Source: an uncultured Bacilli bacterium | GTDB taxonomy: Bacteria > Bacillota_I > Bacilli_A > RF39 > UBA660 | NCBI GenBank assembly: GCA_947625715.1 | Contig: CANQPR010000001.1 | Span: 1 to 33,781, forward strand | Length of the DNA stretch: 33,781 nt | Direction of reading: 5' to 3' | Part shown: positions 1 to 33,781 of the stretch, piece by piece | How positions within the stretch are numbered: the first letter of the stretch is position 1 | How the letters are laid out: each line of letters opens with the position of its first letter | The notes under the pieces: model-generated | The model's database searches: none | What the model saw: only the letters and a program-made list of their open reading frames with translations | Told to the model about the DNA's origin: nothing | Program-made: the position numbers and the translations under genes

Positions 1-1
1 A

Positions 2-751
2 CAAAGTCATATGATGAAGAATACCGAATGGGGAGCAGTAGCATATTTACAACATAGTATATATGGAAGTAGACAAAAAGTAAGAATCAATAATAATCAA
101 AGTTATCTAACAGGCTATGCTTCTATATATGAACCAACAATTGGATATTCTGGAACAAATGAAAGTTGTACTTCAAATAAAGATGCTTGTAATGAATATT
201 GTACATCAGCTAAAGGTGCAAATGGAACATGTAATACAGAGTATTTTGATACATCAAGTGTAAAAGCAAGTACAACAAATAATTACACAGGAATATTTGA
301 TATGGCAGGAGGAGCCTGGGAATACATGATGTCAGGAATGGATGATGGAAAAGGACAGTTATCATCAGGAAATAATAATGCGGCTAATTCAGGGTTTAAT
401 GGAAATTTAACAGGTGAATCAGGAACAATAACAGGTGGTATAGCTTTACCAACCGAACCAAAATGGTATGATAAATATGCTTATGGAACAAGTAATATTG
501 AATATAAAAGAGGTATCTTAGGTGATGCTACAAAAGAAATGGGACCATTTCAAACAATTAGATATATTAGTAACAATAGAAATGTTAGTAGTTGGTATAG
601 TAATGCCGGTTGGGTTGTCTACCATGTAGTTCCGTGGGTCCTTCGTGGTGCCACTCAAGCGGACGGTCTTGAGGCAGGAGTCTTTTCCTTCGCTTACTAT
701 GACGGCTTTGCACACAGTAATGACAGCTTCCGTCTTGTTTTAGCTTTCTAG
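2..751 (+). CDS. C-terminal part (5' end lies outside the window) of a secreted/surface protein with a divergent FGE-sulfatase / C-type-lectin-like fold
   Basis: The frame is open from the window edge to TAG at 749-751. GIFDMAGGAWEY and PWVLRG...SFRLVL resemble the GxYDMxGNVWEW and RVxRGG...GFRxV signatures of FGE-sulfatase/CLec domains. Recognised from motifs only. Confidence 0.6.
   Translation, partial: QSHMMKNTEWGAVAYLQHSIYGSRQKVRINNNQSYLTGYASIYEPTIGYSGTNESCTSNKDACNEYCTSAKGANGTCNTEYFDTSSVKASTTNNYTGIFDMAGGAWEYMMSGMDDGKGQLSSGNNNAANSGFNGNLTGESGTITGGIALPTEPKWYDKYAYGTSNIEYKRGILGDATKEMGPFQTIRYISNNRNVSSWYSNAGWVVYHVVPWVLRGATQADGLEAGVFSFAYYDGFAHSNDSFRLVLAF
600..751 (+). other. Adenine-depleted, GC-rich terminal patch of the CDS; candidate DGR variable region
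   Basis: Hand count for 601-750 gives 24 A (16%) and 75 G+C (50%). The preceding 451-600 has 65 A (43%) and 43 G+C (29%). Codons are mostly NNY/NNG (gtc tac cat ccg gtc ctt cgt ggt gcc act gcg gac ggc). Confidence 0.4.
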
Positions 752-765
752 TTAATCGAAAAGTC

Positions 766-845
766 AAGTGAACAATTTTTTAATATTTAGCAAAATTGTT
801 CAGTTAAGTGAACAAAAATGTTGACATGTGCAAAATTGTTCACTA
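766..845. repeat. Two tandem 40-bp units, each an inverted repeat built on GTGAACAA ... TTGTTCA(C); probable operator array
   Basis: Unit 1 (766-805) is aagtgaacaattttttaatatttagcaaaattgttcagtt. Unit 2 (806-845) is aagtgaacaaaaatgttgacatgtgcaaaattgttcacta. Unit 1 has 11-bp perfect arms TGAACAATTTT/AAAATTGTTCA at 769-779 and 792-802. Unit 2 has 8-bp arms at 808-815 and 836-843. Confidence 0.7.
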
Positions 846-849
846 TAAT
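821..849 (+). promoter_or_regulatory. Consensus sigma-A type promoter for the AAA ATPase gene
   Basis: TTGACA (821-826), a 17-nt spacer, then TATAAT (844-849). The right arm of repeat unit 2 fills the spacer. Confidence 0.6.
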
Positions 850-866
850 TATTTTAGGTGATACAA

Positions 867-2060
867 ATGATTATCAGGGAAAATTACTTGAAACAAATTA
901 GAGAATTTTATGATTCCGATTTAATCAAAATTATAGTGGGCGTTCGTAGATGTGGAAAATCAATTATTTTAGAACAAATTATGAAAGAAATTAAAGAAAA
1001 AACAGATAACATTATATATCTAAATTTTGAAGATGATTTTATTATTACAAATATATCTGATAGTGAAAAACTAATTAATTACGTAGATAATAATAGAAAA
1101 AAAGGAAAATGTTATATATTTTTAGATGAAATACATGAAGTTAAAAATTGGAATAGGGCCGTTAAAACATTAAGATTACATAATAATTCTGTTTTTATAA
1201 CAGGATCTAATTCTAAAATTTTATCAGATGAATATACTGATGCTTTTAGTGGCAGATATGTATCTTTTAGAATAAGACCATTTGTATATAAAGAAATAAT
1301 GGAATATTCTAAGGAATTAAATAAAGAATTTAGTGTAAGTGATTATCTTATTTGGGGAGGTTTTCCTAAAAGATTTGAATTTGAACATGATGCAATGATA
1401 ACTTATTTAAAAGAGATTAATGAATCTATTATTATTAAAGATTTAATATTAAGATTTAAAATAAAAAATGAAGAATTGTTTAAAAGAGTAGTTAATTATG
1501 TTTTAAAATCTAATTCAAGAATATTTTCTTCAAGATCTATTGAGGGATATTTAAAAAATGAACATATAAATGGCTCAATTAATACCATAATAAAATATTT
1601 AGGATATTTGGAAAAAGCTTATGTTATTAATAGAATTAAACCATATTCTTCTAAAATAAAAAGCGAATTAAATTACTATTTTAAGATATATAATGAAGAT
1701 GTTTCCTTTAATTCGTTACGTTGTTTTAATAATAGATATGATTTAACACATAACTTAGAAAATATTATTTATAATGAATTAATTTATATGGGTTATAATT
1801 TAAAAGTAATGAAGGGAAAGGATGATGAAAAAGAAATAGACTTCATAGCTCAAAAAAATGGTAAAGAATATTATATTCAAGTAGCTTACAGCGTGGAAGA
1901 TGACAAAGCATATGCAAGAGAATTTGGTGCCTTTTCATCAATTGATAATTCAAATAAAAAAATATTAATTACTAATGATGAATTAGATTATTCTACTAGT
2001 ACAGTTACTCACATAAAATTAAAAGATTTTTTAAAAATGGAATCATTAGATAATGTATAA
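867..2060 (+). CDS. AAA family ATPase of the AAA_14 + DUF4143 type
   Basis: Walker A GVRRCGKS and Walker B-like IFLDEIH, with the typical ~400 aa architecture. ATG at 867 lies 6 nt after AGGTGA. The ORF track starts at the in-frame GTG at 858, which overlaps the RBS. Confidence 0.8.
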   Translation: MIIRENYLKQIREFYDSDLIKIIVGVRRCGKSIILEQIMKEIKEKTDNIIYLNFEDDFIITNISDSEKLINYVDNNRKKGKCYIFLDEIHEVKNWNRAVKTLRLHNNSVFITGSNSKILSDEYTDAFSGRYVSFRIRPFVYKEIMEYSKELNKEFSVSDYLIWGGFPKRFEFEHDAMITYLKEINESIIIKDLILRFKIKNEELFKRVVNYVLKSNSRIFSSRSIEGYLKNEHINGSINTIIKYLGYLEKAYVINRIKPYSSKIKSELNYYFKIYNEDVSFNSLRCFNNRYDLTHNLENIIYNELIYMGYNLKVMKGKDDEKEIDFIAQKNGKEYYIQVAYSVEDDKAYAREFGAFSSIDNSNKKILITNDELDYSTSTVTHIKLKDFLKMESLDNV

Positions 2061-2121
2061 ATATAAATTAAAAATTAATTTTAGATTTTTCATTTTTATA
2101 GTCGGTATGTTTTGTTGTATT

Positions 2122-2156
2122 AAAAAAAAGAAGAATAGAAATCTTCCTTTTTTTAA
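2122..2156. terminator. Weak bidirectional terminator-like hairpin between convergent genes
   Basis: A8, then GAAGA (2130-2134), a 7-nt loop, TCTTC (2142-2146) and CTTTTTTT. The stem is short and AT-rich. Confidence 0.35.
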
Positions 2157-2157
2157 A

Positions 2158-2934
2158 TTATTTTTTATTTTGATGATACTCAGTTCTTTTTCTTTTTAAA
2201 TATTCTAAAGCTTCATCAGGATTATCCATAAAATATGCAAAATCTTTAGTTTGATTTGAAAATGTTAATTTGATAAGAGATTCATTAATAATTTGTCCAA
2301 CTCTTGATTTAGTTATATTAAAATATTTAGCAATGTCCGTATAAGTAACACCCCTATAAGCTAGCAAAACTATTTCGCTATTTCTTTTTGATAAAACACT
2401 TTCTAATAAAATTTTTACTTGTTCTTGTAATAAATTCATTATTGCGGTTTGAGAAACATCATCAACTGCAATATCAGGATAAATTCCATCATTATGAAAT
2501 TCATCTAAAGATAACATGTCATTTAAATAAATTTCAAATAATTTGATATCTTCTTCTTTATATTTAGTTAAATTTAAAGTATTATTTTCTTTTTCTTTTT
2601 TATAACTTGCCATCATATTTAAAAATTCAACTGGTATTTTTATAGTTCTTGCGGTATTTTTAACAGCATTATTAATCGTGCCATCAATACATTTCCAAGC
2701 ATAAGAAATAAATTTTCCATTTTCTGGATTATAAGATTTAATAGCCTTAATTAAAGCTATTTTTCCATATTGAATTAAATCTTCCAATTCTAAATTATAA
2801 TTAGCATATCTTTTGGCAATTTTTATTACTAAAGGATTATATTTTTCTATTAAACTTTCCATAGCTTTTAAATTACCATTTACATATTCTTGTAATAGTT
2901 CATCAAAATTAGAATCATTAAGTAAATTTTTCAT
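2158..2934 (-). CDS. Sigma-70 family RNA polymerase sigma factor (group 3-like alternative sigma)
   Basis: Region 2 DLIQYGKIALIKAIKSYNPENGKFISYAWKCI, region 3 RTIKIPVEF, and a region 4 HTH YTDIAKYFNITKSRVGQIINESLIKL. ATG at 2934 follows AGAAGG by 5 nt. The ORF track extends to a TTG at 2955. Confidence 0.85.
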   Translation of the reverse strand: MKNLLNDSNFDELLQEYVNGNLKAMESLIEKYNPLVIKIAKRYANYNLELEDLIQYGKIALIKAIKSYNPENGKFISYAWKCIDGTINNAVKNTARTIKIPVEFLNMMASYKKEKENNTLNLTKYKEEDIKLFEIYLNDMLSLDEFHNDGIYPDIAVDDVSQTAIMNLLQEQVKILLESVLSKRNSEIVLLAYRGVTYTDIAKYFNITKSRVGQIINESLIKLTFSNQTKDFAYFMDNPDEALEYLKRKRTEYHQNKK

Positions 2935-2965
2935 GTTAGCCTTCTTTCTTTTCAAACAAAATTTT

Positions 2966-2993
2966 ATTCTAACATAACGAAAATGTATGTCAA
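2966..2993 (-). promoter_or_regulatory. Candidate promoter for the sigma factor gene
   Basis: On the minus strand: TTGACA (2993-2988), a 16-nt spacer, then TGtTAGAAT, an extended -10 whose hexamer is at 2971-2966. Confidence 0.5.
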
Positions 2994-3013
2994 TAAAAAA
3001 GTGGCTAAAACCG

Positions 3014-3044
3014 TTGACGGGGGGGGGGTATTATATAATATAAT
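3014..3044 (+). promoter_or_regulatory. Candidate promoter whose -35/-10 spacer is a G10 homopolymer
   Basis: TTGACG (3014-3019) followed by overlapping TATAAT hexamers at 3034-3039 and 3039-3044. Spacers are 14 or 19 nt at the current tract length, neither optimal. Confidence 0.45.
3019..3028. repeat. G10 homopolymeric tract
   Basis: Ten consecutive G read directly at 3019-3028 in a roughly 30% GC genome. Confidence 0.95.
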
Positions 3045-3073
3045 AAAAGAAGATATGGAGGTCTTCTTTTATA

Positions 3074-4459
3074 ATGAAATTAAGTCAATTTAAAGAGAAA
3101 AAGAATAGTAAAAAAATAATAATTGTTGCTGTAGCTATCATTTTTTTAATAGGTGGAATGATTTTAGAAAAAACATTTGCTAATTTTAAGATGCAAAAAT
3201 CATTCAAAGTGATGGAGGGTAATTTTATCTATGAAGGAAGTGGGGATATAATATTTGCCTTTTATAAAGATAATAATCAAAAAGTTACAAATATTCCTAC
3301 AATAGAAGAAGGATATGTATATGAAAGAAGTGAATGTAGCAATAACGCATCCATAGAATGGGATAGTAAAAAGCAATCACCTATAGTAAATAATTTAAAA
3401 ATAAGTGGAACAAAATGTGATTTATATTTTAAAAAAATAAATTCAAGTAGCACAACTGTATCAAGTGACTATAATGCTTTAGCTGATTTAATTGATACTA
3501 AAAGAGGTCAATTAGCGTATGATTTAACACCTGACCATAACTTAAGATTTGTAGGAAAAAATCCTGATAACTATGTAAAATTTAACAATGAAACTTGGCG
3601 AATTATTGGAGTCATGAATAACATCGAAGATGAAAAAGGGGTAATTGGAAGTCACCTAAAAATAATCAGAGATAGTATAGGGAATTATAGTTGGGATTCA
3701 TCAGAAAGTAGTGTAAATGGAGGTTATGGAGTAAATGAGTGGAGTGAAGCTGACATACAAAAAGTATTAAATGAGAATTATTATAAAAAAGAAGCAGGAG
3801 GGACATGTTACAATGGTTATAAAAATACAGTAGCGTCATGTCCAAAATGGGAAAATATTGGTTTAAATGATGAAGCAAGAGGAATGGTAAGTAAAATAAA
3901 ATGGAATACTGGTGCATTTTATAGTGAAGATATATATGCGAATTCTTCAACTTATAATTCTGTTTTAGTATATCAAAGTGAGAGAAGTGATTATGTAGGT
4001 CAAAGTGAATGTACTTCTCCAACTGATTGTAATGATAAAGTAAAAAGGAATACGACTTGGACAGGTTATGTAGGATTACCTTATGTAAGTGATATAACAT
4101 TAGCAACTTCTGGTTCTCTTTATACGTCACCTAATGCTGTTTCTGCATGTTTCGGTTTGCCGTTTAGAGATTGGGCTCGTTCGCTTAGCCTTTCTTGGGG
4201 CACATTAAGTTGTTATAGTAATGATTGGTTGTTAAATAGCAGTGATACAAGCAATTGGACGATAACACCTAGTAAAGATTATGACTATGAAGGACATCCA
4301 TATTCTTTAGGTGTTATATTTTATTATGCCGAAAGTGATATTATAATACTTTCAGATGTAACATATAGTAGTGGAATTAGGCCTGCTGTGTATTTAAATT
4401 CTAATGTTAAAGTATCTGGTGAGGGAACAAAGTCTAGTCCATATATATTATCAGTTTAA
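3074..4459 (+). CDS. Secreted or membrane-anchored surface protein of unknown family
   Basis: N-terminal hydrophobic anchor KIIIVAVAIIFLIGGMILE, a Cys/Trp-rich ectodomain, and a C-terminal GIRPAVYLNSNVKVSGEGTKSSPYILS motif of the kind seen in Firmicutes surface proteins. The GGAGG lies in a hairpin loop upstream. Confidence 0.8.
   Translation: MKLSQFKEKKNSKKIIIVAVAIIFLIGGMILEKTFANFKMQKSFKVMEGNFIYEGSGDIIFAFYKDNNQKVTNIPTIEEGYVYERSECSNNASIEWDSKKQSPIVNNLKISGTKCDLYFKKINSSSTTVSSDYNALADLIDTKRGQLAYDLTPDHNLRFVGKNPDNYVKFNNETWRIIGVMNNIEDEKGVIGSHLKIIRDSIGNYSWDSSESSVNGGYGVNEWSEADIQKVLNENYYKKEAGGTCYNGYKNTVASCPKWENIGLNDEARGMVSKIKWNTGAFYSEDIYANSSTYNSVLVYQSERSDYVGQSECTSPTDCNDKVKRNTTWTGYVGLPYVSDITLATSGSLYTSPNAVSACFGLPFRDWARSLSLSWGTLSCYSNDWLLNSSDTSNWTITPSKDYDYEGHPYSLGVIFYYAESDIIILSDVTYSSGIRPAVYLNSNVKVSGEGTKSSPYILSV
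4128..4205 (+). other. Second adenine-depleted, GC-rich patch inside a surface protein gene
   Basis: Hand count for 4131-4200 gives 7 A (10%) and 34 G+C (49%). Codons rare for this genome occur here (ccg, tcg, cgt, ggc). Encodes SPNAVSACFGLPFRDWARSLSLSWGT. Confidence 0.3.
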
Positions 4460-5076
4460 TAATGATAGTGCTTTTTTTGCTTTAATTTATTAATAAAAAC
4501 TACAGAATTTCTTTGACCTTTAGATTTTTTTTAAGAAAAATTATCAATTATAAAAGTATTTTTCTATGAATTTAAAAAATGATTACAAAAAGTAAATTTT
4601 TCAAAAACGATGCTTTTCATTTCATAAGAATATTTCCAGTTATAGTGCTTTATGTTGTTGTAATGCAAAATCTGTGTGTCCTTTTTTATCACTTACCTAT
4701 ATTCCTTGTCCTGGTTTACTTATTTTAAGGAAAAATGGGAAAGTCACTGCAAGCAAATCCTACGGTATTTTTGCGGATTTTAACAATATTACTTTTCTTA
4801 GTAAATCGTTATATCAAGCCTCTTAAAATTAAACCTTTTCCTATTTTTTTTTTAATGTAACAGCAGGTATTGCCATTTTTATATTATATCTATCATCTTG
4901 CTTGTTTTTTAAATATAAGAAATAAAAACAAAAGAAAAAAAGTGAACACACCAAAAATAGGGGAAATTGTTCTCTTTTTTTGTTTACATTGTTAAAAATT
5001 AAAATTTTTGACCCTTATAAAATATGGGTTTTAATAAACTTATCACTTAAAGTGCAAAATACATGTTAAAAAAAGG

Positions 5077-5105
5077 TTGCATTTCATACAATTTTATTGT
5101 AGAAT
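5077..5105 (+). promoter_or_regulatory. Candidate promoter of the S10 operon
   Basis: TTGCAT (5077-5082), a 17-nt spacer, then TAGAAT (5100-5105). This leaves a ~130-nt leader before rpsJ. Confidence 0.55.
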
Positions 5106-5237
5106 TGTCTCTGTATGACGGCAAGGATGTGCGAAGTTGCTGATACACTTGGCGATATTGTTAAACAAAAGCTGAGATTCAGGTAATTTGTACGGAGCAA
5201 GTATATACAAGATATATGCGAAAGGAGGGCACTTTAA

Positions 5238-5552
5238 ATGTCAAAAGAAAAATTGCGGATCAACTTAAAAGCATTTGATGCCAAAATATTAGATTTAGCA
5301 GCAAGTAAAATTGTTGAAACCGTTAAAAGATTAGGAGGCACTGTTAAAGGACCTGTTCCTCTTCCTACTGAAATTGAAAGAGTTACAGTTTTAAGAGCAG
5401 TTCATAAATATAAAGACTCTCGTGAACAATTTGAAACAAGAACCCACAAGAGATTAATCGATATATTAAATCCTAGTAAAGAATTAATTGAATCTTTAAC
5501 CCGTTTGGATCTTCCAAGTGGTGTTGATATTAAAATTAAAACAGAAAAATAA
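5238..5552 (+). CDS. rpsJ: 30S ribosomal protein S10
   Basis: RINLKAFD...GPVPLPTE...HKRLIDI signature, AGGAGG RBS, and first gene in the canonical operon order. Confidence 0.97.
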
Positions 5553-5569
5553 AAAGAAAGGACAATGTT

Positions 5570-6346
5570 ATGAAAAAAGGAATCTTAGGACGCAAAGTTG
5601 GAATGACACAAGTATTTACTAAAGATGGTAAATTAATTCCTGTAACTGTTGTATCAGTTTTACCTAATACCGTAATGCAAGTTAAAACAGTTGAAAAAGA
5701 TGGTTATAGTGCTATTCAACTTGGCGTAGTAGACAAAAAAGAAAAAAATGCTAGTCGTGCAAGTGTTGGACACGCCAAAAAAGCTAACACCACTCCTAAG
5801 CGCTTCTTAAAAGAAATAAGAAATGTTACTGAAACTTATTCAGTTGGAGATACGCTTAAGGCTGATATATTTAAAGTAGGAGAAATAGTTGATGTAACAG
5901 GAACTAGCAAAGGAAAAGGATTTGCTGGTACTATTAAAAGACATGGTCAAAGTCGTGGACCTATGGCTCATGGATCTCATTATCATCGTGGCCCAGGTTC
6001 ATTAGGAACTATGTTACCAAAAAGAGTATTAAAAGGGAAAAACTTACCTGGACATATGGGAGTTGAAACTGTAACTATTCAAAATCTTGAAATTATTGAA
6101 GTAAATACAGCTGATAACTACCTATTAGTAAGCGGTAATATTCCAGGTGCTAAAGATAGCTTAGTATTAATTAAAAGTGCAATAAAAAATCAAAGAAAAG
6201 AAAACCCTAAAGAAATATTAAGTTATGAACAAGAAACTGTTATTGATGAACAAGTAGATATAACAGGAGAACAACAAGATAAAAAAGAAGAACAAATAAA
6301 AGAAGAAGAACCTACACCAGCATCTAATGATGCCGAACAACAATAG
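5570..6346 (+). CDS. rplC: 50S ribosomal protein L3 with an acidic C-terminal extension of about 50 aa
   Basis: [13 protein letters not shown] and [12 protein letters not shown] motifs, plus synteny. Confidence 0.96.
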
Positions 6347-6364
6347 GATCATAAGGAGGAAAAA

Positions 6365-6994
6365 ATGACAAAAATTGATGTAAAAAATTTAAAATCTGAA
6401 AAAGTAAAAGACATCTCTTTAAATGATTCTATTTGGAAAATAGAGGTTAATGAAGATGCCATAAAAAAAATGATTCGCCTTCAACTATCAGCAACTCGTC
6501 AAGGAACAGCTAAGACTAAAACAAGAAGTGAAGTTTCTGGTGGGGGAAGAAAACCTTGGAAACAAAAAGGCACAGGACGTGCAAGACAAGGAAGTATAAG
6601 AGCTACACAATGGCGTGGAGGCGGAATAGCAGGTGGTGTAACACCTCGCGATTATACTTTTAAAATTAATCGTAAACAAAGAGTTTTAGCCCTTAAAAGT
6701 GCTCTAAGTGATAAAGTTAAAAACAAACAAATTGTAATATTTGATTCACTTGCCTTAAAAGATTTAAAAACTAAAACAATAAAAGAAATATTAAATACTA
6801 ACAAATTAACTGGTAAAGTATTATTTGTTACTAAAGATGATTGTGAAAATTTATTTATGGCTTGCCGTAATTTAGGCTATGCTTATCACATATTAGCTTC
6901 ACAAATAAATGTCTATGACATTATCAATGCTGATACTGTTGTATTTGATGAAGAAGCAATCAAAGCAATTGAGGAGGTGCTTTTAAATGCGTAA
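6365..6994 (+). CDS. rplD: 50S ribosomal protein L4
   Basis: GGGRKPWKQKGTGRARQGSIR motif, plus synteny. Confidence 0.96.
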   Translation: MTKIDVKNLKSEKVKDISLNDSIWKIEVNEDAIKKMIRLQLSATRQGTAKTKTRSEVSGGGRKPWKQKGTGRARQGSIRATQWRGGGIAGGVTPRDYTFKINRKQRVLALKSALSDKVKNKQIVIFDSLALKDLKTKTIKEILNTNKLTGKVLFVTKDDCENLFMACRNLGYAYHILASQINVYDIINADTVVFDEEAIKAIEEVLLNA

Positions 6995-7259
6995 TCCAGA
7001 CATAATTTATGGACCAATTATCACTGAAAAAAGTTATGCTGAACAACAAAAAGGTATATATACTTTTAAAGTTGATAAAAGAGCAACTAAACCTCAAATT
7101 AAACATGAAATTGAAAATCATTTTGGCGTAAAAGTATTAAAAATAAATACATTAAATACTAAACCAAAAGATAAAAGAGTCGGAAAATATACCGGCAAAA
7201 CGAAAACTTATAAGAAAGCAATAGTAACCTTAGCTCAAGGTAACTCTATTGAAATGTAA
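6987..7259 (+). CDS. rplW: 50S ribosomal protein L23
   Basis: PIITEKS and YTFKVDKRATKPQIK motifs. Overlaps rplD by 8 nt. Confidence 0.95.
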   Translation: MRNPDIIYGPIITEKSYAEQQKGIYTFKVDKRATKPQIKHEIENHFGVKVLKINTLNTKPKDKRVGKYTGKTKTYKKAIVTLAQGNSIEM

Positions 7260-7271
7260 GGAGGCTAAAGA

Positions 7272-8102
7272 ATGGCAATCAGAAAATACAAGCCAACGAC
7301 TAATGGACGCCGTGGTATGTCAACCCTACAAAATGAAGAAATTACAACTAAGACTCCTACAAAATCTTTATTAAAGAAAAAAACAAAAAGTGGTGGACAT
7401 AATAATCAAGGAAAAATAACCGTTCGTCATATTGGGGGCGGAGCAAAAAGAAAATATCGTGTTATTGATTTTAAACGTAATAAATTTGGTATATCTGGTA
7501 AAGTAGCGTCAATTGAATATGATCCTAATCGTAATGCCAATATTGCTCTAATCAATTATCTTGATGGTGAAAAACGTTATATCATTGCTCCTAAAGGGTT
7601 AAAAGTGGGCATGATTATTGAAAATGGACCTGAATCAGATATAAAAGTTGGTAATGCTCTACCACTAGAAAATATTCCTGTTGGTACAGTTATTCACAAT
7701 ATTGAATTAAATCCTAAAGCTGGAGCAAGTTTATGTCGTAGTGCTGGAACTTCTGCTCAAATCTTAGGACGTGATGGCAAATATGTATTAGTTCGTTTAC
7801 AATCAGGCGAAACAAGAAAAATTCTTGGCAGTTGTATGGCAACTATAGGGGTTGTAGGTAACGAAGATTATGAATTAGTAAATCTTGGTAAAGCAGGTCG
7901 TAAAAGACATATGGGTATTCGTCCAACTAACCGTGGATCAGTTATGAACCCTAATGACCATCCACATGGTGGTGGTGAAGGACGTGCTCCAGTTGGTCGT
8001 AAAAGTCCAATGACACCATGGGGAAAACCTGCACTTGGATATAAAACTAGAAAAAATAAGAAAGCTTCTGACAAACTTATTGTTAGTCGTAGAAAGAAAT
8101 AG
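7272..8102 (+). CDS. rplB: 50S ribosomal protein L2
   Basis: [11 protein letters not shown] and [13 protein letters not shown] motifs. Confidence 0.97.
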
Positions 8103-8110
8103 GAGGACAT

Positions 8111-8374
8111 ATGGCAAGAAGTTTAAAAAAAGGACCTTTTGCAGATGATTATCTTTTAAAAAAGGTTGATAAATTAAATGAAGAAAATAAAAAAGAAGTA
8201 ATAAAAACTTATTCTCGTCGTTCTACCATTTTCCCTAGTTTTGTTGGTCATACATTTGCAGTACATAATGGAAAAGAATTCATTCCTGTTTATGTAACTG
8301 AAGATATGGTTGGTCATAAATTAGGCGAATTTGCTCTTACACGTAAGTTCGGCGGACATGCAGGGTCAAAGTAG
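8111..8374 (+). CDS. rpsS: 30S ribosomal protein S19
   Basis: ARSLKKGPF and [10 protein letters not shown] motifs. Confidence 0.97.
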
Positions 8375-8384
8375 GAGGTATTAA

Positions 8385-8732
8385 ATGGAAACTTATGCAA
8401 TTCATAAAAATGCGATGATAGCTCCTCGAAAAGCTAGAATGACTATGGACTTAATCCGTGGCAAAAAAATAGCTGATGCCCGAGCTATCTTAGCGACAAC
8501 AAATACAAAATCAAGTAGATTAATAAGTAAAGTATTAGAAAGTGCAATTTCAAATGCAGTAAATAATTTTGAAGCTCAAGAAAATGACTTAGTTATAAAA
8601 GAATGTTATATAAATCCTGGAATGGTTTACAAAAGAATTAAATTTGCATCAAGAGGTAATGTAGATCGTCATGATAAAAGAACAAGTCATATAACTATTA
8701 AAGTAAGCGATAATAAAGGAGGCAACAACTAA
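8385..8732 (+). CDS. rplV: 50S ribosomal protein L22
   Basis: [15 protein letters not shown] motif, plus synteny. Confidence 0.95.
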
Positions 8733-9415
8733 TGGGACAAAAAGTAAATCCTCTAGGCTACCGTTTAGGTGTCAATAAAAATTGGCAATCTAATTGGTAT
8801 GCTTCTAAAAAAGAATTTGGAACAACTTTAAATAAAGATTTAAAAATTCGTGAATATTTAAAGAAAAATTTAAAAGATGCTGCTGTTGCTTCAGTCATTA
8901 TTGAAAGAAAAAAAGGAAAATGTGAAGTAACAATCAACACGGCTAAACCAGGTGTTATAATTGGTCGTGGTGGTGAAGACATTGATCGTTTACGTAAATC
9001 ATTAGCTAAAGTTGTTAATGAAGATGTTTATGTTTCAATCGTAGACGTATCTAAACAAGCTGATTTAACCGCCCAATTAGTTGCTAACAATATTGCTATG
9101 CAAATTGAAAATCGTGCTCCATTTCGTAGTGCCCAAAAAAGAGCTATTAGAAATACAATGAAAGCTGGTGCTAAAGGTATTAAAACTTTAGTAAGTGGAC
9201 GTTTAGGCGGAGCTGAAATGGCAAGAAGTGAAGGATATAAAGAAGGAACTATTCCTCTACATACTCTTCGTTCTGATATTGATTATGCTCAAGCAGAAGC
9301 AAACACAACCTACGGAAAAATTGGCGTAAAAGTTTGGATCTATAAAGGAGAAATTCTTCCAACCAAAAAAAACGTAAAGGAGAGTGAATCTCATGTTGAT
9401 GCCAAAAAGAACTAA
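8732..9415 (+). CDS. rpsC: 30S ribosomal protein S3
   Basis: [13 protein letters not shown] and [12 protein letters not shown] motifs. The ATG shares an A with the rplV stop codon. Confidence 0.97.
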
Positions 9416-9809
9416 ATATAGAAAACAACATCGTCAATCATATGAAGGACATGCAAAAGGAAATACAGAACTACATTTTGGTGAATATGGTCTAATGGCC
9501 AAAGAAGGTAACTATATAAGCTCTAGACAAATTGAAGCAGCTCGTATAGCTATGACTCGTTATATGAAACGTGGTGGAAAAGTATTTATAAACATTTTCC
9601 CACATATGCCACGTACTAAAAAACCATTAGAAACTAGACAAGGAAAAGGTAAAGGTAATGTTGAAGAGTGGGTTGCAGTAGTAAAATCTGGAAAAATCAT
9701 GTTTGAAATTTCCGGAGTTAGTGAAGAAATTGCTCGTGAAGCATTAAGACTTGCCTCACATAAATTACCAGTAAAATGTAAATTTGTTAAAAAGGAAGGT
9801 GAAATCTAA
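9393..9809 (+). CDS. rplP: 50S ribosomal protein L16
   Basis: [11 protein letters not shown] start typical of L16, with GGAG about 10 nt upstream. The ORF track begins at an upstream GTG at 9384. Confidence 0.95.
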
Positions 9810-10012
9810 TGAAAGCTAGTGAACTTCGTAAATTAACAACAGAAGAATTACAAGAAAAAATTAAAACTGGAAAATCAGAACTACTAGATTTACGTATGCA
9901 AAATGCTAGAGGTACGTTAGAAAAACCTAAAAAAATAAATGTCATGCGCAAAGACATTGCCAGAATGATGACGATTTTAAAAGAAAGAGAATCACTAGGA
10001 GGTAACGAATAA
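9809..10012 (+). CDS. rpmC: 50S ribosomal protein L29
   Basis: [13 protein letters not shown] motif, 67 aa, plus synteny. Confidence 0.94.
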
Positions 10013-10269
10013 TGGAAAATAATAAACAAGAATTAATTGGTAGAGTTGTCAGTGCCTCTCAAGATAAAACAATTACTGTTTTAGTTGAAACTCATAAAAA
10101 ACATCCATTATATGGAAAAAGAGTAAAATATTCAAAAAAATATGCTGCTCATGATGAAAAAAATATAGCAAAAGTTGGAGATACAGTAAAAATTAGAGCT
10201 ACTAGACCATTATCCAAAACCAAAAGATATGAATTAGTAGAAGTCCTAATTGAAGCTGTAATTCTATAG
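10012..10269 (+). CDS. rpsQ: 30S ribosomal protein S17
   Basis: [19 protein letters not shown] and HPLYGKRV motifs. Confidence 0.95.
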
Positions 10270-10280
10270 GAGGTAATCTT

Positions 10281-10649
10281 ATGGTAATGCAAGAATCAAG
10301 ACTTAAAGTAGCCGATAATACTGGTGCTCGTGAAGTATTAGTAATTCGTTGCTTAGGTGGAAGTAAAAGAAAAACAGCCAATATAGGTGATGTCGTTGTT
10401 TGCACAGTAAAAAAAGCTATTCCAAATGGAACATTAAAAGCCGGTAAAGTAGTTAAAGCTGTTATAGTAAGAAGCGTTGAAGGTGTAAGAAGAGCTGATG
10501 GTAGTTACATTAAATTTGATGATAATGCCTGCGTAATAATTAAAGATGATAAAACACCAGTGGGAACACGTGTACTAGGACCAGTTGCTAGAGAATTAAG
10601 AGAAAAAGATTTTATGAAAATTGTTTCTTTAGCACCTGAGGTATTATAG
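10281..10649 (+). CDS. rplN: 50S ribosomal protein L14
   Basis: [17 protein letters not shown] motif. An alternative ATG at 10287 is possible. Confidence 0.96.
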
Positions 10650-10660
10650 GAGGTTTTAAA

Positions 10661-10927
10661 GTGAAGATAAAAGTAAATGATAATGTATTAATATTAGCTG
10701 GTAAAGACAAAGGTAAAACTGGCAAAGTTACTAAAACTTTACGCAAAAAAGACCTCGTGATAGTAGAAGGAATTAACATTGTAAAAAAACATCAAAAGCC
10801 AAACAATGCTAATGAAAATGGTGGAATTTTTGATATCGAAGCACCAATTCATGTTTCAAATGTCAAAAAAATTGAACCAGAAAAAACTAAAACAGCCAAA
10901 ACGACAAAGAAAGTAAAGAAAGATTAA
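10661..10927 (+). CDS. rplX: 50S ribosomal protein L24
   Basis: GTG start after GGAGG, KOW motif [13 protein letters not shown]. Confidence 0.94.
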
Positions 10928-10937
10928 GGTGGGAAAT

Positions 10938-11477
10938 ATGAGTACATACAAAGAATTATATAATAAGGAAATAATTCCTGCATTAATGAAAGAATTTAAC
11001 TACAAAACGGTAATGCAAGTTCCAAAATTAGAAAAAATTGTTATTAACATAGGTGTCGGTGAAGGACACACAGACGATAAATATATTGAAGCTGCCCTTA
11101 AGGAATTAGAAACAATAACAGGTCAAAAAGCTGTTGTTACCAAAGCTCATAAATCAATTGCGGGCTTTAAAATAAGAGAAGGTCAAAGTATTGGTGTAAA
11201 AACAACTTTACGTAGCGAAAAAATGTATATATTTATGGAAAAATTAATTCGCATTGCTCTTCCTCGAGTTAGAGATTTTCGTGGTATTAGTAAAAATGCT
11301 TTCGATGGACATGGAAATTATACTTTAGGTATTAAAGAACAATTAATTTTCCCTGAAATTGAATACGATAACGTATTAAAAGTTCGTGGTATGGATATAG
11401 TATTCGTTACTACAGCTAATACAAACGAAGAAGCTAAGGCATTACTTGCACACTTTAAAATGCCTTTCAAAAGATAG
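10938..11477 (+). CDS. rplE: 50S ribosomal protein L5
   Basis: [12 protein letters not shown] and RDFRGIS motifs. ATG at 10938 follows AAGGTGGG. The ORF track starts at a GTG at 10929 that lies inside the RBS. Confidence 0.95.
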
Positions 11478-11486
11478 GAGGACACT

Positions 11487-11672
11487 ATGGCAAGAACTAG
11501 TTTAAAAGTTAAACAATCTCGCAAACCAAAGTTTAGCACTCGTGCTTATACTCGTTGTGAAAGATGTGGAAGACCTCATGGTGTTCTACGAAAATACCAT
11601 TTATGCCGTATTTGCTTCAGAGAATTAGCTAATAAAGGCGAAATTCCTGGCGTAAAGAAAGCTAGTTGGTAG
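11487..11672 (+). CDS. rpsN: 30S ribosomal protein S14, zinc-binding type Z (61 aa)
   Basis: [25 protein letters not shown], a CxxC...CxxC pattern. Confidence 0.96.
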
Positions 11673-11689
11673 GAAGGAGGAATTTACAT

Positions 11690-12085
11690 ATGGTAAATGA
11701 TAAAATAGCCGATATGCTTACAAGAATTCGTAATGCAAACCAATTAAAATATGAAAAAGTTGAAGTAATTGGAACAAAAATGACTTTAGAAATTGCAAAA
11801 ATTTTAAAACGAGAAGGTTATATTTTAGAATATGAATATATTAAAGGAACAAATGGTGATAAATTAATTCTTTCTCTAAAATATGGAGATAAAAAAGAGC
11901 GCGTTATTACAGGGTTAAAAAGAATTAGTAAATCTGGCTTACGAGTTTATGCTAAATGTGAAGAAATTCCTCGCGTTTTAAATGGATTAGGAATCGCTAT
12001 TATCTCTACTTCTAAAGGCTTAATGACCGATAAAGAAGCAAGAGCCCAAAAGTTAGGAGGCGAAGTACTTGCCTATATTTGGTAA
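11690..12085 (+). CDS. rpsH: 30S ribosomal protein S8
   Basis: [13 protein letters not shown] motif. ATG at 11690 follows GGAGG. The ORF track start at 11666 overlaps the end of rpsN. Confidence 0.95.
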
Positions 12086-12094
12086 GGAAAATTT

Positions 12095-12634
12095 ATGAGT
12101 AGAATTGCAAATCGTAAATTAACTATACCAACTGGTGTAGAAGTAAGTTTTACCAATCAAATACTTACAGCCAAATCTAACAAAGGTCAAAAAGAATTAA
12201 ATGTTGATAAATTAGTCGATGTTAAAATAAATGACAATCAAATTACAACAGTATATGATGCTTCAAATGATCGTGCTAATGTCATAGCAGGAACAATGAA
12301 TTCATTAATCGAAAATATTTTGATTGGCTTAAGTGAAGGATATACCAAAGATTTAGAAATCGTCGGTGTTGGATATCGTTTTAATGTCCAAGGAAATAAA
12401 ATAATAATTAATGCTGGATATTCTCATCCTGTTGAAATGATAGTACCTCAAGGTATAACTGCTAAATTAATAAACAATAATGAAATATCTTTAAGTGGTA
12501 TAGAAAAACAACAATTAAACCAATTTGCGGCTGATATAAGAAACGTAAGAGCTCCAGAACCTTATAAAGGTAAAGGAATTCGTTACAAAGGCGAATATAT
12601 CCGTCGTAAAGAAGGTAAGAAAGCTGCTAAATAA
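12095..12634 (+). CDS. rplF: 50S ribosomal protein L6
   Basis: [14 protein letters not shown] and [11 protein letters not shown] motifs. Confidence 0.96.
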
Positions 12635-12648
12635 GTGAGGTTATAAAA

Positions 12649-13002
12649 ATGATAAAAAAACAATCAACTAATAATGCACGTCTAAGACGTCACAAAAGAG
12701 TTAGAAAAACAATAAGTGGAAACGCAACTCGTCCAAGATTAAATGTATTTCGTTCAAATAAAGAAATCTACGTTCAAGTTATTGACGATGAAAAAGGAAT
12801 CACTTTAGCTAGCTCTTCATCAAAAATTTTAAAAGTAGATGGTGGCAATATCAAAGGGGCTCAAGCAGTAGGTAAAGATATTGCTCAAAAATGTATTAAA
12901 CAAAAAATTAAAACAGTCGTATTTGATAGAGGTGGATACTTATATCATGGACGTGTTCAAGCCCTAGGTGAAGCGGCACGTGAAAACGGCTTAGAGTTTT
13001 AG
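12649..13002 (+). CDS. rplR: 50S ribosomal protein L18
   Basis: [14 protein letters not shown] and [15 protein letters not shown] motifs. Confidence 0.96.
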
Positions 13003-13013
13003 GAGGAAAAGTA

Positions 13014-13520
13014 ATGGCAAGAAGAGAAAATGTAGATCCAAGAAAAAAATTATTGGAAGAAAAAGTTATCAACTTAAGCCGAGTTACCAAAGTAACTAAA
13101 GGTGGAAGACATTTTCGTTTTTCAGCAACAGTCGTAGTTGGTAATCGAAAAGGCTTAGTAGGAATTGGTACAAGTAAAGCAAACGAAGTAAATGATGCTA
13201 TTGCAAAAGCAAGTAAAGCTGCAAACAAAAATGTAATTCGTGTAGCTATTGAAGATAACCGAACTATTCCTCATGAAGCTACCGGAAAAATTGGTCGAGC
13301 TGTAGTAATGGTAAAACCTGCTAAAGAAGGTACCGGAGTAATTGCAGGTGGAGCAGCAAGAGCTGTTTTAGAATTAGCCGGAATCAAAGATATTGTTTCC
13401 AAAAGTTTAGGAAGCAACACCAAAGTAAACGTTGCCAAAGCTACTTTAGAAGCCTTAAAATCAATACGTACTCCAGCTAAAATTGCTGCTTTACGTGGTA
13501 AGAAAGTAGAGGAATTGTAA
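13014..13520 (+). CDS. rpsE: 30S ribosomal protein S5
   Basis: [21 protein letters not shown] motif. Confidence 0.96.
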
Positions 13521-13521
13521 T

Positions 13522-13965
13522 ATGAGATTAGAAAGTTTACCAAAATCAAACGAATTAAAAACAAGAAAACGTGTTGGCCGTGGACCAGGTTCTGGAATGG
13601 GCAAAACTTCTACTCATGGTGAAAAAGGCCAAAAAGCAAGAAGTGGCGCTAGCATCTCTGCATGGTTCCAAGGTGGACAATCACCATTATATCGTCGTTT
13701 ACCAAAACGTGGTTTTAATAACACTCGTTTTCAAACTAAATATGCAATTATTAACTTAAGCGATATTGATAAAAATTTTAAAGATGGCGATGTTATAACA
13801 CCAGAAGTATTAAAAGAAAGAAAAATTATCAAAAAACAACTAAATGGTGTCAAAGTTTTAGCTAATGGAGAATTAACTAAAAAAGTTACTGTTAAAGCTC
13901 AAAGATTTTCAAGCATTGCTGTTTCTAAAATAGAAGCTGCTGGTGGAAAAACTGAGGTGATTTAA
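13522..13965 (+). CDS. rplO: 50S ribosomal protein L15
   Basis: RVGRGPGSGMGKTSTHGEKGQKARSG motif. It starts 1 nt after the rpsE stop, leaving no room for an L30 gene. Confidence 0.96.
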   Translation: MRLESLPKSNELKTRKRVGRGPGSGMGKTSTHGEKGQKARSGASISAWFQGGQSPLYRRLPKRGFNNTRFQTKYAIINLSDIDKNFKDGDVITPEVLKERKIIKKQLNGVKVLANGELTKKVTVKAQRFSSIAVSKIEAAGGKTEVI

Positions 13966-13966
13966 T

Positions 13967-15238
13967 ATGACCGCAAAGTCTTTAAAACTATTTTCTAAAG
14001 ACGCCAAAGATTTAAGAAAAAGAATCGGTTTTACTCTATTATGTTTAGGGTTATATTGCCTAGGAACTGGTATAACAATCGTATGGGCAGCTCCATGGTT
14101 AGAAACTTTATATGGCAATTTAGGATTTATGGGTATTTTCAATCTTATGAGTGGTGGCGGATTTGATAGATTTAGTATCTTTGGATTAGGAGTAACTCCT
14201 TACATAAGTGCATCAATAGTTACGCAATTATTACAAATGGATATTATTCCTTATTTTAAAGAATTAAAAGAACAAGGATATGTTGGACAACAAAAAATGA
14301 ATCGCATCACTAGATACTTAGGAATTATCCTAGCATTTGTTCAATCATATATGTTGACCGTATTCTTATTAAAAGTAAATGATGTTAGCATGGTCTTAAA
14401 AATATCATTAATAATGACCGCTGGAACTTCCTTTTTACTGTGGTTAGGTGATAAAATAACCGAAAAAGGAATTGGTAATGGCCAATCACTATTAATTATG
14501 GCTAGTATTGTTTTAAGCTTACCAGCCGTATTCACCGGGTCATTTAATGCCTTCATTACATCAGGTACCCATGAATTATGGGCCGGAATAATTTTTTACA
14601 TAGCCTATATTATCATGTATCTACTTGTAATAATTGGCATTGTGTGGATAACTTTAGCGGAAAGAAAAATACCAATTCAATACGCTAATAAAACCGTTAG
14701 TGCTTATGGTGCTAAACAAAGTTATTTACCATTAAAAATAAATTATGCTGGAGTAATGCCTGTAATATTTGCATCAATGTTATTAACTATTCCATCCATA
14801 ATTGTCAATATCATCGGTAATGAAACTGCTATAAATTTTGTTAATAACTACATTTTATACACATCACCAGTTGGCTTTATTATCTATATAGCTTTAATAG
14901 TATTCTTTAGTTATTTTTATACTTTTATGGCAATGAATCCTGATGAAATGAGTAAAGATTTAAATAAAAGTGGAGCATACATCCCTGGTGTAAGACCTGG
15001 AAAAGAAACATCTACGTATATAAGTAAAATAGTTGGTCGTCTAACACTAGTTGGTGCATTCTTCATAGCCGTTTTAGCTGGCATGCCTATTTTAATATCA
15101 AGTGTAACTGGTTTAGATCAAAGTGCAGCTATTGGTGGTACCGGAATATTAATCGTTGTTGGTGTTGCCATCGAAACCTTTAAGCAAATAGAAAGTGGAC
15201 TTGTAAGTAGAAGATACGTTAAACGGAGATCAAGATAA
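13967..15238 (+). CDS. secY: Preprotein translocase subunit SecY
   Basis: A 423-aa polytopic protein with the FSIFGLGVTPYISASIVTQLL motif, plus synteny. Confidence 0.96.
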   Translation: MTAKSLKLFSKDAKDLRKRIGFTLLCLGLYCLGTGITIVWAAPWLETLYGNLGFMGIFNLMSGGGFDRFSIFGLGVTPYISASIVTQLLQMDIIPYFKELKEQGYVGQQKMNRITRYLGIILAFVQSYMLTVFLLKVNDVSMVLKISLIMTAGTSFLLWLGDKITEKGIGNGQSLLIMASIVLSLPAVFTGSFNAFITSGTHELWAGIIFYIAYIIMYLLVIIGIVWITLAERKIPIQYANKTVSAYGAKQSYLPLKINYAGVMPVIFASMLLTIPSIIVNIIGNETAINFVNNYILYTSPVGFIIYIALIVFFSYFYTFMAMNPDEMSKDLNKSGAYIPGVRPGKETSTYISKIVGRLTLVGAFFIAVLAGMPILISSVTGLDQSAAIGGTGILIVVGVAIETFKQIESGLVSRRYVKRRSR

Positions 15239-15879
15239 TGAAAAATGTCATTTTTCTTGCTCCGCCAGCATCAGGCAAAGGTACCTTTAGTGATTATTTA
15301 ATAAAAAAACATAATTACAATCATCTATCAACGGGTAATATTTTAAGACAAAAAGCTTTAACTGATTCTAGCTTAGCAAGCTATTTACAAACTGGAGAGT
15401 TAGTTGATGATGACACTATCTTAAATCTTGTAAAAGAAAATTTATCAATGACCAATGATAAACCCTTTATTTTAGATGGGGTACCAAGAACTTTAAACCA
15501 AGCCTTAAAATTAAATGATATTATTGATGAAGAAACCTGGCAAAATACGGTTGTCATTCTAATCGTTGTAAAAGAAAGTTTGTTAAAAGAAAGAATAATA
15601 AATCGCTTTTTTTGCCCCAATTGTGGAGCAACATATAACAGTTCTATAGAATCGTTAAAACCGAAAATAAAAGATACCTGTGATATATGTAACACCTTAC
15701 TTATTAAACGAAGTGATGATAATTTAAATACTTATAACGAAAGATATCAAAGTTATTTAAAAGATACTTATCCACTTATTAAATATTATGAAGAAAAACA
15801 TTTATTAAAAAGAATTAATAATGAAGATGCTGATATATCAAAAGCCTTACAAATGTTAGAAGGTGTTATAAATGATTAA
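15238..15879 (+). CDS. adk: Adenylate kinase (zinc-lid type)
   Basis: P-loop APPASGKGT, and lid CPNCGATYN...CDICNTLL. Confidence 0.93.
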   Translation: MKNVIFLAPPASGKGTFSDYLIKKHNYNHLSTGNILRQKALTDSSLASYLQTGELVDDDTILNLVKENLSMTNDKPFILDGVPRTLNQALKLNDIIDEETWQNTVVILIVVKESLLKERIINRFFCPNCGATYNSSIESLKPKIKDTCDICNTLLIKRSDDNLNTYNERYQSYLKDTYPLIKYYEEKHLLKRINNEDADISKALQMLEGVIND

Positions 15880-16618
15880 TATTCGTAGTGAACGAGAAAT
15901 AGCTTTAATAAAAGAAGCTGGACATATTAATTTCTTAGCCCATGAATATATAGAACAATTTTTAAAACCAGGTATAACAACTAAAGAAATAGATGAGAAA
16001 ATTAATGATTTTGTAACTAAACATGGTGGTATATGTTCGTGCTATCAATATGAAGGTTTTCCTGGCTATTCGTGTATAAGTATCAACGATGAAGTTGTCC
16101 ATGGCATACCAGGAAAAAGGAAAATCAAAAATGGTGATATTGTTAAATTAGATTTTACCGTTCGTAAAAATGGTTATGAAAGTGATATGACAAAGACTTA
16201 TATTATTGGAACTGTCCCAAAAGAAATTGAAAATCTTGTTATCAACACCAAAAAAGCTTTATATGAAGGACTAAAAGTTATAAAAGCTGGAAATAAAATC
16301 GGTGATATTGGCTATGCTATTAGTTCTTATGCCCATAAATGCGGATTAAGTGTTGTAACAGAGCTTGTAGGTCATGGAATAGGAAGTGACATGCATGAAG
16401 AACCCGAAGTTCCTAATTTTGGTGAAAAAAACACCGGAAAAACTTTAAAAAGTGGCATGGTTTTAGCAATTGAACCAATGTTAAACCTAGGAAGTAAAGA
16501 AGTATACATGCTTGATAATAACTGGACTATAAAAACAGATGACGAAAGTTATTCAGCACATTTTGAACATACCATTGTCGTTAGAGAAAATGGTTGTGAA
16601 ATATTAACAGGAGAATAA
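15872..16618 (+). CDS. map: Type I methionine aminopeptidase
   Basis: VVHGIPG, GHGIGSDMHEEP, IEPMLN and AHFEHT motifs. Overlaps adk by 8 nt. Confidence 0.95.
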   Translation: MINIRSEREIALIKEAGHINFLAHEYIEQFLKPGITTKEIDEKINDFVTKHGGICSCYQYEGFPGYSCISINDEVVHGIPGKRKIKNGDIVKLDFTVRKNGYESDMTKTYIIGTVPKEIENLVINTKKALYEGLKVIKAGNKIGDIGYAISSYAHKCGLSVVTELVGHGIGSDMHEEPEVPNFGEKNTGKTLKSGMVLAIEPMLNLGSKEVYMLDNNWTIKTDDESYSAHFEHTIVVRENGCEILTGE

Positions 16619-16621
16619 AAT

Positions 16622-16903
16622 ATGGTGAAAAAAAATTTTAAAAAAAATATGCAAGCAAAAAATGCTACCAAAAAGACTACTAATTCTACAAAAAGTGATA
16701 AACTTGAAGTAGAAGGAAAAGTCATTGATGAAATAAAAGGTGGAGGATACATAGTAGAACTTACTAATGGCCATACTGTAGAAGCCTACGTTTCTGGGAA
16801 AATGCGAGTGAATATGATTCGTGTCTTTCCAGGCGATACAGTTATGGTAGAACTTTCTCCTTATGATTTAAAACGTGGGCGTATAACATGGAATAAAAGA
16901 TAA
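16622..16903 (+). CDS. infA: Translation initiation factor IF-1 with a Lys-rich N-terminal extension of about 20 aa
   Basis: GHTVEAYVSGKMRVNMIRVFPGDTVMVELSPYDLKRGRITW core. GGAG lies 8 nt before ATG 16622. Confidence 0.92.
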   Translation: MVKKNFKKNMQAKNATKKTTNSTKSDKLEVEGKVIDEIKGGGYIVELTNGHTVEAYVSGKMRVNMIRVFPGDTVMVELSPYDLKRGRITWNKR

Positions 16904-16915
16904 TGGAGGTATATT

Positions 16916-17032
16916 ATGAAAGTAAGAGCGTCAGTAAAACCAATTTGTAACAAATGTAAAATTATCAAAAGAAATGGAAAAGTAATGGTTATTTGTGAAA
17001 ATCCAAAACACAAACAAAGACAAGGTAAATAG
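16916..17032 (+). CDS. rpmJ: 50S ribosomal protein L36 (38 aa; below the ORF track cutoff)
   Basis: Hand translation gives [46 protein letters not shown] at 16905-16909. Confidence 0.95.
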
Positions 17033-17041
17033 GAGGATATT

Positions 17042-17416
17042 ATGGCAAGAATTAAAAATATTGAATTACCAAATGAAAAACATATATGTATTGGTTTAAC
17101 CGCAATATATGGAATTGGTAGAAGCAAAGCTTTAGAAATTTGCAACAATGCAAAAGTAGAAAGTAAAAAGAAAGTTAAAGATTTAACTGATGAAGAAATT
17201 CAAAGATTAAGAAAAGAAGTTGATAACAATTTAGTTGAAGGAGACTTACGTCGGGAAGTATCAATGAACATCAAAGGTAAAATGGAAATCAACTGTTATC
17301 AAGGAGTTCGTCATAAAAAAGGACTTCCTGTTCGTGGTCAAAGAACTAGTCGAAATGCTCGTACCAGAAAAGGTAGAGGAAAAGTAGTTGCAAATAAGAA
17401 AAAAGCAGGAAAGTAG
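17042..17416 (+). CDS. rpsM: 30S ribosomal protein S13
   Basis: [26 protein letters not shown] motif. Confidence 0.96.
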
Positions 17417-17429
17417 GAGGTAAATAATT

Positions 17430-17813
17430 ATGGCATATAACAGAAGAAAAAGAAAAGTTAAAAAGAATATTCCTGAGGCAATTGCCCACATCAAATCAAA
17501 CTATAATAATACCATTGTATCAATTACTGATAAAGATGGAAATTTAATTAGTTGGGCATCAAGTGGTACAGTTGGTTACAAAGGAAGTAAAAAGAAAACT
17601 CCTTATGCGGCTGGTTTAGCTGCTGAAGCTGCTGGTAAATCAGCAATGGAAAGTGGAGTTAAAAAAGTAGAAGTTTTAACCAAAGGCTTAGGAGCCGGAA
17701 GAGAAAACGCTATTCGATCACTACAAGCAGTTGGTCTTGAAGTTACAAGTATTTCTGATGAAACACCAGTTCCACACAATGGCTGTCGTCCACCAAAAAG
17801 ACCAAGAAATTAA
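17430..17813 (+). CDS. rpsK: 30S ribosomal protein S11
   Basis: [16 protein letters not shown] and [12 protein letters not shown] motifs. Confidence 0.96.
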
Positions 17814-17831
17814 TGAGGGGAGAAATTAATA

Positions 17832-18776
17832 ATGATTAAATTTGAAAAACCAGTATATAAAATTACTGAATATCAAGAAAGTAATAACTATGGTAAATTT
17901 GAATTAGAACCATTAGAAAGAGGTTTTGGTTATACTATTGGTACAGCTCTACGTCGTGTTATGTACTCAAGTATGCCAGGATGTGCACTTACAACCGTAA
18001 AAATTGAAGGCGTTTTACACGAATTTCAAAAAATAGATGGTGTATATGAAGATGTTACAACAATCATTTTAAATCTTAAAAACTTAGTATTAAAAAATTA
18101 TACTGAAGAAGCCAAAACTATGCATTTAGTAGCTAACAGTGAAGGACCTGTTACAGCCTCAATGATTGAACACGATCCTGATATTGAAATTGTCAATCCT
18201 GACTTAGTAATTTGTAACTTAGTTGAAGGTGGAAAAATTGACATGACCCTTACTTGCAATAATGGTAGTGGATATGTTGATGCTAAAGAAAATCAACAAT
18301 TATATGGTGAAAACGTTCCTAATGTTATAGCAATAGACTCATTATATAGTCCTGTTGAACTTGTCAACTATGTTGTTGAAAGTGCTCGTGTAGGTCATAA
18401 TGAAAATTTTGATAAATTAATTATTGAAGTTACCACCAATGGAAGCATCACCCCAGAAGAATGTATGGCTTTAGCGGCAAAAATATTAATTGAACACTTT
18501 AATATAATAACTGACTTAAATAAAATAAGTGACATATCTGGAATAATGGCTGAAAAACAAGTTGATACAATAACTAAAACTTTAGAAACCCCAATTGAAG
18601 AAATAGAATTTTCTGTTCGTGCATACAACTGCTTAAAAAGAGCCGGAATTCACACTGTCCAAGATTTAATTAATAAAAAAGAAAATGAAGTAACTAAAAT
18701 TCGTAATTTAGGTAAAAAATCTTTAAAAGAAGTTTTAGATAAAGTCGAAGAAATGGGACTTAAGTTCCGTGATTAA
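17832..18776 (+). CDS. rpoA: DNA-directed RNA polymerase subunit alpha
   Basis: LERGFGYTIGTALRRVMYSSMPG and the C-terminal domain motif SVRAYNCLKRAGIHTV. Confidence 0.96.
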   Translation: MIKFEKPVYKITEYQESNNYGKFELEPLERGFGYTIGTALRRVMYSSMPGCALTTVKIEGVLHEFQKIDGVYEDVTTIILNLKNLVLKNYTEEAKTMHLVANSEGPVTASMIEHDPDIEIVNPDLVICNLVEGGKIDMTLTCNNGSGYVDAKENQQLYGENVPNVIAIDSLYSPVELVNYVVESARVGHNENFDKLIIEVTTNGSITPEECMALAAKILIEHFNIITDLNKISDISGIMAEKQVDTITKTLETPIEEIEFSVRAYNCLKRAGIHTVQDLINKKENEVTKIRNLGKKSLKEVLDKVEEMGLKFRD

Positions 18777-18790
18777 AGGAGGTAAAACTA

Positions 18791-19132
18791 ATGAGTTATA
18801 GAAAATTAGGAAGAGAAACAAGACAACGCAAAAGTATAATGAGTGGTTTAACTAAAACTGTTATCTTAAATGGCAGTGTTATTACAACAGAAGCTCGTGC
18901 TAAAGAAGTTCGAAAATTTGTTGATAAGTTAATAACATATGGCAAAAGAGGAACACTTATTTCTCGTCGTAAAGCTCTAGCTTTTGTAAACAATGATAAA
19001 GAAGTTGTCAACAAAATATTCAATGAACTAGCTAAAACTTATGAAACTAGAAATGGTGGATATACAAGAATTATCAAAATAAATGAACGTATCGGTGACG
19101 ATGCCTTACAAGTCAAATTAGAATTAGTATAA
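18791..19132 (+). CDS. rplQ: 50S ribosomal protein L17
   Basis: MSYRKLGRETRQRKSIM and NGGYTRIIK motifs. Confidence 0.96.
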   Translation: MSYRKLGRETRQRKSIMSGLTKTVILNGSVITTEARAKEVRKFVDKLITYGKRGTLISRRKALAFVNNDKEVVNKIFNELAKTYETRNGGYTRIIKINERIGDDALQVKLELV

Positions 19133-19149
19133 GCCTTAGAGGCTTTTTT
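19131..19149 (+). terminator. Short intrinsic terminator closing the alpha operon
   Basis: AAGCCT (19131-19136), loop TAG, AGGCTT (19140-19145), then TTTT. Confidence 0.55.
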
Positions 19150-19151
19150 AA

Positions 19152-19179
19152 TTGACAAAATAAAGAAAATAAGTATAAT
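19152..19179 (+). promoter_or_regulatory. Candidate promoter for the 555-aa orphan gene
   Basis: TTGACA (19152-19157), a 16-nt spacer, then TATAAT (19174-19179). Confidence 0.55.
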
Positions 19180-19205
19180 AAAAAAGCCTTAAAGGGGGAA
19201 AAAAG

Positions 19206-20873
19206 ATGAAAGAAAATAAAATTTTTGAAACCAAAGTTATTAACAATTGTATTGAACAATTAAATCAATGTAAAAAAAATGTTACCAATAATCCATCCAT
19301 TACTTACATAATAGATAATTTAATTGATATTTTATCTAATAAATTAGATACACAACCATTTTTAGTTTTAGAAATAGCTTCATCATTATTATCTAAAATA
19401 CAACTTTCACCAATGCAAAGAGGTTTAATATTATCTAAAATACTTCAATATAATACTAAAGTAATTGAAAGTAAGCCTTACTCTATATTAGATTATCCCA
19501 TTTATTACAATGCTAATATGCATATGTCATTTTCTAAATTAAAAAAAGAAGTCGATGAAATAGCGACTAACTTAAAAAGCAACTTATCAAAGCCTTTAAC
19601 TAATGACCAAAAATCTTTATATAAATTAATCATTAATTCAGAACAAAATCGTTTAAACGTAATTTCTTTTTATAAAATTATTAAACAAAGCTATAAAAAT
19701 CTTAATGATTATACTATTAATATTATCATTGGTGATGCTCTTATAAATAAACTAACCGAATATGATTGTGAATGTTTAAGAATATATTTAAATACCATTA
19801 AAGAAAATAAAAACTATCCACTTAAAATGGCTGAAGAACAAAGATTTAATACCCTTTTAATTGCCTTATTTGACCAAGATTTTCAAACTTACAGTAATAA
19901 TTTAGTAAGCTTAAAAGCTAAATTTTATGATTTATTAATTGATTATATTGAAAGTTATGAAATAGAAGAAAAAGAACAACTTGATAAAGATAAACTATGG
20001 CAAAGTATTATCAAAATAAATTTTGATTTTCTTGATACTAAACCATATTCATGTTCTTTATTATATGAAAATGAACCAAATTATACATTTAAACAAATAA
20101 GAAAAGCCCTTAAAACCATTGCATCAAGAAATACTGAAAGTGAAAAAAAATTAAAAGATGTTATCATAAAAGAAGAACAATACCGTCTTTTAAACCAACA
20201 AACTTTTAAAGAAATAAAAAATTTATACTATAATTTAACTATTGAAAATATAGATAAAATAATTGATTTATTAAAAACTAAAATTACAACTAATGAAAAA
20301 GCATTAAAAGAAATAAAAACAATGCTTATCAATCAAATGCTTACAGAGCAAAAAATAAAAGAAAATAGAGAAGTAAAAAAAGAAAAAAATGAAAATCCTC
20401 TTGATTTAACTGGCTTAAATTTAGAATTAAAACCTTTAAAACTTGGTTATAGCTTATCTCAATTAAAAGAATATCGTTTATCCTTAGAACATTTAAAAAC
20501 AAAAGTTTTAAATAATGAACCAATTAGTATAGCCCAATATCAACAAGCCCTTTTCTATTTACAAATCCTTGATGAAAACGAAATATCTAAGTTGGAAAAA
20601 GAATACTACTTAAGAAAATTATTTAATAGCTTAATAATTAACCCTGAAGCTTATGAATTTTTGTATCATAAAGGAAAATATTTAGTATTAGTTAATTTAG
20701 ATGTATATCCAATATTAGAAGAAATAGATATCTATAATGAATTAATAAAAGAAGGTAACCAAGAAGAACAACAAGAAGCCTTAGTTTTATTAAAGGAAAA
20801 ATATCACCAATTATTTAATACTATTTGTGATAATTATGCCTATGAATTTTCTTTAATCCGTGAAAAAAAGTAG
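19206..20873 (+). CDS. Hypothetical K/E/N-rich helical protein with an internal duplication
   Basis: Long ORF with GGGGGA RBS-like sequence upstream. No recognisable catalytic motif. The KPYS...EQxRL...F..IK..Y.NL module occurs twice. Confidence 0.75.
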   Translation: MKENKIFETKVINNCIEQLNQCKKNVTNNPSITYIIDNLIDILSNKLDTQPFLVLEIASSLLSKIQLSPMQRGLILSKILQYNTKVIESKPYSILDYPIYYNANMHMSFSKLKKEVDEIATNLKSNLSKPLTNDQKSLYKLIINSEQNRLNVISFYKIIKQSYKNLNDYTINIIIGDALINKLTEYDCECLRIYLNTIKENKNYPLKMAEEQRFNTLLIALFDQDFQTYSNNLVSLKAKFYDLLIDYIESYEIEEKEQLDKDKLWQSIIKINFDFLDTKPYSCSLLYENEPNYTFKQIRKALKTIASRNTESEKKLKDVIIKEEQYRLLNQQTFKEIKNLYYNLTIENIDKIIDLLKTKITTNEKALKEIKTMLINQMLTEQKIKENREVKKEKNENPLDLTGLNLELKPLKLGYSLSQLKEYRLSLEHLKTKVLNNEPISIAQYQQALFYLQILDENEISKLEKEYYLRKLFNSLIINPEAYEFLYHKGKYLVLVNLDVYPILEEIDIYNELIKEGNQEEQQEALVLLKEKYHQLFNTICDNYAYEFSLIREKK

Positions 20874-20921
20874 TTAAAAAAAATCATTTATGATACACTT
20901 ATAAATAGTGAGGTGACTAAC

Positions 20922-22001
20922 ATGAAAAATATCGTTTTAACAGGTGATCGTCCAACTGGAAATCTTCATATTGGCCATTATGTAGGGTCTTTAAAAAATC
21001 GGGTGAAAATTCAAAATGAAGGGCAATACGATGATATGTTTATCATGATAGCTGATGCTCAAGCTTTAACTGATAATGCTGATAATCCGAGAAAAATTAG
21101 AGATAACATTTTAAATGTTGCCCTAGATTATTTATCGGTGGGAATAGATCCGAAAAAAGTTCATATTTTTATTCAATCAGAAGTTAATGAATTAACAGAA
21201 CTAGCTTTTTATTATCAAAATTTAGTAACCGTTTCTAGACTTCAAAGAAATCCAACTGTTAAACAAGAAATAAAAAGTCGAAAATTTAAAGAAAGTATTC
21301 CTGTTGGTTTTTTCACTTATCCCATAAGTCAAGCTGCTGACATAACAGCCTTTAAAGCAAATATTATTCCCGTTGGTGTTGATCAATTACCAATGATAGA
21401 GCAAACAAGAGAAATTGTTAGAAGTTTTAATCACACCTATAAAGAAGTATTAGTAGAACCAAATGCTATTTTACCATCTAATAGTGCTTGTCTTCGTCTT
21501 CCAGGTATTGATGGTAATGCTAAAATGAGTAAAAGTTTAGACAACTGTATATATCTAAAAGATGATTCTAAAGAAGTAAAAAAGAAAGTCTTTAGCATGT
21601 ATACTGACCCTCTTCATATAAATGTATCTGATCCTGGACACATTAAAGATAATACTGTTTTTACTTACTTAGATGCTTTTTCAACTGAAGAAGATTTTCG
21701 TCTATTTTATCCCGAATTTAAAAATCTTGATGAACTAAAAAAAGCCTATCAAAAAGGTGGAATAGGTGACATGAAAATTAAAAACTTTCTTTATCAAATT
21801 CTTGAAAAAGAACTAAATCCTATTAGAGAAAAACGAAAATATTATGAACAACATTTAGACGAAGTTTATCAAATTCTAAAAGAAGGAAGCTTATATGCTA
21901 AACAAAAGGCTAATCAAACCTTAACTATGGTTAAACAAGCCATGCAAATTGATTATTTTACTAATGACAACTTAAAAAAAGAATTTTTAAATAATAAATA
22001 A
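20922..22001 (+). CDS. trpS: Tryptophan--tRNA ligase
   Basis: HIGH motif GNLHIGHY, KMSKS, and TYPISQAADI / IPVGVDQ typical of TrpRS. ATG at 20922 lies 6 nt after GAGGTG. Confidence 0.85.
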   Translation: MKNIVLTGDRPTGNLHIGHYVGSLKNRVKIQNEGQYDDMFIMIADAQALTDNADNPRKIRDNILNVALDYLSVGIDPKKVHIFIQSEVNELTELAFYYQNLVTVSRLQRNPTVKQEIKSRKFKESIPVGFFTYPISQAADITAFKANIIPVGVDQLPMIEQTREIVRSFNHTYKEVLVEPNAILPSNSACLRLPGIDGNAKMSKSLDNCIYLKDDSKEVKKKVFSMYTDPLHINVSDPGHIKDNTVFTYLDAFSTEEDFRLFYPEFKNLDELKKAYQKGGIGDMKIKNFLYQILEKELNPIREKRKYYEQHLDEVYQILKEGSLYAKQKANQTLTMVKQAMQIDYFTNDNLKKEFLNNK

Positions 22002-22016
22002 AAATGGAGTATTTTT

Positions 22017-22682
22017 ATGAATTTTATCGAAAACATTTTTAGTCAAAGTAAAATTATTTTTTTAAAATTAGAACCTTATGGATTTCAAAAACAAAACGAT
22101 AAATACATATTAACTAAAAATATTCTAAATGACCAATTAAAAGTTATCATTGAAATTAATCAAAATGGAAATATAAATGGAAAAATATATGATTTAGCTT
22201 TTCAAGAAGAGTATATTAATTATCGCATTAAAAACCAAAATGGCAAATTTGTTAATATGGTTAGAGATGAATATAAAAGTATTTTAGAAGATATTAGAAA
22301 AAATTGTTGTGAATCCCAATACTTTTCTTCAATGCAAGCTAATCGTCTAACTAATTATATAATAAATAAATATGCTACTTATCCTGAATTTGTTTTTTCC
22401 TCATCAAAAACCGATGCAATATTTAGAAATCCTAAAAATAACAAGTGGTTTGGTTTAATTATGCGTGTCAATAAAAATAAAATAACTACTGGTAATACTA
22501 ATGTTAATATTTTAAATATTAAATTAGCGCCTGATAAAATAGAAAAATTATTAAATCAAAAAGGCTATTATAAAGCTTATCATATGAATAAAAAAAATTG
22601 GTTGACTATCATTTTAGATGATTTGATTGATGATGATAAAATATATGCTTATATTGATGAAAGTTATAACTTAACAAACTAA
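22017..22682 (+). CDS. MmcQ/YjbR family DNA-binding protein-like
   Basis: The C-terminal NKWFGLIMRV...NILNIKLAPDKIEKLL...YHMNKKNWLTIILDD resembles the YjbR/MmcQ fold family. Confidence 0.6.
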   Translation: MNFIENIFSQSKIIFLKLEPYGFQKQNDKYILTKNILNDQLKVIIEINQNGNINGKIYDLAFQEEYINYRIKNQNGKFVNMVRDEYKSILEDIRKNCCESQYFSSMQANRLTNYIINKYATYPEFVFSSSKTDAIFRNPKNNKWFGLIMRVNKNKITTGNTNVNILNIKLAPDKIEKLLNQKGYYKAYHMNKKNWLTIILDDLIDDDKIYAYIDESYNLTN

Positions 22683-22688
22683 ATTTCT

Positions 22689-22717
22689 TTGCAAAAAATT
22701 TAAAAATATTATATAAT
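22689..22717 (+). promoter_or_regulatory. Candidate promoter upstream of the MATE fusion gene
   Basis: TTGCAA (22689-22694), a 17-nt spacer, then TATAAT (22712-22717). Confidence 0.45.
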
Positions 22718-22737
22718 GTATAAGTCTGATCCAGCAA

Positions 22738-22777
22738 ATATGCGTAAAAACAAGACCGTTTTTACGTATATTTTTTT
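22738..22777 (+). terminator. Strong intrinsic terminator hairpin (terminator of the upstream gene and/or a leader attenuator)
   Basis: ATATGCGTAAAAAC (22738-22751), loop AAGACC, GTTTTTACGTATAT (22758-22771), then TTTTTT. The stem is 14 bp with one G-U pair. Confidence 0.7.
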
Positions 22778-22806
22778 GCTCTAAAAGACAAGAAAAGGAG
22801 GAAAAA

Positions 22807-24786
22807 ATGAATAATCAAGAAAACAACAAATTTTTAGGAGAAGAAAATATTACTAAATTACTTTTTAAATTTTCTATACCCTGTATTATATCTTTACTTA
22901 TTAGTTCCTTATATAATATTGTTGATCAAATATTTATTGGTAACAGCGAGTTAGGATATTTAGGAAATACTGCTACTGGTATTGTTTATCCAATCACAAT
23001 AATTGCGGTTGCTTTTGCCTGGGCTTTAGGTGATGGTGCATCAGCTTATTTATCTCTTGCTCAAGGAAGAAATGATACAGTAAATGCCCCCAAATCTATA
23101 GCTAATAGCATCTTAGTAACTTTTATAATTAGTCTTATTATGCTTTTTTTAGGTTTAATTTTTAAAGATTCTTTACTATATTTATTTGGAGCTAGTTCTA
23201 ATAGTATTGATTTAGCAAGAGACTATTATTTAATAATTCTTTATGCGATTCCTGTTTATATGTTAACAAATAGTATGAACGGAGTTATAAGGGCTGATGG
23301 TTCACCAAAATTTTCAATGTTTGTTACAGCGCTTGGTGCCATAATTAATATTATTTTAGACCCATTATTTATTTTTAAATTTCATTTAGGAATAAAAGGC
23401 GCAGCATACGCAACAATAATTGGACAAATAGCATCTTTTATTTTATCAATAATCTACTACTTAAAACCCAAAACATTTAAATTAACTAAAAATAGTTTTA
23501 AAATCGATATTAATGTTTTAAAAAATGTCATAAAACTAGGAATATCAACCTTCATAACTCAAATGAGTATAGTTATTATTTCCTTAGTATGTAACATGAT
23601 GCTTTTTAAATATGGAGAATCTAGTGAATATAAAAGTGATATACCTATTGCAGTAATTGGCATTGTCATGAAAGTTTTTTCTATTGTCATTAACATTGTT
23701 ATTGGTATCATTTTAGGTGCTCAACCTATTTTAGGTTATAATTATGGTGCTAAAAAAATAAACCGTGTTAAAGAAACCTTTAAAAAAGTAGCCATTATGA
23801 CATTAATTATAGGTGTAGCATCAACGTTTATTATTGAATTATATCCTCAAAAGATAATTAGTATTTTTGGTTCTAATGATACGTTATACATTAATTTTGC
23901 TGTTTTAGCATTCCGTTTATTTTTAATGTTTATAACTTTTACTTGTTTTATTAAAGTAAGTTCTATTTTTTTTCAAGCAGTTGGTAGTCCCATCAAATCA
24001 GCCATTATATCTTTAGGAAGAGACATTATCTTCTTTGTTCCTTTAGTTATAATATTACCTAATTTTTGGGGAATTAATGGGGTATTAATATCAGCACCTA
24101 TAGCCGATTGCTTAGGAATGTTTCTAACTATAGCATTAATAATTAACTTTTTTAAAAATTTAGATATTGAAAATACTGAAATAGAACAAAAAAATATTTA
24201 TTTAAAAAAATCACATCCTGGCGTAATAATAACTATTTCAAGAACGCATGGTACAAAAGGCAAAAAAATAGCTAAATTAGTCGCCCAAAAATTAAATATT
24301 CCTTACTATGATAAAGAAATAACGGCTTTAGTGGCCAAAGAAAGTGGGTTAGATAAAGAATTTATTTCAAATATAAGTAATAGTAATAAGCGTCTTTACG
24401 ATTTATATTTAACAACTTCTCCTGTTAAATATGCCATAGAAGCTCAAGAAAAAATTATTAAAAAAATTGCTTTAAATGGCTCTTGTGTTATCGTAGGTCG
24501 AGCAAGTGATTATGTTTTAAGAAATAATGACAAAGTCATTAAAATATTTATATATGCACCATTAGATTATCGAATTAAAAATATTATGAAAATGTATAAT
24601 GATTCTTTAGAATCTGCCAAGAAGAATATTGCTTTATCTGATAAAAATAGAGCTAATTATTATGAAATTATTTCTAATCAAACTTGGGGTCAAAAAGAAA
24701 ACTATGATTTATGTATAAATTCTTATTTAGGTGAAGAACAAACGGCTAATATTATTTGTGATTATATTGAAAAATTAAAAAAGTAA
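22807..24786 (+). CDS. MATE family efflux transporter fused to a C-terminal cytidylate-kinase-like (PF13189-type) domain
   Basis: The N-terminal ~450 aa is polytopic with MATE-like NIVDQIFIG and GINGVLISAPIAD. From about nt 24220, VIITISRTHGTKGKKIAKLVAQKLNIPYYDKEI...ESGLDKEF matches the cytidylate kinase-like family. Confidence 0.8.
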   Translation: MNNQENNKFLGEENITKLLFKFSIPCIISLLISSLYNIVDQIFIGNSELGYLGNTATGIVYPITIIAVAFAWALGDGASAYLSLAQGRNDTVNAPKSIANSILVTFIISLIMLFLGLIFKDSLLYLFGASSNSIDLARDYYLIILYAIPVYMLTNSMNGVIRADGSPKFSMFVTALGAIINIILDPLFIFKFHLGIKGAAYATIIGQIASFILSIIYYLKPKTFKLTKNSFKIDINVLKNVIKLGISTFITQMSIVIISLVCNMMLFKYGESSEYKSDIPIAVIGIVMKVFSIVINIVIGIILGAQPILGYNYGAKKINRVKETFKKVAIMTLIIGVASTFIIELYPQKIISIFGSNDTLYINFAVLAFRLFLMFITFTCFIKVSSIFFQAVGSPIKSAIISLGRDIIFFVPLVIILPNFWGINGVLISAPIADCLGMFLTIALIINFFKNLDIENTEIEQKNIYLKKSHPGVIITISRTHGTKGKKIAKLVAQKLNIPYYDKEITALVAKESGLDKEFISNISNSNKRLYDLYLTTSPVKYAIEAQEKIIKKIALNGSCVIVGRASDYVLRNNDKVIKIFIYAPLDYRIKNIMKMYNDSLESAKKNIALSDKNRANYYEIISNQTWGQKENYDLCINSYLGEEQTANIICDYIEKLKK

Positions 24787-24828
24787 AAAAAGGTTGTCAA
24801 GAAATTATAATTTCAAGACAGCTTTTTT
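24768..24828. repeat. Direct repeat copy 1, covering the last codons of the MATE fusion gene plus a bidirectional terminator-like hairpin
   Basis: TGAAAAATTAAAAAAGTAAAAAAAGGTTGTCAAGAAATTATAATTTCAAGACAGCTTTTT. The 35-nt core at 24793-24827 is identical to 27918-27952. Confidence 0.9.
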
Positions 24829-24838
24829 AAAAAATTAA

Positions 24839-25026
24839 TTATCATTTAAAAAAGTAATTTCCAATAATGAATTAAATGGAAATTCAGTTATTCAAAAAAT
24901 TCGAATAACTGCCACTGATGGTTAAGATTACAATACAAACTTTTATAGTTTAGATGTCACCTTGCTATTACAGGAATGACTACATCAGAAATTATAAAAA
25001 CACGAGTCGATTTCAAAAAAGATTAA
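24839..25026 (+). pseudogene. Remnant of a rhuM-family (virulence protein RhuM-like) gene
   Basis: KKVISNNELNGNSVIQKIRITATDG*DYNTNFYSLDV contains an in-frame TAA where homologs have Lys. At about 24958 it jumps frame to HLAITGMTTSEIIKTRVDFKKD, which indicates an internal deletion. Confidence 0.55.
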
Positions 25027-25112
25027 TTGAAACTCAAAATATTGAATCGTCAGAATAATAATGGATAATGTAATGATTAAAAAGCAAATAATAATTTGGA
25101 GGAGTTGATATA

Positions 25113-25412
25113 ATGGCTACAACAAAAGAGTATAGAGATTTTGTATTGGAACAATTAAATTTATTAAATAACATTACCTGTAAATCAATGATGGGAGAAT
25201 ATTTACTTTATTACAATAACATTTTATTTGGTGGTATATATGATGATAGATTACTTGTTAAGATAGTAGATAACAATAAAAAATACAATATGCAAGAATC
25301 TATACCTTATGATGGCGCTAAACATATGTATTTAGTTGATGATGTAGATAACAAAGAATTATTAAAAGAAATTGTTATTGAAACTTGTAAAGGCTTACCA
25401 ATAAAAAAGTAA
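25113..25412 (+). CDS. TfoX/Sxy N-terminal domain protein
   Basis: YRDFVLEQL...CKSMMGEYLLYYNNILFGGIYDDRLLVKI matches the TfoX_N pattern. GGAGTTG RBS-like sequence upstream. Confidence 0.65.
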   Translation: MATTKEYRDFVLEQLNLLNNITCKSMMGEYLLYYNNILFGGIYDDRLLVKIVDNNKKYNMQESIPYDGAKHMYLVDDVDNKELLKEIVIETCKGLPIKK

Positions 25413-25428
25413 AAGAAGTTTAAAATAT

Positions 25429-25672
25429 ATGAATAAAGAAATATTATTATCAAATATTGATAAAATTCATACTACTGAAATGGGTATTGATAGAATTAAA
25501 AAATCTAAAACTAGATACAAATGATGTAATAGAATATTGTAAAAATAAAGTTTTAGAAAAAAATTGTAATATATTTAAACAAGGAAAGAATTGGTATTGT
25601 GAAATTGAAAATATAATAATAACTATTAACTCATATAGCTATACAATTATAACAGCCCATACTATTCGCTAA
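25429..25672 (+). pseudogene. DUF3781 family gene split by a -1 nt frameshift in an A6 run
   Basis: Frame 1 reads MNKEILLSNIDKIHTTEMGIDRIKK and stops at 25522-25524. The frame of ORF 25457-25672 continues NLKLDTNDVIEYCK...GKNWYCE...SYSYTIITAH. One extra A at 25498-25503 would restore a single ORF. Confidence 0.7.
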
Positions 25673-25680
25673 ATTACAAT

Positions 25681-25905
25681 TTATCTAACTCTCAGTCTTT
25701 TGAACTTCGTAAAGAAAAAAATATAACACAAGAGCAATTAGAGAAACAAATAAATGTTACAAAACAAACTAAGTTAAAAAACAGCACCAAAACAAGCATT
25801 AAGAAATTAGTAAAAAATAATAAAGAAAAAGTAAATAATATTTTAGAATCAAATAAATTGGCAGTATTTATATTATATTACAGTTTATTAAGAGATCTAG
25901 AATGA
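25681..25905 (+). pseudogene. Start-less XRE/Cro-C1 type HTH remnant
   Basis: LRKEKNITQEQLEKQINVTKQT is a classic XRE helix-turn-helix. There is no ATG, GTG or TTG with an RBS at the 5' end, and the downstream part is degenerate. Confidence 0.4.
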
Positions 25906-25937
25906 TTTACTTTTTTTATGTATTTTAATTATATATA

Positions 25938-25977
25938 TTGGCATCTGTATATAACCTGTATATAATACTTATATACA
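25938..25977 (+). promoter_or_regulatory. Promoter of the GntR-ABC operon with overlapping palindromic operator
   Basis: TTGGCA (25938-25943), a 17-nt spacer, then TATAAT (25961-25966). Perfect palindrome TGTATATAA-TAC-TTATATACA at 25957-25977, with an extra TGTATATAA half-site at 25946-25954. Confidence 0.65.
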
Positions 25978-25989
25978 AAGAGGTGAACT

Positions 25990-26367
25990 ATGGAAATTAT
26001 AATAAGTAATTCAAGTGATATTCCCATATATGAACAAATAAAAGAACAAATAAAAGTTAAAATAGTCTCTAATGAACTAAAAGAAAATGAATTATTACCA
26101 TCCATAAGAACTTTAGCTAAAGATCTTCGATGCAGTGTTATAACAACTAAAAATGCTTATGAAGAATTAGTTAAAGAAGGCTATGTAAAAAATGTTCCTT
26201 CTAAGGGTTTTTATGTAGCAAAAATAAATAAAGATGTTGCTATAGAAGAACAATTAAGTAAAATACAACAATTAATAGATAAAGCAATTGCCATAGCTAA
26301 GATGAATAACATCGATAAAAAAAACTTAAGTGAAATGTTAAATATATTGTATGAGGAGGAAAAATAA
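25990..26367 (+). CDS. GntR family transcriptional regulator, YtrA subfamily
   Basis: PIYEQIKEQIKVKIVSNELKENELLPSIRTLAKDLRCSVITTKNAYEELVKEGYV in a short 125-aa protein. Confidence 0.88.
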   Translation: MEIIISNSSDIPIYEQIKEQIKVKIVSNELKENELLPSIRTLAKDLRCSVITTKNAYEELVKEGYVKNVPSKGFYVAKINKDVAIEEQLSKIQQLIDKAIAIAKMNNIDKKNLSEMLNILYEEEK

Positions 26368-26368
26368 A

Positions 26369-27226
26369 ATGGAAAATATTTTAGAAATTAAAAACCTTTG
26401 TAAAAAATATGATAATTTTGAACTTAAAAATGTATCATTTACTTTACCTAAAGGTATGATTATGGGTTTTATTGGTGAAAATGGTGCTGGGAAGACCACA
26501 ACAATAAAAGCTATATTAGATATTATTAAATCTTATAGTGGTGAAATTAAAATTTTTGGATTAGATAATCGTAAAGATGATGAAAAAATAAAAGAGGATA
26601 TTGGAGTTGTTTTAGATGATATGTTCTTTCCTGAAATACTTACGCCTAATGATATAAATAATACAATGCAAGGTATTTATAAAAATTGGGATACTAAAAT
26701 GTTTAATGATTATTTAAAAGAATTTTCTTTATTACCTAATAAACAAATTAAAACTTTTTCTAAAGGTATGAGAAAAAAACTAGAAATTGCAACGGCTATA
26801 TCTCATCATCCTAAACTTTTAATATTAGATGAACCAACATCAGGACTTGATCCAGTAGCTAGAGCAGAAGTAATTCAAATATTTCAAAATTTTATTGAAA
26901 AAGATGATTGTTCTATTATACTTTCTAGTCATATTACTGCTGATTTAGAACATATTGCTGATTACATAACTTTTATAAATAATGGTGAAATTGTTTTATC
27001 TAAAATCACTAATGAATTATTAGATAAATATGGAATAGTAAAATGTACGGAAAAAGAGTTTAAAGATATTAATAAAAAAGATTATGTTAAATATAAAAAA
27101 TCAAAATATGAATATGAGGTATTGATTCCAAATAAAAAGGAATTTAAAACTAAATATAATATTTCTATAATTGATAAAATTACTTTAGATGACCTTATGG
27201 TTTTAATGATTAAGGGGGAAGAATAA
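26369..27226 (+). CDS. ABC transporter ATP-binding protein
   Basis: Walker A GENGAGKTT, signature FSKGMRKK, Walker B LLILDEPTSGLD. ATG at 26369 follows GAGGAGG. The ORF track start at 26351 overlaps the GntR gene. Confidence 0.9.
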   Translation: MENILEIKNLCKKYDNFELKNVSFTLPKGMIMGFIGENGAGKTTTIKAILDIIKSYSGEIKIFGLDNRKDDEKIKEDIGVVLDDMFFPEILTPNDINNTMQGIYKNWDTKMFNDYLKEFSLLPNKQIKTFSKGMRKKLEIATAISHHPKLLILDEPTSGLDPVARAEVIQIFQNFIEKDDCSIILSSHITADLEHIADYITFINNGEIVLSKITNELLDKYGIVKCTEKEFKDINKKDYVKYKKSKYEYEVLIPNKKEFKTKYNISIIDKITLDDLMVLMIKGEE

Positions 27227-27858
27227 TGATAGGATTTATTAAAAAAGATTTAGCAATGATTAAAAGTAATTTTAAATTACTAGCAGTATTAATTGTTGTT
27301 TATGCCATAATGGGTTTAATGGATAAAATGGATATATCGTTTATCTTACCGTTTATGTGCGTAATGATAATGATTTCTTCATTTAGTTATGAGAACTATA
27401 ATAAGTGGGATGCTTATTCTATTTCATTACCTAACGGAAGAAAAAATAGTGTAAAATCTAAATATATAACTACAATATTAATGACTCTTATTGTTTCAAT
27501 AATTACAATTATTTTATCTTTTATTATATCTTATGTTAATACTCAAACTATTAATTATGAAAAAATATTAGTAACAATGTTTGGTACAATATTCGGAACA
27601 TTATTGGTTTTAACGATTATGTATCCAATTATTTATAAATTTGGTGTTGAAAAAGCAAGGATTGGTATCTTTTTACTGGTATTTGGAATAGTTATTATTG
27701 GTAGTTTACTTGCAAATTTTGTGAATTTATCAAGTATTTTAAAATCTTTAGCTTTTTTAGAAGATTACTTAATAATAATTTTAATAATAGTAGCAATTAT
27801 TATGGTTTATGGATCTTATAAAATATCCGAAAAAATATTTAATAAAAAAGAGTTTTAA
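27226..27858 (+). CDS. ABC-2 family transporter permease
   Basis: A 210-aa protein with about six hydrophobic segments, coupled to the ATPase through ATGA overlap. This is the typical YtrA-type operon layout. Confidence 0.75.
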   Translation: MIGFIKKDLAMIKSNFKLLAVLIVVYAIMGLMDKMDISFILPFMCVMIMISSFSYENYNKWDAYSISLPNGRKNSVKSKYITTILMTLIVSIITIILSFIISYVNTQTINYEKILVTMFGTIFGTLLVLTIMYPIIYKFGVEKARIGIFLLVFGIVIIGSLLANFVNLSSILKSLAFLEDYLIIILIIVAIIMVYGSYKISEKIFNKKEF

Positions 27859-27901
27859 AGTCATCTTTTAATTAACAAAAGAATCTTTTTAAAGGAGAAC
27901 A

Positions 27902-27952
27902 TGAAAAATTAAAAAAAGTTGTCAAGAAATTATAATTTCAAGACAGCTTTTT
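27902..27952. repeat. Direct repeat copy 2, a bidirectional terminator-like hairpin between convergent genes
   Basis: TGAAAAATTAAAAAAAGTTGTCAAGAAATTATAATTTCAAGACAGCTTTTT. It equals copy 1 apart from an indel of about 9-10 nt in the A-rich part. Confidence 0.9.
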
Positions 27953-27958
27953 AAATGT

Positions 27959-28738
27959 TTATAAAAACTTCTTTTCAATAAATTTAACTATTTCATATAA
28001 AATAAATGATAAAATAATTAAAATAACAATTCCAGCCATAACAATATTTAAGTTAAATATTTGTGTACCATAAATTATTAAATAGCCAATACCTTTTTTA
28101 CTTACTAAAAATTCACCCATAATGACGCCAATCAAAGTCATCGAAATATTAAGCTTTAAAGAAGAAATAATAGTTCTTTTACTTCCCGGAATAATTAAAT
28201 ATTTTAATATTTGTTTTTTTGATGCCCCAAAAGATTTAAGTAATTTAATTTTCGTTTCATCTGTTCCTAAAAAACCATTATAAATAGTAAGTAAACTAAC
28301 TATTAAATTTATAAGTAATGCCATAATTATAATAGCCTTAATATTTGCGCCTGCCCAAATAATTATTATAGGGCCTAAAGCTACTTTGGGTAAACTATTT
28401 AGCATTGTTAAAAAAGGATCAACAATTTTTGCAAGTATCAAACACTCATATAAAATAATAGCTATTATAAATCCTAAACCAATTCCTAAAGAAAAGGCAA
28501 TGATGATTTCATATAAAGTTGTAAAAATATGTTCAAATAAGCTACCACTATAAGCTAAAGATATTATTGTTTTGATAATTCGACTTGGACTTGAAAAAAT
28601 GAACGGATTTAACACTTTTTTTAAAGTAAGATATTCCCATAAACCTAATATTAAAATGACAATTCCTACTTGGACAATTTTAATAATTATTTGCTCTAAA
28701 CGAATTTTTTTTAAAAATAATTTTTGGTTATCCGACAT
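27959..28738 (-). CDS. ABC transporter permease (NitT/TauT-type binding-protein-dependent family)
   Basis: A polytopic 259-aa protein with the EAA-like loop KSFGASKKQILKYLIIPG, last gene of an SBP-ATPase-permease operon. Confidence 0.85.
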   Translation of the reverse strand: MSDNQKLFLKKIRLEQIIIKIVQVGIVILILGLWEYLTLKKVLNPFIFSSPSRIIKTIISLAYSGSLFEHIFTTLYEIIIAFSLGIGLGFIIAIILYECLILAKIVDPFLTMLNSLPKVALGPIIIIWAGANIKAIIIMALLINLIVSLLTIYNGFLGTDETKIKLLKSFGASKKQILKYLIIPGSKRTIISSLKLNISMTLIGVIMGEFLVSKKGIGYLIIYGTQIFNLNIVMAGIVILIILSFILYEIVKFIEKKFL

Positions 28739-29477
28739 TTACATCTAAATCCTTCCATATTTGCTGATAATATAAATTAAAGTCTTTTTCATTTCGATTT
28801 AAAATAGGATTATCATTATTTAAATTTATTTCGTATATTTTTTTTATTTTACAAGGCCTTTTTGATAAAACCACAACTCTATTAGCTAAACTTACCGCTT
28901 CGGCAATATCATGAGATACTAAAATAGTAGTAATTTTTTCTTGTTTAATAATTTTAAAAACATCACAACTAATTGCTAGACGAGATTGATAATCTAAAGC
29001 TGAAAATGGTTCATCAAGTAGTAAAATATCCGGTTTAATAGCTAAGGTTCTAATTAAAGCAACTCTTTGTTTCATACCTCCTGATAATTCATGAGGATAT
29101 TTATTCATAAATTCATCCAAATTATAAGTTTTAAATAATTTTTTTACATAAGCAATATTTTCCATTGTATCTTTTTTTTGAATTTTTAAACCTAAAATAG
29201 CATTTTCATAAACACTTAGCCATGGAAACAATGCATCATTTTGTAACATATAACCAATAACTGGTTTTCTATTTTGAAAATAAAAACTACCTTCATGACA
29301 TTTTTCAATACCTGCTAAAATACCTAGTAAAGAAGATTTACCACAGCCACTAGAACCGACAATTGCTACAATTTCGCCTTTTTTAATCTCTAAATTAATA
29401 TCATCAATTGCTTTTATCTCACCTTTTTTGGTGTAATAAGATTTTTTTATATGCGCGATTGTAAGAGTATTATTCAT
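28728..29477 (-). CDS. ABC transporter ATP-binding protein (NitT/TauT type)
   Basis: Walker A GSSGCGKSS, signature LSGGMKQR, Walker B LLLDEPFSALD. Confidence 0.9.
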   Translation of the reverse strand: MNNTLTIAHIKKSYYTKKGEIKAIDDINLEIKKGEIVAIVGSSGCGKSSLLGILAGIEKCHEGSFYFQNRKPVIGYMLQNDALFPWLSVYENAILGLKIQKKDTMENIAYVKKLFKTYNLDEFMNKYPHELSGGMKQRVALIRTLAIKPDILLLDEPFSALDYQSRLAISCDVFKIIKQEKITTILVSHDIAEAVSLANRVVVLSKRPCKIKKIYEINLNNDNPILNRNEKDFNLYYQQIWKDLDVNVG

Positions 29478-30471
29478 TTGTCAAATTTTTTACTAAATCA
29501 TTATATGGTACATAATCTTCTAATAAATTATTATCAATCATAATATCTTCTAAATTTCTATACATTGTTTCACTAATAAAACTAGTTTTTAGAAAACAAT
29601 CATTTTCTTTGTAGCGTTCAATTATTTTTTCTAAGTCATCTATGTTGGTATCAGTAAATTGTTTAATAATTACTTGGGCAATTGTTTTCGAACTATTTTC
29701 AAACACAAATTGCAAGCCTTTGTTAATGGCCAAATTAAATTTTTCTAAAACTTCTTTGTTATTTTCAAAATAACTTTTTTTCGTATAAAAAGCTGTATAT
29801 GGCATTTCTCCAGAATATTTACCAATAGACTCTACTACATAACCAAGATTTTCTTTTTCTAATAATGTTGCATTTGGTTCAAATAAATTAACATAATCAC
29901 CGGTATTACCAATAAATGCTCCTGATAAAGATGCAAAATCAATTGAATAGTTAATGTTTACTTTATTTTCATCAATTCCAACTTTTTTTAAAGCATTTAA
30001 GAAATTAAGAGCTGGCATTCCACCTTGTCTTCCAACAAGTATTTCCTTGCCAATTAAATCTTCCCAAGAAAATGTTTTTTCTCTTGAAACAATAAATTGT
30101 CCATCTCTTTTTGTCAGTCCTGCAAAAGTTACTAAATAATCTTTTTCATCACCATTGTAAACATAAATTGCACTTTCAGGACCTGCAAAACCAATAAGGG
30201 CATCTCCTGATATAACACTTGTTGCGACTTTATCTGCACCTGGTGTTAAAATTAATTCAACATCTAATCCCAATTCTTGAAAATAATTATTTTCTATAGC
30301 AACGTATAAAGGTGCATAAAAGGGACTATGGGTTACTTCAGCTAATGGTATTTTTATTAAATCTTTTGAGCTAGCATTGTTTTTATTATCCTTCTTTATT
30401 AAAAATCCTATAATAACGCCTAAAATTATTATAATTAAGACAACAATTAAAAGCTCAATTTTCTTTTTCAA
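29470..30471 (-). CDS. ABC transporter substrate-binding protein, NMT1/THI5-like
   Basis: N-terminal membrane anchor, then SPFYAPLYVAIENNYFQELGLDVEL typical of NMT1/THI5-like binding proteins. TTG at 30471 lies 8 nt after AGGAGG (30485-30480). The ORF track extends to a GTG at 30492 that nearly abuts that RBS. Confidence 0.8.
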   Translation of the reverse strand: MKKKIELLIVVLIIIILGVIIGFLIKKDNKNNASSKDLIKIPLAEVTHSPFYAPLYVAIENNYFQELGLDVELILTPGADKVATSVISGDALIGFAGPESAIYVYNGDEKDYLVTFAGLTKRDGQFIVSREKTFSWEDLIGKEILVGRQGGMPALNFLNALKKVGIDENKVNINYSIDFASLSGAFIGNTGDYVNLFEPNATLLEKENLGYVVESIGKYSGEMPYTAFYTKKSYFENNKEVLEKFNLAINKGLQFVFENSSKTIAQVIIKQFTDTNIDDLEKIIERYKENDCFLKTSFISETMYRNLEDIMIDNNLLEDYVPYNDLVKNLTNE

Positions 30472-30550
30472 AATACATTCCTCCTTTTTCACATAATATT
30501 ATATTCCCATAAAAAAAATAGGTTCTTTTTTCTCCTAATGCACATTTTGA

Positions 30551-30579
30551 TTTACAAATAAAAGAACCTTTGCTATAAT
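30551..30579 (+). promoter_or_regulatory. Extended -10 promoter for the two-gene helical-protein operon
   Basis: TTTACA (30551-30556), a 17-nt spacer, then TGcTATAAT (TG at 30571-30572, hexamer at 30574-30579). Confidence 0.55.
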
Positions 30580-30609
30580 TGTATTATGATAAAAGGGAGT
30601 GTGACTATT

Positions 30610-31689
30610 ATGGCAGTGAGTACAGAATCTTTGCTCGATAAGTTATACAATTTACGTGGTGAGGATAGCAACATTTTAAAAGAAATGAATCAGCAAAAAA
30701 ATAAAGCTGAAGAAACTAAAAAAAGAACAACTGAACAAAAAGGAATTCTTCAAAAGAATATTGAAGATTTGAAAAAACAACGTGAAGAATTAGAAGATCA
30801 AGGTGAAAAATTTAAAGAAATGTTACAAGGCATTCATAGAGATGATTATGAAACTGTTTTGACACGACTAAGAATAGATTTTGATCCACAAGGCCTTTTA
30901 GAGAAATTAAATAAAAACCTTCCAAGAACTATTGAAACGGTTGAAAGAGATACAAAAAAATGTGAAGAAGAGCTTGTTAAAGTTGAAGATGAAATGAATA
31001 GGGCAATAACAACTATTGAAGAATTAGGAATTAGAAAAGATACAGCTTTAGCTAATCAAGAAAAATTAAATGAATATTTAGAATTAGCCTTAACAGGAAG
31101 AATCAATATAACAAGAGATTCTATTACCTCTTTATTAGAAGAATTTAGTTTTAATGAAGAAGAACAAAGAGAAGCCGCTAAAATATTGATGTTCCCAGAA
31201 GATGCCTTATTTGCATATGATGCTAAAATAAAAGCCAAAGATAAATCAGGAAAAAGTATTTCGGAAGTAATACATGAAGCTAAAACAATCAGTATTGAAG
31301 AAGACAATAGTAAAGATGAGGCAAATGATATTTCTAATAGTGTCATTGATACATTACGAAATTGTAATATAGATTATCTTGATTTTTCTAGTGATGAACT
31401 AAATGATATTATTAATCATTATGAACCGAGAATAATTGAAAGAAATACTAATTATTTAACTAAAAAAGGCATTAATTTAGATATTTTTATGAATCATAGC
31501 AAATTATTTTATGATGAGGAATTAGAAGAAAAAATTGATTTGTTATTAAAAAATGGTAAAGAAATAAATGATATTTATTTAAGCCCTAATATTTTAGTAA
31601 AATATAGTTATAAAGAACTAGTTGATGCAATAGATTTATTAAAAGCCAATCAATTGGATCCTACGCTTGTTCCACTTATGGCTTATTAG
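30610..31689 (+). CDS. Hypothetical protein with an N-terminal coiled coil and C-terminal helical repeats
   Basis: ATG at 30610 lies 10 nt after AAGGGAG. The alternative ATG at 30586 lies exactly where a transcript from the promoter would start, so a leaderless start is possible. The N-terminal ~180 aa has a K/E-rich heptad-like sequence. Confidence 0.75.
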   Translation: MAVSTESLLDKLYNLRGEDSNILKEMNQQKNKAEETKKRTTEQKGILQKNIEDLKKQREELEDQGEKFKEMLQGIHRDDYETVLTRLRIDFDPQGLLEKLNKNLPRTIETVERDTKKCEEELVKVEDEMNRAITTIEELGIRKDTALANQEKLNEYLELALTGRINITRDSITSLLEEFSFNEEEQREAAKILMFPEDALFAYDAKIKAKDKSGKSISEVIHEAKTISIEEDNSKDEANDISNSVIDTLRNCNIDYLDFSSDELNDIINHYEPRIIERNTNYLTKKGINLDIFMNHSKLFYDEELEEKIDLLLKNGKEINDIYLSPNILVKYSYKELVDAIDLLKANQLDPTLVPLMAY

Positions 31690-31699
31690 GAGGTAAGAA

Positions 31700-32308
31700 A
31701 TGAATAATTTTAAATTATATGGAAGATTACACGAGTATATGGCTACTTCTAATAATAATTCATTAATGCCTCTTCAAGAAATAATTATTGAAATTAATAC
31801 CAAGTTAGCTAAAGAAAGTGAATTTAATCCTGCTGATTTTATTATTAATCATCAATTTAATTTTTCAACTGCTAGAGTATCAAGAATTTGTCATTTAGAT
31901 GAGAATTTAGAAAGATATTGGGAAAATTTAACAACCGAAGAACAATTAAAATGTCAAAAAGCACCTTTAGAATTATATAGTGCTTATCTTGCTAGTCAAA
32001 ATAATGATTTTAATATTAATTTATATTATTTAAAAAATTACGATTTTACTGAAGAGGAAATTCTTCGCTTCCAAGATGAAATATCATTACCAATGTTAGA
32101 AGCTTTAGAAGAAAATGAAAAATTAGTTAAAACTAATTTAGAATATTTAAAAGAAACTGGAATAACTAACATAAAAAAAGTATTTACTCAATATTATGAA
32201 ATATTCTTAATGGATAATAGTAATTTTATTCAAATATTCAATAAATATGATCGTGAAGATTTAATTGAAAAACTTGAAAAAAATGTTGCTATATTGGAAT
32301 ACTTATAA
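31700..32308 (+). CDS. Hypothetical helical protein sharing a C-terminal motif with the upstream gene
   Basis: GGAGG RBS 7 nt upstream. NLEYLKETGITNIKKVF resembles NTNYLTKKGINLDIFM in the upstream protein. Confidence 0.75.
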   Translation: MNNFKLYGRLHEYMATSNNNSLMPLQEIIIEINTKLAKESEFNPADFIINHQFNFSTARVSRICHLDENLERYWENLTTEEQLKCQKAPLELYSAYLASQNNDFNINLYYLKNYDFTEEEILRFQDEISLPMLEALEENEKLVKTNLEYLKETGITNIKKVFTQYYEIFLMDNSNFIQIFNKYDREDLIEKLEKNVAILEYL

Positions 32309-32328
32309 AGATCTTTTCGATCTTTTTT
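32307..32328. terminator. Weak bidirectional terminator-like hairpin between convergent genes
   Basis: AAAGATC (32307-32313), loop TTTTC, GATCTTT (32319-32325), then TTT. Confidence 0.4.
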
Positions 32329-32863
32329 ATTTGTATTTATCTATTGTATCATTAAAAAACAAAGTAGGGTTATAATCACTATTATTTTTAAAGACCAAAA
32401 ATAATGTTTCATATTTTCCTTTTTCTTGTTCTAAAGCATTTCCTAATATATAATCTTGTTTTACTATATCGCCCACTTTATATTGCAAATCTACAATGCC
32501 ATAAAATTTACAATAAACATCATTATTAATTTCAAAAGTCATAACTTCATTTTCATAACTTATTATTTTTCCATTTAGGGGCGCTACTAAAGAGAAGGAA
32601 GCCTCACTTTCATATAAAATACCTTTATTAGGATAGTACGTATTTTTATAAAATAATAAAGATTTTTCTTGTTTTATAGCCTCATCATCAACATTATAAT
32701 AAGTGCTTTTTATATAAGCATCATCGCCAATAACAATTTTGGATACTTTTTTACTATTAACATTTTCATAAACCTCGGTTTTATCTAAAGCATTAGTTGT
32801 ATAATTAGAAGAAATATGAAAGCTTACCATAATTAGAATCATTATAAAAAATATTTTTTTCAT
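32327..32863 (-). CDS. Secreted protein with a degenerate LytM/M23-like domain lacking the catalytic His residues
   Basis: Signal peptide MKKIFFIMILIMVSFHISS. APLNGKIISYENEVMTFEINNDVYCKFYGIVDLQYKVGDIVKQDYILGNA follows the M23 beta-barrel pattern without HxxxD or HxH. Confidence 0.5.
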   Translation of the reverse strand: MKKIFFIMILIMVSFHISSNYTTNALDKTEVYENVNSKKVSKIVIGDDAYIKSTYYNVDDEAIKQEKSLLFYKNTYYPNKGILYESEASFSLVAPLNGKIISYENEVMTFEINNDVYCKFYGIVDLQYKVGDIVKQDYILGNALEQEKGKYETLFLVFKNNSDYNPTLFFNDTIDKYK

Positions 32864-32956
32864 AATTATATTTTAAGCCATAAAAGTATAAAATATGCAT
32901 TATTACTAGTATTTTATGCTATTTTTTGCTATAATACGGGTTAGAGGTGTATAGTT

Positions 32957-33643
32957 ATGAAAAAAAAGATAATTGGTTTGTTATTAATCCTTCTTAGTTG
33001 GTTTGCAATAACTACTCCAAAAGCTATGGCAAAAGAAAAAGTAACAATTTATTTGTTTTCAAGAGAATCTTGTCCTCATTGCCAAGATCTTAAAGCTTTC
33101 TTAAAAGATTTAAAAGGTAATGCTGAATATAAAGATTTATTTGAAATTCGAAATTTTGATGTTGTAAAATATAGCGAATATTCAAATTTATTTAATGAAG
33201 TAGCAGAACATATGGGTGATGAAGCTGATGGCGTACCATATTTTATAATTGGTGATAAGTCTTACAGTGGATATGGATCTAGTAGTGATGATGAAATCAA
33301 AAATGCTATAAAAGATACTTATGAATTAGAAGATTTTACTAGTCCAATTGCAGATATTGTTGGAAATGATGGAGAACTTTTATATGAAGATGAAAAAGTT
33401 TCCAATTCAACAATTCCTATTATAATTTTATTTGCTGGTGTCATAATTGTTGGTGGTGCAATATTCTTTGCAAGAAAAGATTCTGATGATTATGTAGCTA
33501 GTGAAGTAAATTTAGAAGAAGAAACAAAAGAAGAAATTAAAGCTGAAGAACCAAAACAAGAAGAAAAAGAAGCAAAAAAAGTTGTTAAAAAACCAGCTCC
33601 TAAAAAGAAAACAAATCAAACAAAAAAGAAATCTAAAAAATAA
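32957..33643 (+). CDS. Thioredoxin/glutaredoxin-like CPHC protein with a signal peptide, C-terminal TM helix and Lys/Glu-rich tail
   Basis: Signal MKKKIIGLLLILLSWFAITTPKAMA, redox motif SRESCPHCQDLKAFL, TM IPIIILFAGVIIVGGAIFFA, tail EEPKQEEKEAKKVVKKPAPKKK. Confidence 0.7.
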   Translation: MKKKIIGLLLILLSWFAITTPKAMAKEKVTIYLFSRESCPHCQDLKAFLKDLKGNAEYKDLFEIRNFDVVKYSEYSNLFNEVAEHMGDEADGVPYFIIGDKSYSGYGSSSDDEIKNAIKDTYELEDFTSPIADIVGNDGELLYEDEKVSNSTIPIIILFAGVIIVGGAIFFARKDSDDYVASEVNLEEETKEEIKAEEPKQEEKEAKKVVKKPAPKKKTNQTKKKSKK

Positions 33644-33672
33644 CAGTGTAGTATTTTCTACATTGTTTTTTT
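33644..33672 (+). terminator. Intrinsic terminator
   Basis: CAGTGTAG (33644-33651), loop TATTTT, CTACATTG (33658-33665, one G-U pair), then TTTTTTT. Confidence 0.65.
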
Positions 33673-33781
33673 AGTTACTATTCACAGCCACGTCAAAAAA
33701 TTGTAAAAAAAATAATGAGTGTCAAACAAAAAAAGCCATCAAAAATAACTAAATAAGAAATAAAAATTAAACTAAAGGCTT

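Follow-up and report, generated by a model that had tools for sequence, protein, structure and literature searches.

A candidate diversity-generating retroelement variable repeat at the 3' end of a surface-protein gene from an uncultured gut Bacilli bacterium

In a stretch of 33,781 nt from an uncultured gut Bacilli bacterium (hereafter "the window", meaning the whole stretch), the 3' part of a surface-protein gene switches abruptly to an adenine-poor, GC-rich composition that is maintained up to the stop codon. The initial annotation likened this patch to the variable repeat (VR) of a diversity-generating retroelement (DGR), for which no template repeat (TR) or reverse transcriptase (RT) was in view. 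The question raised by this locus is what wrote the patch, i.e., a DGR located elsewhere or since lost, the amino acid content of the encoded protein, or recombination with another segment. We approached this question through the composition of the patch, the fold of the protein, the relatives of the gene, and searches for a TR and an RT; the features concerned are listed in Table 1.

Composition of the patch and fold of the protein

Table 1. Coordinates of the target gene, the candidate variable repeat and the features that follow it in the window.
Feature	Position (nt)	Strand	Basis or remarks
Surface-protein gene, FGE/C-type-lectin-fold family, 3' part (249 codons + stop)	2-751	+	ORF, translation
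GIFDMAGGAWE motif, FGE-type fold	290-322	+	Invariant columns of family alignment; Pfam FGE-sulfatase match spans residues 69-131
Putative DGR VR, 48 codons, ~14.6% A, 52% GC	605-748	+	Composition, codon resampling
Stop codon TAG, end of A-poor patch	749-751	+	Sequence
Inverted repeat 1, arms 769-779 / 792-802 (GTGAACAATTT / AAATTGTTCAG-type), 12-nt loop	766-805		DNA fold
Inverted repeat 2, arms 807-815 / 836-844, same GTGAACAA/TTGTTCAC motif	807-849	+	
Perfect sigma-70 promoter, TTGACA, 17-nt spacer, TATAAT	821-826, 844-849	+	Serves AAA_14/DUF4143 gene
AAA_14/DUF4143 gene (ATPase), downstream of target	867-2060		

The hand counts given in the initial annotation were reproduced exactly: nt 451-600 contain 65 A (43.3%) and are 28.7% GC, and nt 601-750 contain 24 A (16.0%) and 75 G+C (50.0%). 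Among all 150-nt intervals across the 33,781 nt (mean GC 27.9%, sd 6.0%), both the GC maximum (51.3%, start 588) and the A minimum (14.7%, start 604) fall in the patch. Relative to the preceding block, T rises from 26% to 34% as A falls (AT skew -0.36), so the depletion concerns one strand and adenine only. The patch ends at the stop codon, as had been claimed, with GC dropping back to ~25% directly past it, and the translation quoted for the patch was also correct.

An explanation that needs no retroelement is that this composition follows from a ligand-binding scaffold rich in Gly, Trp, Phe, Val, Ala and Arg, together with local codon preferences. When synonymous codons for the same 48 residues (nt 605-748) were drawn from the window's own usage, the amino acids gave much of the A deficit (30 A expected vs. 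~60 in equal-length upstream blocks), but the 21 A observed still fell below the 30.2 +/- 2.8 expected (P ~5e-4), as did the 6 third-position A (14.7 +/- 2.6 expected), and the 75 G+C exceeded the 57.9 +/- 2.5 expected (P < 5e-5). Amino acid content thus does not fully explain the patch. Its synonymous-GC z-score (6.3) is the highest among 1,937 48-codon segments in 39 ORFs, vs. a maximum of 3.85 in the other 38 ORFs; its amino-acid-corrected A z-score (-3.26) is also the lowest but is nearly equalled at ~nt 7450 (-3.21), so that, after correction, the patch stands alone in its GC excess only. Arg is encoded twice by CGT and Leu three times by CTT, whereas AGA and TTA predominate in the window, and the patch combines a sharp-edged depletion of coding-strand adenine with scaffold residues on adenine-free codons. 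Since the edges of the shift also correspond to the module boundaries of a verified TR/VR pair, and since VR-only divergence between 97%-identical paralogs (both described below) would be left unexplained, a purely scaffold-driven composition is already disfavoured and appears highly improbable. A second A-poor patch at ~4100-4240 (in ORF 3074-4459) was no outlier after amino acid correction (zA -2.5, zGC 2.6).

The 5' end of the target gene runs beyond the window start; full-length relatives (e.g., those at loci L021, L026 and L083) encode proteins of 550-670 aa with an N-terminal membrane anchor. The search for homologs of the window protein gave 178, the best with 59% identity. The Pfam FGE-sulfatase match is weak (E 1.5e-3, below cut-off), while five residues of the GIFDMAGGAWE motif (G97, D100, G103, G104 and E107) are invariant in the family. 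A sequence-profile search of the PDB yielded only non-significant matches, to PvdO and, as second-best, TaqVP, and the truncated window protein itself gave a poor, unusable model (pLDDT 50). By contrast, the AF2 model of a homolog 60% identical to the window protein (P0004) reached a pLDDT of 93.7. In the PDB it most closely resembles a DGR variable protein, TaqVP (5VF4; E 5e-8, probability 1.0), and next FGE, EgtB, TvpA and Mtd. The model, together with the VRs of the family described below, supports the earlier assignment of an FGE/C-type lectin (CLec) fold with a VR-like patch at the C-terminus, where the patch occupies the last 48 codons.

Among the structural matches, Thermus aquaticus TaqVP shares the FGE-type CLec fold and a C-terminal variable surface; it differs in sequence (15-17% identity, TM ~0.44), comes from an unrelated organism and habitat and, unlike the window target, adjoins its RT and TR. 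Treponema denticola TvpA (PDB 2Y3C) has the FGE-subtype CLec fold and is likewise a surface protein with a C-terminal VR, although its fold match to the family model is only local (E 1.2). In the Mtd/Brt/Avd system of Bordetella phage BPP-1, the DGR prototype, the VR is again C-terminal within a CLec fold, mutagenesis is adenine-specific and scaffold residues use adenine-free codons.

A family of adenine-poor modules and its DGR loci

The target protein belongs to a large paralogous family of uncultured low-GC gut Bacilli, with at least 579 loci in species-representative genomes, most of them without a Pfam domain; paralogs are far more numerous than in Treponema, with at least eight per MAG and tandem arrays. 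All 74 family copies examined, each compared with its own upstream 150 nt, carry an A-poor C-terminal module (median A 19% vs. 39%; third-position A 17% vs. 41%). With an A fraction of ~0.148, the window module ranks 17th lowest of the 74 and falls among VRs with direct DGR evidence (0.09-0.19), below the unmatched remote paralogs in DGR-bearing genomes (0.23-0.35). Its hypervariable core (~611-724) is followed by a conserved 3' end (725-748, SFRLVLAF) at the position where an IMH-like end is expected.

Locus L083, which holds a target, a TR, a MutS_I-like gene, bAvd and an RT, demonstrates that the module is a DGR VR in a relative. Its VR (10595-10696) and TR (11470-11571) differ by 9 mismatches, 9 of 9 at TR adenines, and the adjoining genes match MutS_I (E 7e-10), bAvd (E 9e-19) and RVT_1 (E 6.5e-17). 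In length and scaffold the window module agrees with the TR and VR of L083, and the entropy peaks and variable columns of the family broadly coincide with the adenine-containing codons of this TR. The same Avd-RT module is present in L026, L027, L089 and L090, with the MutS_I-like gene in the first three and not found in L090. The target gene is also carried by L026, L027 and L090, where it adjoins Avd and RT, but here the VR/TR relations are not adenine-clean; in L090, a DGR with RT in a rabbit-gut MAG of this group, the adjacent VR and TR mismatch at as many non-A as A positions. The L090 TR does not fit as template of the window module, by eye or by an adenine-tolerant pattern, nor cleanly as that of its own neighbouring VR. 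The RT protein search gave 5,396 homologs; the RT that lies beside a family paralog in L021 is a group II intron RT and not a DGR RT.

The gene content of these loci resembles that of known systems. The Avd and RT accessory set of BPP-1 is present in relatives of the window family, and the set of MutS_I-like gene, bAvd and RT found in L083, L026, L027 and L089 is that of DGRs with a MutS-like (MSL) gene. In these cellular systems, which include the Legionella pneumophila DGR (LdtA), the MSL gene accompanies avd and the diversified proteins are displayed on the surface (PMC5758913). The Legionella DGR lies next to its target, whereas MSL, avd and RT are absent from the window.

VR-restricted change was observed in a close relative. 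L003 and L014 are near-identical paralogs in one rabbit-gut MAG, GCA_947626535.1, and their proteins are 55-60% identical to that of the window. They are 97% identical over the 150 nt upstream of the module and identical over the 50 nt past it (including a GGGG-TTTA-CCCC hairpin), yet 27 of the 36 mismatches in their last 350 nt lie inside the 111-nt module, at codon positions 1, 2 and 3 in the ratio 14/10/3. At the variable columns 37% of bases are A, vs. 8% at identical columns. The mismatch block, at -139 to -29 from the stop, agrees with the boundaries assigned to the window VR.

Some loci also contain promoterless cassette arrays of the module (~31 cassettes in L083, 2-3 in L026/L027). 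One L027 cassette is 97% identical to the expressed VR, so exchange between cassettes and VRs may occur in the family. Such cassettes lend some plausibility to an origin of the window patch as a mosaic segment, acquired by recombination from a GC-richer horizontal donor or by gene conversion from a silent cassette, with no adenine mutagenesis. The window, though, contains no cassette, and every locus in which cassettes were found has a DGR RT as well; a GC-rich donor should deplete A and T alike, yet T rises in the patch. A GC-rich sequence conserved at the nucleotide level among orthologs, which the initial annotation had named as the sign of a horizontally acquired segment, was not seen: orthologs and paralogs do not share the patch, and the window VR is at most 65% identical in nucleotide sequence to any other VR. 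We consider a mosaic origin distinctly unlikely.

Searches for a template, a reverse transcriptase and a DGR hairpin

The statement that the window holds no TR, RT or Avd was borne out by repeat, pattern and tblastn searches. A repeat finder, short-word blastn, an ungapped adenine-tolerant scan and an IUPAC pattern found no TR-like copy in the 33.8-kb window, the VR itself being the sole match, and tblastn with L083 proteins found no RT, Avd or MSL in the window. From the window VR we also derived a 75-nt TR pattern (each non-A base, or A, with scaffold codons fixed) and a codon-aware 119-nt pattern with free third positions. Both gave 0 matches in viral, genome and metagenome contig collections; as the VR itself is missing from them too, these three public collections do not contain this genome. 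The adenine-tolerant TR pattern had no match in the 91 loci retrieved, and a 28-mer from the target gene was absent from JGI metagenomes. The part of the genome covered by these searches comprises the window and L001, a 3.2-kb contig that is the only further copy of the window locus found; it starts inside the target gene, is identical including the VR, and is the only contig found to encode the neighbouring ATPase. A single current TR shared by the paralogs could be rejected, as VRs differ at scaffold synonymous sites in a comparison that took in paralogs within one MAG and the closest ENA relatives.

DGR targets distant from their DGR have been documented, with up to seven non-adjacent targets, some >100 kb away, served in Treponema (PMC5758913). 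There, all remote VRs correspond to the TR apart from A-to-N differences, unlike the window VR, for which no TR was found. In the canonical relatives TR, Avd and RT are placed downstream of the target, where the window continues with genes for the AAA_14 ATPase and a sigma factor and with the S10 ribosomal operon. Placing the DGR immediately before position 1, where the initial annotation would have looked first, would thus imply a non-canonical layout. The chromosomal setting near the S10 operon also distinguishes the family from the BPP-1 DGR, which is phage-borne with an adjacent TR, and a phage origin was rejected, as tblastn gave no match in 50,697 phage records. Among the papers listed by a literature search on DGRs in RF39/Tenericutes, none was relevant.

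The 11-bp-arm inverted repeat that had been reported after the stop codon exists (DNA fold -9.6 kcal/mol, z = -2.9), but its likeness to a DGR hairpin did not hold up. It is AT-rich, has a 12-nt loop, and its arms recur 40 nt further on (807-844), where the second repeat surrounds the -35 box and touches the -10 box of the perfect sigma-70 promoter. Because it is thus duplicated around the promoter of the next gene, the repeat looks like an operator/promoter element of that gene rather than a DGR hairpin, and is probably a protein-binding palindrome outside the VR machinery. Nothing folds in 745-775, and neither a short GC-rich hairpin nor a GC-rich IMH follows the window VR; BPP-1, by contrast, has both just after its VR. 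Stems of 4-9 bp with 4-nt loops occur at or just past the stop in L083, L026 and L003/L014, GC-rich in the latter two and mixed in L083. An IMH at the VR 3' end with a short GC-rich inverted repeat downstream is found in only about one third of DGRs (PMC5758913), and this feature is not required for membership among DGR targets.

Proposed origin of the module and its present state

The reading of the patch as a DGR-type VR is carried by the adenine-specific VR/TR pair of L083, the A-poor module in 74 of 74 copies, the L003/L014 divergence and the TaqVP fold match, with the hairpin dropping out as support. We put the probability at roughly three in four that nt ~605-748 are the VR of a non-adjacent or orphan DGR target, a membrane-anchored surface protein. 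A C-terminal FGE/C-type-lectin-fold domain would display the variable residues; a TR elsewhere in the genome, or since lost, would be transcribed, and its transcript copied by a DGR RT assisted by bAvd and, in this lineage, also by a MutS_I-like protein. Misincorporation by the RT opposite template adenines would give a mutagenized cDNA that replaces the VR, with scaffold residues remaining on adenine-free codons (TGG, CCG, CGT, GGT, GTC, TTC, CTT), AAY-type template codons becoming NNY codons, and adenines being stripped from the coding strand only. Together, these effects of retrohoming would explain why the composition changes so abruptly, to 16% A and 50% GC, when the genome is 28% GC. We infer that the window copy was written in this way and that its TR and RT are either non-adjacent (>33 kb downstream, or upstream past the window start) or now absent. 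Whether this VR is still serviced or is a quiescent, orphan VR appears about equally likely.

A related possibility, to which we give clearly less than even odds but more weight than to any other alternative, is that the VR is a fossil, written either ancestrally or by a mobile DGR now gone, then fixed while paralogs were duplicated into a hard-wired repertoire, with no TR or RT at present and a slowly decaying footprint. Several relatives' VRs are indeed static across strains: in the 90%-identity clusters P0014, P0024, P0025, P0029 and P0049 the VR is (nearly) invariant while substitutions accumulate elsewhere, and the paralog P0002 is identical in four samples, so ongoing diversification is not to be assumed. 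Also consistent with a fossil are ~35 target loci from the four closest MAGs with no DGR RT within ~10 kb, the L090 VR decoupled from its adjacent TR, and the bare 3' flank of the window VR. In the L083 genome, the remote paralogs L042 and L045 have an intermediate A content (23-25%) and are unrelated to the local TR; the L083 TR and cassettes were rejected as their templates (59-64% identity, no adenine bias). On the other hand, the window VR has as little A as the VRs for which DGR action is directly evidenced, and its synonymous sites are still far from the AT-rich equilibrium of the genome, which argues against long decay. The L003/L014 divergence shows that a close relative, with no RT in the vicinity, underwent recent change limited to the VR. 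A DGR RT is present in at least one rabbit-gut MAG of the group, and absence of an RT cannot be shown from MAGs and short contigs.

A variant that we regard as rather unlikely makes the VR one element of a hard-wired repertoire of these reduced-genome gut Bacilli, in which rare DGR writing was followed by fixation and multiplication as dozens of strain-constant paralogs. In this view the arrays at the DGR loci, with tens of TR-like cassettes that are adenine-poor and diverged, could serve as alternative templates or recombination donors, and no single canonical TR would have to match a given VR of this lineage.

Under the preferred reading, that of a non-adjacent or orphan DGR target, the window gene adds a member to an already known class of DGR targets and would be annotated as a DGR-type variable protein. 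Standard DGR finders start from an RT and neighbouring repeats and admit missing targets of this kind (PMC8144416); if the reading is true, such targets, whether non-adjacent or orphan, can be recognized in AT-rich genomes by composition alone. It would also mean that uncultured gut Bacilli carry a large, unannotated family of surface proteins with ligand-binding tips shaped by retroelement mutagenesis.

Composition and rival origins of the A-poor patch

The A-poor patch formed by the last 48 codons of the FGE/C-type-lectin-fold surface-protein gene is very probably a variable repeat (VR) of a diversity-generating retroelement (DGR), in a target gene that is either non-adjacent to its element or orphan. 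The gene is open in frame from nt 2, with its 5' end beyond the window start; its translation had been quoted correctly in the initial annotation, and the hand counts were reproduced exactly, with 65 A (43.3%) and 28.7% GC in nt 451-600 and 24 A (16.0%) and 75 G+C (50.0%) in nt 601-750. Against a window mean of 27.9% GC (sd 6.0%, 150-nt windows), the patch holds both extremes among all 150-nt windows, a GC maximum of 51.3% and an A minimum of 14.7%, and past the stop codon GC is back at ~25% at once.

Amino acid or codon effects alone are disfavored as the source of this composition by synonymous-site tests as well as by the pattern of differences between two paralogs described below. When these 48 residues were re-encoded by synonymous codons drawn at random from the codon usage of the window itself, 30.2 ± 2.8 A, 57.9 ± 2.5 G+C and 14.7 ± 2.6 third-position A were expected, while 21 (P ~5e-4), 75 (P < 5e-5) and 6 (P ~3e-4), respectively, were observed; Arg is encoded by CGT and Leu by CTT, where AGA and TTA predominate in the window. 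Among 1,937 48-codon windows (39 ORFs), the patch has the highest synonymous-GC z-score (6.3; next maximum 3.85) and the lowest A z-score (-3.26), the latter nearly equalled (-3.21) at ~nt 7450. The compositional switch is thus real and non-random; after amino acid correction, the GC excess is the sole outlier, while the A deficit is extreme yet not unique. If the patch were a GC-rich foreign or mosaic segment, A and T should both drop, but T increases from 26% to 34% as A drops (AT skew down to -0.36), and no other VR exceeds 65% identity to the patch.

Coordinates of features in the window and in fetched loci of relatives
Sequence	Position (nt)	Feature
Window	2-751 (+)	Surface-protein gene (stop codon 749-751)
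Window	605-748	Patch (putative window VR)
Window	766-849	Two palindromes with common arms
Window	769-779 / 792-802	Arms of first palindrome
Window	807-815 / 836-844	Arms of second palindrome
Window	821-849	Sigma-70 promoter
Window	867-2060	AAA_14/DUF4143 ATPase gene
Window		Sigma factor gene
Window	3074-4459	Second surface protein, 461 aa
Window	~4100-4240	Second A-poorest stretch of window
Window	5238-6346	Apparent S10 ribosomal-protein operon start
L083	10595-10696	VR
L083	10697-10706	Run of N
L083	11468-11600	Template repeat (TR)
L083	13907-20695	Cassette array
L090	674-819	VR
L090	896-1041	TR
L026	7518-8218	Cassettes
L027	205-661	Cassettes
L027	206-348	First cassette
L027	2420-2566	Expressed VR
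L003	768-1139	Paralog
L014	1540-1911	Paralog
L021	1-1250	Group II intron RT
L017	1-12257	Six tandem family copies
L023	6000-13000	Four tandem family copies

A paralogous protein family with DGR loci

The window protein matched only FGE-sulfatase in a Pfam search, below threshold (E 1.5e-3), and the structure model of this 5'-truncated protein was poor (pLDDT 50). A protein search identified 178 homologs at E ≤ 0.001 (top identity 59%), almost none of which carry names or Pfam domains; relatives at full length have 550-670 aa and an N-terminal membrane anchor. Their alignment revealed a C-terminal scaffold, SWYxDxAWxVxxxxPWxxRGGxxxxGxxAGxFxFxxxxGxxxxxxSFRLVLA, with hypervariable sites interleaved with fixed ones. 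The 60%-identical homolog P0004, modelled from 101 sequences (pLDDT 93.7, pTM 0.92), had as its top PDB match the Thermus aquaticus DGR variable protein TaqVP (5VF4; E 5e-8, probability 1.0), followed by formylglycine-generating enzymes, EgtB, TvpA, and Mtd. The family is strongly paralogous and very large, numbering at least 579 loci across the species-representative genomes scanned; the nearest kin among the matches listed are rabbit-gut "uncultured Bacilli" MAGs with at least 8 copies per small MAG, and tandem copies occur in two loci (L017, within 12 kb, and L023). Contig ends often fall inside genes of this family. In 74 of the 74 modules examined (i.e., C-terminal counterparts of the window VR), A is scarcer in the last 135 nt than in the 150 nt ahead of them, with a median of 19% vs. 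39% overall and 17% vs. 41% at third positions.

On L083, a contig of 237 kb from a mouse-gut Bacilli MAG, a target gene of this family is followed by a TR, a MutS_I-like gene (E 7e-10), bAvd (E 9e-19), and a reverse transcriptase (RT; RVT_1, E 6.5e-17), and all nine mismatches between VR and TR fall at TR adenines. A MutS-like "MSL" accessory class has been reported in earlier DGR surveys (PMC5758913). The window VR is equal in length to this TR and identical at its fixed residues, and high-entropy columns of the family broadly overlap adenine-containing codons of the TR. A run of N within the L083 VR joins two unlike versions, one adenine-clean vs. the TR and the other with 16 non-A mismatches; the sampled population may have been heterogeneous in this VR, or the join may be an artifact of scaffolding. 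As in L083, the target adjoins Avd and RT in L026, L027, and L090 (a rabbit-gut MAG); L089 encodes a MutS_I-like protein, Avd, and RT, with no target within the fetched stretch. An RT directly upstream of the L021 paralog, whose module is unusually A-rich (29% A), was rejected as a DGR RT since it is of the group II intron type, with a maturase-like C-terminus (YADD motif, identified by eye).

Change restricted to the VR was found between paralogs L003 and L014 of one rabbit-gut MAG, whose proteins are 55-60% identical to the window protein. These copies are near-identical over ~370 nt except in the module: they share 97% identity over the 150 nt ahead of it, differ at 27 sites within its 111 nt (14, 10, and 3 at codon positions 1, 2, and 3), and agree again over the last 28 nt and 22 nt beyond the stop, including a GGGG-TTTA-CCCC hairpin, after which they are unrelated. 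Both VRs have 60% GC, and A makes up 37% at variable vs. 8% at identical columns. No RT was found within 10 kb of either copy, and together with the VR-restricted change this makes DGR action on non-adjacent targets plausible in this clade. In Treponema, up to seven remote DGR targets, some >100 kb away, have been described (PMC5758913), and RT-anchored surveys state that such non-adjacent targets escape them (PMC8144416).

Surroundings of the putative window VR

In the initial annotation, the patch was said to resemble a DGR VR with no TR, RT, or Avd in view. Composition, homology to the family and to L083, and the fold of P0004 uphold the reading itself; a TR match was not obtained, and the 33.8 kb indeed hold no TR, RT, or Avd. 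Downstream of the target lie the ATPase gene, a sigma factor, the second surface protein, and the apparent S10 operon start (identified by eye from ORF translations), a chromosomal core region unlike the TR-Avd-RT layout of relatives. Adenine-tolerant patterns derived from the window VR had 0 matches in viral, genome, and metagenome collections; these also lack the VR itself, and this genome therefore lies outside them and the search is uninformative on the rest of the genome. The sole other contig with the locus (3.2 kb) begins within the target gene and is identical in sequence. The second surface protein shares 36% identity (E 3e-21) over its first 120 residues (membrane anchor and first domain) with the N-terminus of the full-length L026 target; the C-terminal part differs and matches nothing in Pfam. 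The second A-poorest stretch of the window, inside this gene, is no outlier once amino acid-corrected.

An inverted repeat after the stop had been likened to a DGR hairpin; its 11-bp arms are real, but a 12-nt loop, an AT-rich stem, and arms duplicated around a promoter do not fit that type. The arms (GTGAACAA/TTGTTCAC) recur in a second palindrome around the -35 box of a perfect promoter (TTGACA-17-TATAAT) just upstream of the ATPase gene; this palindrome borders directly on the -10 box. The repeats look like a pair of operator palindromes, and the promoter is probably repressor-controlled and serves the ATPase gene. Verified VRs of relatives instead carry short stems (4-9 bp, 4-nt loops) at the stop or a few bases beyond, GC-rich in L026 and L003/L014 and mixed in L083. 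As such a repeat follows the VR in only ~1/3 of DGRs (PMC5758913), its absence here is compatible with a DGR target.

Activity and cassette arrays

Whether the window VR is still serviced or is quiescent or orphan appears about equally likely. Recent writing is favored by its low A fraction (0.148, rank 17/74 from low to high; 0.09-0.19 in VRs with direct DGR evidence vs. 0.23-0.35 in unmatched remote paralogs of DGR-bearing genomes) and by synonymous sites still far from the AT-rich genome norm. Several observations count against activity. Five 90%-identity clusters of homologs (P0014, P0024, P0025, P0029, and P0049) show several to 20 differences between strains outside the VR, with VRs identical or nearly so, and P0049 has one hypervariable codon with three alleles (Y/N/T); P0002 has the same sequence in four samples; and remote paralogs L042 and L045, in the genome of L083, fit neither TR nor cassettes. 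In L090, the TR is textbook AAC-rich; of the TR positions at which the adjoining VR departs from it, 27 are non-A and 20 are A. Many of these differences are third-position C-to-T, and this VR was therefore not made from the current TR. Most VRs of the family look frozen rather than under continuous diversification.

Recombination with cassettes (i.e., further module-like copies) deserves mention as a source of the patch, given the cassette arrays in relatives, but the window contains no cassette. Downstream of the L083 RT, ~31 units of ~125 nt recur every ~200 nt, outside long ORFs, in an array that exceeds the locus end; they have 7-22% A, and their identity to the TR ranges from 58 to 86%, all four bases being affected by mismatches. 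On the 3' side, the flanks of the units (TTTTCGCG-n-TTACTATGA) agree with the TR flank and not the VR flank, which identifies the units as TR-like copies rather than additional targets. To our knowledge, a DGR with template-like units in such numbers (tens) has not been described. L026 and L027 carry 2-3 TR/VR-like cassettes, set in repeat units of ~310 nt that lie upstream of the cluster of target, MSL, Avd, and RT, and no adenine-clean TR was found in the fetched part of either. In L027, the first cassette and the expressed VR share 97% identity, with two of the four mismatches at A, and the second cassette reaches only 75%; this suggests that cassette and VR were exchanged or that a copy already poor in A served as template.

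The patch, read as a putative DGR VR, adds one more case to those known. What is most unusual is found at the family level and outside the window, namely very large sets of paralogs with mostly static VRs and, in relatives, DGR loci that contain arrays of TR-like cassettes.

Follow-up and report, generated by a model that had tools for sequence, protein, structure and literature searches.

Poly-G in promoter spacers: a candidate slipped-strand switch for a family of putative surface proteins in uncultured gut Bacilli

The window, by which I mean the whole 33.8 kb stretch of DNA analysed here, has a GC content of 27.9%. It contains two divergent genes, one encoding an orphan protein of the sigma-70 family, and the other a 461-aa putative secreted or membrane-anchored protein that belongs to a large paralogous family. 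The features of these genes and of the region between them are listed below, with the evidence for each.

2934–2158, minus strand (2158–2993 with its promoter): orphan sigma-70-family gene, not part of the cassette described below; profile matches and promoter scan
2993–2966, minus strand: promoter of the sigma gene, consisting of TTGACA (2993–2988), 16 nt and TGtTAGAAT; 11 of 12 consensus matches plus the TG
3014–3019, plus strand: -35 element TTGACG; TTGAC invariant in 10 of 10 cassettes, and promoter scan
3019–3028, plus strand: G10 homopolymer in the promoter spacer, the proposed slipped-strand switch; sequence, orthologous and paralogous cassettes
3029–3044, plus strand: A/T block TATTATATAATATAAT with overlapping -10-like hexamers; sequence and promoter scan, with the hexamer pair conserved in both cassette types
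3034–3039, plus strand: TATAAT, at a spacer of 14 nt from TTGACG; sequence
3036–3041, plus strand: TAATAT, at a spacer of 16 nt from TTGACG; promoter scan
3039–3044, plus strand: TATAAT, at a spacer of 19 nt from TTGACG; sequence
3043–3072, plus strand: 5'UTR hairpin with arms 3043–3053 and 3062–3072, extendable to 3040–3053 and 3062–3075; repeat search, RNAfold and RNAalifold
3074–4459, plus strand: gene for the 461-aa protein

No Rfam family or tRNA was found in the window. An open reading frame at its start (2–751) was considered as a further member of the protein family, and rejected as not belonging to it.

The tract consists of exactly ten G on the plus strand, the first of which doubles as the last base of TTGACG (the surrounding sequence reads ...accgTTGACGGGGGGGGGGTATTATATAATATAATaaaag...), and sits 45 nt upstream of the ATG. 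Because it lies 5' of the start codon, its effect must be transcriptional and not a frameshift; the tract inside the reading frame that characterizes an intragenic (translational) poly-G contingency locus is not seen in the window. Elsewhere in the window, G or C runs reach at most 5, a length attained by five of them, and G or C runs of 10 or more are expected by chance only ∼3e-4 times in it. These figures confirm two statements of a preliminary description of this DNA, namely that TTGACG is followed by ten G at 3019–3028, and that a G10 run is improbable in DNA of ∼30% GC. A G-quadruplex was set aside on the sequence, as a lone G run cannot supply four G-tracts. Five further contigs of the same locus (L001–L005), from several samples and at least two assembly pipelines, were located in public data through the encoded sigma protein, and the tract is present in all five.

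The 461-aa protein starts with a K-rich n-region, followed by a hydrophobic stretch of ∼17 residues and TFA|NF, and is predicted, from sequence alone, to be surface-exposed or secreted. Its first ∼66 residues are near-identical in 27 members of the family (MKL(S/N)Q(Y/F)KEKK...FKVMEGNFIYEGSGD), and the family is very large, with more than 2,700 matches in a homologue search; in longer relatives, the same body comes with a prepilin N-methyl domain. None of the 27 leaders contains any Cys, and thus a lipobox cysteine is absent, and alignment A1 shows no C-terminal tandem repeats, the body being globular and Cys-rich, with indels. No Pfam or NCBIfam family scored above threshold for the protein (DUF4179 was a weak match), and its AF2 model (pLDDT 74), in which an N-terminal helix is predicted, gave no significant match when compared to the PDB.

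A search with ribosomal protein L3 showed the nearest genomes to be uncultured gut bins labeled "Bacilli", "Tenericutes" or "Erysipelotrichaceae", with 70–87% identity; these include Ca. Ventrenecus and Ca. Onthocola, and presumably belong to RF39-type gut lineages. A comparison of the GTDB species genomes to the family alignment identified no relative with the conserved leader, indicating that the genus is absent among the representatives. A human-gut homologue (P0076, 39% identical) has no poly-G upstream, which suggests that the promoter cassette is lineage-restricted.

Contigs were fetched for six paralogues sharing the leader, and in every unit the first gene is preceded by the same cassette. 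In total, the cassette was found in front of ten paralogous genes for predicted surface proteins, at unrelated loci of the same organism. It comprises, in order, TTGAC, the poly-G, an A/T block with two -10-like hexamers, the 5'UTR hairpin and the conserved leader peptide. The beginning of each cassette is given below.

Window, 3014: TTGAC-G10 (G9 in L001)
L006, 1177: TTGAC-G9
L008, 9945, and L010: TTGAC-GGGAGGGGGG
L011, 7072: TTGAC-G9 (G10 in L012 and L014)
L007, 175: TTGACAC-G10
L007, 1738: TTGACACGA-G9
L016, 1120: TTGACAC-G9
L101, 660: TTGACAC-G9
L101, 2098: TTGACACGA-G8; the product has a DUF285 domain behind the same leader
L141: TTGACAC-GGGGGAGGAG

Conservation begins exactly at TTGAC, and the loci are unrelated 5' of it. 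That the upstream edge of conservation coincides with this motif is strong evidence that TTGAC is the -35 element. A homopolymer tract, pure or interrupted, lies between a recognizable -35 and -10 in 10 of 10 cassettes, the promoters being called from sequence and conservation. In ∼97.5 kb of non-redundant DNA from the organism there are eight G or C runs of at least 8, all of them in cassettes and with the G on the sense strand, for a chance expectation of ∼0.04 (an estimate based on the base composition of the window). The tracts of the paralogues range from G8 to G10, in addition to four interrupted variants.

Two types of cassette can be recognized, namely TTGAC-Gn-TATTATATAATATAAT (type 1) and TTGACAC-Gn-TATTATTATAAAAT (type 2). 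A 2-nt difference between them ahead of the tract is offset by 2 nt after it (alignment A2); such compensating indels argue that the distance between TTGAC and the A/T block is under selection. Both types keep two -10-like hexamers 5 bp apart (alignment A2). At G10, one hexamer is located 14 nt from TTGACN and the better one (TATAAT or TAAAAT) 19 nt from it in either type, the latter distance being 18 nt at G9. A 17-nt spacer to the consensus hexamer is not provided by any of the sampled tracts. The ordinary promoters of the organism are canonical, with a -35, 16–17 nt and a TGn-10, as exemplified by that of the S10 operon (TTGCAT-17-TGTAGAAT, at about 5078–5106). The two -10 candidates of the preliminary description, TATAAT at 3034 and at 3039 with spacers of 14 and 19 nt, stand as described, but it overlooked the TAATAT at 16 nt that was picked up by the promoter scan.

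Metagenome contigs were searched for the pattern TTGAC-N(0-16)-TATTATATAATATAATAAA. The search returned 39 matches, all unrelated and none with a poly-G, which served as an empirical control for spacing, with the gaps between TTGAC and the block counted over distinct matches. The relevant gaps are as follows.

Gap of 13 nt: 11 distinct cases, placing the upstream TATAAT at 17 nt
Gap of 12 nt: 3 distinct cases, placing the upstream TATAAT at 16 nt
Gap of 8 nt: 4 distinct cases, placing the downstream TATAAT at 17 nt
Gap of 10 nt: 2 distinct cases, with no recognizable ribosome-binding site and gene start in either

In unrelated promoters with the same -10 block, the gap is therefore 12–13 nt, as in 14 distinct cases, or 8 nt, as in 4, and gaps of 9–11 nt are rare. 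The earlier calculation that the loss of two G (G8) or the gain of three (G13) would produce a 17-nt spacer is thus matched by the gaps found in unrelated natural promoters. Judging by this distribution, G9–G10 may fall into a trough between two favourable registers. A basal promoter could then be provided by TAATAT at 16 nt, and this hexamer could even make G10 an active state.

The interrupted tracts bear on the same question. Two cassettes devoid of a long G run keep 10 nt (GGGAGGGGGG in L008/L010 and GGGGGAGGAG in L141), and in the other two interrupted variants CGA is found ahead of the G8 or G9 run. The 10-nt copies, which have retained the length, show the G's to be dispensable as sequence, and still pure runs persist in most copies. 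This persistence fits either selection for mutability or gene conversion. The copies locked at 10 nt precede intact genes, which mildly favours the view that a length of 10 is expression-competent, and tempers a plain equation of G10 with OFF.

Downstream of the block, the window hairpin has a predicted energy of -12.1 kcal/mol (RNAfold). Its loop, TATGGAGG, carries the Shine-Dalgarno sequence GGAGG (3057–3061), and its 3' arm reaches the start codon. When nine cassettes were folded (L141 was left out), a hairpin of 11–13 bp was obtained in eight, with predicted energies of -8.7 to -12.6 kcal/mol, a purine-rich (Shine-Dalgarno) sequence in the loop and the 3' arm extending up to the AUG. The stem sequences differ between type 1 and type 2, and in an RNAalifold analysis of eight cassettes, five of the 11 pairs show compensatory changes and none is broken, with G-U pairs present, a pattern indicative of an RNA structure. 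The 5' arm of the hairpin overlaps the end of the downstream hexamer by 2 nt, so that a transcript initiated from this hexamer would lack that arm, a difficulty for the simplest spacer model; initiation from the upstream hexamer would put the 5' end of the transcript at the base of the hairpin.

Poly-G tracts are also found in related genera. In 1.27 Mb of related genomes I identified seven G or C runs of at least 8, and in six cases the gene whose 5' end carries the run encodes a secreted, pilin-like or membrane-anchored protein. The leader-coding region of the same protein family accounts for four of these, in L021 (G10), L048 (G8) and two tandem genes of L052 (G8 and G11). In the assembled consensus of each, start codon and leader are in a different frame from the body, which would correspond to the textbook OFF state of a translational poly-G switch. 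The fifth run, in L085, is part of a prepilin gene promoter (TTGACA-N8-G10-TATTAT, with an 18-nt spacer), and the sixth, in L059, belongs to a promoter-like site upstream of a membrane-anchored protein. The seventh, in L074, is in frame within a 459-aa ORF. The G8–G11 tracts in the same family provide independent evidence that poly-G slippage switches it. Together these loci suggest that the 5' ends of surface-protein genes are a recurrent target of poly-G slippage in this clade, and that the lineage of the window would have the transcriptional version.

At the window locus the tract is G10 in L002–L005 and G9 in L001. Over the 3222 nt aligned between L001 and the window there is no substitution, and G9 versus G10 is the sole difference, in an assembly of ∼3x coverage. 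A second orthologous locus also has differing tracts, with G9 in L011 and G10 in L012 and L014 (again ∼3x assemblies), so that at two orthologous loci tract length is the only or main difference between assemblies. No A/T run of 8–9 nt differs in these alignments. The length of the tract is also incongruent with the SNPs, as L002 is nine SNPs away from the window and yet has G10, while L001 is SNP-identical and has G9. L011 and L012 differ by a further 1-nt indel (in ftsY of L011), located outside any long homopolymer; in view of this indel and of the ∼3x coverage, sequencing error may be a source of the G9/G10 differences. In five of the 21 cassette instances (L002, L004, L005, L009 and L015) a contig ends no more than 10 nt from the tract, and such breaks can also reflect poor sequencing through poly-G. 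Compared across assemblies and paralogues, the tract is found as G9 or G10 at the window locus (in ∼3x assemblies) and as G8 to G10 among the paralogues.

I consider it probable, with appreciable room for doubt, that the tract is a slipped-strand switch in a promoter spacer, of the kind described for porA, tp0126 and vlp. The core of the original proposal, in which the poly-G is a candidate slipped-strand switch of the secreted-protein promoter, gains support from the ten conserved cassettes, each with its own G8–G10 or decayed tract. It is further backed by L001, where the tract is the sole difference over 3.2 kb, and by the poly-G in the 5' coding region of relatives. G runs of 9–10 are intrinsically slippage-prone in the bacteria studied. 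Slipped-strand mispairing at replication would add or remove G's, and each step of one G would shift the distance between -35 and -10 by 1 bp and rotate the two elements by ∼34 degrees relative to each other. The promoter strength of a single gene would thereby change in a heritable yet reversible manner. Low or intermediate activity would be expected for G10 and G9 (18–19 nt to the consensus hexamer), G8 would give the optimal 17 nt, and G12–13 would bring the upstream hexamer in register. With one tract per paralogue, cells would display differing combinations of family members, as in bet-hedging or antigenic variation. A high slippage rate in vivo, the ON lengths, the identity of the real -10 and surface exposure are all inferred in this scheme.

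The same observations could arise from a fixed spacer, whose poly-G is invariant and kept by gene conversion or for its DNA shape or rigidity, with the G9/G10 differences being errors of low coverage and no switching taking place. The ∼3x coverage of the ENA contigs and the 1-nt indel between L011 and L012 are compatible with such errors, and a fixed length would account for tracts that cluster tightly at 9–10 and interrupted variants that hold 10 nt. I nonetheless regard it as unlikely: the A/T runs of 8–9 nt in the same alignments are constant, the paralogue tracts span G8 to G10, the interrupted copies show that the G's are dispensable as sequence, and the frame-breaking G8–G11 tracts of relatives, in the same family, are sensible only as switches. 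G runs of 9–10 have also been found to be slippage-prone in T. pallidum (PMC7864442). An outright sequencing or assembly artefact, such as two-colour-chemistry poly-G or a chimeric join, would fit the several contigs that end at or near the tract, but it has almost no chance of being correct, and is refuted by the tract being internal with identical flanks in independent assemblies (at least two pipelines, several samples) and by its recurrence, only in the homologous cassette, at ten loci with constant position and strand.

Tract length might also matter in some way other than through the spacing between TTGAC and TATAAT. The TATTAT abutting the tract (3029–3034) could be the real -10 and TTGAC the site of a regulator, with the last G's acting as an extended -10-like contact, or with a GGGTAT-type -10 serving an alternative sigma factor, for example the neighbouring one; or tract length could pick between two transcription starts, with or without the 5'UTR hairpin. 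In the relative L085, TATTAT follows immediately after G10, 18 nt from TTGACA, and in the window a start ∼7 nt past TATTAT would coincide with the base of the extended hairpin, at 3040. The covariation of the hairpin, including its G-U pairs, also implies that an RNA with both arms must exist, and the orphan sigma gene does adjoin the window cassette. Against these points, TTGAC is a perfect -35 core located at the exact edge of conservation in 10 of 10 cassettes, the compensating 2-nt indels fix its distance to the hexamers that follow the tract, which an abutting -10 would not need, and the ordinary promoters of the organism have the canonical -35/16–17/TGn-10 arrangement; on balance, I hold this family of explanations to be improbable. 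The sigma gene is found beside only one of the ten cassettes, being absent from the other nine, and apart from copies at the same locus its product has no close homologue in the search, the next best match being 27% identical. This also bears on the possibility that the tract co-regulates the divergent sigma gene, for example as an upstream element or activator site. The preliminary description was right in placing the tract 26–35 nt upstream of the -35 of the sigma promoter, but its suggestion that tract length could affect the sigma gene is unsupported, given that nine of ten cassettes work as a unit without this neighbour and that the tract, placed at about -60 to -69 of the sigma promoter by an estimate from the position of the -10, is past the usual range of UP elements. 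That promoter is moreover already near-consensus, and I consider co-regulation very unlikely.

A more elaborate version of the promoter-spacer switch can be envisaged, and is offered here as speculation that I hold to be unlikely. Instead of an ON/OFF switch, the cassette would be a three-state device, with a resting length bracketed by the registers of the two hexamers; G8 would fire the downstream hexamer and G12–13 the upstream one, with two kinds of mRNA as a result. The downstream start, located inside the 5' arm of the hairpin, would leave the ribosome-binding site and start codon free, and an mRNA from the upstream start would carry the hairpin at its very 5' end, where it might stabilize the message or occlude the start codon. 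The hairpin would also act as insulation, by silencing the translation of read-through from an upstream tandem paralogue, such that each gene answers to its own tract. If true, this would mean, when taken with the intragenic tracts of the sister genera, that a clade of uncultured gut Bacilli varies its surface generally by poly-G slippage.

Most known examples of phase-variable surface families come from cultured pathogens, such as Neisseria, Campylobacter, Treponema and Mycoplasma. Here, sequence evidence is found for a whole family of putatively poly-G-switched genes, with at least 27 leader-sharing members and ten cassettes, in uncultured gut Bacilli with a small genome that are represented by metagenomes only. 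If the proposed switch is real, commensals would vary their surface stochastically, with a bearing on immune or phage evasion and on colonization, and the fragmentation of genome bins at these loci would be accounted for. One protein family with transcriptional switching in one genus and frameshift switching in sister genera would also be an illustration of how contingency loci evolve. A literature search found no paper on homopolymer phase variation in RF39-type gut Bacilli or in metagenome-assembled gut genomes.

Poly-G tracts in promoters have been documented for porA of N. meningitidis and for tpr and tp0126 of T. pallidum, and for porA and tp0126 it is the presence or absence of a 17-nt spacer that determines expression (PMC7864442). 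The cassette resembles these two in its G homopolymer of ∼8–11 nt between -35 and -10, in a sigma-70 promoter in front of a surface protein. The proteins and lineage are however unrelated, the organism being a low-GC, Gram-positive-type gut bacterium and not a pathogen, and here the tract, as known from sequence, sits in a cassette that is repeated before many paralogues and offers two -10 hexamers 5 bp apart. In T. pallidum, the putative surface paralogues tprE/G/J, tprF/I and tprL each have their own promoter poly-G of 7–12, which permits expression up to G8 and is silent when longer; most of these tracts vary within isolates (PMC7864442). Paralogous putative surface proteins, each with a poly-G in its own promoter, are common to both systems. 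The proteins are again unrelated, the tprL tract differs in overlapping the -10 region and leaving the -35/-10 spacing unchanged, and the T. pallidum genome has ∼53% GC, making G runs less exceptional there.

In the Vlp system, a conserved 5' block (promoter, spacer homopolymer and leader) precedes a divergent body, the genes are often in tandem, and independent switching produces combinatorial surface mosaics. The Vlp multigene family of Mycoplasma hyorhinis, with its homopolymer in the promoter spacer, was reportedly the subject of work by Yogev et al. in 1991 and by Citti & Wise in 1995, to which PMC4198240 refers. The family described here has in common with Vlp that a conserved block of promoter, homopolymer and leader comes with every paralogue. 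It differs in having poly-G and not poly-A, and in lacking the lipobox Cys and the C-terminal tandem repeats of the Vlp lipoproteins. Unlike Mycoplasma, the organism also has genes for a cell wall, with a sortase and a D-Ala-D-Ala carboxypeptidase on its own contigs and a PBP in a related genome (L097).

The intragenic poly-G loci of Campylobacter jejuni, Haemophilus and Neisseria are translational frameshift switches. They are similar to the present case in that rare long G runs are concentrated in surface-structure genes of low-GC genomes, and the intragenic mode appears in the relatives L021, L048 and L052, within the same protein family, whereas the window tract is upstream of the start codon. 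On this sequence comparison, the type of mechanism would be that of porA and tp0126, and the organization would be closest to that of the tpr family and Vlp, without membership in any of those protein families. A homopolymer switch in a promoter spacer is thus already known in bacteria; as a candidate, it is new for this lineage and for this protein family.

The poly-G promoter cassette does not serve a single type of surface protein alone. In L101, a contig from the same organism, a gene for a DUF285-domain protein (2149-3408) also possesses this cassette (TTGACACGA-G8), together with the shared leader peptide. Some family genes occur in pairs (L011 7152-9829 and L008 1-1830, two further contigs of this organism), with stop and start codons that overlap or sit close together. 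The cassette is present only before the first gene of these pairs, so two paralogues may answer to, and be controlled by, a single tract.

A conserved hairpin was identified in the 5'UTR of the cassette, at these positions:

window 3040-3075, 5'UTR hairpin
L006 1199-1233, 5'UTR hairpin in a contig of the same organism
L007 197-227, 5'UTR hairpin in a contig of the same organism

Its loop contains the Shine-Dalgarno sequence, its 3' arm reaches the AUG, and its 5' arm shares 2 nt with the downstream -10 hexamer. Between the two cassette types, 5 of the 11 pairs show covariation, and G-U pairs are present.

Immediately upstream of one cassette lies an element of ∼200 bp (L008 9748-9931), bordered by 14-bp inverted repeats (GCTGCTGAAAAAGT / ACTTTTTCAGCAGC). 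Its interior recurs upstream of another cassette, in reversed orientation and 97.5% identical (L007 1-163). It may represent either an invertible segment or a MITE, a small transposable element with inverted repeats.

In five contigs, drawn from different samples, one terminus lies no more than 10 nt from a poly-G tract (the ends of L002, L004 and L005, and the starts of L009 and L015), suggesting that these tracts break up assemblies of this organism. Two indels were also observed. Compared to L012, L011 has ftsY broken in two by a one-base indel at position 4104, which is probably a low-coverage assembly error; downstream of ffh, at a 17-nt indel (L011 6535), L014 differs from both L011 and L012.

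In the window, the sigma-70-family gene (2158-2934, minus strand) is an orphan, with just 27% identity to its best homologue in a set of 5.8 billion proteins, and it adjoins an AAA_14/DUF4143 ATPase gene (858-2060). The stretch of ∼780 nt that separates the family gene from rpsJ (4460-5237) holds no ORF of at least 60 aa, Rfam family or tRNA, and includes the S10-operon promoter, TTGCAT-17-TGTAGAAT (∼5078-5106). Ribosomal protein L3 (5570-6346) carries a C-terminal extension of ∼40 residues, acidic- and lysine-rich, that aligns only partially in relatives.

Poly-G tracts were also located in contigs of related genera, either in promoter-like spacers or within the leader-coding region of the same protein family:

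L085 5217-5226, spacer ahead of a prepilin gene (MKRKQRGFTIVELL), TTGACA-N8-G10-TATTAT
L059 3420-3427, spacer ahead of the gene for a membrane-anchored protein, TTGCAA-cc-G8-tatct-TATAAT
L021 2657-2666, leader-coding region
L048 6669-6676, leader-coding region
L052 6779-6786 and 8247-8257, leader-coding region

The leader tracts range from G8 to G11, and in the assembled consensus of L021, L048 and L052 the gene body is out of frame with the start codon, as would be expected for frameshift-type phase variation.
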